This document shows, piece after piece, positions 1-64,000 of a stretch of DNA of 64,000 bases. The stretch is from Thermoanaerobaculia bacterium (lineage in GTDB: Bacteria > Acidobacteriota > Thermoanaerobaculia > UBA5066 > Gp7-AA6): positions 64,409-128,408 of the forward strand of contig DASXPB010000028.1 of the NCBI GenBank assembly GCA_036493875.1. Reading direction: 5' to 3'. The notes beneath the pieces are model-generated. The model was given only the letters and a program-made list of their open reading frames with translations, was not told the origin of the DNA and did not search any database. How positions within the stretch are numbered: the stretch's first letter is position 1; every line of letters begins with the position of its first letter. A program made the translations under genes and the position numbers.

Positions 1-312
1 GAGCGGGAGCTCGGACGCACCGGGAGCTTCGCGAACGGTCCGCGGGAGATCGACATCGACATCCTGGACGTGAACGGGACGCGGCGCCGGGCGTCGGATC
101 CGATCCTGCCGCATCCCCGCCTGCGCGGACGCCGCTTCGTGCTCGCCCCGCTCGCCGAGCTCGCGCCGGAGTGGACCGACCCGGAGACCGGAGCGACGGC
201 GCGCGAGCTGCTGCGCGCGCTTCCCCCGCGGCCGGGCGCGAGGCGACTTTCTGGACCCTCTAGGACTTCTTCCAGTCCGCGAGGTTGGCCCGCGCGTCGT
301 CCTGGATCTTGA
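1..312 (+). CDS. folK: HPPK (2-amino-4-hydroxy-6-hydroxymethyldihydropteridine diphosphokinase), C-terminal part; 5' end outside window
   Basis: Frame 1 is open from nt 1. It reads ...GPREIDIDILDVNG...ILPHPRLRGRRFVLAPLAELAPEW, the conserved HPPK C-terminal blocks. Stop at 310-312. Confidence 0.75.
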   Translation, partial: ERELGRTGSFANGPREIDIDILDVNGTRRRASDPILPHPRLRGRRFVLAPLAELAPEWTDPETGATARELLRALPPRPGARRLSGPSRTSSSPRGWPARRPGS

Positions 313-1186
313 GGTCCTCGACGAGGTGCTGCGGGGAGGGCGAGTCGTTCACGATGCTCTCCTCCAGCGAGAGGGCCTCGGCCTGGGCCTTCGCGTCCCC
401 CTTGTGGAGAGCCTCGGCGAGGAAGTGTCGGTTGACGAAGTTGCGCTGGTCCTTGTCGAGCGCGAGGCGCAGATACTTGATGCCCTCGCTCTCCGAGACC
501 CACCCCGTCACGAACGGAATCCAGGGGGCCTGGTCGTGCAGGCGCCCGACGATCCGGTAGCCGCCGCCCTCCTCGAAGTCGGGGTCGAGGCCGATGACGG
601 TCAGCGCGTAGTCGCGAATCGTCTCGGCCGCGCCGGCCTTGGCGGCGTCGACCTTCCCCTTCGCGAGCGCCCACTGTCCCCACGCGACGGCCGCCCAGAA
701 GTAGGTCGGCGGGGCTTCGGAGCGGTCCTTGAGCTTTCCCGCGAGAAAGTTCGGGCCCAGCTTCAGCACGTCCTGGACGTCCTCCACGTTGCCCGCGATG
801 CCCTTGTTGAGCAGCGCGATGGCCTCCTCGGAGACCCGCTTCGCCTTCTCGAACACGGCGCGCCGGCTGTCCTGGTCGAGGCCGGTGTAGACGCCCTTGA
901 AGTAGAGAGCACGCGCCAGCTTCCAGCGGGCCTCGAGCTGATCCGGCGCGCGCGCCGCCTCGTCGTAGTTGGCGATCGCCTGGTTGATCGGGCCCGGCGA
1001 CGCGATCGAGCCGTTGCGGCCCTCCTGGCGGCGTCCGTACCAGCGGTCGCCGTCCACGACCAGCGGGTTGCGGGGACCGCCGGGGCCTCGATTCGGGTCC
1101 TTCGACATCCCCGTGCCCTGTCCGCGCGCTCCGGCCGCGACGAGGAGAAGAAGAGAGAGCGTCGCCGCGGTTCGTGCACGGAGCAT
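260..1186 (-). CDS. secreted helical-repeat (TPR-like, possibly TatT-like) protein
   Basis: ORF 260..1504 trimmed to the Met at 1186, which begins a signal peptide (MLRARTAATLSLLLLVAAGARG). The body contains YFWAAVAWGQWAL...GLDPDFEEGGGYRIVGRLH. GC3 bias is strong. Confidence 0.6.
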   Translation of the reverse strand: MLRARTAATLSLLLLVAAGARGQGTGMSKDPNRGPGGPRNPLVVDGDRWYGRRQEGRNGSIASPGPINQAIANYDEAARAPDQLEARWKLARALYFKGVYTGLDQDSRRAVFEKAKRVSEEAIALLNKGIAGNVEDVQDVLKLGPNFLAGKLKDRSEAPPTYFWAAVAWGQWALAKGKVDAAKAGAAETIRDYALTVIGLDPDFEEGGGYRIVGRLHDQAPWIPFVTGWVSESEGIKYLRLALDKDQRNFVNRHFLAEALHKGDAKAQAEALSLEESIVNDSPSPQHLVEDLKIQDDARANLADWKKS

Positions 1187-1237
1187 CGCGCGAGAGTCTA
1201 TCCCGACCGCCGCGCTAGACTGGGCCGGGAGGATGCC

Positions 1238-1537
1238 ATGGCCGATCCGAAACCCGTTCCGATGAAGGTGACCATCGACGAATCGACCTCGGAGGGGCAC
1301 TACGTCAACTTCGCCAACATCCTCCACAATCCGACGGAGTTCGTCCTCGACTTCGGACGCATGGTCCCCGGGCGGCCCGACGCCAAGATCCTGAGTCGTC
1401 TGCTCACGACGCCGTTTCACGCCAAGCAGCTCCTGCGGGCGCTGCAGCAGAACATCGAGCTCTACGAGCGCAGCTACGGGGAGATCCGCTCGGACTTCAC
1501 GCACACCGCGGAGATGACGGACACCAAGACGAACTAG
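1238..1537 (+). CDS. DUF3467 family protein
   Basis: Only the last 99 aa of ORF 326..1537 look real: MADPKPVPMKVTIDESTSEGHYVNFANILHNPTEFVLDFGRM..., the characteristic DUF3467 block. ATG at 1238. Confidence 0.7.
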   Translation: MADPKPVPMKVTIDESTSEGHYVNFANILHNPTEFVLDFGRMVPGRPDAKILSRLLTTPFHAKQLLRALQQNIELYERSYGEIRSDFTHTAEMTDTKTN

Positions 1538-1561
1538 CCGAGGGACGAACCTCAGGGAACC

Positions 1562-2560
1562 ATGCGCGAGCGCCGCACGAAGTCATCTCCCGCGGCCGCG
1601 ATGGGTTGCAGCTTCTGGGATCTCCATCACCATATTTCGGGTGATGCGGACTTCTGGATGGCACACCCGGCTTGCCGCGCCGCGATCAATCGGAGGGTTT
1701 CGGGCAGCCCTTCGACGTATCCCATGGATCACCTGTACGTGGCGTCGGGATCGCCACGATTCGGCAGGGCTCTCTCCCTCGGGTGCGGGAAAGGGCATCT
1801 CGAGCGCGCCATGGTGCGCCTGGGGATCGCTTCCGAGGTCGACGCGATCGACGGCTCGGCGGTCTCGATCGAGCTCGCACGCGCGAAGGCCGACGAAGAA
1901 GGCTTCACGACAGTGCATTACCGGCAGGCGGATCTCAACCAGCTCGACCTGCCGCGCAACACCTACGACGCCGTCGTGTTTCACCAATCGCTTCACCACG
2001 TCAGCTCCGTCGAGAAGCTGCTCGAGCGCGTCCGGCGCTCGCTCAAGCCGAACGGCTTGCTTTTCCTGGATGAATGGACCGGGCCCTCGCGATTCGAGTG
2101 GAGCGCGAAGAAATTGGCGCGCGCGTCGGGCCTCTTCGAGTCCGTGCCCGCGGCCTGGAAAAAATGGCCGGAATGCCGCCCGCCCATCGAAGCGGCGGAC
2201 CCTTCGGAGGCGGTCCGCTCGTCCGCGATTCTTCCGGCCGTTCACCGACTCTTCTCCACCGTTCTGGAGAGACCCTATGGCGGCCACGTGGTCGCGCTGC
2301 TTCTTCCCCAGCTCGCTCGCGAACGGGCGCCGGCGGCGGAGTTGGACGCGATCATCTCGCGTTGGCTGGAGGCCGAGGATCAAGACCTGGAGCGGAATCG
2401 AGATGCAGGTTTCTACACCGCGCTCGTCGCGAGTCCGCGGCGAGGTCTGCGCCTCATCGCGGGTCGAACGGCGAATCTCGGCGTCCGCGTGCTTCTCGCG
2501 TTTCGCTATCGCGTATGGGCCCGAGTCGGCGGCTCCCCTGCACACGCGAGCGACGCCTAG
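1562..2560 (+). CDS. class I SAM-dependent methyltransferase
   Basis: Motif I is LSLGCGKGHLE. Also present: DAVVFHQSLHHV and LKPNGLLFLDEW (methyltransferase type 11/12-like). Confidence 0.75.
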   Translation: MRERRTKSSPAAAMGCSFWDLHHHISGDADFWMAHPACRAAINRRVSGSPSTYPMDHLYVASGSPRFGRALSLGCGKGHLERAMVRLGIASEVDAIDGSAVSIELARAKADEEGFTTVHYRQADLNQLDLPRNTYDAVVFHQSLHHVSSVEKLLERVRRSLKPNGLLFLDEWTGPSRFEWSAKKLARASGLFESVPAAWKKWPECRPPIEAADPSEAVRSSAILPAVHRLFSTVLERPYGGHVVALLLPQLARERAPAAELDAIISRWLEAEDQDLERNRDAGFYTALVASPRRGLRLIAGRTANLGVRVLLAFRYRVWARVGGSPAHASDA

Positions 2561-3675
2561 GTCCGCCGGATGACCCCGCCACCCAGGACCACGTCCCCCT
2601 CGTAGAAGACGCACGACTGGCCCGGCGTGACGGCGCGGACGGGATGGTCGAAGACGACGCGCGCTTGCCCGCCCTCTCCCGGGAAGACCGTCGCCGGGAC
2701 CTCCTCGGCGCGGTGACGGATGCGCGCGGCGGTGCGGAACGGCGTCCGCCGCGGACCCGCGATCAGCCGCAGGTCGCCGATCGAGGCCTCGAGCGACTCG
2801 AGCTCGCGCGCCGGACCCACGACCACGCGGTTCTCCGCGGCGTCGACCTCGAGCACGTACAGGCGCTCCGTGGCCGCGCCACCATTCGAGCGCGGCCTCG
2901 AGGCCGCGACGTCCCCAAGCCCCCGACGCTGTCCGATCGTGAAGCGGAAGTGGCCATCGTGGGAGCCCAGTGACTTTCCGCTCGAGTCCTCGAGGCGGCC
3001 CGGCGCCGACGGCAGCGACAGCCCCAATCCGGCGGCCTCACGCGCGACGAACTCCCCCGCGCGGGTCCCGACGGGCACGAAGCAGATCTCCTGGCTCTCC
3101 GGCTTGTCCGCCGTCGGCAGGCCCGCGCGCCTCGCGTGCGCGCGCACCTCCGCCTTGGTCAGCGAGCCGACCGGGAACCGAGCGGCGGCGAGCTGCTCCT
3201 CCGTCAGGTCGTAGAGGAAGTACGACTGGTCCTTCGCCGCATCGACCCCCTTGCGCAGCGTCCGGAGTCCGGAGACCGGATCGTGGTCGACCCGCACGTA
3301 GTGTCCCGTGGCCACGGCCGCGCATCCGAGCCCGCGCGCGCGCTCCCAGAGCGTCGCGAACTTGATCTTCGCGTTGCAGGCGGAGCAGGGGATCGGCGTC
3401 TCCCCCGCGAGGTAGGACGCGACGAACGGGCGGACGACGTCCCGGCCGAATTCCTCCTCCAGGTTGAGCACGTAGTGGCGGATGCCGAGCGCCCAGCCCA
3501 CGCGCCGCGCATCGGAGAGATCGTCCAGGGTGCAACAGCGCCCCGACCGGCCCGCCTCGCCCGAGTGGTCCCACAGCTGCATCGAGAGGCCGACGACCTC
3601 GTGGCCCTCCTCCTTCAGCAGCAGAGCGGCGACCGAGGAGTCGACGCCCCCGGACATGGCGACGGCGATGCGCAT
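2557..3675 (-). CDS. mnmA: tRNA-specific 2-thiouridylase MnmA
   Basis: MRIAVAMSGGVDSSVAALLLK PP-loop; catalytic Cys blocks (IPCSACNAKIKF, QEICF); full length, 372 aa. Confidence 0.95.
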   Translation of the reverse strand: MRIAVAMSGGVDSSVAALLLKEEGHEVVGLSMQLWDHSGEAGRSGRCCTLDDLSDARRVGWALGIRHYVLNLEEEFGRDVVRPFVASYLAGETPIPCSACNAKIKFATLWERARGLGCAAVATGHYVRVDHDPVSGLRTLRKGVDAAKDQSYFLYDLTEEQLAAARFPVGSLTKAEVRAHARRAGLPTADKPESQEICFVPVGTRAGEFVAREAAGLGLSLPSAPGRLEDSSGKSLGSHDGHFRFTIGQRRGLGDVAASRPRSNGGAATERLYVLEVDAAENRVVVGPARELESLEASIGDLRLIAGPRRTPFRTAARIRHRAEEVPATVFPGEGGQARVVFDHPVRAVTPGQSCVFYEGDVVLGGGVIRRT

Positions 3676-3696
3676 GGCAGGGATCTTAGCCGGCGC

Positions 3697-4269
3697 CTAG
3701 GCCGCCGTCACGATCAGCATCAGCGTCGAGCCGCCGACCGTGAACTCGCTCTGATTTTCGAGCGGCGTCTGGCTGATGGCCTGATCGCCGACGAAGGTCC
3801 CGTTGGTCGAGCCCAGGTCGAGCAGGAGGATGTCCTCTCCCCGCACCTCGATCGCGGCGTGGTTGCGGGAGATCTCGGGATCGTCGAGGGCGAGATCGAC
3901 CTCCTCGCGGCCGATCACCACGCGCGGAGTCTCGATCGCGAACATCCGCCCGGCATCCGGGCCGGCGATCACCGCGAGAGACAGCTTCGCGTCCGTGGGC
4001 AGCTTGAGGGGACCCGCCGAGCGGCGCCGCTCGCGGGCCGGCTCGGGGCGGACGCTCGCCTCGGGGAACATGTCGGCGGACCTCCGCGTGACGGTCTCGC
4101 CGGCCGCGATCGGCGGCCGCACCGGCGGCTGCGCCTCGTAGGCGTGCGTGTTGAAGATCTCGAAGATCGCGCGGCACTTCGAGCAGCGGAGCTTCTTGGA
4201 CGGCTTCCCGGCGAAGCGCGCCTCGTCGTAGTGGTACTTTGCCCGGCACTGATCGCACTCGACGATCAT
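3697..4269 (-). CDS. MJ0042-type zinc-ribbon plus FHA domain protein
   Basis: MIVECDQCRAKYHY...LRCSKCRAIFEI zinc ribbon. C-terminal FHA domain (VVIGREEVDLALDDPEISRNHAAIE...LLDLGSTNGTFV). The start ATG 4267-4269 overlaps the upstream stop (ATGA). Confidence 0.85.
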   Translation of the reverse strand: MIVECDQCRAKYHYDEARFAGKPSKKLRCSKCRAIFEIFNTHAYEAQPPVRPPIAAGETVTRRSADMFPEASVRPEPARERRRSAGPLKLPTDAKLSLAVIAGPDAGRMFAIETPRVVIGREEVDLALDDPEISRNHAAIEVRGEDILLLDLGSTNGTFVGDQAISQTPLENQSEFTVGGSTLMLIVTAA

Positions 4270-5423
4270 CGGGTTCTCTCCGTGGCCGGCACGAGGCCCG
4301 CCCTCCGGACGTCCTCGACGACCCCGGGCAGGATCTCGAGGACTCGCGCGATCTCTTCCTCGGTCGTCGCGCGCGAGAGCGAGAAGCGCACGACGCCGCG
4401 CGCCTCGCGGGGCGACAGCCCCAGTGCGAGGATCGCCGGCGACGGCGCCAGCGTGCCGCTCGAGCACGCGCTGCCGACGGAGACGGCCACTCCCTCGAGG
4501 TCGAGCCGGAGGAGCAGGGTCTCGCCGGAGGCGTCCTCGAAGAGAACCGCCGAGGTGTTGGGCAGGCGCGGCGACTCCGCTCCCACGATCCGCGTGCCGG
4601 GGATCCGGGCGAGGACGCCGGCCTCCAGGCGGTCGCGCAGCGCGCGAACCGCGGGCGCGTCGGCCTCCGGCGCCCGGGCCGCCAGCCGGGCGGCCGCGCC
4701 GAAGCCGACGGCGGCGAGCGTGTTCTCGGTCCCGGCGCGCCGGCGTTTCTCCTGGCCTCCCCCCGGCGTGTGCGCCGCGAGCGGGACGCCGCGCCGCACG
4801 TACAGCGCTCCGGCGCCCTTCGGGCCGTGAAGCTTGTGGGCGGAGAGCGAGAGCAGGTCCACGCCCCACTCGTCGGCGTCCACCGGGATGCGCCCGGCCG
4901 CCTGCACGGCGTCCGTGTGGACGAGACTCCCCCGCCGCCGGGCCTCGCGCGCGATCCGCGCGATCGGGAAGACCCCGCCGTATTCGTTGTTCGCGGCCAT
5001 GATCGAGACGAGCACGGTCCCCGGCGTGACGGCGTCGAGGACGCGGTCGGGATCGAGCTCCCCCGTGCGCTCGGGCGCGATCGCGATGAGCTCGAAGCCG
5101 CCGTTCTCGGCCAGGCGGTCGGCGCACGCGCGGACCGAGGGGTGCTCGACGGCCGAGGTCACGATCCTCCCGGACCGCCCGGCGCAGGCGCCGAAGATCG
5201 CGAGGGCGTTGGCCTCCGTCCCCCCGGAGGTCCAGACGATCTCCTCGGACCTCGCCCCGACGAGCGCGGCGACCTCGTCCCGCGCCTCCTCGAGGCGCCG
5301 CCGCGCGGACTGACCCACGGCGTGGACGGAGGAGGGATTCCCGTACAGACCCGAAGCAGTCTCCATCGCCCGCCACGCCTCGGGGGCCAGCGGCGTCGAC
5401 GCGTTGTTGTCGAGGTAGATCAT
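4266..5423 (-). CDS. cysteine desulfurase (NifS/YrvO-like, class V aminotransferase)
   Basis: MIYLDNNASTPL...GNPSSVHAVG...SAHKLHGPKGAGALYVRRG...SVGSACSSG (PLP Lys and catalytic Cys loop). ORF 4266..5675 trimmed to the ATG at 5423. Confidence 0.9.
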   Translation of the reverse strand: MIYLDNNASTPLAPEAWRAMETASGLYGNPSSVHAVGQSARRRLEEARDEVAALVGARSEEIVWTSGGTEANALAIFGACAGRSGRIVTSAVEHPSVRACADRLAENGGFELIAIAPERTGELDPDRVLDAVTPGTVLVSIMAANNEYGGVFPIARIAREARRRGSLVHTDAVQAAGRIPVDADEWGVDLLSLSAHKLHGPKGAGALYVRRGVPLAAHTPGGGQEKRRRAGTENTLAAVGFGAAARLAARAPEADAPAVRALRDRLEAGVLARIPGTRIVGAESPRLPNTSAVLFEDASGETLLLRLDLEGVAVSVGSACSSGTLAPSPAILALGLSPREARGVVRFSLSRATTEEEIARVLEILPGVVEDVRRAGLVPATERTR

Positions 5424-5538
5424 GGCTTCAGATTCTCGGACGGCCTTCAAAATTATCGCTCCGATGACTGGGCGGCGTAAAACATTTCTCAAGGAATACC
5501 CGTACCGTGCCCGAGAGTTGAGTAAGATCGACAGTCCG

Positions 5539-8500
5539 ATGCTGCGAACGGTGTTCCTGTTCCTCGTCGCCTCGGTCCTCGCCCTTCCCGGAGCATTGCG
5601 GGCTGCCGCGCCCACCGACCTGACGCCCGCCCAACGCGCGGACCGGATCAAGGCGCTCCCTCCCGACGAACGCAAGTGGCTCGAGGATTACGTCGCGCCC
5701 ATCATCCTTCCGGAGGAGGTGCAGGTCTTCCTCGCTCTGACCGAGCCGGCCCAGCGCGAGCGCTTCAAGACCGCGTTCTGGACCCGCCGCGAGCAGCCCA
5801 ACCTCGAGCCCCCGCTGGGGCCCGGCTACCGCACGCGCTACGACCATCTGCGCGAGATCGCCGCGTCCGACTTCGACGGGCTCACGCAGGACGCCGGCCG
5901 GCTCGTGGTCCGCCGGGGCGAGCCCGACTCGATCCAGAACTACACGGACTGCAACGACCTCTTCAAGTCTGTCGAGCTCTGGACCTACACGCGCGCCAAG
6001 GGAGACGTCGCCCAGAAGACGCTCTACCTCTTCTACCGGCAGGCGGTCGGCGCGCCGCGGAAGATGTGGTATCCGGCCGTCCCGCAGCGCGAACTGATGC
6101 AGTCGTCGATGTGCATCGCGGACTTCGCGGAGGCGTGCCGCGCGTCGGGCGCGGCGGCGGGCGCCACCGGCTCGGGAGCGGCGAGGCCGAATCCGAACTG
6201 TCCGACCGGGCAAGCCAGCTGCCCGAGCGCGTGCGCGATCGCGGAGGCGGCCGCGATGATCTCGTCGAAGGGCCTCGGCGCCCCGGAGTACGCCGCGCTC
6301 GACACGCCTCCCCCGGTGAATACGGAGGACCTCCGGGAGCTCGCGGAGAGCTTCGTGACGCCGCCGGAAGCGGGAACGAAGACGCTGACGGTCGAGGGCC
6401 CGGAGCCCGACGGCAGCGCCCACGCACCAGCATCGCCCAGCGCGACCGTCACGGAGTCCACGCCGCCCGCCGGGTCGGGTACCGAGACGGCGCAGGCCGC
6501 GCCGGCTCCGGCCGAGTCCGGCGCCAAGGGCGCGGCGGCGGCACAACCAGCGACCAGCGCCCCCCTGCCCGCGCACAAGAAGCTCACCAAGAAGGAAGCC
6601 AGGGCCCTGACCGAGGCGCTCGAGCAGAGGTACAAGAGCTTCCTCGATCTCGTCGAGCTCATCATCACCGACGAGGAGCGCGAGGTCTTCCTCCAGATCC
6701 ACGAGAACTACCAGAAGGACAAGTTCATCGAGGCCTTCTGGAAGCGGCGCTCGATCGACAGCCAGGGCCTTCGGACCGACTACCGCGCGGTCTACACGCG
6801 CCGGGTCGAGCAGGCGGTGGCGGAGTTCCACGACCTCCACAACGACCGGGCCAAGCTGTTCGTCATCCAGGGACCGCCCGACGCGGTCATCCCGATCGAG
6901 TGCGAAGACGTCTACGTGCCGCTCCAGATCTGGTACTACGAGCGGATCGAGAGCCTGAAGAGCAAGGTCTACCTGCTCTTCTACCAGCCGCACGGCGTCG
7001 GACCGTACAAGCTCTGGCTCCCGCTGGACGGTCCCGGGGTGCTGCTCGTCGGCGTCGAGTCGAACATGATGACCGGGGCGCGCGTCCCGGACATCCAGCG
7101 CTGCTTCGAGTGGCGCACGGTGCAGCAGGCGCTCCAGTACACGTCGACGGTGCTCGGCACGGGCGCGTTCTCGATGCAGGGCGCCAGCAAGCTGTTCGAT
7201 CCCCCGCTGATCGAGACGGAGGGCGTGGACCAGATCCTGTCGATGACCACGGACCTCCACGACAACTCCGCGAACCTCGCGGTCGCCAAGCTCGTCCACT
7301 TCCCCGAGGTGCGGTCGAACAAGCTCGGGATGGATCTCTCGCTGCTCGTTCCGAAGGCGGAGCTGAAGGCCCGCGCGCTCGGCGGGGAGAGCTTCTACAA
7401 CGTCGACATCATCGGCGAGATCGTCAAGGACGAACGCCTCGTCGACAACTTCAAGTACCGCTTCGACATCCCGACCGAGGAGATCGGAGGGGAGAAGATT
7501 CCGCTGACCGTCCGGCGATACCTCTATCCCGGCGAGTACAAGCTGATCCTCAAGATCTCCGACGGCAACCAGAACGCGGAGGGCCGCCTGTCCGAGGCGC
7601 TCAACGTTCCCGAGCAGCCGGATGCGCCGCCGCCCCAGATCGCGGCCGCCCGCGCGGACGGCAAGGCCACCATCGACAAGGTCCAGGAGGCCGGGCTGAT
7701 GCCCTCGGCGATCTCGCTCCTGCCCATCGCGAAGGAGATCGTGACGGGGCTGCAGCGCTTCGAGACGAAGGCGGCCGAGGGCGTCCGGGCGGTCGACTTC
7801 TATCTGAACGGGGCGAAGATCATGACGCGCACCAAGGCGCCCTTCGACGCGGACCTGAACCTCGGGCCGCTGCCGCGCAAGCAGACGATCCGCGTCGTCG
7901 CCTATGGCACCGCGGGCCGCTCGGTGGGCGAGGACGAGTACACCGTCAACGAGGGCCGCGAGGTCTTCCGGGTCCGCATCACGACCCCGGACAAGGGCTC
8001 GAAGGTGTCCGGGCCGACCAAGGTCGTGGCCGCGATCGCGGTCCCGGAGGGAAAGACGCTCCAGAAGATGGAGTTCTACAACAACGAGTCGCGCGTCGCG
8101 ACGCTGTACCAGGCGCCCTACGAGCAGACGATGAACATCAAGCAGACCGGCTCGCTCGGCTACGTCCGCGTCGTCGGCACGCTGGACGACGGCGCCGTGG
8201 CCGAGGATCTCCGGTACGTCAACGCGCCGCAGTTCGTCTCGGAGGTCACGGTCGACGCGGTCGAGCTGTACACGACGGTCACCGAGAAGGGCCGCCCCGT
8301 CAACACGCTGCAGCAGTCCAACTTCAAGGTCTTCGAGGACGGCGTCGCGCAGACCGTCCAAGGATTCGAGTACGTCAAGAACCTGCCGCTGTCGGTGGGC
8401 GTCATGATCGACACGTCCGCCTCGATGCTCGAATCTCTGCCCGACGCCGAGCAGGCGGCGCTCAACTTCCTCGACTACTCGATCGGTGCGAAGGACCGGG

Positions 8501-9036
8501 CCTTCGTCGAGTCGTTCGACAACGAGCCCTACCTGCTCGCCAAGCTCTCGGGGCGGAAGGACAAGATGCTGCGGGCGCTCTCTGGCCTCCGCGCGGAGGG
8601 CTCCACCGCTCTCTACGACGCCATCATCTATGGCCTGTACCAGTTCACCGGGGTCAAGGGAAAGAAGGCCCTCGTCATCCTGACGGACGGCAAGGACACC
8701 GCGTCGAAGTTCGACTACGACACGCTGCTCGAGTACGTGCGCAAGTCCGGCCTCTCGATCTACGCGATCGGCCTGAAGATCTCGGGCACGGACCTCGAGG
8801 TCAAATACAAGCTCAACAAGATCGCCCAGGTCACGGGCGGCCAGACCTTCTACGTCGACTCGGCGAAGAACCTCGAGGGCATCTACCGCCAGATCAACGA
8901 GGATCTCCGCAGCCAGTACCTGCTGACCTACTACTCGACCAACTCCGACACGAGCAAGGACAAGTGGCGCAAGGTGGAGGTCAAGGTCGAGCCGACGAGC
9001 CTGCAGGCGCGCACGATCAGCGGGTACTACCCTTAG
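5539..9036 (+). CDS. secreted 1165-aa protein: two GWxTD-like modules, Ig-like middle region, C-terminal von Willebrand A domain
   Basis: Signal peptide MLRTVFLFLVASVLALPGALRA. Two FW(T/K)RR...GxPD modules. VWA MIDAS block VGVMIDTSASM...GSTALYDAI...ILTDGKDTAS. Confidence 0.8.
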   Translation: MLRTVFLFLVASVLALPGALRAAAPTDLTPAQRADRIKALPPDERKWLEDYVAPIILPEEVQVFLALTEPAQRERFKTAFWTRREQPNLEPPLGPGYRTRYDHLREIAASDFDGLTQDAGRLVVRRGEPDSIQNYTDCNDLFKSVELWTYTRAKGDVAQKTLYLFYRQAVGAPRKMWYPAVPQRELMQSSMCIADFAEACRASGAAAGATGSGAARPNPNCPTGQASCPSACAIAEAAAMISSKGLGAPEYAALDTPPPVNTEDLRELAESFVTPPEAGTKTLTVEGPEPDGSAHAPASPSATVTESTPPAGSGTETAQAAPAPAESGAKGAAAAQPATSAPLPAHKKLTKKEARALTEALEQRYKSFLDLVELIITDEEREVFLQIHENYQKDKFIEAFWKRRSIDSQGLRTDYRAVYTRRVEQAVAEFHDLHNDRAKLFVIQGPPDAVIPIECEDVYVPLQIWYYERIESLKSKVYLLFYQPHGVGPYKLWLPLDGPGVLLVGVESNMMTGARVPDIQRCFEWRTVQQALQYTSTVLGTGAFSMQGASKLFDPPLIETEGVDQILSMTTDLHDNSANLAVAKLVHFPEVRSNKLGMDLSLLVPKAELKARALGGESFYNVDIIGEIVKDERLVDNFKYRFDIPTEEIGGEKIPLTVRRYLYPGEYKLILKISDGNQNAEGRLSEALNVPEQPDAPPPQIAAARADGKATIDKVQEAGLMPSAISLLPIAKEIVTGLQRFETKAAEGVRAVDFYLNGAKIMTRTKAPFDADLNLGPLPRKQTIRVVAYGTAGRSVGEDEYTVNEGREVFRVRITTPDKGSKVSGPTKVVAAIAVPEGKTLQKMEFYNNESRVATLYQAPYEQTMNIKQTGSLGYVRVVGTLDDGAVAEDLRYVNAPQFVSEVTVDAVELYTTVTEKGRPVNTLQQSNFKVFEDGVAQTVQGFEYVKNLPLSVGVMIDTSASMLESLPDAEQAALNFLDYSIGAKDRAFVESFDNEPYLLAKLSGRKDKMLRALSGLRAEGSTALYDAIIYGLYQFTGVKGKKALVILTDGKDTASKFDYDTLLEYVRKSGLSIYAIGLKISGTDLEVKYKLNKIAQVTGGQTFYVDSAKNLEGIYRQINEDLRSQYLLTYYSTNSDTSKDKWRKVEVKVEPTSLQARTISGYYP

Positions 9037-9039
9037 GAA

Positions 9040-9127
9040 TTGGTGACTTGAGATTGGTGATTCGTGATTTGGGCGAGGGAGCCGCTTGAATAGCCCCACT
9101 CACAAATCACAAATCACAAATCACAAA
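9040..9127. repeat. inverted pair of heptamer arrays: (TTNGTGA)x5 at 9040-9074, 25-nt spacer, (TCACAAA)x4 at 9100-9127
   Basis: Read directly: ttggtga cttgaga ttggtga ttcgtga tttgggc ... tcacaaa x4. The arms are imperfect reverse complements. The region is AT-rich in a GC-rich genome. Confidence 0.75.
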
Positions 9128-9721
9128 TCTCCCCTCGTCCTCGCCTCCGCATCCCCGCGCCGCGCCGAGATCCTGACGAGTCTCGGAATTCCCTTTCGCG
9201 TGGTTCCGGCGGACGTGCCTGAGGACGTCCTGCCCGGCGAGACCGCGGAGGCGGTGGCCACGCGGCTGGCCGAGGCGAAGGCGGCGTCCGTCTCCGCGCG
9301 CGAGCCTGACGCGTGGGTGCTCGGCGCCGACACGCTCGTCTTCCTGGACGGCCTCATCCTGGGAAAGCCCCGGGATCCCGAGGACGCCCGGAGCATGCTG
9401 CGGCAGCTCGCGGGCCGCGAGCACCGCGTGGTGACCGCGCTGCACCTCACGCGCGGAGGCGCTCCCGGCGCGGCCCACGCCGAGATCTCGCGCGTACGGT
9501 TCGCGCCGATGAGCGAAGAGGAGATCGCGTGGTACGCGGCGACGGGCGAACCCTCGGACAAGGCCGGCGCCTACGGCGTACAGGGGCTCGGGGCCCGGTT
9601 CGTTGAGGAGATCCACGGGTCGTTCACGAACGTGATGGGCCTGCCCGCCCGCGCGGCCTATCGCCTGCTCAGAGACGCCCCAGATCCCGCTCTTTCGACG
9701 CTCGCGCTTTCTTCCGGCTGA
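9086..9721 (+). CDS. maf: Maf-like nucleoside triphosphate pyrophosphatase
   Basis: LVLASASPRRAEIL...GADTLV...GKP...AGAYGVQG blocks. The only in-frame start upstream of the LASAS block is TTG 9086, so codons 5-14 are encoded by the heptamer array (THKSQITNHK). Confidence 0.85.
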   Translation: MNSPTHKSQITNHKSPLVLASASPRRAEILTSLGIPFRVVPADVPEDVLPGETAEAVATRLAEAKAASVSAREPDAWVLGADTLVFLDGLILGKPRDPEDARSMLRQLAGREHRVVTALHLTRGGAPGAAHAEISRVRFAPMSEEEIAWYAATGEPSDKAGAYGVQGLGARFVEEIHGSFTNVMGLPARAAYRLLRDAPDPALSTLALSSG

Positions 9722-10847
9722 GCTTCATCTCGTACATCCGCGCATCGGCCTCCGCCAGGGTCTTCGGAAATTCGGCGTTGGCCTGGTGCGTGGCCCATCC
9801 CACGGAGAGGTCGATGCGGAGCCGCTCGTCTCCGGGCAGCTTGGGCAGGTGGCGGTTGGCGAGCTCCTCGCACTTCTGCGCGGCGGAGGCCTCGTCCGCC
9901 TGGGTCAGCAGGACGAGGAACTCGTCCCCTCCCCAGCGGAAGACGAGATCCGACTCGCGCACTCCGGCGGTCAGGTAGTTCGCGACGAACTGGAGGACGC
10001 CGTCGCCGACCGCGTGGCCGCGGACGTCGTTGATCTCCTTGAAGCGGTCCACGTCGATCAGAAGGACCGAGAGCGCGCCGCCGTGCCGGCGGGACCGGGC
10101 GAGCTCGCGCCGGATGACGTCGTTGAAGTAGTGGCGGTTGTAGAGGCCGGTCAGGCGGTCACGGATGCCCATCTCCTTGACCTGCGAGTCCGATTCGACC
10201 AGCCGCTGCATCTCGGACTGGAGCTGGGCCTGGCTCGCCTCGAAGAGCAGGATGATGATCCCGACGCCCACGGTCATCTCGAGGAACATCTCGACGAAGT
10301 GGGCATAGCTGTAGTAGCCCGGCATCGCGGACGGATCCGGGTAGCGCAGGTAGGCGAACCCGATGACGGCGCGCTCCGCTCCCCAGAGGAAGAAGGACGA
10401 GGACAGGATGGCGCGCCCTCCCGCGGAGCCCGGAGTCAGCGCGAACGCGAGCGCCGTGATCAGGTACGCCGCCGCGCGCAGGAAGGCGGGGGGCGCCTCC
10501 GGCACCGAGACGATGGAGAACCACCAGGAGACGACGAGGATCGGGATCGCCCAGAGCATCTCGACCGGCCGGGACACGGTCTCCTCGCGGCGGAACCGCC
10601 ACACCCCGCGCAGGAGAAAGAAGACGTGCCCGAGGAGCGCGACCTCCAGGACGGGCAAAGCGATCTTCCGCCACGCGTCGGCCTGCGAGACCGCCAGCAT
10701 GCCGATCGAGGCGAGGAAGAAGCCCCACGACGCGATCCAGTCGAGGAACGCCGGCCGGCGGAACTTCTGGTAGAGGAGCAGGAAGATGATGAACAGCAGG
10801 ACCGTGCCCGCCGCCTGAACCAGCAGTGAGAACAGATACGTGTCCAT
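9669..10847 (-). CDS. membrane-anchored diguanylate cyclase (multi-TM N-terminus plus GGDEF)
   Basis: MDTYLFSLLVQAAGTVLLFIIFLL... with about 6 TM helices. GGDEF domain has RWGGDEFLVLL and an RESD I-site. ORF 9669..11318 trimmed to the ATG at 10847. Confidence 0.85.
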   Translation of the reverse strand: MDTYLFSLLVQAAGTVLLFIIFLLLYQKFRRPAFLDWIASWGFFLASIGMLAVSQADAWRKIALPVLEVALLGHVFFLLRGVWRFRREETVSRPVEMLWAIPILVVSWWFSIVSVPEAPPAFLRAAAYLITALAFALTPGSAGGRAILSSSFFLWGAERAVIGFAYLRYPDPSAMPGYYSYAHFVEMFLEMTVGVGIIILLFEASQAQLQSEMQRLVESDSQVKEMGIRDRLTGLYNRHYFNDVIRRELARSRRHGGALSVLLIDVDRFKEINDVRGHAVGDGVLQFVANYLTAGVRESDLVFRWGGDEFLVLLTQADEASAAQKCEELANRHLPKLPGDERLRIDLSVGWATHQANAEFPKTLAEADARMYEMKLSRKKARASKERDLGRL

Positions 10848-10911
10848 CGGGTCTGAGTGCGTCCAGTGTACGTGACATTCCCCGGAACCGTGCCATCGAG
10901 TATCGTGGCGC

Positions 10912-11538
10912 ATGGCCGTCGGCCGTCCCATCGTCTGTATCGCACCCGGGGGCCGCCTCTCGCGCGCGGACGAGACCGCCATCGCGGCGAGGCTTCCCGG
11001 CGCCGCGCTCACGGTGCGATCGCTCTCCCAGTACTGCGCCACGCTTCCCCCGGAATCGAGAATCCTGATCTGCGCCCCCGGAGCGTCGGCGTCGCGCGAT
11101 CTCGAGTTCCTCCGACGCGTGCTCGGCCGGCTTCTGTGGCCGGCGCCGTCGGCCGACTTCCGTGACGCGATCGCGGGCCTCCGCGCGCCGCGGTCGCGGC
11201 CGAGATCCGCACGCTTCCGGCAGGCGCGGCCGCGGGGCGGAGACACGGTGGCCGCGCTCCTGCTCGAGGGCCGCGTGGATCCGGCGCGCATGCGGTCCGT
11301 CCTCGCCTCCTCCTCCACCTCGAGAGCCCCGCGCGACTGGATCGTGGAGTCGCCCTGTCACGTCGCGCTCACCGCACGCTGGGCCCGCACGCTCGCGCGC
11401 GCAGGGGTCCGGCTGTCCACGCTCGAGCCAGTCGAGCTCGTCGCGATCTACGCCGCACCCGCGGTCGCGCGCCGCCTGTCCGCGCGCTGGAAGAGGCTCC
11501 TGCCGCCGCGGACGCCAGTGTGGATCAAGGAATCTTAG
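10912..11538 (+). CDS. hypothetical protein (no recognisable domain)
   Basis: 208-aa ORF with the GC3-rich codon pattern of neighbouring genes. It fills a gap that has no better model. No motif recognised. Confidence 0.45.
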   Translation: MAVGRPIVCIAPGGRLSRADETAIAARLPGAALTVRSLSQYCATLPPESRILICAPGASASRDLEFLRRVLGRLLWPAPSADFRDAIAGLRAPRSRPRSARFRQARPRGGDTVAALLLEGRVDPARMRSVLASSSTSRAPRDWIVESPCHVALTARWARTLARAGVRLSTLEPVELVAIYAAPAVARRLSARWKRLLPPRTPVWIKES

Positions 11539-11583
11539 ATTTTAGATTTTGGATTTGGGATTTGGGATTTGGGATTTGGGATT
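11535..11583. repeat. direct heptamer tandem array x7 (TTAGATT x2, TTGGATT, TGGGATT x4)
   Basis: Read directly. It sits at the convergent ends of 10912..11538 and 11535..13514. Both stop codons lie in the first unit (11535-11538). Confidence 0.8.
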
Positions 11584-13514
11584 GCCTGCTTCCAGACTTC
11601 CGAGCCAACGAAGATGTCCAGGAGTCCCGAGTCCACGGCTCCCTTCCGAGCCAGATCCGAGAGGATTCGAAGGGCGTCCTCGCCCGGGACCGCGCGCTTA
11701 TACGGGCGATCCCGCGCCGCCAGGGCATCGAAGATGTCGCAGATCGTGAGCATTCGGACGGGGACCGGGATGTCGTCGGCCCTGAGGCGGCGGGGATAAC
11801 CCGAGCCGTCCAGCTTTTCGTGGTGGGCATAGGCCCAGTCCGGCACGCGCGCCAGGTCGCGCGTCCACGGGATCTTCGTCAGGAAGCGGAAGGTCTGGGT
11901 CACGTGCGACTCGATCTCCAGGCGCTCCTCCGGCGTGAGGCTGCCCTGGGCGATTGAGAGGCAGGCGAGCTCGCCGTCGGTCAGGAGACGCGTGCGGTTC
12001 CCGTCCCTCGCGCGAAACGCCAGCGTTCGGAGCGCGTCGAGATCGGTGCCCGCGGCGGCCCCGGCGGCGTCGGCCTCGACCTCCACCCGGGGTTCGTCCG
12101 CACGCTCCACCAGCTTCCAACTGGCCTCCAGCTCCTCGCGGCGCCGCGAGAGAGCCTCGGTCACGGCGCCCACGCCTCCGCCGTTGCGCGCTGCCGCCTC
12201 CCACTCCTCGGCCCCGGCCGCGAGGAGCGCCTGTTCGAAGCGTGCCCGGATCAGCTCACGGCCGCCCGGGGACAGCTTGCGCGCCTTGACGAGCACCTGC
12301 TCGCGCACGCCGACCTTGCCGAAGTCGTGGAGCACCGCCGCGTAGCGGAGCTCCCGCAGCTCGTCGCGGCTGACGCGGAACGCGGCGTAGGGCCCGGTCT
12401 CCGCACGGTCGACGGCCTCCGCGAGCGCGCACGTGAAGGCGGCGACGCGATGCGAGTGGCCCGACGTCGTCGGGTCGCGCTGCTCGATCGCCGTCACGGC
12501 GGCCTCGACGAAGCCCTCGAAGAGAGTGCGGATCGACTCGGTGAGCCGCCGGTTCTCGACCGCGACCGCCGCCTGCGCCGCGAGCGAGCGCGCGATCGCG
12601 CGGTGGCTCTCCTCGAAAGGAACGACCTCCGCCTTGATGAAGCCGGTCGTCACCGCATTGGGCATGACGAGGCGCTTGCGGTTGATGAGCTGGAGCACTC
12701 CGATCGTCCGGCCGTCCGGAGTGGCCAGGGGGACGGCCAGGATCGAGCGCGTCCGATACCCGATCCTCTCGTCGAACTCCGCGTCGAAGCGGTACGGCGC
12801 GCCCGCCGGGATCTCGCGCGCGTCCCCGACCTGGACGACCTCGCCGGTGCGGGCCACGAATCCCGCGATCGAGGGGTGCTCGAGCGGCAGGACCGCCTCC
12901 CGGAACTCGAAGCGCACGGAGTCGTTCTGTGCCAGCACGAACTTCAGCGAGTCCGGCGAATCGGGAGGCGTGACGAGGTAGAGGCTGCCCGCGTCGGCCG
13001 CGGTCAGCCTGCGTGCCCGGGTCAGGATCGTCTCCAGAAGCCTCTGCGGATCGGTCTCCGCCGAGAGCGCGATGCCGACCTCGACGAGGGCCTGGGCCTC
13101 GTTCGTGCGCGCCAGGAGGGAACGGCGATCGCGGGCGCCCCGCGCGCGCTCCTCGAGGATCCGGAACGACGCGAGCAGGGCGCGCGCCCGGTGCGGCTGC
13201 AGCGCGTCCTCGGGGAGGGAGAACACGAGGCGCGCCTCCCAGAACGGGTCGAGCCCGACGAGCGAATCGCCCAGCTGCAGCAAGCCGACCCGGTCGGCCG
13301 CCTCGCCGAGCCCGGGGGGCGGAGGCAGCGCGAGCGCCGACGTCAGCTCCAGGCCTCCCAGGACGAGGCCCACCTCGTCCGCCGCGAGCGACCACGAGTC
13401 CTCGCGAAACTTCTCGGCGCGAATCTCGTCGGCCGCCAGCCAGGTGGCGAGCTCCGGGCGCAGCGCGCCGTGGAGGAGCACGCGGCGAAAGGCGGCTGCC
13501 CGCGGCTCGGCCAT
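11535..13514 (-). CDS. GAF domain plus HD-GYP phosphodiesterase
   Basis: GAF block (AGSLYLV...LAVPL...IGVLQLINR). HD-GYP blocks HSHRVAAF...AAVLHDFGKVGV...HHEKLDGSGYPRRL. The last 16 codons (IPNPKSQIPNPKSKI) are encoded by the heptamer array. Confidence 0.85.
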   Translation of the reverse strand: MAEPRAAAFRRVLLHGALRPELATWLAADEIRAEKFREDSWSLAADEVGLVLGGLELTSALALPPPPGLGEAADRVGLLQLGDSLVGLDPFWEARLVFSLPEDALQPHRARALLASFRILEERARGARDRRSLLARTNEAQALVEVGIALSAETDPQRLLETILTRARRLTAADAGSLYLVTPPDSPDSLKFVLAQNDSVRFEFREAVLPLEHPSIAGFVARTGEVVQVGDAREIPAGAPYRFDAEFDERIGYRTRSILAVPLATPDGRTIGVLQLINRKRLVMPNAVTTGFIKAEVVPFEESHRAIARSLAAQAAVAVENRRLTESIRTLFEGFVEAAVTAIEQRDPTTSGHSHRVAAFTCALAEAVDRAETGPYAAFRVSRDELRELRYAAVLHDFGKVGVREQVLVKARKLSPGGRELIRARFEQALLAAGAEEWEAAARNGGGVGAVTEALSRRREELEASWKLVERADEPRVEVEADAAGAAAGTDLDALRTLAFRARDGNRTRLLTDGELACLSIAQGSLTPEERLEIESHVTQTFRFLTKIPWTRDLARVPDWAYAHHEKLDGSGYPRRLRADDIPVPVRMLTICDIFDALAARDRPYKRAVPGEDALRILSDLARKGAVDSGLLDIFVGSEVWKQAIPNPKSQIPNPKSKI

Positions 13515-13586
13515 GTCGCCCGCTAGTGTATGCGTAGGCGTGCGCGTACGGCTCGCCCGGGACGCCGCGCTCCCGGGCGGCGAGCC

Positions 13587-14174
13587 TCAGCGCGGGGCGT
13601 CGAGGTCGGCGAGCAGCTCCCGGACGGTGTCCCGGGAGAGCTCCTGGCGCGCCCGGTAGTCGCCCTGCGAGACCTCGACCGCGGCGGTCGCGCCGGAGGC
13701 CAGGGCGGCGCGTCCCGCCTCGCCGGGCGCGAACCGGATGTAGTGCACCGCGGCGATCCGATCCTCCCGGCTCTGTCCCGGCGCGAAGAGCGCCGGGTAC
13801 GCGAGCGGCCCGATCGTCATCTGGAGACGGCCCGGCTCGTCCAGGCCGATGAAGCCGTCCAGCACGGTCTGGATCCGAGACTGGTCGGTGATCTCGATGA
13901 AGAGCGTGGCCGCGATCTCCCCCGGACCCGGCAGCAGGACGTTGTACGTGTCGATCTCGTGCTGCACCTTGTCGGGCTGCACGATGCGCTCCACGCGAAG
14001 CATCTCCTGCACCTGGAAGCGCACCGTGTCGCGGTTCTCGAAGACCAGCGTCATCAGGGTTCCCAGAGGCACGCGCCGGCGCTGCTTCGTCTCGATCACG
14101 CGGCCGCGGAACTCGGGCCGCGAGAGCTCGTACTCGTGGAGGTTCTGGATGTCGTCGATGGTCAGCAGTCGCAT
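13587..14174 (-). CDS. DUF3501 family protein
   Basis: LVFENRDTVRFQVQEMLRVERI...IDTYNVLLPGPGEIAATLFIEI is the typical DUF3501 core. Confidence 0.8.
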   Translation of the reverse strand: MRLLTIDDIQNLHEYELSRPEFRGRVIETKQRRRVPLGTLMTLVFENRDTVRFQVQEMLRVERIVQPDKVQHEIDTYNVLLPGPGEIAATLFIEITDQSRIQTVLDGFIGLDEPGRLQMTIGPLAYPALFAPGQSREDRIAAVHYIRFAPGEAGRAALASGATAAVEVSQGDYRARQELSRDTVRELLADLDAPR

Positions 14175-14178
14175 GTGT

Positions 14179-15459
14179 CTAGATTTCCCTCAGGCCGTAG
14201 GCCTCGGCCAGGATTTGGATCGGGTGCTTCGCGGTGCGGCCTGTGCCCTGCTTGATCTGGATCCCGGCGAGCGGGCAGTCCGTCGCCACCCGATCGGGCG
14301 CCGCCTGCTCGACCGCCTCGAAGACGGGGCGGCCGATCTTCATCGACAGCGGAAAGTACTCGGTCTTCATGCTCCACGTGCCGTCGTGGCCCGTGCACTT
14401 CTCGACGGTCGTCACCTCGCTGCCCGGGATCAGTTGGAGCAGGTCACGGGATTTGAAGCCGATGTCCTGGACCTTCAGGTGACAGGGAACCTGATACAGG
14501 ATCCTCCCCGGCGAGCGCTCGAAGTCCGTCGACAGCTTGCCCGCGGCGTGCCGGCGCATGAGGAACTCGCAGAGGTCGAGCGTGGCGCCGGCGACGGCGC
14601 GGGCCTCCGCGTCGTCGTCGAGCAGCGGGTACTCCTTTCGCAGCGTCAGGCTGCAGGTCGGACCCGGCACCACGATCGTGTAGCCCGCCTGCACGAACGG
14701 CCACAGCCATCGCACGTTGGCCGAGCGGCACTCCCTCGCGCCCTCGAGATCGCCGCTCTCGAGCGACGGCATCCCGCAGCAGCGCTGTTCCGGAACGACG
14801 ACCTCGCAGCCGTTGCGCTCGAGGACGCCGACCGCGGCCCGGCCGATCTCCGGAGCCGCGTTGTTGACGGAGCAGGTCACGAAGAGCGCGACGCGCTCGA
14901 GGGCCCCGCGCTGAGGAGAGGGCTGGGTCGCGCCGCCGTGCTCCGCCCACCAGTCCTGGAACGTCTGCGCGGACCACACCGGCAGCAACCGGTCGCGGTG
15001 CACGCCGAGCGTCTTCTCCATCAGGACGCGCGCAAGGCGGCTCCCGTTGAGCGCGTTGACGACCGGGGCCGCCGCGGTCGCGACCCGGCCGACGGCGTCC
15101 GAGGACGAGAGCACGCGCTCCCGGAAATTCGGCTTTCCCGCCTGCCGGACGCGGGCGGCGCGGTCGCGCAGCACGACGCGGGGAATGTCGACTTCCCAGC
15201 GGTGCGGCGGGTAGTACGGGCAGTGCGGGATGCAGAGCTTGCACTCGTAGCAGAGATCCGAGAATTCGGAGAGGTCCCTCGCCTCGAGCCTCTCGGCCTC
15301 GCCGTCCACCTCCGGGCGATCCAGAGCCCGGAAGAGGACGTCGAAGGACGGGCACAGGTTGTAGCAGCGCCGGCACGTGTGACAGATGTCCGACACGCGA
15401 CGGAGCTCCCGGTCGACCGCCGCGGGGTCGAAGAACCCGTGGGCGTTGGGATCGAACAC
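14179..15459 (-). CDS. (Fe-S)-binding protein, HdrD/GlcF-like (two 4Fe-4S motifs plus two CCG domains)
   Basis: CHTCRRCYNLCP and CYECKLCIPHCP ferredoxin motifs. Cys-rich CCG-type blocks (FVTCSVN...RCCGMP; YQVPCH...CTGHDG). Confidence 0.85.
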   Translation of the reverse strand: MFDPNAHGFFDPAAVDRELRRVSDICHTCRRCYNLCPSFDVLFRALDRPEVDGEAERLEARDLSEFSDLCYECKLCIPHCPYYPPHRWEVDIPRVVLRDRAARVRQAGKPNFRERVLSSSDAVGRVATAAAPVVNALNGSRLARVLMEKTLGVHRDRLLPVWSAQTFQDWWAEHGGATQPSPQRGALERVALFVTCSVNNAAPEIGRAAVGVLERNGCEVVVPEQRCCGMPSLESGDLEGARECRSANVRWLWPFVQAGYTIVVPGPTCSLTLRKEYPLLDDDAEARAVAGATLDLCEFLMRRHAAGKLSTDFERSPGRILYQVPCHLKVQDIGFKSRDLLQLIPGSEVTTVEKCTGHDGTWSMKTEYFPLSMKIGRPVFEAVEQAAPDRVATDCPLAGIQIKQGTGRTAKHPIQILAEAYGLREI

Positions 15460-15462
15460 GTT

Positions 15463-15888
15463 CTAGAACTTGCCCAGGTTGTCCAGGCCCTTCTGGAAGC
15501 GGCCGGCGTGGGACTTCTCGGCGCGCGCCAGCGTCTCGAACCACTCCGCGATCTCGGTGAAGCCCTCCTCGCGGGCCGTCTTGGCGAAGCCGGGGTACAT
15601 CTGCGTGTACTCGTAGGTCTCGCCCTCGACGGCCGACTTCAGGTTGGCGTCCGTCCCGCCGATCGCGAAGCCCGTCGCCGGGTCGCCGACTTCCTTCAGG
15701 AAGTCCATGTGCCCGAAGGCGTGTCCGGTCTCGGCCTCCGCCGTGTCGCGGAAGAGGCCGCCGATCTCCGGAAAGCCCTCGATGTCCGCGCGGCGCGCGA
15801 AGTACATGTAGCGCCGGTTCGCCTGGGATTCGCCGGCGAACGCGTGCTTCAGATTCTCGTGGGTCTTGGTGCTTGCGAGTTTGGCCAT
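15463..15888 (-). CDS. rubrerythrin-family diiron protein (no rubredoxin domain)
   Basis: [30 protein letters not shown]...[10 protein letters not shown]...EGETYE...AEKSHAGRF (ExxH diiron ligands). Strong RBS AAGGAGGAG upstream of the ATG at 15888. Confidence 0.9.
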
Positions 15889-16331
15889 GATTCGTCTCCT
15901 CCTTTTTTGAGGGCCCGCCGGCAGCTCCGGCACAGCCCGTGAAATTCGAGTACCCGGCCCCGCACCTGGTGCCCCCCGGCCCGGAGCCGCCGCTCGGCAG
16001 GCAGGGGCCGCGTCAGCCGGGGGATGTCGAGCAGAAGACCACAGCCGTCGCAGGAGAAGTGGTCGTGCGGCTCGAGATCCGCGTCGTAGCGGGTCCGGCC
16101 GCCGCGCGTCCACGACTTCAGCTCGCCCGTCCCCACCAGCACCTGGAGGTTGCGGTAGACCGTTCCGAGCGAGATCCGCGGCAGCGACCGCCGGACCGCC
16201 TCGTAGACCCACTCCGCGGTCGGATGCGAGTCCGTCGACTGCACGGCCCGCAGAATCCGGCTCCTCTGGCGCGTGGAGCGCCGGGGGGCGGGAGTGGCTC
16301 GAGTCGGCGTCGGTGTCCGGGGCGTCTTCAT
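15849..16331 (-). CDS. Fur-family metalloregulator, PerR-like by context
   Basis: Winged-helix block (RQRSRILRAV...HPTAEWVYEAV...SLGTVYRNLQVL), HDHFSCDGCG and CRSC zinc motifs. Its 3' end overlaps the rubrerythrin start by 40 nt. Confidence 0.8.
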   Translation of the reverse strand: MKTPRTPTPTRATPAPRRSTRQRSRILRAVQSTDSHPTAEWVYEAVRRSLPRISLGTVYRNLQVLVGTGELKSWTRGGRTRYDADLEPHDHFSCDGCGLLLDIPRLTRPLPAERRLRAGGHQVRGRVLEFHGLCRSCRRALKKGGDESWPNSQAPRPTRI

Positions 16332-16360
16332 TATCAGGAATGATTACTATTACTAACTAG
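16331..16360. promoter_or_regulatory. AT-rich Fur/PerR-box-like sequence in the divergent promoter region
   Basis: ttatcaggAATgATTactattactaa carries the AATnATT core of Fur/Per boxes with only partial flanks. On the minus strand a perfect TTGACA (16368-16373) lies about 15-19 nt upstream of the AT-rich block. Confidence 0.35.
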
Positions 16361-16366
16361 GGCGAC

Positions 16367-19300
16367 GTGTCAAGCGCGGGATGGAGAGATGGGGACTGCG
16401 ATCTCGCGTCCGGAGCCGGGAACGTGTCCGCCGGTCATCCCTCTCGGCGCGGTCGCGGAGCGCGACGCGGTAGAATCGGCGGCTTGGAGACCCCGGTTCC
16501 GCCGCCACCGACGGCCGAGAGGGACTTCCCTCTCGGCGAACCGGGATTCACCTACCAGGATCTTCACCGCGAGGATCGGCTCGCCGACCTCGACCGCGCG
16601 TTCCTGGCCGAATTGGAGGGGAACGACCCCGACGTGGCGGCGCGCCTCGCCGCCTATCGCGCCGACCCCGCGTCGCTCGACCCGCTCTCCCGGTCCCGGC
16701 TGCTGGTCGCGGCCGCGCGCCCGCTCTCGCTGTTCCTCGCACGGCTGTTCGGCGTCGAGACGGAGTGGCGCCTCCAGGCCTCCTCCGCGGGACCCGAGGC
16801 CGTCCTCTTCCGCGTCCGGCGCGACTTCCTCGTGCGACGGGCCGCCCGGGTCAAGCTTCCCGAGGACCCCGCCGCCCTCGACGCGGCCGTCTCCGCCCGG
16901 GGACGCTCGGCCCGTGCGCTCGAGCGCGAGCTCCACCCCGAGCTGCCGTGGGACGCCGATCCGGAGCTCGCGACCGCTCGAATGCTCGGCTCCCTGCTGG
17001 ACCTCGAGGCCGACTTCATCGCGGCGCTCCGCCAGAAGAAGCTCCCCGAGGTCCCCCCCGCCTCCCGCGAGCGCGCCCGCGACCTCGCCCGACGCGCCGC
17101 CGCCTCAGCGGACCCGGGGCTTCCGCGGGTCGAGGGAGACGGCCAGGCCGACGACGCGCTGCTTTCGTTCCTCGAGAAGACCCTCGAGGGGTATGCCCAC
17201 TGGTGCAAGCTGCGGCTCGAGGTTCCCGGACTTCCTGCAGGTTCGGCGATCCGCGGATGGGCCTCCTTCCACCTCCCCGAGACGCTCGACTACCAGAACC
17301 TCGTCGCCACCGAGCGCAACAACCCGGCGCTACCGGAGGAGCGTGTCGGCCCCGGGGAGCGCCACCGCCGGCGGGAGGGATTCGGACTGACCGACCCGCG
17401 GATGACGAGCCGCGAGATCCTGGGCGAGACCCACTACTGCCTGCTCTGCCACGAGCGCGAGAAGGACTCCTGCTCGAAGGGCTTCTTCGACGAGAAGACC
17501 ACGTCCTGGCAGAAGAACCCGCTCGGCATCGCGCTGAAGGGCTGCCCGCTCGACGAGAAGATCTCCGAGATGCACGAGCTTCGCCGCGAGGGCGATTCGA
17601 TCGGCGCGCTCGCGCTGGTCTGCATCGACAACCCCATGTGCCCGGGCACGGGCCACCGCATCTGCAACGACTGCATGAAGGGCTGCATCTTTCAGAAGCA
17701 GGAGCCGGTCAACATCCCGCAGATCGAGACCGGCGTCCTGACCGACGTGCTGCGGCTGCCCTGGGGCGTCGAGATCTTCGGCCTTCTGACCCGCTGGAAC
17801 CCGCTCAACCCGGACCGCCCGAGCGCCCTGCCCTACTCCGGCAGGAAGGTGCTGGTCGTGGGGCTCGGTCCCGCCGGGTACACGCTCGCGCACTACCTCT
17901 TGAACGAGGGGTGCGGCGTCGCCGGCATCGACGGGCTCAAGATCGAGGAGCTCCCGGCGGACTGGACCGGGAAGGACGGCCGGGGGATCCGGGCCATTCG
18001 GGACTGGTCGGAAATCGCGCGCCCGCTCGACCGGCGCCCGCTCGCCGGGTTCGGCGGCGTCTCGGAGTACGGCATCACGGTCCGGTGGGACAAGAACTTC
18101 CTGACGCTCGTGCACCTGACGCTGGCGCGCCGGCGCCGCTTCGCGATCCTCGGCGGCGTGCGCTTCGGCGGAACGCTCAACGCGGAGCAGGCCCTGGACG
18201 CGGGCTTCGACCACGTGGCCATCGCGGCGGGCGCGGGACGGCCGACGATCATTCCCCTCAAGAACAACATCCTCCGCGGGGTCCGCAAGGCCTCCGATTT
18301 CCTGATGGCGCTCCAGCTCACGGGCGCCTTCAAGGAAGAGGCGCTGGCGAACCTGCAGGCCGAGCTGCCCGCGGTCGTGATCGGCGGCGGACTGACGGCG
18401 ATCGACACCGCCACCGAGCTCCTCGCGTACTACCCCGTGCAGGCCGAGAAGACGCTGCTGCGCTACGAGGAGCTCTGCCGGGAGCACGGCGAGGAGACGG
18501 TGCGCGCCCCCTTCGATCCCGAGGAGCGCGAGATCCTGGACCGGCTGCTCGCGCACGGTCTGGCGGTCCGCAAGGAGCGCGACCGGGCGCACCGGGCCGG
18601 CGAGACCCCCGACCTCTCGCGGCTCTGCCGCGAATGGGGCGGCGTCTCGATCGCGTATCGCCGGTCGATGGAGGAATCCCCGGCCTACCGCCTGAACCAC
18701 GAGGAGGTCATCAAGGCCCTCGAGGAGGGCATCGCGTTCATCGAGGGCCTCGAGCCCGAGGAGGCCGTGCCGGACGAGTACGGCAAGCTGAAGGCCGTGC
18801 GGTTCCTGCGCGGGGGCTCCGGGGAGACGGTCGAGCTCCCCGCGCGGACGCTGCTGGTAGCCGCCGGGACCACTCCGAACATCACGTACGCCAAGGAGTA
18901 CCCGGACGCGCTGCCGCTCGACGCCCGCCGGCGTTTCTTCGCGCCCCACAAGGCCGTTCCCGACGGCGCCGGCGGATTCCGGCTCGAGCCGGCGGCGGCA
19001 GACGACGAGACGGCGTTCTTCACGGGCTTTTCGCGCGGCGGGAAGTTCGTGACGTTCTTCGGCGACAACCATCCGGCCTACAACGGCAACGTCGTCAAGG
19101 CGATGGCCTCGGCCAAGAACGGCTACCGGGCCATCTCGGAGGTCGTCCACGGCAAGGACCAGGAGCGGCAGCCCGACGCCGAGTGGGACGCGTTCCGCCG
19201 CCGGCTCGAGGACGATCTGACCGCCCGCGTCGTCGCCGTCAACCGGCTGACACCGACCATCGTCGAGGTCGTGGTCCGTGCGCCCGCCGCCGTGCGCAAC

Positions 19301-20191
19301 TTCCAGCCCGGTCAGTTCTTCCGCCTTCAGAACCTGGAGACGCACGCCCCGCGCATCGACGGCACGCCGCTCCTGATCGAGCCGTGCGCCCTGACGGGCG
19401 CCTGGGTCGACGCCGGGAGGGGGCTGCTGTCGATGATCGCGCTCGAGATCGGCGGCTCGACGCGCCTCTGCTCGGTGCTTCGGCCCGGAGAGCCGGTCGT
19501 GGCGATGGGGCCCACCGGAAGCGCGACCGAGCTGCCCGAGGGCGGCACCGTCATGCTCTGCGGCGGCGGGCTCGGCAACGCCGTCCTCTTCTCGATCGGC
19601 AAGAAGGCGCGCGAGCGGAACAACCGCGTCGTCTACTTCGCCGGCTACAAGAAGGCGGAGGACTTCTACAAGCGCGAGGAGCTCGAGGCCGCCGCGGACG
19701 TGCTGATCCTGTCGGTCGACCGGGGGGAGGCGATCCCGGCCCGCCGGCCGATGGACCGCAGCTTCGTCGGCAACATCGTCGAGGCGATGTCGGCCTACGC
19801 CTCGGGCCGGCTCGGACCCGTGGCGATACCCCTCTCCCAGGTCGACCGCCTGATCGTGATCGGGTCGGACCGGATGATGGCGGCCGTGGGCCGCGCCCGG
19901 AAGGCGGTCCTCGCCGCCTACCTGAAGCCGGACCACGTCGGCATCGCGTCGATCAACTCGCCGATGCAATGCATGATGAAGGAAGTCTGCGCCCAGTGCC
20001 TCCAGAAGCACGTCGACCCGGCGACGGGCAAGGAGGAGATCGTCTTCTCCTGTTTCAATCAGGACCAGAAGCTCGACGAGATGGATTGGGGCAACCTCGC
20101 CGCGCGGCTGCGGCAGAACACCGTCTCGGAGAAGCTGACGAACCTCTGGATGGACCGGCTGTTCCGGATGGCGGACCCCCGGGCGATCTGA
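16367..20191 (+). CDS. very large multidomain flavoprotein: unknown N-terminal region, GltD/NfnB-like Fe-S plus FAD/NAD(P) module, PyrK/NfnA-like FAD/NAD plus 2Fe-2S module
   Basis: Cys cluster region CLLCHEREKDSCSKG...GCPLDEKI...CPGTGHRICNDCMKGC. Rossmann motifs VLVVGLGPAGYTLA and VVIGGGLTAIDTA. C-terminal block RVVAVNRLTPTIVEV...RLQN...LCGGGLGNAVL...CAQCLQKH...FSCFNQDQ. The start is uncertain: GTG 16367 overlaps the perR -35 box, and TTG 16484 is an alternative. Confidence 0.85.
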   Translation: MSSAGWRDGDCDLASGAGNVSAGHPSRRGRGARRGRIGGLETPVPPPPTAERDFPLGEPGFTYQDLHREDRLADLDRAFLAELEGNDPDVAARLAAYRADPASLDPLSRSRLLVAAARPLSLFLARLFGVETEWRLQASSAGPEAVLFRVRRDFLVRRAARVKLPEDPAALDAAVSARGRSARALERELHPELPWDADPELATARMLGSLLDLEADFIAALRQKKLPEVPPASRERARDLARRAAASADPGLPRVEGDGQADDALLSFLEKTLEGYAHWCKLRLEVPGLPAGSAIRGWASFHLPETLDYQNLVATERNNPALPEERVGPGERHRRREGFGLTDPRMTSREILGETHYCLLCHEREKDSCSKGFFDEKTTSWQKNPLGIALKGCPLDEKISEMHELRREGDSIGALALVCIDNPMCPGTGHRICNDCMKGCIFQKQEPVNIPQIETGVLTDVLRLPWGVEIFGLLTRWNPLNPDRPSALPYSGRKVLVVGLGPAGYTLAHYLLNEGCGVAGIDGLKIEELPADWTGKDGRGIRAIRDWSEIARPLDRRPLAGFGGVSEYGITVRWDKNFLTLVHLTLARRRRFAILGGVRFGGTLNAEQALDAGFDHVAIAAGAGRPTIIPLKNNILRGVRKASDFLMALQLTGAFKEEALANLQAELPAVVIGGGLTAIDTATELLAYYPVQAEKTLLRYEELCREHGEETVRAPFDPEEREILDRLLAHGLAVRKERDRAHRAGETPDLSRLCREWGGVSIAYRRSMEESPAYRLNHEEVIKALEEGIAFIEGLEPEEAVPDEYGKLKAVRFLRGGSGETVELPARTLLVAAGTTPNITYAKEYPDALPLDARRRFFAPHKAVPDGAGGFRLEPAAADDETAFFTGFSRGGKFVTFFGDNHPAYNGNVVKAMASAKNGYRAISEVVHGKDQERQPDAEWDAFRRRLEDDLTARVVAVNRLTPTIVEVVVRAPAAVRNFQPGQFFRLQNLETHAPRIDGTPLLIEPCALTGAWVDAGRGLLSMIALEIGGSTRLCSVLRPGEPVVAMGPTGSATELPEGGTVMLCGGGLGNAVLFSIGKKARERNNRVVYFAGYKKAEDFYKREELEAAADVLILSVDRGEAIPARRPMDRSFVGNIVEAMSAYASGRLGPVAIPLSQVDRLIVIGSDRMMAAVGRARKAVLAAYLKPDHVGIASINSPMQCMMKEVCAQCLQKHVDPATGKEEIVFSCFNQDQKLDEMDWGNLAARLRQNTVSEKLTNLWMDRLFRMADPRAI
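16471..16476 (+). promoter_or_regulatory. TAGAAT -10-like hexamer upstream of the large oxidoreductase
   Basis: TAGAAT is followed by 7 nt and then the in-frame TTG at 16484. No convincing -35. Confidence 0.3.
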
Positions 20192-20213
20192 CGGGCGAAG
20201 CGAAGCCGTTGCC

Positions 20214-20317
20214 CGTCATCCTGAGCGAAGCGAAGGATCCCGACACTGAACGACGACCGTGGCCGTAGCGCACGGGATCCTTCGTCGCTCGCTGACGCTC
20301 CGCTCCTCAGGATGACG
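20214..20317. repeat. REP/MITE-like imperfect inverted repeat (arms 20214-20241 and 20274-20317)
   Basis: Left arm: CGTCATCCTGAG-CGAAGCGAAGGATCCC. The right arm is its reverse complement with an insertion of about 18 nt (GGGATCCTTCG...CTCAGGATGACG). Starts 23 nt after the stop of the oxidoreductase gene. Confidence 0.7.
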
Positions 20318-20371
20318 GCGTGTTCGGGAGCAAGCAGCGATCGCGCAGCAGCGCGACCCGCGAGGGCGACG

Positions 20372-21340
20372 TTAGGGCACGGCCGCCAGGAAGAGCAGGT
20401 ACGGGTTGATCGCGACGCCGGCGCGGAAGTCGTCGTCGTGGTCGGGCAGGCGGGTGATCGAGAAGTGCAGGTGCGGGCCGCCGATGACGTGGCCGGTCCG
20501 GCCGACGTAGGCGAGCACGTCGCCCTTGGACACCTTCTGGCCCGGGCGCAGGCCCTTCTTGTAGCGGGTCAGGTGGCAGTAGAAGAGCAGGTAGCGGCCG
20601 GTCGAGTCCTTCTGGTAGAGCGAGATGCCGCCGCGCTTCTCGCGGCGCAGAGAGGTGACCTCGCCATCCGCGGCGGCGAGGACCGGCGTGCCCTGGGGCG
20701 CGCCGATGTCGATCGCCAGGTGCTGGCGGTGGCTGCCCCGGGAGTTCAGGAACGAGTCCTTGAGGCGTGTGGCGTCCACACCCTCGACCGGGATCTGGAC
20801 CCCGGCCGTCATGAGGTCCGAAAGGTCGACGTCCTCCGGCCGGACCGTCGACTCCGCCGACTTCGGCCGCAGGAGAGAGCCCAGGGACCGGGCCATCCGC
20901 GTGATGGCGCCGGCGGGCGGGGGCACGACCACCTCATCGAGCTCCGCCTCGGTGAAGTCGGGCTCGGGAGTCTCCTCCCGGGCATCGTGCAGCGTCGCCT
21001 CGACTACCGCGTCGTGCTCGGTGCACGGCGGACGCGGGTAGTCGTAGACCTCGAGCGGAAGGACGGGACCGTAGACCTCGGGCGCGATGTGTTCGACGGC
21101 GGACGACCGCGCCGACCCTCTCTTGCCCTTGCTCGTGCTCGTGCTCGTGCTCGTGAATGTCCGGGTGGAGTGGTGTGAGGCCGATCGCGAAGAGTGGTGC
21201 GACGTCTTGGCCGCGGCAACGCTCTTGCCGGCCGAGCTCGCAGTCCCGCTCTTGTGAGCGTGACGGGCCTCGGCGGACGCGGCTCCAAAAACGAACCCGG
21301 CGGCGATGAGCGCCGCCGGGATGACTGACATCCTGCGCAC
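20372..21340 (-). CDS. M23 family metallopeptidase (secreted)
   Basis: HLAIDIGAPQGTPVLAAADGEV...YCHL...GDVLAYVGRTGHV.GPHLHF (HxxxD and HxH motifs). Signal peptide present. GTG 21340 or ATG 21331 as start. Confidence 0.85.
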   Translation of the reverse strand: MRRMSVIPAALIAAGFVFGAASAEARHAHKSGTASSAGKSVAAAKTSHHSSRSASHHSTRTFTSTSTSTSKGKRGSARSSAVEHIAPEVYGPVLPLEVYDYPRPPCTEHDAVVEATLHDAREETPEPDFTEAELDEVVVPPPAGAITRMARSLGSLLRPKSAESTVRPEDVDLSDLMTAGVQIPVEGVDATRLKDSFLNSRGSHRQHLAIDIGAPQGTPVLAAADGEVTSLRREKRGGISLYQKDSTGRYLLFYCHLTRYKKGLRPGQKVSKGDVLAYVGRTGHVIGGPHLHFSITRLPDHDDDFRAGVAINPYLLFLAAVP

Positions 21341-21348
21341 TGATCGCG

Positions 21349-21377
21349 ATTATCTGGACCGCCCCCCGGGGCGTCAA
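21349..21377 (-). promoter_or_regulatory. sigma70-like promoter: TTGACG, 17 nt spacer, GATAAT; 8 nt upstream of the GTG start of the M23 gene
   Basis: Minus strand reads TTGACG ccccggggggcggtcca GATAAT cgcgatca GTG. The -35 matches 5/6 and the -10 matches 5/6, with a 17-nt spacer. Confidence 0.45.
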
Positions 21378-21404
21378 CCCAAAAGTTCAATCGAATCAAG
21401 TATT

Positions 21405-21421
21405 TATGCTGAATCAGCATA
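21405..21421. promoter_or_regulatory. perfect 8-1-8 palindrome TATGCTGA-a-TCAGCATA upstream of the M23 promoter
   Basis: Read directly in an AT-rich stretch about 30 nt upstream of the -35 box. Operator-like geometry. Confidence 0.4.
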
Positions 21422-21509
21422 AGGCGTGACACAGCGCTACAGGGTGACTTTCGACGGGAGAGGATTCGAGGGAGACGAACCGGCAGCGACTTCCCCTCTT
21501 CTTTCGGTT

Positions 21510-21526
21510 GGCCCGCGCAGCGGGCC
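21510..21526 (-). terminator. GC-rich hairpin (7-bp stem, 3-nt loop) 24 nt after the efp stop; lacks a U-tract
   Basis: GGCCCGC-gca-GCGGGCC. On the transcribed (minus) strand it is followed by an A-rich rather than U-rich sequence, so at best a non-canonical terminator. Confidence 0.35.
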
Positions 21527-21549
21527 GCCCGGAGCCCCAGCCTCCGAGC

Positions 21550-22110
21550 CTACGCGCGCTCGAGGTAGCCGTTGTCCCGCGTGTCGATCTTGATCCGAGT
21601 CCCCGCCTCGATGAACTGCGGAACCATGACCTCGAGGCCGGTCTCGAGCTTCGCCGGCTTGTAGGAGGCCGACGCCGTCGCCCCCTTCATCCCCGGCTGG
21701 GTCTCGACGACCTCGAGGGTGACCGTGTTGGGAAGCTCGATGCCCACCGGATTGCTCTCGTAGAAGTCCACGTGGATCGCGGTGTTGGGAAGCAGGTACT
21801 TCATTTGCTCGCCGATGACCTCGTCGGACAGAGTGACCTGGTCATAGGTGGCCTGGTCCATGAAGTGGTGACCGGCGGCGTCCGAGTAGAGGTACTCCAT
21901 CTCGCGCTCGTCCAGGGAGGCCTTCTCGACGCGGTCGGTGGATCCGAACCGGTGCTCGTTCATGGACCCGCTTCGGACGTTGCGCATCTTGGCCTGCACG
22001 AAGCCCCGCAGGTTGCCGGGCGTCTTGTGGACCATGTTGTGCACGCGGTGGAGCTCCCCGTTGTGGATGATGAGCATCCCGCTGCGAAGCTGTGTGGCTG
22101 GAATCATCAT
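21550..22110 (-). CDS. efp: elongation factor P
   Basis: MMIPATQLRSGMLIIHNGELHRV...HKTPGNLRGFVQAKMRNVRSG...VETQPGMKGATASASYKPAKLETG. 186 aa. ORF 21550..22431 trimmed to the ATG at 22110. Confidence 0.95.
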   Translation of the reverse strand: MMIPATQLRSGMLIIHNGELHRVHNMVHKTPGNLRGFVQAKMRNVRSGSMNEHRFGSTDRVEKASLDEREMEYLYSDAAGHHFMDQATYDQVTLSDEVIGEQMKYLLPNTAIHVDFYESNPVGIELPNTVTLEVVETQPGMKGATASASYKPAKLETGLEVMVPQFIEAGTRIKIDTRDNGYLERA

Positions 22111-22304
22111 GGCCCGTCCCCCTGAAAGAGAGTCCCCGGAAACGAGTCCCCCGGGGAAAAAGACGGCGAAATCTAGCAGAACGGGCCGCGGCCGTCCAGC
22201 GAGGTCGCCAACGCCGGGCGCGCCCGGAGTCGGCAACCAAGGAAAAGCCCCGGGGAACGGTCCGTCCCCCGGGGCCTCCGTTTTGGGTTCTCTGCCTGTC
22301 GGGC

Positions 22305-23810
22305 CTACTCGGCGGCCGCCGGCCGGCCGACGGTTCGCGTCGGCCGCGCGAGCCGGGGAGGAGTCCGGTCCGCCGCGGGCCGCTGCGGGAGCGCCGCGTC
22401 GACCCCGAAGGAGGCGAGGACGCTCTTCCAAGTCGCGAACCGGTAGTGCCAGGCTCCCCCGTCTTCCACCGCCGCGCCCGCCGGCTGCGGCACGTTCGGC
22501 GTGAAGAGGGCGGGAGAGAAGTTCGGCCGGGGATAGACGACCGAGCCCGACGAATTCAGCGTTGCGATGATTTGGTCGGCCACGATGACGTAGCCGATGT
22601 TCGAGGGGTGTACGCCGTCGTAGCTGAAGAGGCCGCCCTTGAGGTAGTCGGTGGTCACCGTGATGCCCCCGATCTCATATCCGCCGGCCGCCTTGACCGC
22701 GGCGAAGAAGGAGTGGGCGTCCCAGAGCTGTTCGTTCCCGATGGAGGAAGCGATCGACGCGTTGTACTCATTCGTCCGCGACTGAAGGAGCTGGATCTCG
22801 TCCGGGTAGAGGGTCACGCCGGCGTGGGGTCCCGTCGCGTCGATGTGGCCATGCGGCAGAGGCAGGCCGCTGCCCCCCGCGGCGCGGGGAATGCCGATTC
22901 CCGCGGCGAGCATGCTCGAGGCCGGCAGGAGGACGAGCGTGCCCTGCGGCAAGGGGCACCCCTGATCCGGCGGCGTGGGCGTGCAGGGGAAGGCCGCGTC
23001 TCCCTCGCCGAGCAGCGGCACGGGCAGGCCGCCGACCAGGACCGGCTGCATCGTCGCCGGGTCGACGAGCACCGGCGGGATGGTCGTCGCGAACGGGATC
23101 GTGGTCACGTCGGTGATGTTCACCGCGACGAAGCGCGTGCTGGGGAGAAGAGCTGCCGTGATCGCCTTGTACCTCGCGTCGAAGTCGGCGGCGGTCGTCA
23201 GCGTCACGCCGTCGACCACGATGCCGGACGTGGCGGCGCCGAGGACGTCGTTGCTTCCGATCCACAGGGTGACCAGCGTCGGCGTGCCGGCGGGCCCCAG
23301 CAGGAGGTTGGCCTGATCGACGGCGCTGGTGCCATCGAAGGGAGACCCCGGGAAGTTGCGCAGCACGAGCGCCGCGATCTGGTCCTCCGAGTCCCCGACT
23401 GGATTGCTGTGTTTGAACTCGGTGACGTCCGCGACCTCGAAGCCGGGAACGCCGAGATTGTCGTAGGGGCGCCCGAGCAGCGCGTTGAGTGGTTGACCCA
23501 TCTCGGACACCGGCGCGACCGTGATGCTGGTCCCGGAAAGGACCGCTCCCAGGCACGCGGTCGTCGGGGGATCGGTGAGGGCGATCTCCTGAACGAGCGG
23601 TTGCTGGAAATCCGCCACGCCAAGCGTTTGCGCGAGGACGGCGGGGTAAGACATCTGCTGGTTGCGCTGCACGAGGCAGCCGCTCTGCCAGCCCGCCGTG
23701 AGGCTGTCCCCCAGCGCGACGTACTTCTGGAAGGTCTGGGCACGGAGCGGTGCCGCGAGAAGCGAGACCGCAAGGGCGAAACCGAAGAATGCGATCGTGT
23801 TCTTCTTCAT
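22305..23810 (-). CDS. secreted SGNH/GDSL-family hydrolase
   Basis: Signal peptide MKKNTIAFFGFALAVSLLAAPLRA. GDSL block YVALGDSLTAG. Also GSNDVLG and a DGVHPS (DxxH) block. Confidence 0.8.
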   Translation of the reverse strand: MKKNTIAFFGFALAVSLLAAPLRAQTFQKYVALGDSLTAGWQSGCLVQRNQQMSYPAVLAQTLGVADFQQPLVQEIALTDPPTTACLGAVLSGTSITVAPVSEMGQPLNALLGRPYDNLGVPGFEVADVTEFKHSNPVGDSEDQIAALVLRNFPGSPFDGTSAVDQANLLLGPAGTPTLVTLWIGSNDVLGAATSGIVVDGVTLTTAADFDARYKAITAALLPSTRFVAVNITDVTTIPFATTIPPVLVDPATMQPVLVGGLPVPLLGEGDAAFPCTPTPPDQGCPLPQGTLVLLPASSMLAAGIGIPRAAGGSGLPLPHGHIDATGPHAGVTLYPDEIQLLQSRTNEYNASIASSIGNEQLWDAHSFFAAVKAAGGYEIGGITVTTDYLKGGLFSYDGVHPSNIGYVIVADQIIATLNSSGSVVYPRPNFSPALFTPNVPQPAGAAVEDGGAWHYRFATWKSVLASFGVDAALPQRPAADRTPPRLARPTRTVGRPAAAE

Positions 23811-23823
23811 GGCTTACTCCTGG

Positions 23824-25149
23824 TCAGAACGAGAATCGGAAGCTCGCGGTACCGACCCACGCGTCTTCCGAATACTGGCCGAAGAAATTGTCCGTCGACT
23901 CCGTCAGGACGCTGCGATCCTTGAAGCGGATGTAGAGGCCGCCGACGTCGATGCCCCACTGCGGGGTGTTGTAGCCGAATCCTGCCGAGTAGACGTTGCG
24001 GTCGTTGTCCGCCAGGATCGGTCCGACGTCCTTCTCGGGCTGCGGCGTGTTGTCGTAGTAGTAGCCGGCCCGCAGCGCCCATCCGCTGGCGAATTTCTTC
24101 TCGAGGCCGACCCGGTATGCCCAGCTGTCCTTCCACGCGGTGGTCCGGTCGAGGTCGGGCGCGACGCCGTCCGGAAAGTGGATGTTCAGGGCGTCGAAGC
24201 TGGACCACTCGGTCCAGTCCGCCTCGAGCGCCAGGAGGAAGCCCGCCGGCAGCTCGATGCCGACGCCCGTGTTCAGGCTCGCCGGAAACGCGACCGACGT
24301 CGTCACCGGGTGCTCGCCCTGCGGCAGCAGCTGACCCACCAGGCCGTCGATGACCGGGTTCCCCGTGAAGCGCTGGGTGAAGAGCGCCGTCCCGTCGTAA
24401 TCCACCGTGATCTTGCTGCGGTAGGCGACGCCCACGCCGATGTACGACAGAGGCTTGAACATGAGCCCGACGTTCCAGCCCCAGCCGGTGTTGGAGGTCA
24501 GGTCGCTGTTGAGCTTGACGTGCGCGAGGTCTCTCACATTGCCGCCGAAGGGGTCGACGATCCCGAGGTTCGAATTCCGCTCGAGCTGCACCTTCGAGAA
24601 CCGCAGGTCCGCGCCGGCGGCGATCGAGAGCTCGGGGAACAGCTTGTAGGAGAAGACCGGGTTGACGTCGAGGCTCTTGATGACCGCGTTCTGCGAGACG
24701 AACCGCCCCGAGAAGGCCTCGGGGTCGTTCCAGCGCAGTCCCAGGCCGTACGGGGCGTTGACGCCGAGGCCGAAGTTGAGCTCCCCCGTCAGCGGCACCA
24801 CCACGTACAGCATCGGGATGACGAACTCCTGCTTCTGCACGCTCTCGCTGACGCCCGCGCCGGGAAACGGGTCCGCTCCCGCGAAGTCGGCCTTCGCTCG
24901 GCCGAGGACGGACCCGCCGATCATGAGCGAGAAGTGCTCCTGGAATGCCATGCCCGCCGGGTTGAAGAAGATGGCGGACGGGTCGTCGGCGACGCCCGTG
25001 AAGGCGAGGCCCATGCCGGTGGCCCGCGCGCCCTGGGTCATCACCTGGAACCCCGAAGGTGTGGCCGGCGAGGCGAGGAGCCAACCACCCAGGAGGAGCG
25101 CCAGGAAGACGCGGGACGATCGGAACGCGGCCAGAGGACGTCGTGTCAC
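23824..25149 (-). CDS. outer-membrane transport protein, OMPP1/FadL/TodX family
   Basis: GARATGMGLAFTGVADDPSAIFFNPAGMAF N-terminal block, beta-barrel periodicity and C-terminal ...SFRFSF. GTG start at 25149, preceded by GGAGGAG. Confidence 0.85.
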   Translation of the reverse strand: MTRRPLAAFRSSRVFLALLLGGWLLASPATPSGFQVMTQGARATGMGLAFTGVADDPSAIFFNPAGMAFQEHFSLMIGGSVLGRAKADFAGADPFPGAGVSESVQKQEFVIPMLYVVVPLTGELNFGLGVNAPYGLGLRWNDPEAFSGRFVSQNAVIKSLDVNPVFSYKLFPELSIAAGADLRFSKVQLERNSNLGIVDPFGGNVRDLAHVKLNSDLTSNTGWGWNVGLMFKPLSYIGVGVAYRSKITVDYDGTALFTQRFTGNPVIDGLVGQLLPQGEHPVTTSVAFPASLNTGVGIELPAGFLLALEADWTEWSSFDALNIHFPDGVAPDLDRTTAWKDSWAYRVGLEKKFASGWALRAGYYYDNTPQPEKDVGPILADNDRNVYSAGFGYNTPQWGIDVGGLYIRFKDRSVLTESTDNFFGQYSEDAWVGTASFRFSF

Positions 25150-25291
25150 GGTTCTCCTCCCTCGATTGTTCGCAAAGGGGTGCAGGCGCGGGGACGCTGG
25201 ATTCGCACTCTTGGCGATCAATCTAGACCCCGAATTCTCGAAAGTCAAAAATGCCCCCCTAGCGTCCGGGGCGTCGCGCGCGTCGACGGGC

Positions 25292-25297
25292 TAGAAT
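25292..25297 (+). promoter_or_regulatory. TAGAAT -10-like hexamer 10 nt upstream of the TTG start of the kinase gene
   Basis: gggcTAGAATctgcgtcagcTTG, read directly. Confidence 0.3.
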
Positions 25298-25307
25298 CTG
25301 CGTCAGC

Positions 25308-27404
25308 TTGTCCCACGAGAGCGAGTTCCCCACGCGCGACGGAGCGACCGGCCGGTCGAACTCCCGGGAGGCTCCCGTCCGCGTGGGCACGATCCTCGGA
25401 GGACGCTACCGCATCGACATGGTGCTGGGGTTCGGCGGCATGGGCGTCGTCTATCGCGCCCGCGACCTGAAGCTGGATCAGGAGATCGCGCTGAAGCGCA
25501 TCCGGCCCGACCGCGTCTCTCCCGAACGGCGCGAGACGCTGCGCCGCGAGATCATTCTCTCCCGCAAGGTCACCCACGAGAACGTCTGCCGCGTCTACGA
25601 CCTGGTCGAGATCGAGGGCGAGGAGTTCGTCTCGATGGAATTCCTGCCAGGCAAGACGCTCAAGGAGATCGAGGACAAGGAGCGGATGCTGCCGCTCGGC
25701 CGCGGCCTCGCGATCGCCAAGGGCATCTGCGGCGGCCTGGCGGCGGCGCACCGCATCGGGGTCCTCCACCGCGACCTGAAGCCCGAGAACGTGATCGTCG
25801 GCGACGACGGCACGCCCCGGCTGATGGACTTCGGCATCGCCATCGAGTCCAGGCTCTACCACGGCGAGGAGGGCGACACCGTTCCCGGCACGCCCCAGTT
25901 CCTGGCCCCGGAGCTCCTCCGCGGCGAGATCCCCAGCCAGAAGACCGACGTCTATGCCATGGGCGTGCTGCTCTTCGAGATGTTCACGGGACGCGTCCCC
26001 TTCGACGACAACGACACGGCCCGGCTCGTGCGGCGCGTCATTTCGGAGACCGCGCCCCGCATCGAGACGCTCCGCCCCGATCTTCCCCCCGAGCTGCGCG
26101 ACATCCTGGAGCGCGCCATCGCGAAGGATCCCGACTCTCGATTTCCCGACGCGACGTCGCTCTCCGACGCCATCTCGGCCTTCGAGGGCCAGGTCCTCGA
26201 CCGAGTGCTGGCGGAGGTCTCGGTCACGCGCGCCAAGATGGTCAAGCTCATGGTCATCCTGGAGGCCAACAAGGCGCTGGCGACGACGTTCGACCACACC
26301 GAGATCCTCCGGATCATCCTGAAGACCGCGACGAGCGAGACCGATGCCGAGCGCGGCACCATCTTCCTGGCCGATCCGAGCACCGGCGAGCTGGTCAGCC
26401 AGATCCTCGAGGGCGGCTCGGTCAGCCCGATCCGTCTGGCCGTCGGGACCGGGATCGTCGGCGCGGTGGCGAAGACCGGCCAGGTCGTCAACATCCCGGA
26501 CGCCTACCTGGATCCGCGCTTCGACAAGCGGACGGACGCGAGCTCCGGCTTCAAGACGGTCTCCGTCCTGGCCGCGCCCATGCGCACGCCGCGCGGCGAC
26601 ATCGTGGGCGTGGTCGAGATCCTGAACAAGCGGCGCCGCGCCTTCACCAAGGAAGACGAGGAGTTCCTGGCCGAGGTCGGGACCCACGCGGCGCTCGCGG
26701 TCGCGAGCGTCCGCGAGCACGAGGCCGAGGTCGCGCGCGCGCGCCGCGAGGGCGCTCACGCCGTGCTCAAGGGCGTCCTGCCCCTCCTGAACCCGACCGC
26801 GTGGCCCGAGACGCCGGGGTTCGAGTCGGCTCCCCTGCGCTGGCGAAGCGAGCAGCCGAACCTCATGATCTACGCGGTGGAGCCTCGTGCCGACCGGCTC
26901 GCCCTCCTGCTCCTCGAGGACCGACGTCCCATCGAGGACGCGATCGCGGGGCTCGTGCGCGCCGCGAACACGGGCCGGCCGCTGCTCGCGACCTCGGCTC
27001 CCTCCGAGGTCGTCGCGCGCATCGCCTCGCAGGAGCCGGGCTGCTCGGTCACGGTGGCCTGCTGGGAAGGCGACCGCGTTCGCCTCGCCGCGCGCGAGAC
27101 CGGAGTGCCTTATCTCCTGCGGTCGGGCCGCGCCGTGCCCTTCGAGATCGCCGACGTCGACGGGGCCCGGGAGGCGACGATCGAGACGGCCAAGGGCGAC
27201 CTCCTCGTACTCTCCTCGATCGGACTCTTCTCGCTCGAGTCGGCCCGGCCCGTCTCGGCGGACCAGGCGATCCTCCGTCTCGCGCGGGCCGCCGAGACCC
27301 AGCCGCTCTCGGCGGCCTTCGCCACGCTGGTCGCGGAGTGGAAGAAGACGGGAGTCGCCCCCGGAGCGCGGGACGTGCTGCTGATCGCGGCGAAGCGGCA
27401 GTAG
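25308..27404 (+). CDS. Ser/Thr protein kinase, GAF domain, degenerate PP2C/SpoIIE-like domain
   Basis: Kinase blocks GGMGVVYRA...ALK, HRDLKPENV, DFG, GTPQFLAPE. GAF block ERGTIFLAD...GIVGAVAKTG...LAAPM...VGVVEILNK. C-terminal GDLLVLSSIGLF resembles the SpoIIE end, but the N-terminal metal-binding Asp motif is not seen. Confidence 0.85.
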   Translation: MSHESEFPTRDGATGRSNSREAPVRVGTILGGRYRIDMVLGFGGMGVVYRARDLKLDQEIALKRIRPDRVSPERRETLRREIILSRKVTHENVCRVYDLVEIEGEEFVSMEFLPGKTLKEIEDKERMLPLGRGLAIAKGICGGLAAAHRIGVLHRDLKPENVIVGDDGTPRLMDFGIAIESRLYHGEEGDTVPGTPQFLAPELLRGEIPSQKTDVYAMGVLLFEMFTGRVPFDDNDTARLVRRVISETAPRIETLRPDLPPELRDILERAIAKDPDSRFPDATSLSDAISAFEGQVLDRVLAEVSVTRAKMVKLMVILEANKALATTFDHTEILRIILKTATSETDAERGTIFLADPSTGELVSQILEGGSVSPIRLAVGTGIVGAVAKTGQVVNIPDAYLDPRFDKRTDASSGFKTVSVLAAPMRTPRGDIVGVVEILNKRRRAFTKEDEEFLAEVGTHAALAVASVREHEAEVARARREGAHAVLKGVLPLLNPTAWPETPGFESAPLRWRSEQPNLMIYAVEPRADRLALLLLEDRRPIEDAIAGLVRAANTGRPLLATSAPSEVVARIASQEPGCSVTVACWEGDRVRLAARETGVPYLLRSGRAVPFEIADVDGAREATIETAKGDLLVLSSIGLFSLESARPVSADQAILRLARAAETQPLSAAFATLVAEWKKTGVAPGARDVLLIAAKRQ

Positions 27405-27421
27405 CCCTCGGGACGGGACGT

Positions 27422-28033
27422 CTAGAGGTCCAGGCGTCCGGGACTCTCAGCGACGCCATCGTAAATCAACCGGCCTTCCTCCACGCGTGCGAAGCCGGGC
27501 AGCCGGTGGATCCGCGCCTCTCCCTCGGAGATCACGTCGCGCACGTCCCAGCCCCGGACGACGAGCGCGTCCGCGATCAGCGACCGGTGGCATCGCCACG
27601 GAAGGGCCTCGGCGCACATCAGGGACGCATAGGCGGGGGTCCTTGCGGTGCCCCGAACCCCGGGCGGCGTCTCGCGCGCGAGCCGTTCCGCCTCGGCGAG
27701 CCCGGTCGCGAATTCCGGGGTGTCCATGAAGTCCGCGTAGCCCCGGAACGCCTCGACCCTCCAGGCCGTGTGCGGCGAGTCCTCGCGGGGCTGCCGTCTC
27801 CCGCCGAGCCCGGGCAGGCCGACGTAGCCGATGCCCTCCTCCGCCATGCTCTTCGCCAGGCGGGCGGATCCGAAGTGCGGCCAGCGCCGCGAGCCCGGGA
27901 AGCGGCGGACGTCGAGGACGCGGCGGATGCCGTGGGCCCGGAGGAGACCGAGGAAGTCCGCGAGGGGCTTGTTCGAGTGGCCGACCGTGAAGATCGTGGC
28001 GCTCACGGCGGTCACCGTACCGCCGAAGGCCAC
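27422..28033 (-). CDS. DUF488 family protein
   Basis: IFTVGHSN..L..FLGLLRAHGIRRVLDVRRFPGSRRWPHF...YVGLPGLGG blocks. Confidence 0.8.
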   Translation of the reverse strand: MAFGGTVTAVSATIFTVGHSNKPLADFLGLLRAHGIRRVLDVRRFPGSRRWPHFGSARLAKSMAEEGIGYVGLPGLGGRRQPREDSPHTAWRVEAFRGYADFMDTPEFATGLAEAERLARETPPGVRGTARTPAYASLMCAEALPWRCHRSLIADALVVRGWDVRDVISEGEARIHRLPGFARVEEGRLIYDGVAESPGRLDL

Positions 28034-28046
28034 GACGCGAGGAAGC

Positions 28047-29840
28047 CTACGGCAGGACCGCGACCGCCAGGGCGCCGGGCCCTCCGTGCGCGCCCAGCGC
28101 CGGGCCGCACTCGACGATCATGATGTCCGTCTCGGGATAGCGCGCGCGGATCTCGCGGGCCAGCTCCTCGGCCGCGTCCTCGGCGTCGCAGTGCGCGATG
28201 CCGAAGCGGCGCGACGCGCTCGCACGCTCCCCCGCCTCCGCGAAGAGGAGCGCCATCGTCTTGCGACGCGCCGCCGCGTAGCCGCGCGCCTTGGCCGCCG
28301 GCTCCGCCTTTCCCTCGCGGGTGATCGCGAGGATCGGGAGCAGGCCGAGGACGCGGGCGATCCAGCCGCGCAGGGGCGAGACCCGTCCGCCGCGCACGAG
28401 GTGCTTGAGCGTCGGGACCGCCACGAACGTCCGCACGCGCTCCGCGGCGGATCGGGCGATCTCCGCGACCTCGGCCGCGCTCCGGCCGGCCCCCGCCGCC
28501 TCCGCGGCCGCGCGCACGATGAGTCCCAGACCGACCGAGACGTTCCGGCTGTCGACGTGATCGATCTGCGTCTTCGGGACGGGCCTCGCGCCCACGACGG
28601 CGGCCTGGTACGTGCCCGAGAGGCCCGCGGAGAGGTGCACGGAGACGATCGAGCCGGCGTGCTGGGACACGTTCTCGTAGACCTGCGTGAAGTCCGCCGG
28701 CGGCGGCTGCGAGGTCTTCGGCGCGACGTCCGTGACCGAGAACCGCGCGTAGAACTCCGCCGGCGTGATCGTGACCTTGTCCAGGTAGTTCTCGGAGCCG
28801 AAGTAGACGCGCACCGGCACGACGCCGACGCCCAGCTCCTCGAGGAGGGTCGGCGGCAGATCGCACGTCGAGTCCGTGACCACGCCCACGCGCTCCGCGC
28901 GATTCTTGTCGAAGCGGGACTCGTGCTGGGCGCGCATGTCCTCGACCTTCGTCTGCGCCAGGTCGGCGAATCGCGCGGCCGCCTCGAAGAGCCTCTCCGG
29001 CTCGTTGGTGTGGACGTGGAGCCGGACCCGCGAGGCGCCGCCGGCGATGACGATCGAGTCTCCGAGCAGCGCCACCTCGCGACGCAGCCCGTCACGGTCG
29101 ATCGCGTCGCCCTCCAGCAGGACCTCGGTGCAGTAGCGGAACAGAATCGCCTCGGGCGTCCGGTCGAAGACGGCCGCGGCCACCTCCTCCGGCGCGACCG
29201 TTGCCGGGACGAGGCGCGCGGCCTCGCGGAGGTAGCGGACGATCCCCTCGAGCAGGTAGACGAAGCCCTGCGCGCCGGCGTCGACGACGCCCGCCTTCTG
29301 GAGCGCCTTCATCTGCTTCGGCGTGTTCGCGAGCGACGCGCGGGCGGCCTTCAGGGAGTCCGGCACGAGCACGCCGAAGTCCCGAACCGCCCCCGCGCGG
29401 TCCGCGACGTTCCGCGCCCAGTCGCGGATGACCGTCAGGATGGTGCCCTCGACGGGGCGCGCGATCGCGGAATACGCCGACTCGGCGGCGCGGACGACGG
29501 CGGCCCCGAACGCCGCGGTCGAGACGCGCGGGGCGTCGGGCAGGCCCTCGGAGAAGCCGCAGAAGAACTGCGCCAGGATCGCGCCGGAGTTCCCGCGGGC
29601 ATTGCCCACGGCGAGATCGGCGATGCTCTTCGACATCTCGCGGATGTTGCGCTGGCGCGTGCGGCCGATCGCCGCCGCGATCTTCTGGAGCGTCGAGGCG
29701 ACGTTGGTGCCGGTGTCGCCGTCCGGCACCGGGAAGACGTTGATCTTGTTGAGCGCCTCGGCCCGTTCGGCCACGAAGTGCGCACCGGCGATCACCGAGC
29801 GCGAGAGCCGATGACCGTCCAGGTAGGCGATGCCGATCAA
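28047..29840 (-). CDS. DAK2 (FakA-type nucleotide-binding) domain fused to a DegV (FakB-type fatty-acid-binding) domain
   Basis: N-terminus: NVFPVPDGDTGTNV and ARGNSGAILAQF (Dak2). C-terminus: VGVVTDSTCDLPPTLLEELGVGVVPVRVYFGSENYLDKVTITPAEFY and VHLSAGLSGTYQ (DegV). The TTG start 29840 overlaps the upstream stop (TTGA). Confidence 0.85.
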   Translation of the reverse strand: MIGIAYLDGHRLSRSVIAGAHFVAERAEALNKINVFPVPDGDTGTNVASTLQKIAAAIGRTRQRNIREMSKSIADLAVGNARGNSGAILAQFFCGFSEGLPDAPRVSTAAFGAAVVRAAESAYSAIARPVEGTILTVIRDWARNVADRAGAVRDFGVLVPDSLKAARASLANTPKQMKALQKAGVVDAGAQGFVYLLEGIVRYLREAARLVPATVAPEEVAAAVFDRTPEAILFRYCTEVLLEGDAIDRDGLRREVALLGDSIVIAGGASRVRLHVHTNEPERLFEAAARFADLAQTKVEDMRAQHESRFDKNRAERVGVVTDSTCDLPPTLLEELGVGVVPVRVYFGSENYLDKVTITPAEFYARFSVTDVAPKTSQPPPADFTQVYENVSQHAGSIVSVHLSAGLSGTYQAAVVGARPVPKTQIDHVDSRNVSVGLGLIVRAAAEAAGAGRSAAEVAEIARSAAERVRTFVAVPTLKHLVRGGRVSPLRGWIARVLGLLPILAITREGKAEPAAKARGYAAARRKTMALLFAEAGERASASRRFGIAHCDAEDAAEELAREIRARYPETDIMIVECGPALGAHGGPGALAVAVLP

Positions 29841-30166
29841 GGCTTGATGGTGGCGGGAAACCCCTCGGGCGCGCGCTTGGCGTCCCGCGCCGTCCGGTAC
29901 TCCTCCGCGACCGACGGGAGCCGGTCCAGGTAGAAGAGGACGACGCCGCAGCCCATGCAGGCCCAGGGGTACACCTTCTCGACTCCCCAGGAGAAGAGAC
30001 CCGACTTCCAGGGCTTCTTCCAGAAGTACGAGGTGTAACCGGAGGTGTTAGAGCGGGAGCGCAGCATCTCTCCCCCGCAGAGCGGGCATTTCCGCTGGAA
30101 GTCGGCGGCGCTCATGCTCATGGAGTCGGGAGAGGATACCGCAGCCAGCCTGCTCCTGCCCGGCAA
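29837..30166 (-). CDS. small zinc-ribbon protein (CPLCGG...CMGCG), hypothetical
   Basis: 109-aa ORF with two CxxC pairs and an aromatic-rich middle. Its stop is coupled to the Dak2-DegV start. The start may be one of the internal Met codons (MSMS). Confidence 0.5.
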   Translation of the reverse strand: MPGRSRLAAVSSPDSMSMSAADFQRKCPLCGGEMLRSRSNTSGYTSYFWKKPWKSGLFSWGVEKVYPWACMGCGVVLFYLDRLPSVAEEYRTARDAKRAPEGFPATIKP

Positions 30167-30177
30167 GAAGCCGCGCG

Positions 30178-32031
30178 TCAGCGAGCCCCGGGGGTTGCCG
30201 GCGGATGCGCCTTCTCGAGCTCCGTGATTCTTTCGCGCGCCAATTTCGCCAGGTTCGGAGGAACCTCCGGTGCCGCCAGCACCGCGCGGAAGTGCGCGAG
30301 GGCGCCTCTACGGTCGCCCTTCTTGAGGAGAGCCATTCCCTCGTCGTAGTCCTTCCGCGAGCGCCGCCACGACTCCTTGAGGCGCGCGGCCGCGAGCTCG
30401 TCGTCGACCAGTGCGCGGTCCTCCTCCGGGGTGACGCGGGCGAGCTCCTCGAGCTCGGCGACCGCCTCCTCGGTGCGTCCCTTCCGGAGAAGCTCGTGGA
30501 CCTCGTCGAGCGCCGCGTTGCGCGCGAGCCGCTCCGCCCGCGGCGTGGGACGCACGCCCTCCGCCGTCAGCAGTGCGGGGTCGACCGCCGCCCGTCCGCG
30601 CAGCGTCTTCAGATCCCTCGCGAGGTCCTCGCGCGACGGGAGGCGAGCGACCGCCTCCTCGAGGAAGGGAACGCCCTCCGCCGCGGCGGGGCCGACCTCG
30701 GCGAGATAGGTCTGGCCCAGGAGCGCCTTGGCCTCGGGGAAGTCGTCGTTGAGCTCCACGCTCCGGTGCAGATCGGAACGCGCCTCCTCGAGGAGGGCCC
30801 GTGACTTTGCGTCGAGATGACCCGCGTGCTGCGCCGTGCGGAAGAGCTGATGCATCCGCGAGAGGCCGCCGTAGTAGTAGACGCGGAAGTCTTTCGAGCC
30901 TGAGGCACTCGCCCGGGCGACGAGGTCGGCAGCGGTGTCGTAGTCCCTCTGGCGAACGCGAATCCAGATCAGGCTGGCGAGGGCCCCGGCGTGGCCCGGC
31001 CTGGCCGACAGCGTCGCGTTCAGGAAACGCTCCGCGTCGGGGAGGCGATCGTCCCCGCCGTGCGCGAGGAAGTCGCCCAGCCGGGCGACGACGTCTTCCC
31101 AGGGCATCGGCTCGACGTGCACCACGTCGGGCACGGTCAGCTCGGCGAAAGTCAACCGGTTGTAGAAGAAGCGGCTGCTGCGGAGGTAGGCCGCGAGCTC
31201 GGCGAGCAGCGCCGACGTGTCCATCTGAAACGCCTCGCGAAACGCCTCGTCGCGGGGACGTCCATTCTGGATCAGGAGGAGGTAGCGCCCGAGCTGGGGC
31301 GCCCGCTCGGGCTTTCCGCGCATGAGGTAATGGACGAGCGCCCAGGACTCCGCGTAGAAGAGGCCCTGCTTGGACTGCTCGTTGTACTCGGGCGAGTCAT
31401 GGTTCACCGCGAAAAGCTGGTCGAGGGGCATCAGCTTCGTCCCGAGGAGGAAGCGCACGTGATCGTCGATGACGATGCCCGTCCGCGCCTCGTTCTCGGT
31501 CGAGCGGAACGTGCTGTAGAACTCCGCCAGCCCCTCGTCGTACCAGAGCGGCTGCGGCGGGAAGTTCGCGTGCAGGAAGTAGTGCAGGTACTCGTGGTAG
31601 ACCATCGGCCGCGGGTCCGCGTTCCACGCCGCGGTGAACGCGATGAAGTTGCCGTCCGACGACGTCTGGAAGTATCCGTCGATGTTCTTGGGCTTGCCGC
31701 TCTCGCGCGGCAGGTAGGGCTCGAGCGCGGCGCGGTTCTTGAAGACGAGGAGCGAGGTCGGGACGGGCGAGTTCGCCGTCAACGACTTCTTCATCCGGAG
31801 GAGGACCGCGCGGAGACGCTCGAGGTCGAGTCCCGCTTCCTTGATCTTCGAGACGCTCGCGTCGCCGGAGAGCGTGAAGTTGGCGGTGCGGACCTGAACC
31901 CAGGAGTCGTCGCGGCCGGGGAGCGGGATTCCGTTCGGGTCCGGTCCGGGCGACGCGCCGCTCACGGCGGCGCCCCCGACGAGGGCGAACGCGGCGGCCG
32001 CCCGCAGGCGGGCCGCCGTCGCGCGCGTCAA
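30178..32031 (-). CDS. secreted HExxH (MA-clan-like) domain protein with C-terminal TPR repeats
   Basis: Signal-like AAAAFALVGGAAVSGA. MVYHEYLHYFLH (HExxH) followed by WYDEGLAEFYS. TPR-like C-terminus. The only start upstream of the signal peptide is TTG 32031, which overlaps the gcvPB stop (TTGA). Confidence 0.7.
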   Translation of the reverse strand: MTRATAARLRAAAAFALVGGAAVSGASPGPDPNGIPLPGRDDSWVQVRTANFTLSGDASVSKIKEAGLDLERLRAVLLRMKKSLTANSPVPTSLLVFKNRAALEPYLPRESGKPKNIDGYFQTSSDGNFIAFTAAWNADPRPMVYHEYLHYFLHANFPPQPLWYDEGLAEFYSTFRSTENEARTGIVIDDHVRFLLGTKLMPLDQLFAVNHDSPEYNEQSKQGLFYAESWALVHYLMRGKPERAPQLGRYLLLIQNGRPRDEAFREAFQMDTSALLAELAAYLRSSRFFYNRLTFAELTVPDVVHVEPMPWEDVVARLGDFLAHGGDDRLPDAERFLNATLSARPGHAGALASLIWIRVRQRDYDTAADLVARASASGSKDFRVYYYGGLSRMHQLFRTAQHAGHLDAKSRALLEEARSDLHRSVELNDDFPEAKALLGQTYLAEVGPAAAEGVPFLEEAVARLPSREDLARDLKTLRGRAAVDPALLTAEGVRPTPRAERLARNAALDEVHELLRKGRTEEAVAELEELARVTPEEDRALVDDELAAARLKESWRRSRKDYDEGMALLKKGDRRGALAHFRAVLAAPEVPPNLAKLARERITELEKAHPPATPGAR

Positions 32032-33539
32032 GACGCCTCGGGCCTCCAGCGCAGGACCAGGTTTCGCGCCGCGCCCACCTCGTCGACGCGCCGGACCGGC
32101 GTCGTGTGCGGGGCGCCCCGCACGATCTCGGGATCCTCCGCGCACTCCCGCGCGATCTCGCGCATGGCGCGGATGAACGCGTCGAGGCCCGGCTTCCCCT
32201 CGGTCTCCGTGGGCTCGATCATGAGCGCGCCGTGCACGATGAGCGGGAAGCTCACCGTGGGTGGATGGAATCCGTAATCCATCAGCCGCTTCGCGATGTC
32301 CATGTTGGAGACGCCGCTTCCGTTGGCGGCCTGGTTCTTGTCCGAGAAGACGACCTCGTGCAGCGTGGGAGCGCCGTACTTCAGGTGGTAGACCCCCGTC
32401 AGGCCGGCGCGGATGTAGTTCGCGTTCAGGACCGCGTTCTGCGCGACCTCGCCGATGCGGTTGCCGTACGACGCGATGTAGGAAAGCGCGCGCACGAACA
32501 TGCCGAAGTTGCCGAGGAACGTCCGGAGACGGCCGATCGAATCGGGCCGGTCGAAGTCCAGGACGAAGCGTCCGTCGGCGCGCCGCTCCACGGTCGGGCG
32601 CGGCAGGAACGGGACGAGGGACTCCGCCACCGCCACCGGCCCCGACCCCGGGCCGCCGCCGCCGTGCGGGGTCGAGAAGGTCTTGTGGAGGTTCATGTGC
32701 ATGACGTCCACGCCCATGCGCCCCGGCTTCGCGACGCCCACGAACGCGTTGAAGTTGGCGCCGTCGCAGTAGAGGAAGCCGCCCTTGGCGTGGACGATCC
32801 GCGCGACGTCGAGGATGCGGTCCTCGAAGACGCCGAGGGTATTCGGAACCGTCAGCATCAGCGCGGCGACGTCCTCGGTCATCGCCGCCTCCAGCACCGC
32901 GAGGTCCACCGTTCCCTTCGCGCTCGACTTGAGCTCCTTGACCTTGTAGCCCGCGAAGTGCGCGGAGGCCGGATTCGTGCCGTGCGCCGAATCCGGGATC
33001 AGTACCGTCGTCCGCGGCCTTCCCGTCTTCTCGAGGGCCTTGCGGACCATGAGAATCCCGGCGAGCTCCCCCTGGGCGCCGGCCGAGGGCTGGAGCGTGA
33101 CCCGCGGCAGGCCGGTCAGCTCGGCCAGGGCGCGCTCCAGCCGCCACGCGAGCTCCAGGGTTCCCTGCGACGCCTCTTCCGGGGCCAGCGGATGCGCCGC
33201 CGCGAATCCCGGCAGCCGCGCCATCTCCTCGTTGAGGCGCGGGTTGTGCTTCATCGTGCAGGAGCCCAGCGGGTAGAGGGCCTGGTCGATCGAAAAGTTC
33301 AACCGCGAGAGGCGCGTGAAGTGTCGCGCGATCTCGACCTCGGAGACCTGCGTCTCCCCTTCGATCTCCGTGCGGAGGAGGTCCTTCGGGATCGCGACCG
33401 TCTCGGGCACGTCCAGCGGCGGCAGCGAGTAGCCGCGCTTGCCCTGCCCCGAGCGTTCGAAGATCAGCGGCTCGACGCGCGGCTCCGGGTGCAGGCGGTC
33501 CTTGCCGGCGGCCGCGGGCTCGGCGACTTGTGTGCTCAC
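32028..33539 (-). CDS. gcvPB: glycine dehydrogenase (decarboxylating) subunit 2
   Basis: LIFERS..GKRGYSLP...YPLGSCTMKHNP...DSAHGTNPASA...NLHKTFSTPHGGGGPG. The GTG start 33539 overlaps the gcvPA stop (GTGA). Confidence 0.95.
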   Translation of the reverse strand: MSTQVAEPAAAGKDRLHPEPRVEPLIFERSGQGKRGYSLPPLDVPETVAIPKDLLRTEIEGETQVSEVEIARHFTRLSRLNFSIDQALYPLGSCTMKHNPRLNEEMARLPGFAAAHPLAPEEASQGTLELAWRLERALAELTGLPRVTLQPSAGAQGELAGILMVRKALEKTGRPRTTVLIPDSAHGTNPASAHFAGYKVKELKSSAKGTVDLAVLEAAMTEDVAALMLTVPNTLGVFEDRILDVARIVHAKGGFLYCDGANFNAFVGVAKPGRMGVDVMHMNLHKTFSTPHGGGGPGSGPVAVAESLVPFLPRPTVERRADGRFVLDFDRPDSIGRLRTFLGNFGMFVRALSYIASYGNRIGEVAQNAVLNANYIRAGLTGVYHLKYGAPTLHEVVFSDKNQAANGSGVSNMDIAKRLMDYGFHPPTVSFPLIVHGALMIEPTETEGKPGLDAFIRAMREIARECAEDPEIVRGAPHTTPVRRVDEVGAARNLVLRWRPEAS

Positions 33540-34906
33540 GCCCCGGATCCCCCCGTCGCCGCCGCCTCGGCCGCGAGCGCCGCGACGAAGACGTCCATCT
33601 CGGCCCGCGTGTTCAGCTCCGTCGCGGCGACCAGGAACCGGCGCGCGTCTCCCCCGTAGCGCGAGAGCGGGATCCCGCCCAGGATCCTCCTCCGCGCGAG
33701 ACGGTCGAGCAGGCCAGCCGCGTCGCCCGGCCCCTCGGCTTCCACGAGGAACTCGTTGAAGGTCGCGCCCGCGAACGGGATCCGGTATCCCGGGACCTTC
33801 GCGATCTCGCGCTTCAGGTACTCGGCCTTCGCGTGCGATTGCAGGGCGACCTCGCGCAGCCCCTCCTTGCCGAGCAGCGACATGTGGATGTTGGAGGCGA
33901 GCGCCATGAGCCCCTGGTTCGTGCAGATGTTGGAGGTCGCCTTCTCGCGGCGGATGTGCTGCTCGCGGGTCGACAGCGTCAGGCAGAAGGCGCGCCGGCC
34001 CTCGGCGTCGCGCGTCTGGCCCACGAGCCGTCCCGGGATCTGCCGCTGGTGGTCGATCTTGCAGGAGAGGAAGCCGAGGAGGGGGCCGCCGTTGTGCATC
34101 GGAACGCCGAGCGACTGGGCCTCCCCGCACGCGATGTCGGCACCGCCGGCGCCGGGAGGAGAAAGGAGCGCGAGCGAGACCGCCTCCGCGATCACCGCGA
34201 CCGAGAGCGCGCCGGCCTTGCGCGCCGCCTCGGAGCCGATCCGCCAGTCCTCGACCAGACCATGGAAGTTGGGCGACTGCACCGCGACGGCGAACGTGGA
34301 TGCGTCGACGGCCTCGGCGAGCGCGGCGGGATCGGTGACGCCGCCGGGCCCGAGCGGCACCTCCACGATCTCGAGTCCCAGGTTCGCGAAATACGTCCGG
34401 GCGGTCTCCCGATACTCGGGGTGGATTCCGGCGGAGAGGACCGCGCGCTTGCGCCCCTTGACCAGCCGGTCCGCCATCAGCAGGGCCTCGACCAGCGCCG
34501 AGGCGCCCTCGTACAGCGACGCGTTGGCGACCTCGAGGCCGGTCAGCAGACAGATGTGCGTCTGGAACTCGAAGATCGACTGCAGCGTGCCCTGCGAGAC
34601 CTCGGGCTGGTAGGGCGTGTAGGAGGTCAGCCACTCCGCGCGGTAGAGCATCTGGTCCGCGATCGAGGAGACGTAGTGGTTGTAGACGCCGCCGCCCAGG
34701 AAGAAGGCCGTGTCCCGCGCGCTGGCGTTGCGCGCGGACAACCCGCCCAGGAATCGGCGGACCTCGATCTCCGACAGCGGCGCCGGCAGATCGGCCTTCC
34801 CGCGGACCGCCGGCGGGACCGAGGCGAACAGGTCGTCGATCGACGCGACCCCGATCGCGGCGAGCATCTGATCCCGCTCGGAATCCGAGGTGGGAAGGAA
34901 CTTCAC
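33536..34906 (-). CDS. gcvPA: glycine dehydrogenase (decarboxylating) subunit 1
   Basis: MKFLPTSDSERDQMLAAIGV...TSYTPYQPEVSQGTLQ..FEFQT. Full-length, 456 aa. Confidence 0.95.
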   Translation of the reverse strand: MKFLPTSDSERDQMLAAIGVASIDDLFASVPPAVRGKADLPAPLSEIEVRRFLGGLSARNASARDTAFFLGGGVYNHYVSSIADQMLYRAEWLTSYTPYQPEVSQGTLQSIFEFQTHICLLTGLEVANASLYEGASALVEALLMADRLVKGRKRAVLSAGIHPEYRETARTYFANLGLEIVEVPLGPGGVTDPAALAEAVDASTFAVAVQSPNFHGLVEDWRIGSEAARKAGALSVAVIAEAVSLALLSPPGAGGADIACGEAQSLGVPMHNGGPLLGFLSCKIDHQRQIPGRLVGQTRDAEGRRAFCLTLSTREQHIRREKATSNICTNQGLMALASNIHMSLLGKEGLREVALQSHAKAEYLKREIAKVPGYRIPFAGATFNEFLVEAEGPGDAAGLLDRLARRRILGGIPLSRYGGDARRFLVAATELNTRAEMDVFVAALAAEAAATGGSGA

Positions 34907-34936
34907 GTCCTCCTCACCCTCTCCCTTCCGTTTTCC

Positions 34937-35326
34937 TCATCCGTGCTCTTCCTCGCTGACGTAACGGGCGTACGCGTCGGCCGTCATCAGGCGGGCGACG
35001 TCTTCGTCGGTCGACAGCTTGATCTTGATGAGCCAGCCGTCGCCCAACGGATCGTCGTTGATGATCCCGGGCTCGGTCACGGCCCCCTTGTTGACCTCGA
35101 CGACCTCGCCCGACACCGGGACGTAGAGCTCGGAGACCGCCTTGACCGACTCGACCGTGCCGAACTCCTCGTCCGCGTTGAACACGTGCCCCACTTCGGG
35201 AAGCTCGAGGTAGACGATCTCGCCGAGCTGCTTCTGGGCATGGTCGGTGATGCCGATCGTGCCGATGTCCCCCTCGACGTGGACCCACTCGTGGCTCTCG
35301 GTGTAGCGCAGCTCTTCGGGGTTCAA
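34937..35326 (-). CDS. gcvH: glycine cleavage system H protein
   Basis: RYTESHEWV...GITDHAQ..LGEIVYLELPEVG...ESVKAVSELY (lipoyl-Lys block). TTG start 35326 sits 8 nt after AGGAGG and overlaps the gcvT stop (TTGA). Confidence 0.9.
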   Translation of the reverse strand: MNPEELRYTESHEWVHVEGDIGTIGITDHAQKQLGEIVYLELPEVGHVFNADEEFGTVESVKAVSELYVPVSGEVVEVNKGAVTEPGIINDDPLGDGWLIKIKLSTDEDVARLMTADAYARYVSEEEHG

Positions 35327-36459
35327 GATGGGTCCCTCCTTGCGTCCGGTCGCTTGTAGAACGGGGTCTGAATCACTCGGGCACGGGCGTCCCGGCCACG
35401 GATCTCGACGTCGAACTCCGCGCCGATCGCGCCCGCCGCCGCCGGCAGGAGCGCGAGGCCGATCGGCCTGCCGAGCGTGGGCGAGTGGGTGCCCGAGGTC
35501 ACGACGCCGGGTCCTGCCGCCGTCTTCGCGGGATAACCGTGGCGCGCGATCCCGCGGTCGACCATCTCGAATCCCGCGAGCCTGCGTGCGACGCCCTGCT
35601 GCTTCTGCGCGGCGAGCGCCTCGCGCCCGATGAAGTCGCCCTTGCCCATCTTGACGATCCAGCCGAGGTCCGCCTCCCAGGGCGTGATCGTGTCGTCGAT
35701 GTCGTTGCCGTAGAGCGCCATCTTCGCCTCGAGCCGCAGCGTGTCGCGCGCGCCGAGGCCGCACGGCTGGACGCCGTCCGACTTCCCGTCCGCCAGGAGC
35801 CCGCGGAAGATGCGCTCCGCGTCCTCCGGCCGGCAGTACACCTCGAAGCCGTCCTCGCCCGTGTACCCGGTCCGCGACACGAGCGCCGTCGCGCCGCAGA
35901 CCGTCGTGGCTTCGCGGAACCCGTAGTACGGAAGGTCCGAGGGATCGGGCGACGACACGCGCCGCATCAGCCCCGCCGACGCCGGGCCCTGCACGGCGAT
36001 CAGCGCGTAGGAGTCGCTCCGATCCTCCACGCGGACGTCCGTCGCACCCGCGCGCTCCGCGGCCCACGCGAAGTCCTTCGGCGTGTTGGAGGCGTTGACG
36101 ACCACCAGGTACGAGTCCTGCGCGCGGCGGTAGACGAGGATGTCGTCGACGAAGGTGCCGCGTTCCGTCAGGAGCGCCGAGTAGTGGATGCGGCCGTCGG
36201 CCAGCCGCGCGACGTCGTTGCAGGTCAACCGCTGGAGCGCGGCGAGCGCGCCCGCTCCCCGGAACTCGAGCTCGCCCATGTGCGAGACGTCGAAGAGCCC
36301 CACGCGCTCGCGCACGGCGCGGTGCTCCTCCAGGATTCCGGCGTACTGCACGGGCATCTCCCATCCGCCGAAGTCGATGAGCTTCGCGCCGAGCTCGCGG
36401 TGCAGAGAGTAGAGCGGCGTGCGCTTGAGGGCGGCGGGCACGGCAGCGGGGGCGGCCAT
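35323..36459 (-). CDS. gcvT: aminomethyltransferase (glycine cleavage T protein)
   Basis: LKRTPLYSLHRELGAKLIDFGGWEMPVQY...GLFDVSHMGE...TGYTGEDGFE. ORF 35323..36660 trimmed to the ATG at 36459. Confidence 0.95.
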   Translation of the reverse strand: MAAPAAVPAALKRTPLYSLHRELGAKLIDFGGWEMPVQYAGILEEHRAVRERVGLFDVSHMGELEFRGAGALAALQRLTCNDVARLADGRIHYSALLTERGTFVDDILVYRRAQDSYLVVVNASNTPKDFAWAAERAGATDVRVEDRSDSYALIAVQGPASAGLMRRVSSPDPSDLPYYGFREATTVCGATALVSRTGYTGEDGFEVYCRPEDAERIFRGLLADGKSDGVQPCGLGARDTLRLEAKMALYGNDIDDTITPWEADLGWIVKMGKGDFIGREALAAQKQQGVARRLAGFEMVDRGIARHGYPAKTAAGPGVVTSGTHSPTLGRPIGLALLPAAAGAIGAEFDVEIRGRDARARVIQTPFYKRPDARRDPS

Positions 36460-36533
36460 CGGGAACCGGAAGTTAGCACAACGGCGCGAAAACCGGCCGG
36501 GTCGGCAGGCGGCTGGCCCGCGCGGAACTCCCG

Positions 36534-36539
36534 TAGAAT
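36534..36539 (+). promoter_or_regulatory. TAGAAT -10-like hexamer 8 nt upstream of GTG 36548
   Basis: cccgTAGAATgccgcaacGTG, read directly. Confidence 0.3.
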
Positions 36540-36547
36540 GCCGCAAC

Positions 36548-38143
36548 GTGTTGGATTCCCCGGAGGAAAACGGCGCCGCCCCCACGGATTCGCCGTCGCA
36601 GCGGGCACGCGCGGCCGCACGACGCTGTGAGGCCGCGGGCCTGAACGCGGAGGCGGACATCCTCTATCGCCTGGCCGAAACGACCGAGAACCAGGATCGC
36701 ACCTCGACCGCCGCGTCCTTCGCCCGCGTCCTCATGGCGTGCGGCCGGATCGATCAGGCGCGCCCCTTCGCCCTCGAGGGGAACGACCCGGTCCTCGTGG
36801 CCCGCCTGCTGCTCGAGGTCCACAACTTCGCGGACGCCCGGCGCCTGCTCGACGAGGCCCGACACCGCGATCCCTTCGATCCGCGCGTGGCCTCGGCGCG
36901 CGGCCGGCTGGCGTTTCTCGAGCGCCGGTTCGGAGAGGCCGTGTGGGACCTCCTCGAGGCGGCCCTCCTTCGTCCGGACGGACTACCGGACGCCACCGAT
37001 CGGCGCTTCCTGCGCGCCGCCCGCGCGCTCGCGCCCGGCGAGATCCCGGCCTGGAAGGATGCGGTGAGCGTGGCCCGCGACCGGCTGGAGCAGGAGGCCC
37101 GACGGCGCTGCCCCGGGGTCGACTGGCCGGACCGCTCCGCCGAGCTGCTGCGCTCGCTCATCCGCCGCGGCTCCGCGGCCTCGGAGGGCGTCCTCGAGCG
37201 CGCGCGCCGGCTCGCGGAGCTGCCCGCGCTGCACGGCATGGACGAGCTCGCGCTCTTCTCGGCCGCCGCCGCCGGCGAGCTGCGCCGACTCGCCAACGGA
37301 AGCTCCCTGTACAAGACCGGCGATCGCGCCGGAGAGCTCTCGATCGTGATCCAGGGCGCCGTCGCTCTCTCGAGGGCCACCCCGGTCGGCGAGCAGCCGC
37401 TCGGCGAGGCGCAGCCGGGCGACGTCCTCGGCGAGGAGGCGCTCCTCTCCGCGCCGCGCGTCTCGGACGCGCGCGCCCGCGGCGCCGTGACGCTCCTGGG
37501 ATTCCCGCCGGACTTCTTCTCGCCGGAGCCGGATCATGCCGTCTGGCTGCGCTATCTGCGGTCGCGGCTCGCGCGACGCCTGTCCGGGCTCAACGACCTC
37601 TTCCGCCAGTTCTGGCCGGAAGGGGAGGCGACCCGCCGACCCACCGTAGATCCGCACACGACGGCGCGCGCGAGCGACTCGATGTCGCTCGAGGAGAAGT
37701 CCCGCTCGCTCACCACCGTGGGCCTCTCGGAATCGGACCGCTTCCTCTTCGCGGCGTTCGCGGAGGAGAAGCTCTACCCCGCCGGCGCCGTCATCTTCCG
37801 GGAGGGCGACGCGGGCGACGCGATCTCGGTGATCGCGCGGGGACGCGTCCGCATCTCGCGGCAGATCTCGGGCGGCGAGGAGGCGTTCGCGATCCTCTCG
37901 CCCGGCGAGATCTTCGGAGAGATGGCGCTGCTCGACCCGGGCACGGGCCGTTCGGCCGATGCGGTCGCGCACGAGGACGCGACGGTGCTCGAGCTCTCCC
38001 GCCCGCGCTTCGAGGCCCTCGAGAGCTCGGACCCCGAGGGCTGCGGGGAGCTGTCCCTGCTCCTCTGCCGGCTGGCCGCGCGCCGCGCGGTCGAGACGGC
38101 CGAGCGGCTCGCGAGCTGGCGCGTCCTCGCCGGCCCGGGATAG
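36548..38143 (+). CDS. TPR-like N-terminus plus two cyclic-nucleotide-binding (cNMP) domains
   Basis: Two CAP-type cNMP blocks (GDVLGEEALL...ARARGAVTLL and GEIFGEMALLD...RSADAVAHEDATVLEL). The ORF-track start 36419 would overlap gcvT, so GTG 36548 is preferred but uncertain. Confidence 0.7.
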   Translation: MLDSPEENGAAPTDSPSQRARAAARRCEAAGLNAEADILYRLAETTENQDRTSTAASFARVLMACGRIDQARPFALEGNDPVLVARLLLEVHNFADARRLLDEARHRDPFDPRVASARGRLAFLERRFGEAVWDLLEAALLRPDGLPDATDRRFLRAARALAPGEIPAWKDAVSVARDRLEQEARRRCPGVDWPDRSAELLRSLIRRGSAASEGVLERARRLAELPALHGMDELALFSAAAAGELRRLANGSSLYKTGDRAGELSIVIQGAVALSRATPVGEQPLGEAQPGDVLGEEALLSAPRVSDARARGAVTLLGFPPDFFSPEPDHAVWLRYLRSRLARRLSGLNDLFRQFWPEGEATRRPTVDPHTTARASDSMSLEEKSRSLTTVGLSESDRFLFAAFAEEKLYPAGAVIFREGDAGDAISVIARGRVRISRQISGGEEAFAILSPGEIFGEMALLDPGTGRSADAVAHEDATVLELSRPRFEALESSDPEGCGELSLLLCRLAARRAVETAERLASWRVLAGPG

Positions 38144-38162
38144 AGACAAGGAAGGGATCGCC

Positions 38163-39830
38163 GTGGCCCCGCGACGGAGCGCCGGGACGCGCGCGCGGCT
38201 CGCCCTGCTCCTGGTTCTCCTCGTCCCGCTCGCGGTCTATGCCGACTGGGCGGCGCGCCTGATCCAGGCCGGCGTCGGATACGAGATGGACGAGGCCCTC
38301 TACGTCGAGTCGGCCGTCCACCTCCTGCGAGGCGGCGATTCGCCGCCGCCCTTCGTCCACGAGCCCGCGTCCTGGACCCGCGTCGCCGGCCGCCCGTGGC
38401 CCCTCATGATCATTCCGTACGTCGGAGCGACCAAGGCCTACGTCGCCCTGCCGCTCTTCGCGGTCTTCGGGATCGGCGCCGAGGTCGCGCGGTTCACGGG
38501 AGTTGCCCTCGCGGGCCTCGGGATCGCCGGCCTCTCGGTGCTGGTCGCGGAGACGGCCGGCCTCCTCCCGGCGTTCCTGACGGGGATCCTCCTCGCGATC
38601 CATCCGTCGTACCTCGACCTGACGGTCTTCGACAACGGGGGCACCGCGGTCTGGATGGGGGCAGTGGGCCTGCTCGCGCTGGCGCTGACCCGCCACCTCC
38701 GGCGCGGATCGCCCGCGTCGGCGTTCCTGCTCGGCCTCGCCGCGGGCCTCTCCGTCTGGGCGCGCCTGAACGTCCTGTGGCTCCTGGCCGCGGCGATCGT
38801 GGCCGGCGCGATCGTCTTCGGGCGGCGCGTGCTCCCGCGGTCCGGCACGCCGCGTGTGCTCGCGTGCCTCGCCGCCGGCGGCCTCCTGGGATCGAGCCCG
38901 CTCCTCTGGTACGAGCTCGCCTCCCGGCTCGGGACGCTGCGCTACATGCGGAGCGCGCGGCTGCCGCTGACGCCGGCGCTCGCGTGGACGCGCCTGCGCG
39001 GCGCCGCGGAGGTGATGGTGGCCGACCGCGAGCAGCGGACCGTCTGGGGCGGACCGCCCGTCGAGACACCGCAGATCCTGCTCGGCGCCGCGCTCCTCCT
39101 CCTGGTCGTGGTCGCGGCGTTCGTGCCCGCGGGATCCTCCGCGGAGGGCCGCTCGGACCGCGCGTCCTGGCGCCGCTGGTTCGCCTGGACCGCCCTGCTC
39201 CTCCTCCCGATCCTGGCGGCGTCGCGGCTCAACGTCACCCAGCATCACATCGCGGCGGTCCTTCCGCTCGCGCTCGCGGCGCTCGCGATCCTCTGCGCCG
39301 AGCTCGCCGGCCGCGTCCGCGCGCTCGTTCCGGTTCTCGCGATCGGCGCGGCCGCGCTCGCGGCCGTGTTCCTCGCGTGGGACGTACGCATCGCGCGGGG
39401 ACTCCGCGAGAGCGGCGGAGTGCGCGCGTTCTCGAGCGCCCTGGACGATGCGGCGAGAGTCCTCGCCGCGCGCCGCATCCCGCCGGCTCGCCTCAAGATC
39501 GTGAACTGGGGTCTTCAGAACAATCTCTATGTGGTCTCCGGCGGGGCCGCGTGGGGGACGGAGCTCTTCTGGGGCGCCACACGCAGCCTCACGGCGCAGG
39601 GACGGAGCTGGGACGACGAGGTCCGGGACGGGGGCGCCTTCCTGCTCTTCGCGTTCCCGATGGGGCCGCCGTCGATCGGCGACGGGGCCGTCGGGTTCGA
39701 GGAGGCACTGGCGCGTTACGCCGGACAGAAGACCGAGACGATGTTCCGCGAGCGGTCGGGGGCGCCGTGCGTGCGGCTGATCGAGATTCCCAAGCCGGAC
39801 ACGCCTACTCGGCCTTCAGCTTCTCCTTGA
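38163..39830 (+). CDS. polytopic membrane protein, GT-C fold glycosyltransferase-like (ArnT/PMT_2-like)
   Basis: About 12 hydrophobic helices. First-loop acidic motif YEMDEALY. GTG 38163 is preceded by AAGGAAGGG. ORF 37959..39830 trimmed. Confidence 0.65.
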   Translation: MAPRRSAGTRARLALLLVLLVPLAVYADWAARLIQAGVGYEMDEALYVESAVHLLRGGDSPPPFVHEPASWTRVAGRPWPLMIIPYVGATKAYVALPLFAVFGIGAEVARFTGVALAGLGIAGLSVLVAETAGLLPAFLTGILLAIHPSYLDLTVFDNGGTAVWMGAVGLLALALTRHLRRGSPASAFLLGLAAGLSVWARLNVLWLLAAAIVAGAIVFGRRVLPRSGTPRVLACLAAGGLLGSSPLLWYELASRLGTLRYMRSARLPLTPALAWTRLRGAAEVMVADREQRTVWGGPPVETPQILLGAALLLLVVVAAFVPAGSSAEGRSDRASWRRWFAWTALLLLPILAASRLNVTQHHIAAVLPLALAALAILCAELAGRVRALVPVLAIGAAALAAVFLAWDVRIARGLRESGGVRAFSSALDDAARVLAARRIPPARLKIVNWGLQNNLYVVSGGAAWGTELFWGATRSLTAQGRSWDDEVRDGGAFLLFAFPMGPPSIGDGAVGFEEALARYAGQKTETMFRERSGAPCVRLIEIPKPDTPTRPSASP

Positions 39831-41904
39831 CGACGGCGCGGTCGCGGCCCGCGTTGCTCGAGACCAGGATCCGCACCGGCCTCGGCTTCCGGCCGGGGGC
39901 CGAGAGCAGGAGGTCGTGGACCTGCGGGCCGCGCAGCTGCAGGGGCGAGGCGGCGGTGAACGACGCGGCGGCGCCCAGGGGCTTGCCTCCCTCGGAGACG
40001 ACCGCGTCAGGCGGATCGATGACGAACTCCACCGCCCCGGTCGTGCGATCGGAGACGGCCGGAAGCTTCTCGTAGGAGACGCGCTGGATGCGCTCCAGCT
40101 CCTCGTCAATCGAGATGCTGTCCTTCTCGGCGTCGGGCGAGACGTCGATGCGCAGCTGCATCGTCCGGTATCCCGGCAGCTCCATGCGCACGTCGTGCGG
40201 TCCCGACCGGTCGAACTCGAAGGCGCGGCCGCCTCCCCGGTTGTCCCAGTCGTCGGCGATGCCCACCGCGCGGCCGTCGATGATGAGGCGGGCCTGGTCC
40301 GGGCTCGAGGTGAAGCGCACGCTTCGGCGCGTGGCGTAGTTGTGGTCGACGCGCGATGAGCCCGCGCCTGCGCCTCCGTCAGCCGGTGGCGCCTCTCGCA
40401 GAGCCGGAGCCGGCTCGGCGCGCGCCACCTCGACCGGCGTGGGGACCCGCGCCGGACGCGCCGTCGGACGCGGGCGCCCCGAGCCCGCGATGCGGGCAGC
40501 TTCGGTCGTGCCGTCGGCGGCGCGCGGAACCCCGACCGTCGCGCCGGCGGCCTCCCGCGGTCCCGGTGTCGGAAGCTCGGTGATGGGCTCGGCGGCCGTC
40601 GTCGTCGTCGAGGACATCGAGGTCGTCGAGGATTCCGGCTCCGTCGCGGGGGCGGAATCCGAGGCGACCGCCCCGGGCGCCGAGGTCGCTCGAATCGCCG
40701 GCGCCGGCGTCGCCGGCCCGGCGGAGGCCGGAAGCGCCCGCTCTCCGCGGCCGAGGAAGAGCAGAACGCCCGCGAGGATCAGTACCGCGACGGCCAGCAA
40801 AAGAATCGGCAGACCGGGCGTGCGCCGGGGCGGCGGACCCTGAAGCACGGTGGACGGGGAGGGAGGAGTCGGCGGCGGCGGCGCAGCCCAGAATTCCGTT
40901 GCACCCTCGGAGGCGGCCGAGGGCGGAGCCGCCGGCGTCCGCGGAGCGGCCGGGGAGGGTGCCGAGAGGACCGTGGGCGGAGCAGGAGGGTTCGCACCCT
41001 GCGCGACACGGTTGGCCGCCGCGGCCGGCGCCACCGCGCGGCGGGTCATCTCCGATTCGCGCTGGAACGACTCGATGCGTGAGAGCTCCTGGAGGAACGC
41101 GCGCGCATCCTCCGGGCGTTTCTCGGGCTGCTTGGCGAGCAGCCGCGCCATGACCTGCCGGGTCGCCGCGGGCAGGTCCGCCTTGAGCTCGAGGGGATCG
41201 CGCGGCTCGGTGTGCAGGATCTGGTAGACGAGGGTGGTGATCGACTCGCCGGGGAACGGCCGCACCGCGGTCAGCAGCTCGTAGAGCACGACGCCCAGCG
41301 AGAAGAGATCGGACCGGCCGTCCAGCTTCTCGCCGCGGACCTGCTCCGGCGACATGTAGGCCGGGCTTCCGATCATCTGCCCGGTCCGCGTCAGGTCGGA
41401 GGTGGTCGCGGTGGTGAAGCGGCCGATCCCGAAGTCCGTCACCTTGACGCGGCCGTCGCGCGCGATGAGGATGTTTCCAGGCTTGATGTCGCGATGGAGC
41501 ACGCCGCGCTCGTGCGCATGCGAGAGCGCCTCCGCGGTCTGCCGGACGATCGCGATCTTCGCGGCGAGGGGCAGGTCGTCCGGAGCCACGAGGTAGCGAG
41601 TGAGCGACTTCCCGTCGACGTATTCCATCGCGATGAAGTACTCGTCGCCGTCGCGGCCGACGTCGTAGATCGTGACGATGTTCGGATGCTGGAGACGGCC
41701 GGCGAGTCGGGCCTCCTTGCGAAGCCGCTCCTCGATCTCGAGCGCGCTCTCGTCCCGGCCCATCCCGGGCCGGACCGTCTTGATCGCCACCGGGCGGCCG
41801 ATCTGGGGGTCGTTCGCGAGGTAGACGACGCCCATGGCGCCCTGCCCCAGAACGGAGGAGATCTCGAACCGGCCGAGCCGCGAGCCCGGCGCAAGGAAGT
41901 TCAT
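39805..41904 (-). CDS. Ser/Thr protein kinase with Pro/Ala-rich linker, TM helix and C-terminal PEGA domains
   Basis: GQGAMGVVYLA...AIK, HRDIKPGNIL, DFG, GSPAYMSPE. TM helix LPILLLAVAVLILAGVLLFL. PEGA-like blocks (FTSSPDQARLIIDGRAVG; FVIDPPDAVVSEGGKPLG). Confidence 0.85.
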   Translation of the reverse strand: MNFLAPGSRLGRFEISSVLGQGAMGVVYLANDPQIGRPVAIKTVRPGMGRDESALEIEERLRKEARLAGRLQHPNIVTIYDVGRDGDEYFIAMEYVDGKSLTRYLVAPDDLPLAAKIAIVRQTAEALSHAHERGVLHRDIKPGNILIARDGRVKVTDFGIGRFTTATTSDLTRTGQMIGSPAYMSPEQVRGEKLDGRSDLFSLGVVLYELLTAVRPFPGESITTLVYQILHTEPRDPLELKADLPAATRQVMARLLAKQPEKRPEDARAFLQELSRIESFQRESEMTRRAVAPAAAANRVAQGANPPAPPTVLSAPSPAAPRTPAAPPSAASEGATEFWAAPPPPTPPSPSTVLQGPPPRRTPGLPILLLAVAVLILAGVLLFLGRGERALPASAGPATPAPAIRATSAPGAVASDSAPATEPESSTTSMSSTTTTAAEPITELPTPGPREAAGATVGVPRAADGTTEAARIAGSGRPRPTARPARVPTPVEVARAEPAPALREAPPADGGAGAGSSRVDHNYATRRSVRFTSSPDQARLIIDGRAVGIADDWDNRGGGRAFEFDRSGPHDVRMELPGYRTMQLRIDVSPDAEKDSISIDEELERIQRVSYEKLPAVSDRTTGAVEFVIDPPDAVVSEGGKPLGAAASFTAASPLQLRGPQVHDLLLSAPGRKPRPVRILVSSNAGRDRAVVKEKLKAE

Positions 41905-42167
41905 GCCTCGTCGTCTTCGGCGAGGTTCCTCTCCGCGTCTCTCGCGCGCTCCGTGATCAGCGCACGGGCCTCTTCGGCGCGGTCCGGCGGCACCATGACC
42001 CGTGCCGTCCCGAGCGCGCCGAGGTTCTCGGGCCAGGGGGATGCGTCGGCGCCCTCGATCTCACAGGGGATCTCCTCGGACTCGAGCAGGCCGGCGATGA
42101 TCTGCGCCTCCTCGTCGTCCCCGACCGACGCCACCTCGACCCAGTCGTCCGCATCACGCTCCGCCAT
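41901..42167 (-). CDS. DUF2007 (putative signal-transducing) small protein
   Basis: WVEVASVGDDEEAQIIAGLLESEEIPCEIEG...ARVMVPPDRAEEARALI. Its stop overlaps the kinase ATG (ATGA 41901-41904). Confidence 0.7.
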   Translation of the reverse strand: MAERDADDWVEVASVGDDEEAQIIAGLLESEEIPCEIEGADASPWPENLGALGTARVMVPPDRAEEARALITERARDAERNLAEDDEA

Positions 42168-42193
42168 GAACCGTCCCGTCCTTTCCGGTTTCC

Positions 42194-43282
42194 TCAGCCT
42201 CTCACGACCTCGAGTCGCTTCGCCGCGCGCGGCCGCACCGCGCCGATCACCGCCGCGTGGACCGCACCCAGGGCGCGGCACCTCGCCGCGAACGCCTCCG
42301 CCTGTTCCGCGGGCAGGGCGACCAGCAGACCGCCCGAGGTCTGTGCGTCGGAGAGGATCAGCAGGTCCTCCTCCCCCACGCCCGGCCCCGCCGCGGTGCG
42401 CTCGGCCAACTGTCGCATGTTCGCGCGCGAGCCGCCCGGCGCGACGCCCTCCGCGACGAGGCGCCGCACCTGCGACAGCAGGGGGATCCGGTCGACCGCC
42501 AGCTCCGCCGTCGTGTCGGACGCCTCCATCATCTCGTGCGCGTGGCCGAGCAGGCCGAAACCGGTCACGTCCGTCGCGGCATGGATGTCGAATCCCTCCA
42601 TCGCCTCGACCGGGGCGCGGTTGAGGGTGCACATCACCTTCACCGCCTCCTCGAGCGCGTCGTCCGACAATTTCCGCGAAGCGCCGGCTTCGCTCGCCGA
42701 GTCGATCCGGCCGGCGCGGATGGTGATCCCGATCCCGAGGGGCTTCGTCAGCACGAGGGCGTCGCCCGGCCGGGCGCCGGCGTTGCGCGTCACCTTCGCC
42801 TCGTCGACGACGCCGGTCACCGAGAGCCCGTAGAGAGGGATGTCGTGGTCGATCGAGTGCCCGCCGGCGATCACGGCGCCCGACTCGGCGACCGCCTCGG
42901 AGCCGCCGCGGAGGATCTCCTCGAGGACCTCGCTCGGCAGCACCTTCATGGGAAAGGCGACGACCGCGAGGGCCAGCACCGGCCGGCCGCGCATGGCGTA
43001 GACGTCCGAGAGCGCGTTCGTGGCCGCGATGCGCCCGAACAGTCGCGGGTCGTCCACGACCGGCGTGAAGAAGTCGATCGTCTGGACGATCGTCGCGCCC
43101 GGAGCGACGCGATAGACGGCGGCGTCGTCGGACTCGGCGCTGCCGACCAGCAGGTTCGGATCGGTGGCGCCAGGGACCCTCCGCAGAAGCGCGGACAGGT
43201 CGAACTGGGGGATCTTGCAGGCGCACCCCGCGCTCGAGGCGAAGGTCGAGAGCGGTCGGTGGGCGGAGCGCGATTCCGGCAT
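42194..43282 (-). CDS. selD: selenide, water dikinase (selenophosphate synthetase), Cys-type
   Basis: N-terminal SSAGCACKIP (Cys where some SelD have Sec), then DDAAVYRV...DFFTPVVDDP...ALSDVYAMG...GGHSIDH. AIR-synthase-like C-terminus. 362 aa. Confidence 0.9.
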   Translation of the reverse strand: MPESRSAHRPLSTFASSAGCACKIPQFDLSALLRRVPGATDPNLLVGSAESDDAAVYRVAPGATIVQTIDFFTPVVDDPRLFGRIAATNALSDVYAMRGRPVLALAVVAFPMKVLPSEVLEEILRGGSEAVAESGAVIAGGHSIDHDIPLYGLSVTGVVDEAKVTRNAGARPGDALVLTKPLGIGITIRAGRIDSASEAGASRKLSDDALEEAVKVMCTLNRAPVEAMEGFDIHAATDVTGFGLLGHAHEMMEASDTTAELAVDRIPLLSQVRRLVAEGVAPGGSRANMRQLAERTAAGPGVGEEDLLILSDAQTSGGLLVALPAEQAEAFAARCRALGAVHAAVIGAVRPRAAKRLEVVRG

Positions 43283-43289
43283 CCGGAGG

Positions 43290-43295
43290 ATTCTA
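43290..43295 (-). promoter_or_regulatory. TAGAAT -10-like hexamer exactly 7 nt upstream of the selD ATG
   Basis: Minus strand reads gagcTAGAATcctccggATG. Confidence 0.35.
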
Positions 43296-43371
43296 GCTCT
43301 CGGCCGTCAGCCAGCCGTCGGCTGTCCGCCGAAGGGGATCGAGACTCCTCAGCTGAGAGCCGAAGGCTTCT

Positions 43372-43662
43372 CTAGTCGTCGTCGCCGCGGATCAGGAATC
43401 CGAGGACGAAACCGACCGCGGCCGAAACCGCGATGGCGGTGCCGGGATTCTCGCGCACGTAGCCGCGCAGGTCGTCCCACAGGTAGCCGTAGTCGCTTTC
43501 GATCTTCTTGGCCGCCGACTTGACGGACTTGCGGACGTCCTCGCTGACGTCGTCGAACTGGTCGCGGGCCTTCGAGTACGAGTCGCCCAGGACCTCCTTG
43601 GTCCGGTCGATCTTCTCCTCGACGAAGTCGCGCGCACGATCGAACGGTGTGTCTTTCGCCAT
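43372..43662 (-). CDS. DUF883/ElaB-YqjD-like tail-anchored protein
   Basis: MAKDTPFDRARDFVEEKIDRTKE...ENPGTAIAVSAAVGFVLGFLIRG. ORF 43372..43929 trimmed to the ATG at 43662. Confidence 0.75.
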   Translation of the reverse strand: MAKDTPFDRARDFVEEKIDRTKEVLGDSYSKARDQFDDVSEDVRKSVKSAAKKIESDYGYLWDDLRGYVRENPGTAIAVSAAVGFVLGFLIRGDDD

Positions 43663-43708
43663 GATCGCCTCCCCCTTGCGAAACCGATCATATACCCTTG
43701 CCCGAGAC

Positions 43709-44911
43709 ATGAGCACCGCGGTCGCGCCGCGCGAAAGAGCCGCCGGCTGGCCGCTGCGCCGGGTGGTGGCGGAGACGTTTCGAGGCTTTCGCGCGGACCG
43801 AGGTCTCGACCTGGCGGCGTCGCTCGCCTTCGCGTCCCTCCTGACCGCCATTCCGCTGCTCGTGACGTTCTCGCTGTTTCTCGGGACCTTCTTCCAGGAG
43901 AACGACGACCAGATCCTGACCGTGGTCAACGCGATCCTGCCGTATCAGACGACGCGGCTGATGGAGAGCCTGGGCGACTTCGTCCGCGAGTCGACCGCGA
44001 TCTCCACCGTGGGCCTCCTCCTCCTGATCGTGGCGTCCGTGCGGCTCATCTTCGTGGTCGAGGGCGTCTTCAACGCGGTGTGGGGCGCGCCGCGCCGCCG
44101 CGCGCGGCTGACGCGACTGATCCTCTACACCTTCGCGCTCGTCGCGCTGGGGCTGGTGCTCGGAGGCATCTTCTGGGGCCTCAAGGCCATGCGGCGCTAC
44201 GTCGGCTGGGACTCGGTCCTCGCCTCGCCCGCGTTCGGCGCGGTCGCGCCGTTCGTCCTGAAGGCGTTCTTCCTGACCCTGCTCTACAAGTACCTGCCCA
44301 ACGCGCGAGTCCGGTGGACGGTCGCGGCCGTCGCCGGCTCGAGCGTCGCCCTCGCGCTCGAGCTCCTGCGCGTGTGCTTCGGCATCTACGTGGACGCGCT
44401 GCTCCGGATGAACCTGATCACCGGATCGCTCGCCTTCCTCTTCTTCGCGGTCCTCTCGCTCTACTTCGGTTGGGTTCTCATCCTCCTCGGCGTCGAGCTG
44501 ACGCACGTCCTCCAGGCGGAGGCGGCGGAGAACGCTTCGGGCCGTTACCGGTCGGGCCGGGCCGAGCGCGCGATCCGGATGCTCCTGCGGATGTCGAGCT
44601 TCGAGCCCGCGCCGCTCGCCGACCTCGAGAGCAATCCCGAGGCGCCCTCTACGGAGACGATCCCGATCCTCGAGGATCTGAAGCGCGCCGGCCTGGTGTC
44701 GGGCGACGCGGCGGAGGGCTTTCGGCTGGCCGCTCCCGGCCGCGAGATCACCGTCGCGCGCATCGTCGATGCGCTCTCGCCGGGCCTGTACCACATCGAC
44801 CCGCAGAGCCAGGATCGTGTCGCGCTCGTCCTCGAGCCGCTCTTCTACCGTCTTGACGCCGAACGACGTGCCCTGCTCAACGCGACGATCGCGGATCTGC
44901 GCCGGACCTGA
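43709..44911 (+). CDS. YihY/BrkB family membrane protein with C-terminal soluble extension
   Basis: FRADRGLDLAASLAFASLLTAIPLL...YKYLPN...GSLAFLFFAVLSLYFGWVLILLGVELT. ATG at 43709. Confidence 0.8.
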   Translation: MSTAVAPRERAAGWPLRRVVAETFRGFRADRGLDLAASLAFASLLTAIPLLVTFSLFLGTFFQENDDQILTVVNAILPYQTTRLMESLGDFVRESTAISTVGLLLLIVASVRLIFVVEGVFNAVWGAPRRRARLTRLILYTFALVALGLVLGGIFWGLKAMRRYVGWDSVLASPAFGAVAPFVLKAFFLTLLYKYLPNARVRWTVAAVAGSSVALALELLRVCFGIYVDALLRMNLITGSLAFLFFAVLSLYFGWVLILLGVELTHVLQAEAAENASGRYRSGRAERAIRMLLRMSSFEPAPLADLESNPEAPSTETIPILEDLKRAGLVSGDAAEGFRLAAPGREITVARIVDALSPGLYHIDPQSQDRVALVLEPLFYRLDAERRALLNATIADLRRT

Positions 44912-44926
44912 CGGCGCGGCGAGCGG

Positions 44927-46093
44927 CTAGGCCGCCTGCTTCGGCCGGAGCGCCTTCAGCAGCGGCGGCGTGACGAACGTCGTCGCGAACACCGCCAGGA
45001 TCAGCGCCACGAACACTCGCTCCGGCAGGGCCTTCGTCGCGAGCCCGAGGGACGCGAAGATCAGCCCGACCTCGCCGCGCGGCACCATGCCGGCGCCGAT
45101 GAAGACCCGGCGTACGGGACCCCAAGCGCAGAAGCCGGCCGCGAACTTTCCGAGGATCCCAACCGCCGTGAGCGCCAGGCCCAGCCAGAGGGCCGGACGG
45201 TTCTCGGCCGTCGCGGGATTGAGGAGCCCGACGTCGGCCTGGGCGCCCACGAAGACGAAGAAGACGGGGGCAAAAATGTCCACAATCGGCCGGAGGGCCT
45301 CCTCGACGTCGTTGCGCCGGTTCGTGCGCGCGAGCGCGAGACCGGCCGCGAACGCGCCGATGATCGGCGCCGAGCCGGCGTCCTTCGCCGCCCAGGCCAC
45401 CAACAGCGCGAACGCGACCGCGGAGGCAACCAGCATCCCGCGCGCGCGGGTGTTCCCGACGACGCCCACGAGCAGACGGGCGAGGGGAATTCCGATCGCG
45501 ACCGCCGCGATCAGGAACGCGATCGAGAGCGCGGCCGATTTCACGGCGGCGCCGACCTCCAGCGTTCCCGACTCGGCCACCTTGCTCACGATGGCGAGCA
45601 CCACCAGCCCCAGCACGTCGTCGGCAACCGCCGCGCCCAGGATGATCTGGCCCTCGCGCGTCCTGAGCATGCCGAGCTCGGAGAGCACGCGGGCCGTGAT
45701 CCCGATGGAGGTCGCGGTCAGCGTCGCGCCGACGAAGATCGCCGTCAGGTTCTCGAAACCCAGCGCGCGGGTGACCGCCCAGCCGCCCGCGAAGGGCAAC
45801 GCCATTCCCACGAGCGCCACGGACAGCGCCGGAGCGCCGACGCGGACCAGCTCGGAGAGATCCGTCTCGAGGCCCACCTCGAAGAGCAGCAGGATGATGC
45901 CGATCTCGGCGAGCAGGAAAACGCCCTCGGAGAGCGGGACGAGACCCAGCACCGACGGCCCGAGAACGATGCCGGCGACGAGCTCGCCGAGGACGGACGG
46001 CTGGCCCAGGCGCTCGGCGAGCCCTCCCAGGAGCTTCGCGCCGATCAGCGCGGACGCGAAGGCGAGCAGGAAGGCGCCGAGGTCGACGTGCAC
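44927..46093 (-). CDS. cation:proton antiporter (CPA2/Kef-NapA type), membrane domain only
   Basis: LGQPSVLGELVAGIVLGPSVLG...LLLFEVGLE... and about 11 TM helices. Confidence 0.85.
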   Translation of the reverse strand: MHVDLGAFLLAFASALIGAKLLGGLAERLGQPSVLGELVAGIVLGPSVLGLVPLSEGVFLLAEIGIILLLFEVGLETDLSELVRVGAPALSVALVGMALPFAGGWAVTRALGFENLTAIFVGATLTATSIGITARVLSELGMLRTREGQIILGAAVADDVLGLVVLAIVSKVAESGTLEVGAAVKSAALSIAFLIAAVAIGIPLARLLVGVVGNTRARGMLVASAVAFALLVAWAAKDAGSAPIIGAFAAGLALARTNRRNDVEEALRPIVDIFAPVFFVFVGAQADVGLLNPATAENRPALWLGLALTAVGILGKFAAGFCAWGPVRRVFIGAGMVPRGEVGLIFASLGLATKALPERVFVALILAVFATTFVTPPLLKALRPKQAA

Positions 46094-46123
46094 GAGCCCT
46101 TACTCGATCCTGGCGGGATGGAC

Positions 46124-46153
46124 TTTGGTGGAGCTGACCGGGATCGAACCGGC
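46124..46153 (-). pseudogene. duplicated 3' end of tRNA-Ala (T-arm, acceptor strand, CCA); not a complete tRNA
   Basis: 30/30 identity with 46284..46313 (tttggtggagctgaccgggatcgaaccggc). Upstream sequence cannot form D or anticodon arms. Confidence 0.7.
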
Positions 46154-46231
46154 CGCGCCTCGCTGACGCTCGGCAGCGTCCGCCGGCAACGTCTCCGTCG
46201 GGAGGCGCACGGCGCCCCCCGGACCCCTCAC

Positions 46232-46247
46232 GGTCGCCGGTTCGATC
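46232..46247 (+). repeat. inverted 16-nt copy of the tRNA-Ala variable-loop/T-arm segment
   Basis: ggtcgccggttcgatc is the reverse complement of 46302..46317. Confidence 0.65.
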
Positions 46248-46285
46248 ATGCCGAACGGCTCATGTCCATCGACTCTGGAAATTTT

Positions 46286-46362
46286 TGGTGGAGCTGACCG
46301 GGATCGAACCGGCGACCTCGTGAGTGCGATTCACGCGCTCTCCCAAACTGAGCTACAGCCCC
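46286..46362 (-). tRNA. tRNA-Ala (anticodon CGC), CCA encoded
   Basis: Minus strand: GGGGCTG TA GCTC AGTTTGGGA GAGC G CGTGA ATCGCAC TCACG AGGTC GCCGG TTCGATC CCGGT CAGCTCC A CCA. Clean cloverleaf with the G3:U70 Ala identity pair. Confidence 0.9.
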
Positions 46363-46432
46363 ACGCGGAGAGGGCGCGGAGGATAGCACGGCGGCCCGAG
46401 GCGGGCAAACAAAGGCGGGGCGATTCCGCGCT

Positions 46433-47641
46433 TCACCCCTTCACGCAGACGACCTGCTTGAGGCGCGCGACGACCTCGACGAGGTCCGAGGAGTTCTCGA
46501 TCACCTCGCCGATCGGCTTGTAGGCACCCGGGATCTCGTCGAGGACTCCGGCGTCCTTGCGGCACTCGACGCCGGAGGTCTGGGCGGCCAGGTCCTCCTT
46601 CGTGAACGCGCGGCGGGCAGCGCCGCGGCTCATCCTGCGTCCCGCGCCGTGCGGCGCCGATTCGAATGACTCGGGATTCCCGAGACCGCGCACGACGAAG
46701 GACCCCGTGCCCATCGATCCCGGAATGATGCCGAGGTCGCCGCGCCGCGCGCGGATCGCGCCCTTGCGCGTCACGAGGACATCGCGCCCGAAGTGGCGCT
46801 CCCACGCCACGTAGTTGTGGTGGCAATGGATCTCGGGCTCGAGCCCGAGGTCGTCGACGCCCGCGACGTGCGGGAGGTCCTTCAGGACGACTTTTCGGAG
46901 GTCCTCGAGGACCTCGGAGAGCATGATCCGCCGATTCCGCAGCGCGAACTCCTGGCACCACCGCAGGTCCGCGACGTACGCGTCGAAGGCCGCGCTGCCC
47001 TCCTCGAGGTGCGCGAGCTCCGGATTGGGCGGACGGGCGCCGGAGCGCCGCGTCCACTCCTTCGCCTTGTCGATGTGGCGCTCCGCCGTCACCTTCCCGA
47101 TATTGCGCGAGCCGGAGTGCAACAGAACCCACACGCGCGCATCGTCCGCGTCCACGCAGACCTCGATGAAGTGATTGCCTCCGCCGAGCGTCCCGCACTG
47201 GAGCGCGGCCTTCCTCCGCTCGCTCGCCGTGGCCACCGACGGCGCGCCGCCACCGCCCGGCGTAGAGCCTTCGAAGAGCCCGGCCGCCGCGGGATGCGGC
47301 TCGCTCCGCTGGTGGAATCCCACGGGGATGCCGCGCTCGATCGCGTGGCGTAGCGCGGGGAGCTTTCCCTCGAGCGCCGACGCGTCGAGGCGTGTCTTGA
47401 CCGCGGCCATCCCGCAGCCGATGTCCACGCCGACGGCCGCGGGGCAGATCGCGCCCTCCGTCGCGATCACGCTTCCGACGGTCGCGCCCATGCCCCAGTG
47501 CGTGTCGGCCATGGCGGCGACGTGGTGGTAGACGAACGGAAGCTCGCCCGTCTGCATCAGCTGCCGGCGGGCCGACTCCTCGAGGTCCCCCGTCCAGACC
47601 TTGACCGGCACCCGCGCGTTCAGGACCTGGCGGACCGGCAT
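46433..47641 (-). CDS. rtcB: RNA 3'-phosphate/2',3'-cyclic phosphate ligase RtcB
   Basis: AAMADTHWGMGATVGSV...GVDIGCGM...GTLGGGNHFIE...HSGSRNIG...HHNY...PGSMG. Confidence 0.95.
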   Translation of the reverse strand: MPVRQVLNARVPVKVWTGDLEESARRQLMQTGELPFVYHHVAAMADTHWGMGATVGSVIATEGAICPAAVGVDIGCGMAAVKTRLDASALEGKLPALRHAIERGIPVGFHQRSEPHPAAAGLFEGSTPGGGGAPSVATASERRKAALQCGTLGGGNHFIEVCVDADDARVWVLLHSGSRNIGKVTAERHIDKAKEWTRRSGARPPNPELAHLEEGSAAFDAYVADLRWCQEFALRNRRIMLSEVLEDLRKVVLKDLPHVAGVDDLGLEPEIHCHHNYVAWERHFGRDVLVTRKGAIRARRGDLGIIPGSMGTGSFVVRGLGNPESFESAPHGAGRRMSRGAARRAFTKEDLAAQTSGVECRKDAGVLDEIPGAYKPIGEVIENSSDLVEVVARLKQVVCVKG

Positions 47642-47651
47642 GTCCGAGACC

Positions 47652-48515
47652 CTATCCCAGCCGGCCGCTCTGGTAGTCCTCGAACGCCTGCACGACCTCG
47701 GCGCGGGTGTTCATGACGAACGGTCCCGCGCGCGCCACCGGCTCGTTGAGCGGCTCGCCCGCGACGAGCAGCGCGCGCAGCGGCTCGGCAGCGCCCGCCG
47801 CGAGGCGCACGTGGTCTCCGTCGTTGCGGAACAGAACGAGCTGGTGCGGGCCGGCGGGAGTCTTCGCGTCGCCGAACTCCCCCGAGCCCTCCACCACGTA
47901 CACGAAGGCACGGAGCGGCGCCCCGATCGGCTGCTCGAAGACGGCGCCCGGCCGCAGCCGCACGTCGAGGTACGTGATCGGAGTCCGCGTGTCGATGACG
48001 GCGCGCTTGCCGAGCGCCTCGCCGGCAAGCACACGGACGCGCACAGCGCCATCCGCCGAGGCGGCCTCGGGGATCCGCGCGGCCGGGATCTCCTGGTAAC
48101 GCGGCGTCATCATCTTGTCGCGCCGCGGGAGGTTGACCCAGAGCTGGAACCCGTGCATCCGGCCGCCGCTCCGCTGAAAGTTCGCCGCGGGCATCTCGGA
48201 GTGAACGACGCCGGAGCCCGCGGTCATCCACTGGACGTCGCCGGGCGTGAGCCGTCCCTGGTTTCCGCGCGAGTCGTGGTGCTCCATCTCCCCGGACAAC
48301 AAGTACGTCACGGTCTCGAAGCCGCGATGCGGATGATCGGGCGCGCCCTTGGCCTCGCCGGGACCCAGGTCCATGGGACCCATCTCGTCGAGCAGGAGGA
48401 ACGGATCGAACTGATCGAGCGCCGAGGTCGGGAACGGACGATGGACCAGGAACCCCGCCCCCTCCAGGGTCTCGACGCTGGGAAGAACCTTCTGGACGGA
48501 TCTCGAAGTGCTCAT
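47652..48515 (-). CDS. pirin family protein
   Basis: [12 protein letters not shown]...FLLLDEMGP...[39 protein letters not shown]. Confidence 0.9.
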
Positions 48516-48639
48516 TCAGCCGAAAGTACGCCGGAGCGAGGGGTCGCGGTTCGGCGTGCCCCGGGACGCGTGGCACCACCGCCGTGCGGGAATTCGGACG
48601 TGTTGTAATACGCGAACCGAAGGAAACGGAGAAGAAACC

Positions 48640-49110
48640 ATGGCCAAGGCGACGTTCGGAGCGGGTTGTTTCTGGGGAGTCGAGGAGGATTTTCGCAAGA
48701 TCCCGGGGGTCGTCGGCACCGCCGTCGGCTACAGCGGCGGAGCGCTGGCGAACCCGACGTACGAGGACGTCTGCTCCGACCGCACGGGCCACGCCGAGGT
48801 CGTCCAGGTGGAGTACGACCCCGCGAAGACCTCCTACGACACTCTCCTCGACGTCTTCTGGAACGGCCACAACCCGACCCAGTTGAACCGCCAGGGTCCC
48901 GACGTCGGCACGCAGTACCGCTCCGTCATCTTCTTCCACGATCCGGAGCAGGAGGCCGTGGCGCGCGCCTCGAAGGACCGCGTCGCAAAGAGCGGCAACT
49001 TCGGGAGGCCCATCGTGACCGAGATCTCCCCCGCGCAGCCGTTCTGGCGGGCGGAGGAGTACCACCAGCGTTACTTCGAGAAGCGCGGCGGCGGCTCCTG
49101 CCACGTCTGA
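48640..49110 (+). CDS. msrA: peptide-methionine (S)-S-oxide reductase
   Basis: [15 protein letters not shown]...GYSGG...NPTYEDVC...[13 protein letters not shown]...[14 protein letters not shown] at 48640. Cys-type active site. Confidence 0.95.
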
Positions 49111-49217
49111 GAGCCCTGCACCCGCCGCGCTTCCGCAGCGGCCGTGATAGATTCCGCCGCCTCGTGAAGGCCGGCTCGGCCGGCTCCGTCTAACCGAGTT
49201 CCACAAGGAGCGCATCC

Positions 49218-49772
49218 ATGAAGAAGGTCCTCGCCATCTCTCTTCTCCTCGGAATCGCCGCTGCCGCGCCTGCGCCGCAGGCAATTGCTCAGCAGGCCGC
49301 CCAGCAGAAGCCGGCCTCCGGAGGCGAAGCCCAGCAGCCGTCCTCGATGCCGGAGCTCCAGCCCAAGGACGTCGACATGGCGAAGCTGCAGCACGCGCTC
49401 TCGACCAAGCGGCGCGAGCTCGTCGCCGCGGCGATGGGCGGCCTGAGCGCCGACCAGATGCAGACGTTCTGGGCCGTCTACGGCGACTTCGAGAAGGAGC
49501 GGGACGCCAACATGGCCGACCGACTCGCCCTTCTCAAGAAGTACAGCGACAGCTACGCGACGCTGTCCGACGCCGACATCGTCAAGATGGCCAACGAGTC
49601 GGCCGCGATCCAGAAGCAGACGCTGGACCTGCGGATGAAGTACTTCGGGATCCTCGAGAAGAAGCTCGGAGCGAAGGCCGCCGGCCGCTTCGCCCACATC
49701 GACGACTACCTGTCGACCCTGTTCCGGCTGTCCATGCTGGACGGAATGCCGGCGCTCCAGGTCGGCAAGTAG
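49218..49772 (+). CDS. secreted hypothetical protein
   Basis: Signal peptide MKKVLAISLLLGIAAAAPAPQA, then a helical, Gln/Ala-rich sequence. No motif recognised. Confidence 0.6.
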   Translation: MKKVLAISLLLGIAAAAPAPQAIAQQAAQQKPASGGEAQQPSSMPELQPKDVDMAKLQHALSTKRRELVAAAMGGLSADQMQTFWAVYGDFEKERDANMADRLALLKKYSDSYATLSDADIVKMANESAAIQKQTLDLRMKYFGILEKKLGAKAAGRFAHIDDYLSTLFRLSMLDGMPALQVGK

Positions 49773-49775
49773 GTC

Positions 49776-50672
49776 TCAGGAAATCTTCGGCTTCGCGGCG
49801 AGGCGCTCCCGGATCAACGCGAGCGCCTCGTCGCGCTCCTCTCCCTCGAGGGGCAGACGCGGCGGGCGGACGCGCTCCGATCCCAGCCCGACCTCCTGCT
49901 GCACCAGCTTGATGAGCTGAACGAACTTGGGCACGACGTCCAGCCGCAGGAGCGGCAGGAACCACTCGTAGAGAGCGCGCGCCTCCGCGGTCTGGCCGTC
50001 CCCGGCGAGCCCGAACAGCCGGACGGATTCCTCCGGCAGCGCGTTCACGAGCCCGGCGATCCAGCCGACGGCGCCGGCCGCGACGCCCTCGACGATCAGA
50101 TCGTCGACTCCCACGAAGATCGCCAGCCGCGACCCGGACAGCGCCCGGATCGCGCTGACGCGGCGGACGTCCGTGCTGGACTCCTTGACCGCCTCGAGAT
50201 TCGGGTGCCGCGCCGCCAGCGCCGCGAGCGCCTCGGGCGAGACGTCCGTGCCATAGGCGACGGGATTGTTGTAGAGCATGCACGGGAGCGGTGTCGCCTC
50301 CAGGACGGCCGAGAAGTGGGCCGCGGTCTCGCGCGCGTCGGTGCGGTAGACGTACGGCGGCAGCACCATGAGTCCGTCGCAGCCGCGCTCGTGCGCGAGC
50401 CGCGCGGTCGCGACCGCCTGCGCGGTGGACAGCGCCGCGATCCCGGCCACGAGCGGCGCACGCCCCGCGAGCGCGGCGCGGCAGGTCGCGAGGATCGCGC
50501 GCTTCTCCTCGGGCTCGAGCGTCGCCGACTCGCCGAGCGAGCCGAGCGGCACGAGTCCCGTGCAGCCCGCGCGGATCATGCGGTCCACGTGCCTTGCCAG
50601 GAACTCGTGATCGACCGTCAGGTCCTCGCGAAACGGGGTCGTGATCGCCGGAAAGACTCCGCGCCAGTTCAT
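49776..50672 (-). CDS. DapA/DHDPS-family lyase; by context delta1-pyrroline-4-hydroxy-2-carboxylate deaminase (LhpC-like)
   Basis: GVFPAITTPF...GCTGLVPLGSLGESATL...PLVAGI...PPYVY...YNNP. The ATG 50672 overlaps the upstream stop (ATGA). Confidence 0.8.
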   Translation of the reverse strand: MNWRGVFPAITTPFREDLTVDHEFLARHVDRMIRAGCTGLVPLGSLGESATLEPEEKRAILATCRAALAGRAPLVAGIAALSTAQAVATARLAHERGCDGLMVLPPYVYRTDARETAAHFSAVLEATPLPCMLYNNPVAYGTDVSPEALAALAARHPNLEAVKESSTDVRRVSAIRALSGSRLAIFVGVDDLIVEGVAAGAVGWIAGLVNALPEESVRLFGLAGDGQTAEARALYEWFLPLLRLDVVPKFVQLIKLVQQEVGLGSERVRPPRLPLEGEERDEALALIRERLAAKPKIS

Positions 50673-52303
50673 CCGAGACCCTCCTCCTCCGAAGCCCGCC
50701 CGGCCGGGGCGACCCCAAGGGCCCCGAGCGCGGCCGGCTGGATCGGCGTGCGAACGGTATCCGAGTCCCAGCCGAAGAGAAACGCGAGCGCGGGCCCGCA
50801 GACGCGGCCCTGGCAGGGCCCCATGCCCGCGCGCGCGGCCAGCTTGGCCTCGCGCATCCCGTTGCAGGCGCGCAGGGGTCGCAGGGCCACGTCCTCGCAG
50901 CGGCAGACGAGCGTGTCCTCCCGAGCGAGGCGCGCGAGCTCCGGACGCAGGCGGAAGGCCCGTTGCATTGCGCCCGCGAAGGAGCGGGCCGCTGCCCGCG
51001 CCCGCGTGAGGCGCCGCCAGTCCCAGGGTTCCTTTTCCCACCCGGCCTTCGGGTCGAGCCGGCGGGGCGCCGCCGAAGCTGCCCCGCCGGCGATCTGACC
51101 CTCGGCGATTGCGGCCTCGACGCCCGCGACGCCGCAGGCCTCGCCGGCGCAGAAGACGCCGGGGACTCCGGTCTCCTGTCTCTCGTCGACGGCGACGCGC
51201 CCTTCCGTGATCCGGCAGCCGAGCAGCCGCGCAAGCTCGGTGTTGGGCGTCAGACCCCAGCCGATCGCCGCGAGGTCGCACGCGATCTCCCGCCCCCGCC
51301 CCCTCGCGTCGGCGAGCACGACGCCCTCGAGCCTTCCGCTTCCCCGCGCCTCGGCGATCCACGTCCCCGTGCGGTACGGCGTTCCCGCGAACCCGCGCCG
51401 GTACCGGACGGCCTCGCGGATCCGGGAGGGCGATCGTCCGAGACGAATCGCGAACCCGGCGAGGGAGGAGACTCCGGCCTGCTCGACCACGCCCGCGACC
51501 CGCGCCCCGGCCTTCGCGAGAGACGCCGCGACCGGCAGGAGCAGGGGACCGGAGCCGCCGACGATCGCCGTGCGCCCCGCGAGAGACGCCCCGCTTTTCC
51601 AGAGCGCCTGCGCTCCCCCCGCGCCGTAGACGCCGGGCAAAGTCCAGCCCGGGAACGGGAGGAAGAGCTCCCGCGATCCCGTGGCGAGCACGATCGCGCG
51701 CGCCGTGACGGCGAGGACGGCCTCGGCGCCCTCGGCGAGGAGCCGCCAGGCCTCCCCCGCATCCACCCGCACCGCGTCGAAGACGGAGACTCGCGCGCGG
51801 ACCTCGGCCCCCGACTGCGCGAGCCGCGCGAGCCACGCCCGCGCCGCCGGGGGCGCCTCGCGGCCTGGAAGGTGGCGATGGATCTGTCCGCCGGGCGCGG
51901 CGCCCTCGTCCAGCAGGACCGTCCGGGCGCCGGCCTCCGCGGCGCGGCACGCGGCCGCGACTCCGGCCGGCCCGCCGCCGACCACGGCCACGTCGCACTC
52001 GAGCGCTTCGCGCTCGGAGCTGACAGCTGAAAGCTGACAGCTGACAGATTCTTCCCCCGTCCGCACGTCCATGCCCTCGCGCACGATCTCCAGGCACGCG
52101 CGGCGGTGCGGCCGTCCATCGACCGTGACACGGCACTCGTAGCAGACGCCCATCGCGCAGAGGACCCCGCGGGGCTCGCCGATGACGGAGCGTCGGAGCG
52201 GAGCCCGGCCGCCGCCGACGCCTTCGAGCGCCGCGGCGAGCGTGATGCCGGCGGGCGCGGAGACCGCGCGGCCGTCGCAGGTGAACGCGATCGTCTCAGG
52301 CAT
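50669..52303 (-). CDS. fused 2Fe-2S subunit plus FAD/NAD(P) oxidoreductase subunit with C-terminal BFD-like 2Fe-2S domain (HcnA+HcnB / LhpF+LhpE-like) of D-hydroxyproline dehydrogenase
   Basis: N-terminus: TCDGRAVSAPAGITLAAAL...CAMGVCYECRV. Linker: SVSCQLSAVSS. Then DVAVVGGGPAGVAAA...GVFCAGEACGVAG...VCRCEDV...GMGPCQGRVC. ATG at 52303. Confidence 0.8.
   Translation of the reverse strand: MPETIAFTCDGRAVSAPAGITLAAALEGVGGGRAPLRRSVIGEPRGVLCAMGVCYECRVTVDGRPHRRACLEIVREGMDVRTGEESVSCQLSAVSSEREALECDVAVVGGGPAGVAAACRAAEAGARTVLLDEGAAPGGQIHRHLPGREAPPAARAWLARLAQSGAEVRARVSVFDAVRVDAGEAWRLLAEGAEAVLAVTARAIVLATGSRELFLPFPGWTLPGVYGAGGAQALWKSGASLAGRTAIVGGSGPLLLPVAASLAKAGARVAGVVEQAGVSSLAGFAIRLGRSPSRIREAVRYRRGFAGTPYRTGTWIAEARGSGRLEGVVLADARGRGREIACDLAAIGWGLTPNTELARLLGCRITEGRVAVDERQETGVPGVFCAGEACGVAGVEAAIAEGQIAGGAASAAPRRLDPKAGWEKEPWDWRRLTRARAAARSFAGAMQRAFRLRPELARLAREDTLVCRCEDVALRPLRACNGMREAKLAARAGMGPCQGRVCGPALAFLFGWDSDTVRTPIQPAALGALGVAPAGRASEEEGLG
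52019..52046. repeat. heptamer tandem array x4 (GCTGACA GCTGAAA GCTGACA GCTGACA) inside a coding region
   Basis: Read directly. It encodes the SVSCQLSAVSS linker between the 2Fe-2S and flavoprotein modules. Confidence 0.8.
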
Positions 52304-53432
52304 CGGACTCGGACTCGGCAATCTCCTCGAAGAGCCGCTCGGGCGCGTACGGGGCGGGATCGATCGCGCTCGCGCGGCCGAGAAGCGCATCGGCCGCGAG
52401 CCGCGCGGTGCCGAGAGCGGTGGTGACGCCCAGCCCCTCGTGCCCGGCGGCGACGAAGAGCCCCGGAGTCCTCGGCCAGCGCCCGACCAGCGGGAGGTTG
52501 TCGGGCGTGGCGGGCCGGAACCCGACCCAGGTGCGGATCGCGGACAGCCCCGCCAGGGCCGGCATGAACGCGAGCCCCCGCCGGATCATCCGCGCGCGGA
52601 TCCGGCGATTGACGGCGGGGTCGAAGCCCGCGAACTCGCGCGAGGACCCGAGCAGCATCTGGCCGGTCGCGCGCGGCTGCAGGTTGAACGCGACCGACTC
52701 CGCGCGCTTGTCGGGACCGTGCGCGCTCGCGAGGTACCCGAGCTCCACGAGCTGATGGCGGCAGAATCCGGGATAGCGGTCCGTGATGACCAGGTGTCCC
52801 TTGCGCGGGAGGATCGCGAGCCCCGGAGTGAGGAGGGGCGCCGCCGCTCCGGCCGCGTTCACGACCGTGCCGGCCGCGATCTCCTCGCTGCGCGTCCGGA
52901 CGCCTCCCTTCCCGATCGCGACGACCTCGACGCGCTCGCGACGCTTCGCGCCGCGGCGCTCCGCGCGCTCCAGGAACCACCGGGCCGCCGCCGGCGGGTA
53001 CACCACGCGATCCCCGGGGACGCGCAGAGCGCCCGCGAGTCCCGGCCGCAGGTTCGGCTCCTCGCGCGCGAGATCCCGCTCGGACAGCTCCTCGGCCGCC
53101 ACGTCGCGCGCGCGATAGGCCTCCCCCTTCGCGCGAAGCGACGCGAGCTCCGAGGCGTCGGCGGCGATCCAGAGCGTCCCCGTGCGGCGGTCCTCGCAGG
53201 AGGAGGGCAGCTCGGACGCCAGGTCCTCCCACAGGCGGCGCGAGTATTCGGTCAGGACGAACTGCGCCGGGGAGTCGTCCATGACGACGACGTGTCCCAT
53301 CGCGGCCGCGGTCGCCCCGCCGCCGCAGAAACGGGACTCGAGGACGAGCACGGACAATCCCTCCGCCGACAGGGCGTCCGCGCAGGCCGCGCCGACGATG
53401 CCCGCGCCGACGACTACGACGTCGGGGACCAC
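52296..53432 (-). CDS. FAD-dependent oxidoreductase (DAO family; HcnC/LhpB-like beta subunit of D-hydroxyproline dehydrogenase)
   Basis: VVVVGAGIVGAACADALS...GGGATAAAMG...FRPATPDNLPLVG...AAGHEGLG. Start taken as GTG 53432 (19-nt overlap with the epimerase); approximate. Confidence 0.8.
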   Translation of the reverse strand: MVPDVVVVGAGIVGAACADALSAEGLSVLVLESRFCGGGATAAAMGHVVVMDDSPAQFVLTEYSRRLWEDLASELPSSCEDRRTGTLWIAADASELASLRAKGEAYRARDVAAEELSERDLAREEPNLRPGLAGALRVPGDRVVYPPAAARWFLERAERRGAKRRERVEVVAIGKGGVRTRSEEIAAGTVVNAAGAAAPLLTPGLAILPRKGHLVITDRYPGFCRHQLVELGYLASAHGPDKRAESVAFNLQPRATGQMLLGSSREFAGFDPAVNRRIRARMIRRGLAFMPALAGLSAIRTWVGFRPATPDNLPLVGRWPRTPGLFVAAGHEGLGVTTALGTARLAADALLGRASAIDPAPYAPERLFEEIAESESDA

Positions 53433-54379
53433 GTCAGGCCGTGGCGAAACGGGTCCCGCGGGTCGAAGTAGAGCGTGGCGCGCGCCGTCACGAACGCGCG
53501 GCCCTGGATCCGCGGAACGAGCTTGCCCTCGCGCTCCTCGAGCCAGCCCGTGAAGAGGCTCCCGGTGATGCCCTCCTGGCGCCACCTCTGGCCGGGGGCG
53601 AGGCTCCCGCGCGCATAGAGCGAGGCCATCGTCGCCGACGTGCCGGTGCCGCACGGGGAGCGGTCGTACGCGCCGCCGGGGCACATCACGTAGTTCTTGC
53701 CGTCGGCGTCGGTCCGCGCCGGCGGGCCGAGGAGGATGACGTGGTCGACCGCCTCGCCCCCGTCGCCGCGGATCCCCCGGTCCGCGAGGGCCTTCTGGAT
53801 CGCGAGCGTCGCGCTGCGATACTCCTCCCGCCGGGAAGAGTCGATCGGCTGCGACTCTCCGAGGCGAGTCAGGAAGAACCAGTTGCCGCCGTACGCGACG
53901 TCGCCGACCATGCGGCCCCGGCCGGGGACCTCGACCGCGACGTCGCGAGCGAGGCAGCGCGCCGGGACGTTCTCGATCGTCACCATCCCGTCGACGGCGA
54001 GCTCCGCGCCCACGGTCCCCACGGGCGTGTCGAGGCGCACGGACCCCGGGCCGATGCGGCCCAGGTGCTCGAGCGTGCGCACCACGCCGATCGTGCCGTG
54101 CCCGCACATCCACAGCGGCCCCACGTTGTCGAAGAAGACGACGCCCGCGACGGACCCCGCGGCGACCGGCGGCGTCAGCAGCGCGCCCACGAGCGCGTCG
54201 TGGCCACGGGGCTCGAGCACGACGGCCCGCCAGATCGCGGCGTCGCGGCCGGCGAGCTGGTCCCGGCGTCCTCGCATCTCGGGGGCGGTCAGGTCGGGCC
54301 AGCCGGAGACGACGACCCGCGTCGGCTCTCCTTCGGTGTGCGAATCGATCACCTCGATCGACTCGGGCCACACGCTCAC
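53414..54379 (-). CDS. 4-hydroxyproline 2-epimerase (proline racemase family, Cys/Cys type)
   Basis: IDSHTEGEPTRVV...MCGHGTIG...DRSPCGTGTSA. Both catalytic positions are Cys. The GTG start 54379 overlaps the upstream stop (GTGA). Confidence 0.85.
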   Translation of the reverse strand: MSVWPESIEVIDSHTEGEPTRVVVSGWPDLTAPEMRGRRDQLAGRDAAIWRAVVLEPRGHDALVGALLTPPVAAGSVAGVVFFDNVGPLWMCGHGTIGVVRTLEHLGRIGPGSVRLDTPVGTVGAELAVDGMVTIENVPARCLARDVAVEVPGRGRMVGDVAYGGNWFFLTRLGESQPIDSSRREEYRSATLAIQKALADRGIRGDGGEAVDHVILLGPPARTDADGKNYVMCPGGAYDRSPCGTGTSATMASLYARGSLAPGQRWRQEGITGSLFTGWLEEREGKLVPRIQGRAFVTARATLYFDPRDPFRHGLTWSPTS

Positions 54380-55935
54380 AGCGGATCTCGGGTCGGCGCG
54401 CCGTCCACGAGCCGCCAGATCCCCCGCGGGTTGGAATCCTGGAGCTCCGCGGGGAGGGCGGACTGGGGGAAGTCCTGGTAGCAGACCGGCCGCGCGAAGC
54501 GGTGGATCGCGGCCGTGCCGACGGAGGTCGCGCGGGAATCCGTCGTCGCGGGATAGGGGCCGCCGTGATGCATCGCGTGACACACCTCGACCCCCGTCGG
54601 GAACCCGTTGAAGACCAGCCTTCCCGCCTTTCGGCGCAGGACCGCGATGAGCTCGCCGTAGTCCTCGAGGTCCCGCCCCCCGGCATGGATCGTCGCGGTG
54701 AGCTGGCCCCTCAGGGAGCGCGCGAGCTGGAGCATCTCGGGCCGCGAGCCGCAGCGGACCGCGAGCGTCGCGGGCCCGTAGATCTCGCCGGCCAGGCGGG
54801 GATTGTCGCGGTAGGTCGCGACGTCCGTGACCATGAGCGCGGGATGCGCCTGCGTCTCCGCGAAGCCGCCCGGCGCCTCCGAGCGCGCGGCGATCGCCAC
54901 CCCCGCTATGCGCGCGAACTGCGCGATCTCCTCGTCGTAGGCAGACTTGATGCCCGCGTGGACCATCGTGCCCGCCGGGGATCCGCCGAGCAGCTCGCCG
55001 ACGGACTGGAGGAAGGCGCTCGACGACGGCGAGTCGACCAGCGCGGCGAGACCCGGATTCGTGCAGAACTGGCCGGACCCCAGCGTCACGGACGCCGCGA
55101 GCCCCTTCGCGATGGCGTCCCCGCGCGCCTCGAGCGCGCCCGGCAGGAGGAAGATCGGGTTCGACGATCCCATCTCGGCGTACACCGGGATCGGCTCGGG
55201 CCGCATCGCCGCGGCGTCGAAGAGCGTCCGTCCGGCGCGCAGCGATCCCGTGAAGCCGGCCGCGCGGATCAGCGGGTGGGTCACGAGCGTGATGCCGACC
55301 TCAGGCGCGGCGCCGTGCACCATCGAGAAGACGCCCTCGGGCATGCGCGTCTCCCGCGCCGCCGTGCGAATGGCGAGCGCCGCGAGCTCGGAGGTCCCGG
55401 GATGCGCGGGGTGCGCCTTGACTACGACCGGGCAGCCCGCGGCCATCGCCGAGACGGTGTCCCCTCCGGCCACCGAGAACGCGAGTGGGAAGTTGGACGC
55501 GCCGAAGACCGCCACCGGCCCCATCGCGACGAGCAGCCGCCGCAGGTCCGGACGCGGCAGCGGCTTGCGGTCGGGCAGCGCGCGGTCGATGCGCGCGTCG
55601 ACCCAGGAGCCTTGCTCGAGCAGGCCCGCGAAGAGCAGGACCTGGCTGACCGTGCGGGCGCGCTCGCTCTCGAGCCGCGCCGGCGGCAGCCCCGTCTCCG
55701 CTTCCGCGCGTTCCAGCAGCCGGTCGCCGAGCGACAGGATCTGCTGCGCGACGGCGCGGAGGAACTCGGCCCGGCGGATCGGATGCAGGGACGCGAATGG
55801 CTCGAAGGCGCGGTCCGCGGCGCGCGCCGCCGCATCGATCTCGCCGATCGAGGCCTCGTGGTACTCGCCGTCGAGGACCTCCCCGGTCGCGGGGTTCCGC
55901 GCACGGAAGCCGGCTCGGGGACGCGGATCGCTCAC
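54376..55935 (-). CDS. NAD(P)+ aldehyde dehydrogenase; by context alpha-ketoglutarate semialdehyde dehydrogenase
   Basis: VAVFGASNFPLAFS...VVVKAHPAHPGTS...FTGS...EMGSSNP...GQFCTNPG. The GTG start 55935 overlaps the upstream stop (GTGA). Confidence 0.85.
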   Translation of the reverse strand: MSDPRPRAGFRARNPATGEVLDGEYHEASIGEIDAAARAADRAFEPFASLHPIRRAEFLRAVAQQILSLGDRLLERAEAETGLPPARLESERARTVSQVLLFAGLLEQGSWVDARIDRALPDRKPLPRPDLRRLLVAMGPVAVFGASNFPLAFSVAGGDTVSAMAAGCPVVVKAHPAHPGTSELAALAIRTAARETRMPEGVFSMVHGAAPEVGITLVTHPLIRAAGFTGSLRAGRTLFDAAAMRPEPIPVYAEMGSSNPIFLLPGALEARGDAIAKGLAASVTLGSGQFCTNPGLAALVDSPSSSAFLQSVGELLGGSPAGTMVHAGIKSAYDEEIAQFARIAGVAIAARSEAPGGFAETQAHPALMVTDVATYRDNPRLAGEIYGPATLAVRCGSRPEMLQLARSLRGQLTATIHAGGRDLEDYGELIAVLRRKAGRLVFNGFPTGVEVCHAMHHGGPYPATTDSRATSVGTAAIHRFARPVCYQDFPQSALPAELQDSNPRGIWRLVDGAPTRDPL

Positions 55936-57698
55936 GGGGCCTTCGACCTCGCGATCCACGCGCGCACCTGCTCCTCCAGGACCGACAGCGGCACCGCGCC
56001 GTTTTCCAGGACCGTGTCGTGGAACGCGCGTACGTCGAAACGATCTCCGAGCGCTTCCTCCGCCTCGCGACGCAGCGCGCGAATCTTCAGCTCGCCCATC
56101 TTGTAGCAGAGGGCCTGCGCGGGCCACGAGATGTAGCGGTCGGTCTCCGTCTGGACCTCGTGGAGAGAGAGGGCGGTGTTGTTCTCGAGATATTCCATCG
56201 CCTCCTGCCGCGTCCAGCCCTTGGCGTGCATCCCGGTATCGACGACGAGGCGGCACGCGCGCCACATCTCGTAGGTCAGGCGGCCGAAGTCGCCGTAGGG
56301 GTCCTTGTAGAAGCCGGCCTCCAGCCCCAGCCGCTCGGCATAGAGCGCCCAGCCCTCGACGAAAGCCCCCTCGGAGGCGAAGCGCCGGAACTCCGGAAGG
56401 CCGGTCAGCTCCTGCTGGAGCGCGATCTGGAGATGGTGTCCGGGGACCGCCTCGTGCAGCGTGAGCGACTCGAGCGTATAGAGCGGCCGCGTGTCGAGCG
56501 CGTACGTGTTGACCCAGTAGGTCCCCGCGCGCGTGCCGCCGATCGGCGCCTCCACGTAGCGTCCGCCGGTGTACTTGGGCGCGAGGTGGGCGGGGACGGG
56601 CTCGACGCCGTAGGGAAGGCGCGGCAGCCTCCCGAACAGGGACGGCAGCTTCCCATCCATCGTCTTCGCGATGTACGCAGCCTGCTTCAGCAGCTCCTCG
56701 GGAGTCTTCGCGTAGAAGCGCGGGTCGGTCCGCAGCGTGTTGAGGAAGGCGGCGAAGTTGCCCTCGAAGCCGGTCTTGCGGATGACCCCTTCCATCTCGA
56801 TGCGGATCCGCGCGACCTCCCGGCGGCCGATGTCGTAGACCTCGTCGGGCGTCACGTCGAGGGTCGTGAAGGACTTCACGAGGTGCGCGTAATACTCGCG
56901 TCCCTTCGGCAGGCTCGAGGCGGCGACCGAGGAGCGCGCGCCGGGGACGTATTCGTTCCGCAGGAAGTCGGCGAGCGCGCGGTATCCCGCCACGACGCCT
57001 TCCCGGATCGCCGCGCGGCCCGCGTCGGTCAGCCGGGCTCGCTCGGAGTCCGGAACGCCGACCGGGAAGCGGCGGAAGGGTGCGAAGAAGACGCTCTTCT
57101 CGGGCGAGTCCACGACGTGCGTGGTCATCGTCACGTCGATGCCCTGGAGGACGACCCGCGGCAGCGTGAATCCCGCCTTCAGGCCCTCGCGCATCGCGCC
57201 GATCTCCTCGTCGACCCATCGCGGGAAGGCGCGCATGCGGGCGATGTAGTTCTCGTAGTCGCGCACCGTCCGGAACGGCGCGCGGTCCGGGAGGTCCGCG
57301 AAGTCCGTGTGGAAGCCGCTGTCCGCGTTGAGCGGAATTCGCCACGCGCCGAACTCGACGTCCGCGACGGAGTCGGACAGCTGGCGGACGAGCATGTCGT
57401 AGCTGACGCGGTCCGCCGTCGCCAGGCCGGTACGGTCGATCGCGGCGAGCCGCCGGAGCATGGTGCGGGCGAACTCTGCCCGCCGGTTCCAGTCCGCGCG
57501 CGTCGCGGACGGGAGACGGTCGTCGTAGCGGTGCTCGCCCGCCGACGTCGCGAACAGCGGATCCTCGCCGAGCCGGAAGGCCCACGCCTCGTCGAAGAGC
57601 GCCTGCAGGGTCGCGTCGGGGGCGACCGGGACGACCCTCATGCCCACCCCGGCCAGCAGAATCGCGGCGAGTGCCAATACGCGCACGTCGGCGGGCAT
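55932..57698 (-). CDS. secreted DUF885 family protein (metallopeptidase-like HExxPGHH motif)
   Basis: Signal peptide MPADVRVLALAAILLAGVG. DUF885 blocks include LTLHEAVPGHHLQ and YISWPAQALCYKMG. ORF 55932..57833 trimmed to the ATG at 57698. Confidence 0.8.
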   Translation of the reverse strand: MPADVRVLALAAILLAGVGMRVVPVAPDATLQALFDEAWAFRLGEDPLFATSAGEHRYDDRLPSATRADWNRRAEFARTMLRRLAAIDRTGLATADRVSYDMLVRQLSDSVADVEFGAWRIPLNADSGFHTDFADLPDRAPFRTVRDYENYIARMRAFPRWVDEEIGAMREGLKAGFTLPRVVLQGIDVTMTTHVVDSPEKSVFFAPFRRFPVGVPDSERARLTDAGRAAIREGVVAGYRALADFLRNEYVPGARSSVAASSLPKGREYYAHLVKSFTTLDVTPDEVYDIGRREVARIRIEMEGVIRKTGFEGNFAAFLNTLRTDPRFYAKTPEELLKQAAYIAKTMDGKLPSLFGRLPRLPYGVEPVPAHLAPKYTGGRYVEAPIGGTRAGTYWVNTYALDTRPLYTLESLTLHEAVPGHHLQIALQQELTGLPEFRRFASEGAFVEGWALYAERLGLEAGFYKDPYGDFGRLTYEMWRACRLVVDTGMHAKGWTRQEAMEYLENNTALSLHEVQTETDRYISWPAQALCYKMGELKIRALRREAEEALGDRFDVRAFHDTVLENGAVPLSVLEEQVRAWIARSKAP

Positions 57699-57720
57699 CG
57701 TAGCAGGGTTGGGCGGCGCG

Positions 57721-57790
57721 TAACGCCGCCCGAGAAATCGCCACGCGGAACGCCGCCCGTGAGATCGCCGCGCGGAACGCCGCCTGCGCA
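57721..57790. repeat. 27-nt tandem repeat, about 2.4 copies, in the intergenic region upstream of the DUF885 gene
   Basis: Unit 57721-57747 (taacgccgcccgagaaatcgccacgcg) and unit 57748-57774 (gaacgccgcccgtgagatcgccgcgcg) match at 23/27. A third partial unit begins gaacgccgcc. Overlaps hairpin 57712-57730. Confidence 0.65.
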
Positions 57791-57836
57791 TCCGAGTCGC
57801 CGGAAGTTTTCGTTCCGCCGCCGCAAGCCTCACGAG

Positions 57837-59162
57837 CTAGAGCGCGTCGAGCTTCCTCCGCAGCGAGACGACCTGCTCCTCGGAGCGCTGCCCCTCCGGA
57901 AGTCCGTCCGCGAAGGTGACGGCCTCCTCGAGGGTCTTGCGGGCTCCGGAACGATCGCCCTTGCCGAGCTGGATGTCGACGATCGTCGACAGGACTCGGA
58001 TCCGGCGCGGACCGTAGACGCGCTCGAGCGCGCGATCGGCCGCGGCCTTCGCGTCGTCGTAGCGCTGGAGCTTCAGGTAGACCACCGCCAGCCGCGCGGG
58101 CGGGTTGTAGTCCTTCGGGAAGTCCTTCTCCGACTGCTCGAGCATCGGGATGGCGTCCTCGATCCGCTTCGCCGCCTCGAACGCGCCCAGGCGGTTCGGA
58201 TCGAGGGCCGTCCGCTGCTCCGGCGACTGCGCCCGCGAGGCCGCCGCGTCGAGGTCCGCCACCCAGGCGTCGGCGACGCGCTGGGCGCCCTCGGCGTCCT
58301 TCGCGTCGTCGCGCTCGTCGAAGAGGGAGGAGTAGAGGGCCGAACGGTCGTCCTCGGCGAGCTTCAGGGAAGGGTCGGCGAGCGCAGCCCGCACGTCCTT
58401 CGCGAACGCGGCGACGGACTCGGCGCGGGAGGGATCGCTCGGCGGCAGCGCGAGCGAGCAGTCGAGCCCCGAGCCCGCCAGGCTCGTGCCGGATTGCGTG
58501 CCCTTCAGCGACGCGATGCGGGATCGCGCGAGCGCGGCGCACGCGGAGTGGTCGCGCGTCGTCTGGTAGCAGAAGAGGAGCGACTCGACGACGCGCGGGT
58601 ACTGCGGATCCTTGGGCGGGAGCGTCTCGAGCGTCTTCTTGTACGCCTCCCCCGCCTCCGCGTAGTGCCCGTCCCCGTACAGCGCATCGGCCTTCGCGAG
58701 GAGCGTCGCGGAGCCCGTCCCGGAGCCCTTGACCGCCTTCGTCCCGTCCGCGAAGAGCTTCTCGAGCTGCGAGACCGTCGCGCCGCCGACCCAGCGCAGG
58801 GCGATCTTCTCCCGCACAGGGTCGATGACGTACAACGACGGCCAGGCCCGAATCGGGTACTTCTTACTGAAGGCCGCGTTCTTCGCGTTTTCCGTGTCGA
58901 TCGAGAGCCAGACGAACTGTCCGGCGTGCTTCGCGAGGGCCTTGTCGGTGAAGACGAAGGCTCTCATCGAGCGGCACGTGTGTCACCAGGGCGCCCAGGC
59001 CTCGACGAAGATCGGCAGCTTTTTCTGCTTCGCGAGCGAGAGCGCCTTCTCGTAGTCGTCGTCGATGAACGGGAGCACCGGGGCCGGGGCGGGGGCATTG
59101 GCTGCCAGCGCCGCCGACGCGACGAAGAGCATCCAGGGAAGCGAGCGGAGACGCGTGATCAT
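57837..59162 (-). CDS. secreted thioredoxin-fold plus TPR-like protein with in-frame TGA at the first position of WCxxC: candidate selenoprotein (U60-H-T-C); alternatively a TGC-to-TGA pseudogene
   Basis: ORFs 58983..59192 and 57837..58967 are in one frame. Read through: MITRLRSLPWMLFVASAALA...DDDYEKALSLAKQKKLPIFVEAWAPW[TGA]HTCRSMRAFVFTD...FVWLSIDTEN.... RBS GGAGAGGAAG lies before ATG 59162. GC3 bias holds on both sides of the TGA. Confidence 0.6.
58935..58965 (-). promoter_or_regulatory. stem-loop 17 nt downstream of the TGA (possible SECIS-like element; loop non-canonical)
   Basis: GAG-A-GCCUU-C-GUC UUCACC GAC-AAGGC-C-CUC. 11 bp with one mismatch and one bulge. Confidence 0.3.
58983..58985 (-). 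other. in-frame TGA (putative Sec codon) at the nucleophilic Cys position of the thioredoxin motif
   Basis: Minus strand: gcc tgg gcg ccc tgg TGA cac acg tgc cgc tcg atg. Confidence 0.55.
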
Positions 59163-59214
59163 GGCTTCCTCTCCCCTTCCAAGATACCGCATTGGCCGCG
59201 GGCAGGACCGCGGC

Positions 59215-59220
59215 TAGAAT
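59215..59220 (+). promoter_or_regulatory. TAGAAT -10-like hexamer upstream of the DUF1579 gene (leadered; RBS GAGGAGG at 59232-59238)
   Basis: cggcTAGAATcccccattcgaGAGGAGGatctttcgatcATG. Confidence 0.3.
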
Positions 59221-59249
59221 CCCCCATTCGAGAGGAGGATCTTTCGATC

Positions 59250-59873
59250 ATGAGATACGTCCTGCGTTCGCTCGTTGTTTTGACCGGCGCCCTCGTCTTC
59301 GCGGCCGGCCTCCAGGCCCAGGAGAAGGCCAAGAAGCCGGCGGCCAAGACCGCTCCCCCGGATGAGAAGGCCATGATGGAGGCCGTGCAGAAGGCGGCCA
59401 CGCCTGGCGACATGCACAAGAAGCTCGCCGACATGGTCGGGACGTTCGACGCCGATGTCCGCATGTTCATGGACCCGTCCAAGCCTCCCGAGGACTCGAA
59501 GGGCACGTCCGTCAACACGTGGGCCCTCGGCAACCGCTTCGTGGAGAGCAAGTACGACGGCACCTTCATGGGGAACCCGTTCAACGGCATCGGCTACACG
59601 GGCTACGACAACACCCAGAAGAAGTACGTGGGCAGCTGGATGGACACAGCCTCGACGGGAATGATGTGGTCCACGTGCACGCTCGACGCCTCCGGCAAGT
59701 CGATGACGTGCAAGTCGACCTCGGTTTGGGACCCGATGAGCAGGAAGCCGAGCCCGATGGAGTTCAAGACCACCTTCACCGACCACGACCACTACTCCAT
59801 GGAGATGTGGGGCGCGATGCCGGACGGGAAGAAGATGAAGATGATGGAGATCAGCTACACGCGGAAGAGCTGA
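59250..59873 (+). CDS. secreted DUF1579 family protein
   Basis: Only the last 207 aa of the 1358-aa ORF 55797..59873 look real: signal peptide MRYVLRSLVVLTGALVFAAGLQA...HKKLADMVGTFD...GNRFVESKYDGTFMGNPFNGIGYTGYDNTQKKYVGSWMD. Confidence 0.8.
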   Translation: MRYVLRSLVVLTGALVFAAGLQAQEKAKKPAAKTAPPDEKAMMEAVQKAATPGDMHKKLADMVGTFDADVRMFMDPSKPPEDSKGTSVNTWALGNRFVESKYDGTFMGNPFNGIGYTGYDNTQKKYVGSWMDTASTGMMWSTCTLDASGKSMTCKSTSVWDPMSRKPSPMEFKTTFTDHDHYSMEMWGAMPDGKKMKMMEISYTRKS

Positions 59874-59894
59874 GCGGAACCCGCAAGCCGGGAT

Positions 59895-60467
59895 TCAGGT
59901 CCGGGCGATCGCCCGGACCTCGATCCGCCCTCCGTGCTTCACGTGCGGGCAGGTCCGCGCCACGGCGACCGCGGCATCCAGGTCCGGCGCCGAGATGACG
60001 AAGTAGCCGCCGAGGGGCCAGCCCGACACCGCATCGGGCGGACCCAGGACGCGGCCCTCGGACCGGAGCTTCTCCCCCGCGATCTCCCGTCCTGCGGCGC
60101 GGACGCCGCGGGCCCAATTCCGGTACTCGTCGACGCGCGTCTGCATCTGCGCGTCGGTCAGGGCCTTCTCGTCGGGCGTGTCGTAGAGGAAGAGCGCGAA
60201 GCGAGGGAGCGCCGAGGCGGCGGCGTTCGGGTTCGGGGCGCCGCGCCGGAGTCCGACGGCGACGCCCAGTGAGAACAGAACGACCGCCGCCGCCGCCGCG
60301 AGGAGACGACTCCGCCCGACGGATCGGCGCCGGGCGGCGACCAGCCCGGCCTCCGAGAGCCTCGTCACCGTCGCCGCCTCGAGCGCCGCGGGCGGCTCGG
60401 GACCGTCCGCGAGCCCGCGCAGCGCGCGCCGTTCGGCGTCGCCCAGATCCGGTTCGTCCGTCTTCAT
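59895..60467 (-). CDS. single-pass membrane protein with extracytoplasmic YCII/DGPF-like domain; anti-sigma candidate by position
   Basis: Short cytoplasmic N-terminus, TM helix LLAAAAAVVLFSLGVAVGL, then FALFLYD...YRNWARG...LGGYFVISAPDLDAAVAVARTCPH. The ATG 60467 overlaps the sigma-factor stop (ATGA). Confidence 0.65.
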   Translation of the reverse strand: MKTDEPDLGDAERRALRGLADGPEPPAALEAATVTRLSEAGLVAARRRSVGRSRLLAAAAAVVLFSLGVAVGLRRGAPNPNAAASALPRFALFLYDTPDEKALTDAQMQTRVDEYRNWARGVRAAGREIAGEKLRSEGRVLGPPDAVSGWPLGGYFVISAPDLDAAVAVARTCPHVKHGGRIEVRAIART

Positions 60468-61081
60468 GTCCGCCTCCCTCCCAGGCGCGCGCGCAGCGAG
60501 CGACGCGCCCGCGACAGCTGGCTCTTCGAGGTCCCCTCGTCCACGTCCAGGAGCTCGGCGATCTCGCCATGCGTGTGGCCGTAGACGTCGTGCAGCAGAA
60601 TCGCCTCGCGGTATCCGAGGGAAAGATCCCCGAGCGCGCGCTCGAGGTCGATCCGGTCGATCTCGCCCTCGGTCGGCGGAGAGATGGCCGCGAGGACTTC
60701 GAGATCCTCCGGCCGCTCCTCTCCGCCCCGTCCGCGCCGCCGGCACTCCTCACGCCACCAGCGGATCGCGATCCCGGCGAGCCACGTCGAGAGCGCCGAA
60801 CGCCACGCGAACCGCTCGAGGCTCCGGCACGCGCGCACCCACGTCTCCTGGACTCCCTCCTCGGCGTCCGCGGCGCGACCCGTCAGGCGGAGCAAGAACC
60901 GGTACAGCCGGGCGGAGTGCCTCTCGTAGAGGTCCCGGAACGCCGCTTCGTCGCGCCGCGCCAGGAAGCGGGAGACGAGGGGGCGGTCCGCATCCCCACC
61001 TCCGGATTCCGCGACGCCTTGACTCGCGGCCTTTGCCCCGACGTTCACGGCTTCCGCGTCTGAACGATCTCCTCGAGCCAT
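60464..61081 (-). CDS. ECF-type RNA polymerase sigma factor
   Basis: Region 2: FRDLYERHSARLYRFLLRLTG...AEEGVQETWVRA. Region 4: YREAILLHDVYGHTHGEIAELLDVDEGTSKSQLSRARRSLR. Start is ATG 61081 or GTG 61048; the latter would give a GTGA overlap with the upstream stop. Confidence 0.85.
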   Translation of the reverse strand: MARGDRSDAEAVNVGAKAASQGVAESGGGDADRPLVSRFLARRDEAAFRDLYERHSARLYRFLLRLTGRAADAEEGVQETWVRACRSLERFAWRSALSTWLAGIAIRWWREECRRRGRGGEERPEDLEVLAAISPPTEGEIDRIDLERALGDLSLGYREAILLHDVYGHTHGEIAELLDVDEGTSKSQLSRARRSLRARLGGRRT

Positions 61082-61575
61082 CTCTCCTTCCCGTCCTGAT
61101 ACCAGGTCCAGCGAGAGCGTACGCGGTCGTCGGCCTCGAAGGTGAAAACCGCCCTGTCCATGTGCCCCCTGTCTCGCGTCGGGATGTTCGCGCCGTCCTT
61201 GAAGGTGAAGACGACCGTGCGCCCGCCGTCGGCGAACGCCGTCGCCTCCAGCCGCGGCTGGTTCTTCGCCACACAGTAGTGCGTCAGGAGGAGGCGGTCC
61301 CCGTCCAGGTAGAACGCGGTCGCCATCGCCTCCCCCGGATGGGCGTCGAACGAGGTCTCGAGAACCGTCGAGCCGGCGGCGATCGACTGGTAGCGCAGCG
61401 ACTCGACCCAGCCCCTGGTGCTGCGGCCCTCCCACGCGCCGTCGAGACCCCGGAACCGCTGAAAGGCGGCCCGGGCGAGCTCGGGAGTGGCCGGAGTCGT
61501 CGGCGCGAGCCCCTCCTCTGCCGCCATCGCGGAGGCGGCGAGCAGGCCGGCGAGCAACGCGAAGATCGAACGCAT
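61045..61575 (-). CDS. secreted hypothetical protein (LLLTHYCVAKNQPRL motif; beta-rich)
   Basis: Signal peptide MRSIFALLAGLLAASAMA. Coding bias is good. Family not confidently recognised. Confidence 0.65.
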   Translation of the reverse strand: MRSIFALLAGLLAASAMAAEEGLAPTTPATPELARAAFQRFRGLDGAWEGRSTRGWVESLRYQSIAAGSTVLETSFDAHPGEAMATAFYLDGDRLLLTHYCVAKNQPRLEATAFADGGRTVVFTFKDGANIPTRDRGHMDRAVFTFEADDRVRSRWTWYQDGKERWLEEIVQTRKP

Positions 61576-61644
61576 GGGAGCCCTCCTCTCCTCCGTGTGT
61601 GGCGGGAGGGGGCGAAAGGGTTGCACCGGCGCGCGCGACGCGCC

Positions 61645-62856
61645 CTAGAGCTTGCGGATGCCGGCGCCGACCGGGCGCAGCAGCACGAAGGCGCCGACGC
61701 CCACCATGACGAGCCCGTTGGCGATCAGAACCCGCGGGGCGGTGACCATCGCCGCGACCAGACCCGCGAGGAGATTCCCGAGCGGCATCGCGCCGCGGAA
61801 GGCGAGCGAATAGACCGAGACGACGCGTCCGCGGAGCCGGTCCTCCACGTTGGCCTGGACCAGCGTCATGAACATCGCGAAGACCACCATCAGGGAGGCG
61901 CCGGCGAGCGCCAGCAGCACGTACGAGACGATCCGGGTGCGGGACAGCGCGAAGCCCGCCATCAACGCGCCAAACGCCATCTGCATCGCCACGGCGACGA
62001 TTCCCTTTCGGCGCACGTTGCCGATCCAGGCCGTCCCCACCGCGCCGCCGATCGCCCCGAGTCCGAACGCCGCGAGGAGCACGCTGTAGCCCTTCGCGTC
62101 CTGATGAAAGACGCTCTTCGCGAAGACCGGCAGGAACGTCACGAGCGGCATGGCGCAGAAGCTGCCGATGAAGCCGAGCGCCACCAGGCCGCGGAGGCCC
62201 TTGTCATCGATGACCGTCCGAAGTCCCGTCCGCAGGCTCTGGAGCACGGTCTCCGTAGACGGCGCGGACACCATCCCTCCCCGCCCGAGCAGGGAGAGCG
62301 CCGCGATCGGCGCGAGGAACGAGACCGCGTTGAGCCCGAAGCATGCGGCCGCGCCGAGCTTGTAGAAGGCGACGCCGGCAAGCACCGGACCGATCACGCG
62401 CGCGAGGTTGAACTGGATCGAGTTCATCGCGACCGCGTTGGGCAGGTCCTCCTTGTCGACGAGCGTCGGGATCAGCGCCTGGTAGGCGGGGCCGCCGAAG
62501 GACTGCGCGAACCCGACGACGAACGACAGCGTGAGGATGATCCACACTTGGATGTGTCCCGTCAGGATCAGGGCCGCGAGCAGGATCGCGCTCGACATCT
62601 GCACGGCCTGCGAGCCGAGGAGGATGCGCCGGCGGTCCATCCGGTCCGCCAGCACGCCTCCGAAGAGCGAGAAGAGGAGGAACGGCGCATCGCCGAGGAA
62701 CGCGTCGAGGCCAAGCAGCGCGGTCGACCCCGTCATCGTGAGGATGAGCCAGTTCTGCGCGACCTCCTGCATCCACGTGCCGACGCTCGACGTGAAGGCG
62801 CCTGCCCACATCAGGCGAAAGTCGCGGTATGAGAACGCCTTGAAGGTGCGTCGCAA
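61645..62856 (-). CDS. MFS transporter (EntS/MFS_3-like)
   Basis: FRLMWAGAFTSSVGTWMQEVAQNWL...GGVLADRMDRRRIL. 12 TM helices. Confidence 0.85.
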   Translation of the reverse strand: MRRTFKAFSYRDFRLMWAGAFTSSVGTWMQEVAQNWLILTMTGSTALLGLDAFLGDAPFLLFSLFGGVLADRMDRRRILLGSQAVQMSSAILLAALILTGHIQVWIILTLSFVVGFAQSFGGPAYQALIPTLVDKEDLPNAVAMNSIQFNLARVIGPVLAGVAFYKLGAAACFGLNAVSFLAPIAALSLLGRGGMVSAPSTETVLQSLRTGLRTVIDDKGLRGLVALGFIGSFCAMPLVTFLPVFAKSVFHQDAKGYSVLLAAFGLGAIGGAVGTAWIGNVRRKGIVAVAMQMAFGALMAGFALSRTRIVSYVLLALAGASLMVVFAMFMTLVQANVEDRLRGRVVSVYSLAFRGAMPLGNLLAGLVAAMVTAPRVLIANGLVMVGVGAFVLLRPVGAGIRKL

Positions 62857-62964
62857 CCCGTCTCCTCTTCCTCGTCGTCTTCCGCGGTCCTGAGACTACG
62901 CGACGGAACGCGGAGGCCCTGCGATATATTCGCCCACGTTTCCGTACTGCCGCGAGGAGGCCCC

Positions 62965-64000
62965 GTGAATCGCGAAATGACGCCTTCGATCAAGCTTTCG
63001 CGAGGCTCCGGGCTGATCCGAATCGGCTGGGCGGTGTTCGTGCTGATCTCGACGGCGGGCGCGGCGCCGCCCCCGAAAGCGACGTTCGAGCCCACGCCGA
63101 CGCTGAAGGCGTCGGATTTCCTCGACGCTCCGATGCTCCGCGGCGACAACTTCGCCGTCGACGAGAAGGTCACGAACGACGGCCTCTTCAACACCTACAC
63201 GATCCAGTCGGCTTTCGGCACGTTCCAGCCCCGGAGCACCACCCTTGCCAAGGTTCGGATCCACGAGGTGGGCGCGATCGCGCAGCTCAAGGAGGTCGAC
63301 AAGGTCGCGGTCGCGGCGGGCGCCGCCCTGAACCAGGTGGAGCAGATGGGCGAGGGCACGCTCCACCTGATCACAAACCCGGCGGAGACCGCCCAGGGGA
63401 TCGGCGACGCCGCCACGCGGCTGTTCAGCCGGATCAAGCGGTCCGTGAAGCGAGGTGAAGAGAAGGTGGGCATGTCCGGACCCAACAAGGGAGATGCCGA
63501 CAAGTCCTCCGGCGCCAAGGTCGCCACGACGACGCAGGGCGTGGCGAAGGACCTGCTCGGCGCGCACCGCGCCCAGCGCGAGTGGGCCGCCAAGCTGGGC
63601 GTCGACCCTTACACACACAACCCGGTGCTGCGCGACGAGCTCGAGGAGGTCGCGGACTACGACGCCGGAGGCCGTTTCAGCACCAAGCTGCTTCCGATCG
63701 GCATCGTGGGCACCGTGCTTGGCAGCGCCAAGACCGTCAACAAGCTGATCTACGAGGCCGAGCCTGACGAGCTCCAGACTCTCATCGAGACCAAGCTCCA
63801 GGAGATGAACGTCCCGGACGATGACAGCCGCAACTTCCGCCTCAACACGCATTACACGCTGTCCATCCAGGCACGTCTCGTCGCGTCCCTCACCCTTCTC
63901 CCCGAGACCACCGGACGCCCCGAGTACGTCGCCCAGGCTTCGAACGCCGAAGCGGAAGTCGACGCCCGATTCTTCCAGGAGGGGGCGTACATGATGGAGC
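62965..64000 (+). CDS. hypothetical secreted/membrane-anchored protein; 3' end outside window (absent from the ORF track because no stop is reached)
   Basis: My own translation from GTG 62965 (GAGGAGG 4 nt upstream; ATG 62977 is an alternative start). It reads VNREMTPSIKLSRGSGLIRIGWAVFVLISTAGAAPPP...NDGLFNTYTIQSAFGTFQP...AQREWAAKLGVDPYTHNPVLRDELEEVADYD.... The frame is open to nt 64000 with strong GC3 bias. Confidence 0.6.
   Translation, partial: MNREMTPSIKLSRGSGLIRIGWAVFVLISTAGAAPPPKATFEPTPTLKASDFLDAPMLRGDNFAVDEKVTNDGLFNTYTIQSAFGTFQPRSTTLAKVRIHEVGAIAQLKEVDKVAVAAGAALNQVEQMGEGTLHLITNPAETAQGIGDAATRLFSRIKRSVKRGEEKVGMSGPNKGDADKSSGAKVATTTQGVAKDLLGAHRAQREWAAKLGVDPYTHNPVLRDELEEVADYDAGGRFSTKLLPIGIVGTVLGSAKTVNKLIYEAEPDELQTLIETKLQEMNVPDDDSRNFRLNTHYTLSIQARLVASLTLLPETTGRPEYVAQASNAEAEVDARFFQEGAYMME

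Follow-up and report, generated by a model that had tools for sequence, protein, structure and literature searches.

The window (the whole 64-kb stretch of DNA that was analysed) carries on its minus strand a reading frame that starts at an ATG at 59162 and ends at a TAG at 57837, and by direct translation its sole interruption is a TGA at 58985..58983. Two ORFs, 58983..59192 and 57837..58967, lie in this frame, as the original prediction had stated. They are separated by the TGA and five codons (CAC ACG TGC CGC TCG), after which comes an ATG at 58967. The translated junction reads ...KKLPIFVEAWAPW*HTCRSMRAFVFTDKAL..., exactly as first written. The upstream piece had also been credited with an RBS-like sequence and a signal peptide. 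The former, GGAGAGGAAG, is present at 59174..59165, and the N-terminus (MITRLRSLPWMLFVASAALA, followed by AN) resembles a Sec-type signal peptide when inspected by eye. Equivalent N-termini, basic and then hydrophobic, occur in those homologues that include this region, and residues 1-24 of the AF2 model of a Cys homologue have a pLDDT below 50. We infer that aa 1-20 are a predicted signal peptide. The features of the locus are collected in table 1.

Table 1. Features of the selenoprotein candidate locus and the selenium gene of the window.
Feature	Position	Strand	Details
Read-through CDS	57837..59162	(-)	441 codons plus TAG stop (57839..57837); one in-frame TGA; full-length Cys homologues (440-460 aa) align over the whole length
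Shine-Dalgarno-like GGAGAGGAAG	59165..59174	(-)	Two bases 5' of ATG 59162; read from sequence; the equivalent Met is also the start in homologues
Predicted signal peptide, aa 1-20, MITRLRSLPWMLFVASAALA	59103..59162	(-)	A-L-A cleavage motif; read from sequence
TGA, codon 60, proposed selenocysteine codon	58983..58985	(-)	Opens the U-H-T-C redox motif (58985..58974); its counterpart in Cys homologues is the invariant first Cys of CHTC
Hairpin A, imperfect 52-nt stem-loop	58926..58977	(-)	Starts 5 nt past UGA; apical loop UUCACS 30 nt past UGA
Hairpin B, GCCGGAC-AGUUC-GUCUGGC	58907..58925	(-)	7-bp stem, 5-nt loop (58918..58914); candidate SelB-binding SECIS hairpin
Thioredoxin-fold domain, ~aa 30-145	58728..59075	(-)	Pfam matches; AF2 model; invariant W-P-S at aa 107-109
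C-terminal all-helical TPR-like domain, ~aa 150-441	57840..58715	(-)	Pfam TPR families; AF2 model
selD (selenide, water dikinase)	42194..43282	(-)	TIGR00476, 373.7 bits (cut-off 125); Cys-type active site GCACK

Both sides of the TGA have the composition of coding DNA. The claimed third-position GC bias is borne out, with a GC3 of 0.94 upstream and 0.90 downstream. In a six-frame scan, this is the only TGA of the window that has coding-type composition and no other stop over 50 codons on either side, and the same six frames yielded no further selenoprotein candidate (a TGA flanked on either side by coding signal). Elsewhere in the window TGA is an ordinary stop, ending 23 of the 44 confident ORFs. 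When loci L001-L080 were scanned likewise for a two-sided coding TGA, six matches came up, all apparently spurious antisense frames.

Read through, the frame gives a 441-aa product with a predicted signal peptide, a thioredoxin fold containing W-U-H-T-C and ~290 aa of TPR-like helices. With the U changed to C for the Pfam run, it passes the gathering thresholds of Thioredoxin_7 (PF13899, 37.6 bits against 27), Thioredoxin (PF00085, 32.1 against 23.5) and Thioredoxin_2 (PF13098, 31.5 against 27), as well as the cut-offs of TPR_19, TPR_12 and TPR_2. The thioredoxin part of the AF2 model is ordered beta-alpha-beta-alpha-beta-alpha-beta-beta-alpha, and the U/C-H-T-C motif follows strand E51-56 and opens helix H61-72 (model of a Cys homologue). 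W107-P108-S109, a putative cis-Pro loop, is invariant among the aligned homologues. The model thus suggests the hallmarks of a thioredoxin fold, that is, a CxxC-type motif at the start of helix 1, a conserved W-P-S loop and thioredoxin topology. The best PDB sequence match to the redox domain is 2kuc (E 3e-12), and DsbD C-terminal domains match at ~3e-5. Past the thioredoxin fold, the model has 16 helices of at least 4 residues (15 inside aa 150-441), and the homologue alignment has invariant ADDRSALY, TALDPNRL, FPxDYNPPxRLA and VYGPRxxRV motifs in the TPR-like domain together with two invariant Cys, C208 and C235. A Foldseek search of the PDB with the whole protein returned generic TPR superhelices only, among the 50 matches listed.

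The family is large (~478 representatives at 50% identity with E <= 1e-30), and much of it seems to be truncated in the databases. About 70% of the best 120 database matches are 373-385 aa long and have as their first residue the Met after the TGA, and 44 of the best 150 representatives at 50% identity likewise begin at query residue 66. Such lengths and starts are what truncated gene calls leave behind. The expectation that automatic callers would split the gene is met at this locus as well, where the database lists the downstream piece alone as a 'tetratricopeptide repeat protein'. The gene neighbours (DUF885, aldehyde dehydrogenase, DUF1579 and an ECF sigma pair) are kept only among closer relatives, which we read as vertical synteny without an operon signal; the neighbourhood was therefore rejected as a functional clue.

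That public annotation, along with the ATG five codons past the TGA, could instead be taken to mean two products: a 59-aa secreted peptide ending at the UGA and a 376-aa TPR protein starting at ATG 58967. We consider this highly improbable. M66 is invariant in Cys forms too, where it lies inside the helix that follows the CxxC motif, and hence is no evidence of a start. The bases before ATG 58967 are CACACGTGCCGCTCG, without a Shine-Dalgarno-like sequence. Neither piece had been thought sensible alone, and both the Pfam matches and the AF2 model agree: the thioredoxin fold would be severed past strand 1, through the redox motif. Moreover, the downstream protein would be left without a signal peptide, and the alternation of TGA and TGC described next would go unexplained.

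Further evidence for a single gene comes from the relatives. The TGA was claimed to stand at the first Cys of a WCxxC motif, and the same column is indeed Cys in full-length homologues (WAPW-C-HTC). In 16 of them, the residue opposite the UGA is the first Cys of WCHTC, and the junction of Cys homologues reads WAPWCHTCRSM. Among species-level relatives with a readable codon 60 (78 species-representative loci, mostly Thermoanaerobaculia), 57 have TGA and 21 have TGC there, so that TGA also recurs in many relatives, a point that the original prediction had singled out for checking. The flanks (...PIFVEAWAPW / HTCRSMRAFVFTD...) are kept on both sides of codon 60 in all 57 TGA loci. Fitch parsimony on a neighbour-joining tree places ~10 independent Sec/Cys switches in the family, and alternation of a Sec codon with a Cys codon is a known evolutionary signature of Sec/Cys pairs (PMC1794560).

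These data bear directly on the simplest alternative, a plain nonsense pseudogene, left when a thioredoxin-TPR gene of the Cys type was inactivated by a change from TGC to TGA. Cys-type full-length homologues do exist at up to 76% identity (P0003), and no selA, selB or selC was seen within the 64-kb window. Yet the same TGA is found in 57 species-level genomes, down to ~46% protein identity, and those copies have no extra stops or frameshifts. Since they come from separate assemblies of different species, sequencing error is ruled out. In the Sec forms, the median dN/dS is 0.30 over the 30 codons before the TGA and 0.40 downstream: both flanks are under purifying selection. A poorly conserved stretch of N-terminal 59 aa, or other decay in the window copy, had been named in advance as signs of a dead gene; the N-terminal part proved conserved (the 0.30 is for its last 30 codons), and no such decay was found. 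Three sequence-based refutation tests set beforehand all favour, and so support, a selenoprotein. A specific RNA hairpin (below) is also common to the TGA forms and, one fossil aside, absent from the Cys forms. Taken against these observations, a pseudogene is almost inconceivable.

Folding of the minus-strand RNA near 58900..58985, suggested at the outset as a search for a SECIS element, gave a mixed answer. A stable, Sec-specific hairpin is there (hairpin B), but its loop lies at 64 nt, beyond the canonical 16-37 nt. The family form of hairpin B, GCCGGAC-RGUUC-GUCUGGC, begins 57 nt past the UGA and is invariant in Sec forms. It is paired in 57/57 distinct Sec forms, has a free energy of -12.0 kcal/mol (z = -4.1) and is the sole consensus helix returned by RNAalifold. 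Sec forms give it a mean pair probability of 0.76-0.89, against 0.05-0.17 in Cys forms. Codon use points the same way, as synonymous sites in the hairpin are fixed across Sec forms but vary freely among Cys forms. For example, Sec forms have GCC for Ala80 in 57/58, GTC for Val84 in 58/58, and GGA (47) or GGG (11) for Gly81, whereas Cys forms use GCG (9), GCC (7) and GCA (1) for Ala80, GGG (6), GGC (3) and GGA (1) for Gly81, and GTC (14), GTG (5) and GTT (1) for Val84. For comparison, most other conserved fourfold-degenerate columns of the Sec forms have a codon entropy of ~0.5-1.7 bits. One Cys form, L026 (sister of Sec form L025), retains hairpin B, a fossil of the candidate SECIS. Apart from that fossil, the conserved hairpin is specific to the TGA forms. 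RNAalifold found no covariation in hairpin B in the Sec-form alignment, where its sequence never varies; for that reason its support consists of conservation and the Cys-form control rather than of compensatory change.

How far does hairpin B resemble a bacterial SECIS? The consensus element has a loop of 3-9 nt with a G among its two leading nucleotides, a stem of 4-16 bp, an MFE of -7.5 kcal/mol or lower and a UGA-to-loop distance of 16-37 nt (PMC13188914). Hairpin B is within the loop, stem and energy limits in 58/58 Sec forms, but its UGA-to-loop distance of 64-65 nt is outside the range. A hairpin with canonical spacing and a loop G (GAUGAG-GGCC-UUCGUC) occurs in only 21/58 Sec forms. The SECIS of E. 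coli fdhF, the canonical bacterial example, is likewise a stable coding-sequence hairpin 3' of a UGA-C, with a small G-U-containing apical loop (GGUC, against RGUUC in hairpin B). The fdhF loop, however, starts 18 nt past the UGA, whereas that of hairpin B starts at 64 nt with a 52-nt hairpin between. No Rfam family matched the 161-nt region searched at E up to 10, and a search for hairpin-B-like motifs in the other DNA examined gave no meaningful case.

The intervening hairpin A belongs to the MFE fold of the window sequence but varies in sequence and register among Sec forms, and RNAalifold did not recover it as a consensus structure. Across Sec forms, 83% of its cells are paired, with compensatory changes at 6 pairs, and its mean pair probability is 0.4-0.7 (vs 0.05-0.3 in Cys forms).

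For selenium machinery, the claimed selD was confirmed by its TIGR00476 score (table 1), and it is the only such gene within the 64-kb window. No selA or selB turned up in the window or in 80 relative loci when these were searched by tblastn with the two E. coli proteins, and Rfam at gathering thresholds reported tRNA-Ala only, with no tRNA-Sec, within the window. In other Thermoanaerobaculaceae and Thermoanaerobaculia MAGs, selA was found through two SelA-based locus searches and a degenerate scan for the SelA PLP motif. None of the matches listed came from an assembly carrying the TGA gene, and neither selB nor tRNA-Sec adjoins selA in those MAG loci.

One could propose that the UGA is read through without Sec, with a near-cognate tRNA inserting Cys or Trp, or with conditional decoding, and that the hairpins only slow termination. 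The stop context is UGA-C in 58/58 Sec forms, a weak termination context in E. coli, and Sec machinery is known here from selD alone, within the 64-kb window. The conserved hairpin also sits at a non-canonical distance for SelB (PMC13188914). Against this, the codon falls exactly at the catalytic Cys and alternates only with TGC, as expected of a Sec/Cys pair (PMC1794560); hairpin B has a small G-U-containing loop on a 7-8 bp stem, like SelB-binding hairpins such as that of E. coli fdhF; and selD is present. We judge read-through of this kind to be very unlikely.

We therefore favour, with a probability of about 0.92, one gene for a 441-aa thioredoxin-fold selenoprotein that is predicted to be exported and in which the TGA is the Sec codon. 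We place the protein, as a new member, among the thioredoxin-fold UxxC selenoproteins, a well-known class. As in that class, Sec takes the place of the first Cys of CxxC in a thioredoxin fold, Cys orthologues coexist with Sec forms through repeated Sec/Cys switching, and the read-through product scores above the gathering thresholds of PF00085, PF13098 and PF13899. It differs in adding a predicted signal peptide and a conserved ~290-aa C-terminal TPR-like domain, in its W-U-H-T-C motif, in its lineage (Thermoanaerobaculia and neighbours) and in the position of its conserved hairpin (64 nt vs 16-37 nt).

The literature searched holds no description of a TPR-linked thioredoxin selenoprotein, and none of the curated models searched matches one. 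None of the NCBIfam selenoprotein models reaches its cut-off with the read-through product; for the whole protein, TsoB (NF045694) scores 27.8 bits against 805 and VPGUxxT (NF041383) 13.6 against 275. The Trx7/PDZ domain-containing (seleno)protein family NF041199 was rejected at 16.8 bits against 300. It too fuses a Thioredoxin_7-type redox domain to a protein/peptide-binding module and has both Sec and Cys forms. That family has a CxxU motif with a PDZ domain (PMC13188914), whereas the present protein has UxxC with TPR repeats.

The E. coli chaperedoxin CnoX/YbbN (b0492) likewise has its thioredoxin domain at the N-terminus and TPR helices after it, and we use it as an analogy for a redox domain that is attached to a scaffold binding clients. 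Homology to it was rejected (hhalign probability 4%, E 0.01; the alignment spans only 65 columns, in the thioredoxin core), and CnoX is absent from the 50 Foldseek matches listed. CnoX is a cytoplasmic protein of 284 aa (vs 441 aa here) and is not known to have a signal peptide or Sec. One Cys homologue (P0019) is labelled 'thioredoxin-like negative regulator of GroEL' by JGI. The DsbD gamma domain, a periplasmic thiol-disulfide exchange domain, and 2kuc, a 'putative disulphide-isomerase', are Thioredoxin_7-like and, among solved structures, match the redox domain best by sequence. Unlike the present protein, they are stand-alone or membrane-tethered, lack TPR repeats and have Cys instead of Sec.

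As for function, the gene product would be exported via its predicted signal peptide and, judging from its sequence and predicted structure, would act as a periplasmic thiol-disulfide (selenenylsulfide) oxidoreductase. UGA codon 60 occupies the N-terminal nucleophilic position of the W-U-H-T-C redox motif, and the ~290-aa TPR-like domain may hold a client protein or partner.

SelB and Sec-tRNA(Sec) would decode the UGA, guided by mRNA structure downstream. In the arrangement we envisage, the variable 52-nt hairpin A directly abuts the invariant 19-nt hairpin B, whose RGUUC loop bears the G-U signature of SelB-binding loops. Because the two hairpins abut without a spacer, a folded hairpin A would place hairpin B near the mRNA entrance with the UGA in the A site, and could thereby compensate for the 64-nt linear distance. 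We tentatively raise, at somewhat less than even odds, a distinct bipartite class of bacterial SECIS, in which a candidate SelB-binding hairpin B is delivered to the mRNA entrance by a spacer hairpin A. Were this true, the 16-37 nt rule of selenoprotein finders would be a three-dimensional and not a linear distance, and genes of this type would be systematically missed. Hairpin B falls outside the spacing window of current bacterial SECIS search models; if it is the functional element, they under-detect such genes. The ~10 Sec/Cys switches and a fossil of the candidate SECIS make the family a clean natural data set on evolution.

For the organisms themselves, the locus exposes a thioredoxin-TPR family of soil Acidobacteriota that is common there (TGA forms in 57/78 species) and mis-annotated in public databases, whose entries lack the signal peptide and half of the active site. 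The selenoproteome of a soil class that is abundant but uncultured gains a predicted exported selenoprotein, whose carriers would need selenium for redox chemistry in the envelope.

The two minus-strand ORFs that the original prediction joined into one gene do share a single frame when 57837..59192 is read and translated, separated by a TGA (58985..58983) and five codons. This TGA, at codon 60, is the single interruption in 441 codons, and the junction of the read-through product is LPIFVEAWAPW-[TGA]-HTCRSMRAFVFTDKAL. In a six-frame scan requiring at least 50 stop-free codons of coding-type composition on both sides of a TGA, it is the sole hit in the 64-kb window (GC3 is 0.94 upstream and 0.90 downstream). 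TGA also ends 23 of the window's 44 confident ORFs, so the genetic code here is the standard one and the TGA at codon 60 is a local exception. The coordinates of the gene, its RNA elements and its neighbours are collected in the table.

Coordinates of the read-through gene, its downstream RNA hairpins and other genes in the window
Feature	Position	Strand	Remarks
Read-through frame	ATG 59162 to TAG 57839..57837	minus	441 codons, established by translation
Sequence before start codon	59174..59165	minus	GGAGAGGAAG; precedes ATG 59162
Hairpin A	58977..58926 (columns 9-60)	minus	imperfect, variable
Hairpin B	58925..58907 (columns 61-79)	minus	GCCGGAC-RGUUC-GUCUGGC; paired in every distinct Sec form
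DUF1579 gene	59271..59873	plus	upstream, divergent; tblastn in 30/80 loci
YCII-domain protein	59895..60746	minus	upstream; tblastn in 17/80 loci
ECF-type sigma factor	60464..61063	minus	upstream; tblastn in 15/80 loci
DUF885-family protein	55932..57833	minus	immediately downstream; 604 bits
Aldehyde dehydrogenase	~54376..55900		after the DUF885 gene
selD	42194..43282	minus	Cys type, GCACK site; not a Sec-containing SelD

Homologues were sought among 5.8 billion proteins. About 70% of the best 120 matches are 373-385 aa long, cover 84-85% of the query and begin with the Met that follows the TGA; the remainder (420-480 aa) cover the whole query, and all full-length relatives read WAPW-C-HTC at the junction. 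An exhaustive HMMER search (E <= 1e-30) gave 478 representatives at 50% identity, and 44 of the best 150 begin exactly at query residue 66, so these are truncated calls as well. We then read the codon directly in 80 species-representative genomic loci, the majority from Thermoanaerobaculia or Acidobacteriota and a few labelled Eisenbacteria, Methylomirabilota, Verrucomicrobiia or Pyxidicoccus. A motif search found TGA in 57 loci (Sec forms) and TGC in 21 (Cys forms); it missed two loci, one of which (L009) carries TGA too. The flanks, LP(F/W)I(E/D)DDY..AL..A....PIF.E.WAPW upstream and HTCRSM.A.V.TD downstream, are kept in all loci read, and median dN/dS in the TGA forms is 0.30 over the 30 codons upstream and 0.40 over the 60 codons downstream. 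A neighbour-joining tree with Fitch parsimony requires about 10 Sec/Cys changes, matching the dynamic switching described for bacterial selenoprotein families (PMC1794560). Taken together, the TGA/TGC distribution, flank conservation, dN/dS, tree and truncated calls rule out a sequencing error, a pseudogene or two separate genes. The read-through frame is one gene of a Sec/Cys family, with UGA at the catalytic Cys position.

Some loci deserve separate mention. Two Cys forms from MFD-series MAGs (L032 at ~3094-3200 and L037 at ~3139-3250) go out of frame some 20 codons past the CxxC motif, through either assembly indels or real decay. In a divergent TGA-bearing subclade (L065, L070, L071, L077, L079 and L080), W replaces L/V before P-(F/V)-I-E-D-D-F. 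The labels on these records are Verrucomicrobiia, Methylomirabilota, Eisenbacteria or ‘bacterium’, which means that the family extends past Acidobacteriota or else that MAG taxonomy/binning is inconsistent.

The 58 TGA forms align without gaps over 85 nt from the UGA, a region holding two candidate hairpins that both appear in the window's minimum free energy (MFE) fold. Hairpin A begins 5 nt past the UGA and abuts hairpin B. It is paired in 83% of cells, with compensatory changes in six pairs and mean pair probabilities of 0.4-0.7 in Sec forms versus 0.05-0.3 in Cys forms; it is absent from the RNAalifold consensus of Sec forms, and no G is conserved in its apical loop (UUCACS). Hairpin B is the sole consensus helix (-11.95 kcal/mol; in the window -12.0 kcal/mol, z = -4.1). 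Because it is invariant it shows no covariation, and codon usage in Sec versus Cys forms therefore serves as the control. Ala80 is GCC in 57/58 Sec forms (Cys forms: GCG 9, GCC 7, GCA 1) and Val84 is GTC in 58/58 (Cys forms: GTC 14, GTG 5, GTT 1). Gly81 is GGA in 47 Sec forms and GGG in 11 (Cys forms: GGG 6, GGC 3, GGA 1); GGA is rare in these genes, and A and G each pair with U. Elsewhere in the Sec-form genes, codon entropy is ~0.5-1.7 bits at most of the conserved fourfold-degenerate columns. Hairpin B cannot form in the Cys forms L008, L011 and L019. It is intact (-11.4 kcal/mol) in one Cys form, L026 (3167-3189, JBBDKM010000026.1), the sister of Sec form L025, where it has the look of a fossil SECIS that outlasted a recent change from Sec to Cys. 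RNA structure downstream of the UGA is specific to Sec forms.

The consensus model of the bacterial SECIS calls for a 3-9 nt loop with G in one of its first two positions, an upper stem of 4-16 bp, an MFE <= -7.5 kcal/mol and a UGA-to-loop distance of 16-37 nt (PMC13188914). Hairpin B satisfies all of these but the spacing, which is 64-65 nt, whereas the GGUC loop of E. coli fdhF begins 18 nt past the UGA. The sole candidate with canonical spacing (20) and a loop G, GAUGAG-GGCC-UUCGUC, is intact in 21 of the 58 Sec forms. Some selenoprotein genes fall outside this model and are likely to rely on different classes of SECIS (PMC13188914); this gene may be one such case.

For the domain searches, the U of the product was treated as C. 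Thioredoxin_7, Thioredoxin and Thioredoxin_2 (residues ~35-136) and, in the C-terminal part, TPR_19, TPR_12 and TPR_2 all score above Pfam gathering thresholds. No NCBIfam model reached its cut-off, and the scores for TsoB, Trx7/PDZ and VPGUxxT, which are curated families of selenoproteins, are far under theirs. In the AlphaFold2 model of P0003, a Cys homologue with 76% identity (mean pLDDT 89, pTM 0.84), residues 1-24 are predicted to be disordered and presumably form the signal peptide; strand 51-56 and helix 61-72 flank the C/U-H-T-C motif of the thioredoxin fold, and 16 helices (each of at least 4 residues) form a TPR-like array beyond it. Foldseek against the PDB returned generic TPR superhelices only. 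By sequence, the redox domain is nearest to 2kuc (‘putative disulphide-isomerase’, E 3e-12) and also to DsbD C-terminal domains. E. coli CnoX/YbbN shares the thioredoxin-plus-TPR layout, with no homology detectable past the thioredoxin core (hhalign probability 4%). In the TPR-like domain the motifs ADDRSALY, TALDPNRL, FPxDYNPPxRLA and VYGPRxxRV never vary, and neither do two Cys residues.

Matches to the DUF1579, YCII and ECF sigma genes come chiefly from closer relatives; since synteny is restricted to these, gene context is silent on function. The annotated GTG start of the DUF885 gene (57833) is probably over-extended across a tandem repeat. This repeat (57717..57784; 27-nt unit, 2.5 copies, 90% match; CGCGGAACGCCGCCCGAGAAATCGCCA) lies in the spacer between the selenoprotein-gene stop and the point where the DUF885 gene probably begins. 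On either side of selD are genes for a Ser/Thr kinase and a YihY-family membrane protein rather than other selenium genes. No selA, selB or tRNA-Sec was found within the 64-kb window; among the matches listed, selA is seen in other Thermoanaerobaculia and Thermoanaerobaculaceae MAGs and in none of the assemblies that carry the TGA gene.

We infer that Sec insertion at the UGA would be SelB-dependent and directed by hairpin B. With the UGA in the A site, a folded hairpin A could serve as a short spacer that brings hairpin B close to the mRNA entrance. The basic and hydrophobic N-terminal segment, with its A-L-A site, suggests export via the Sec pathway. In the periplasm, U60 would attack and C63 resolve during thiol-disulfide or selenenylsulfide exchange, and the conserved TPR-like domain may select the client or partner.

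Selenoproteins with UxxC in a thioredoxin fold form a textbook class (PMC1794560, PMC13188914). The family described here has a predicted signal peptide ahead of a UHTC domain of the Thioredoxin_7 type and a TPR domain; it is centred on Thermoanaerobaculia. A thioredoxin-TPR selenoprotein family is not mentioned in the tables of a 2026 review (PMC13188914), and no description was found in the literature searched. The possibly non-canonical SECIS is the sole feature that might surprise a specialist. NCBI and JGI label the truncated products ‘tetratricopeptide repeat protein’, a solid and correctable annotation error that affects a widespread soil lineage.
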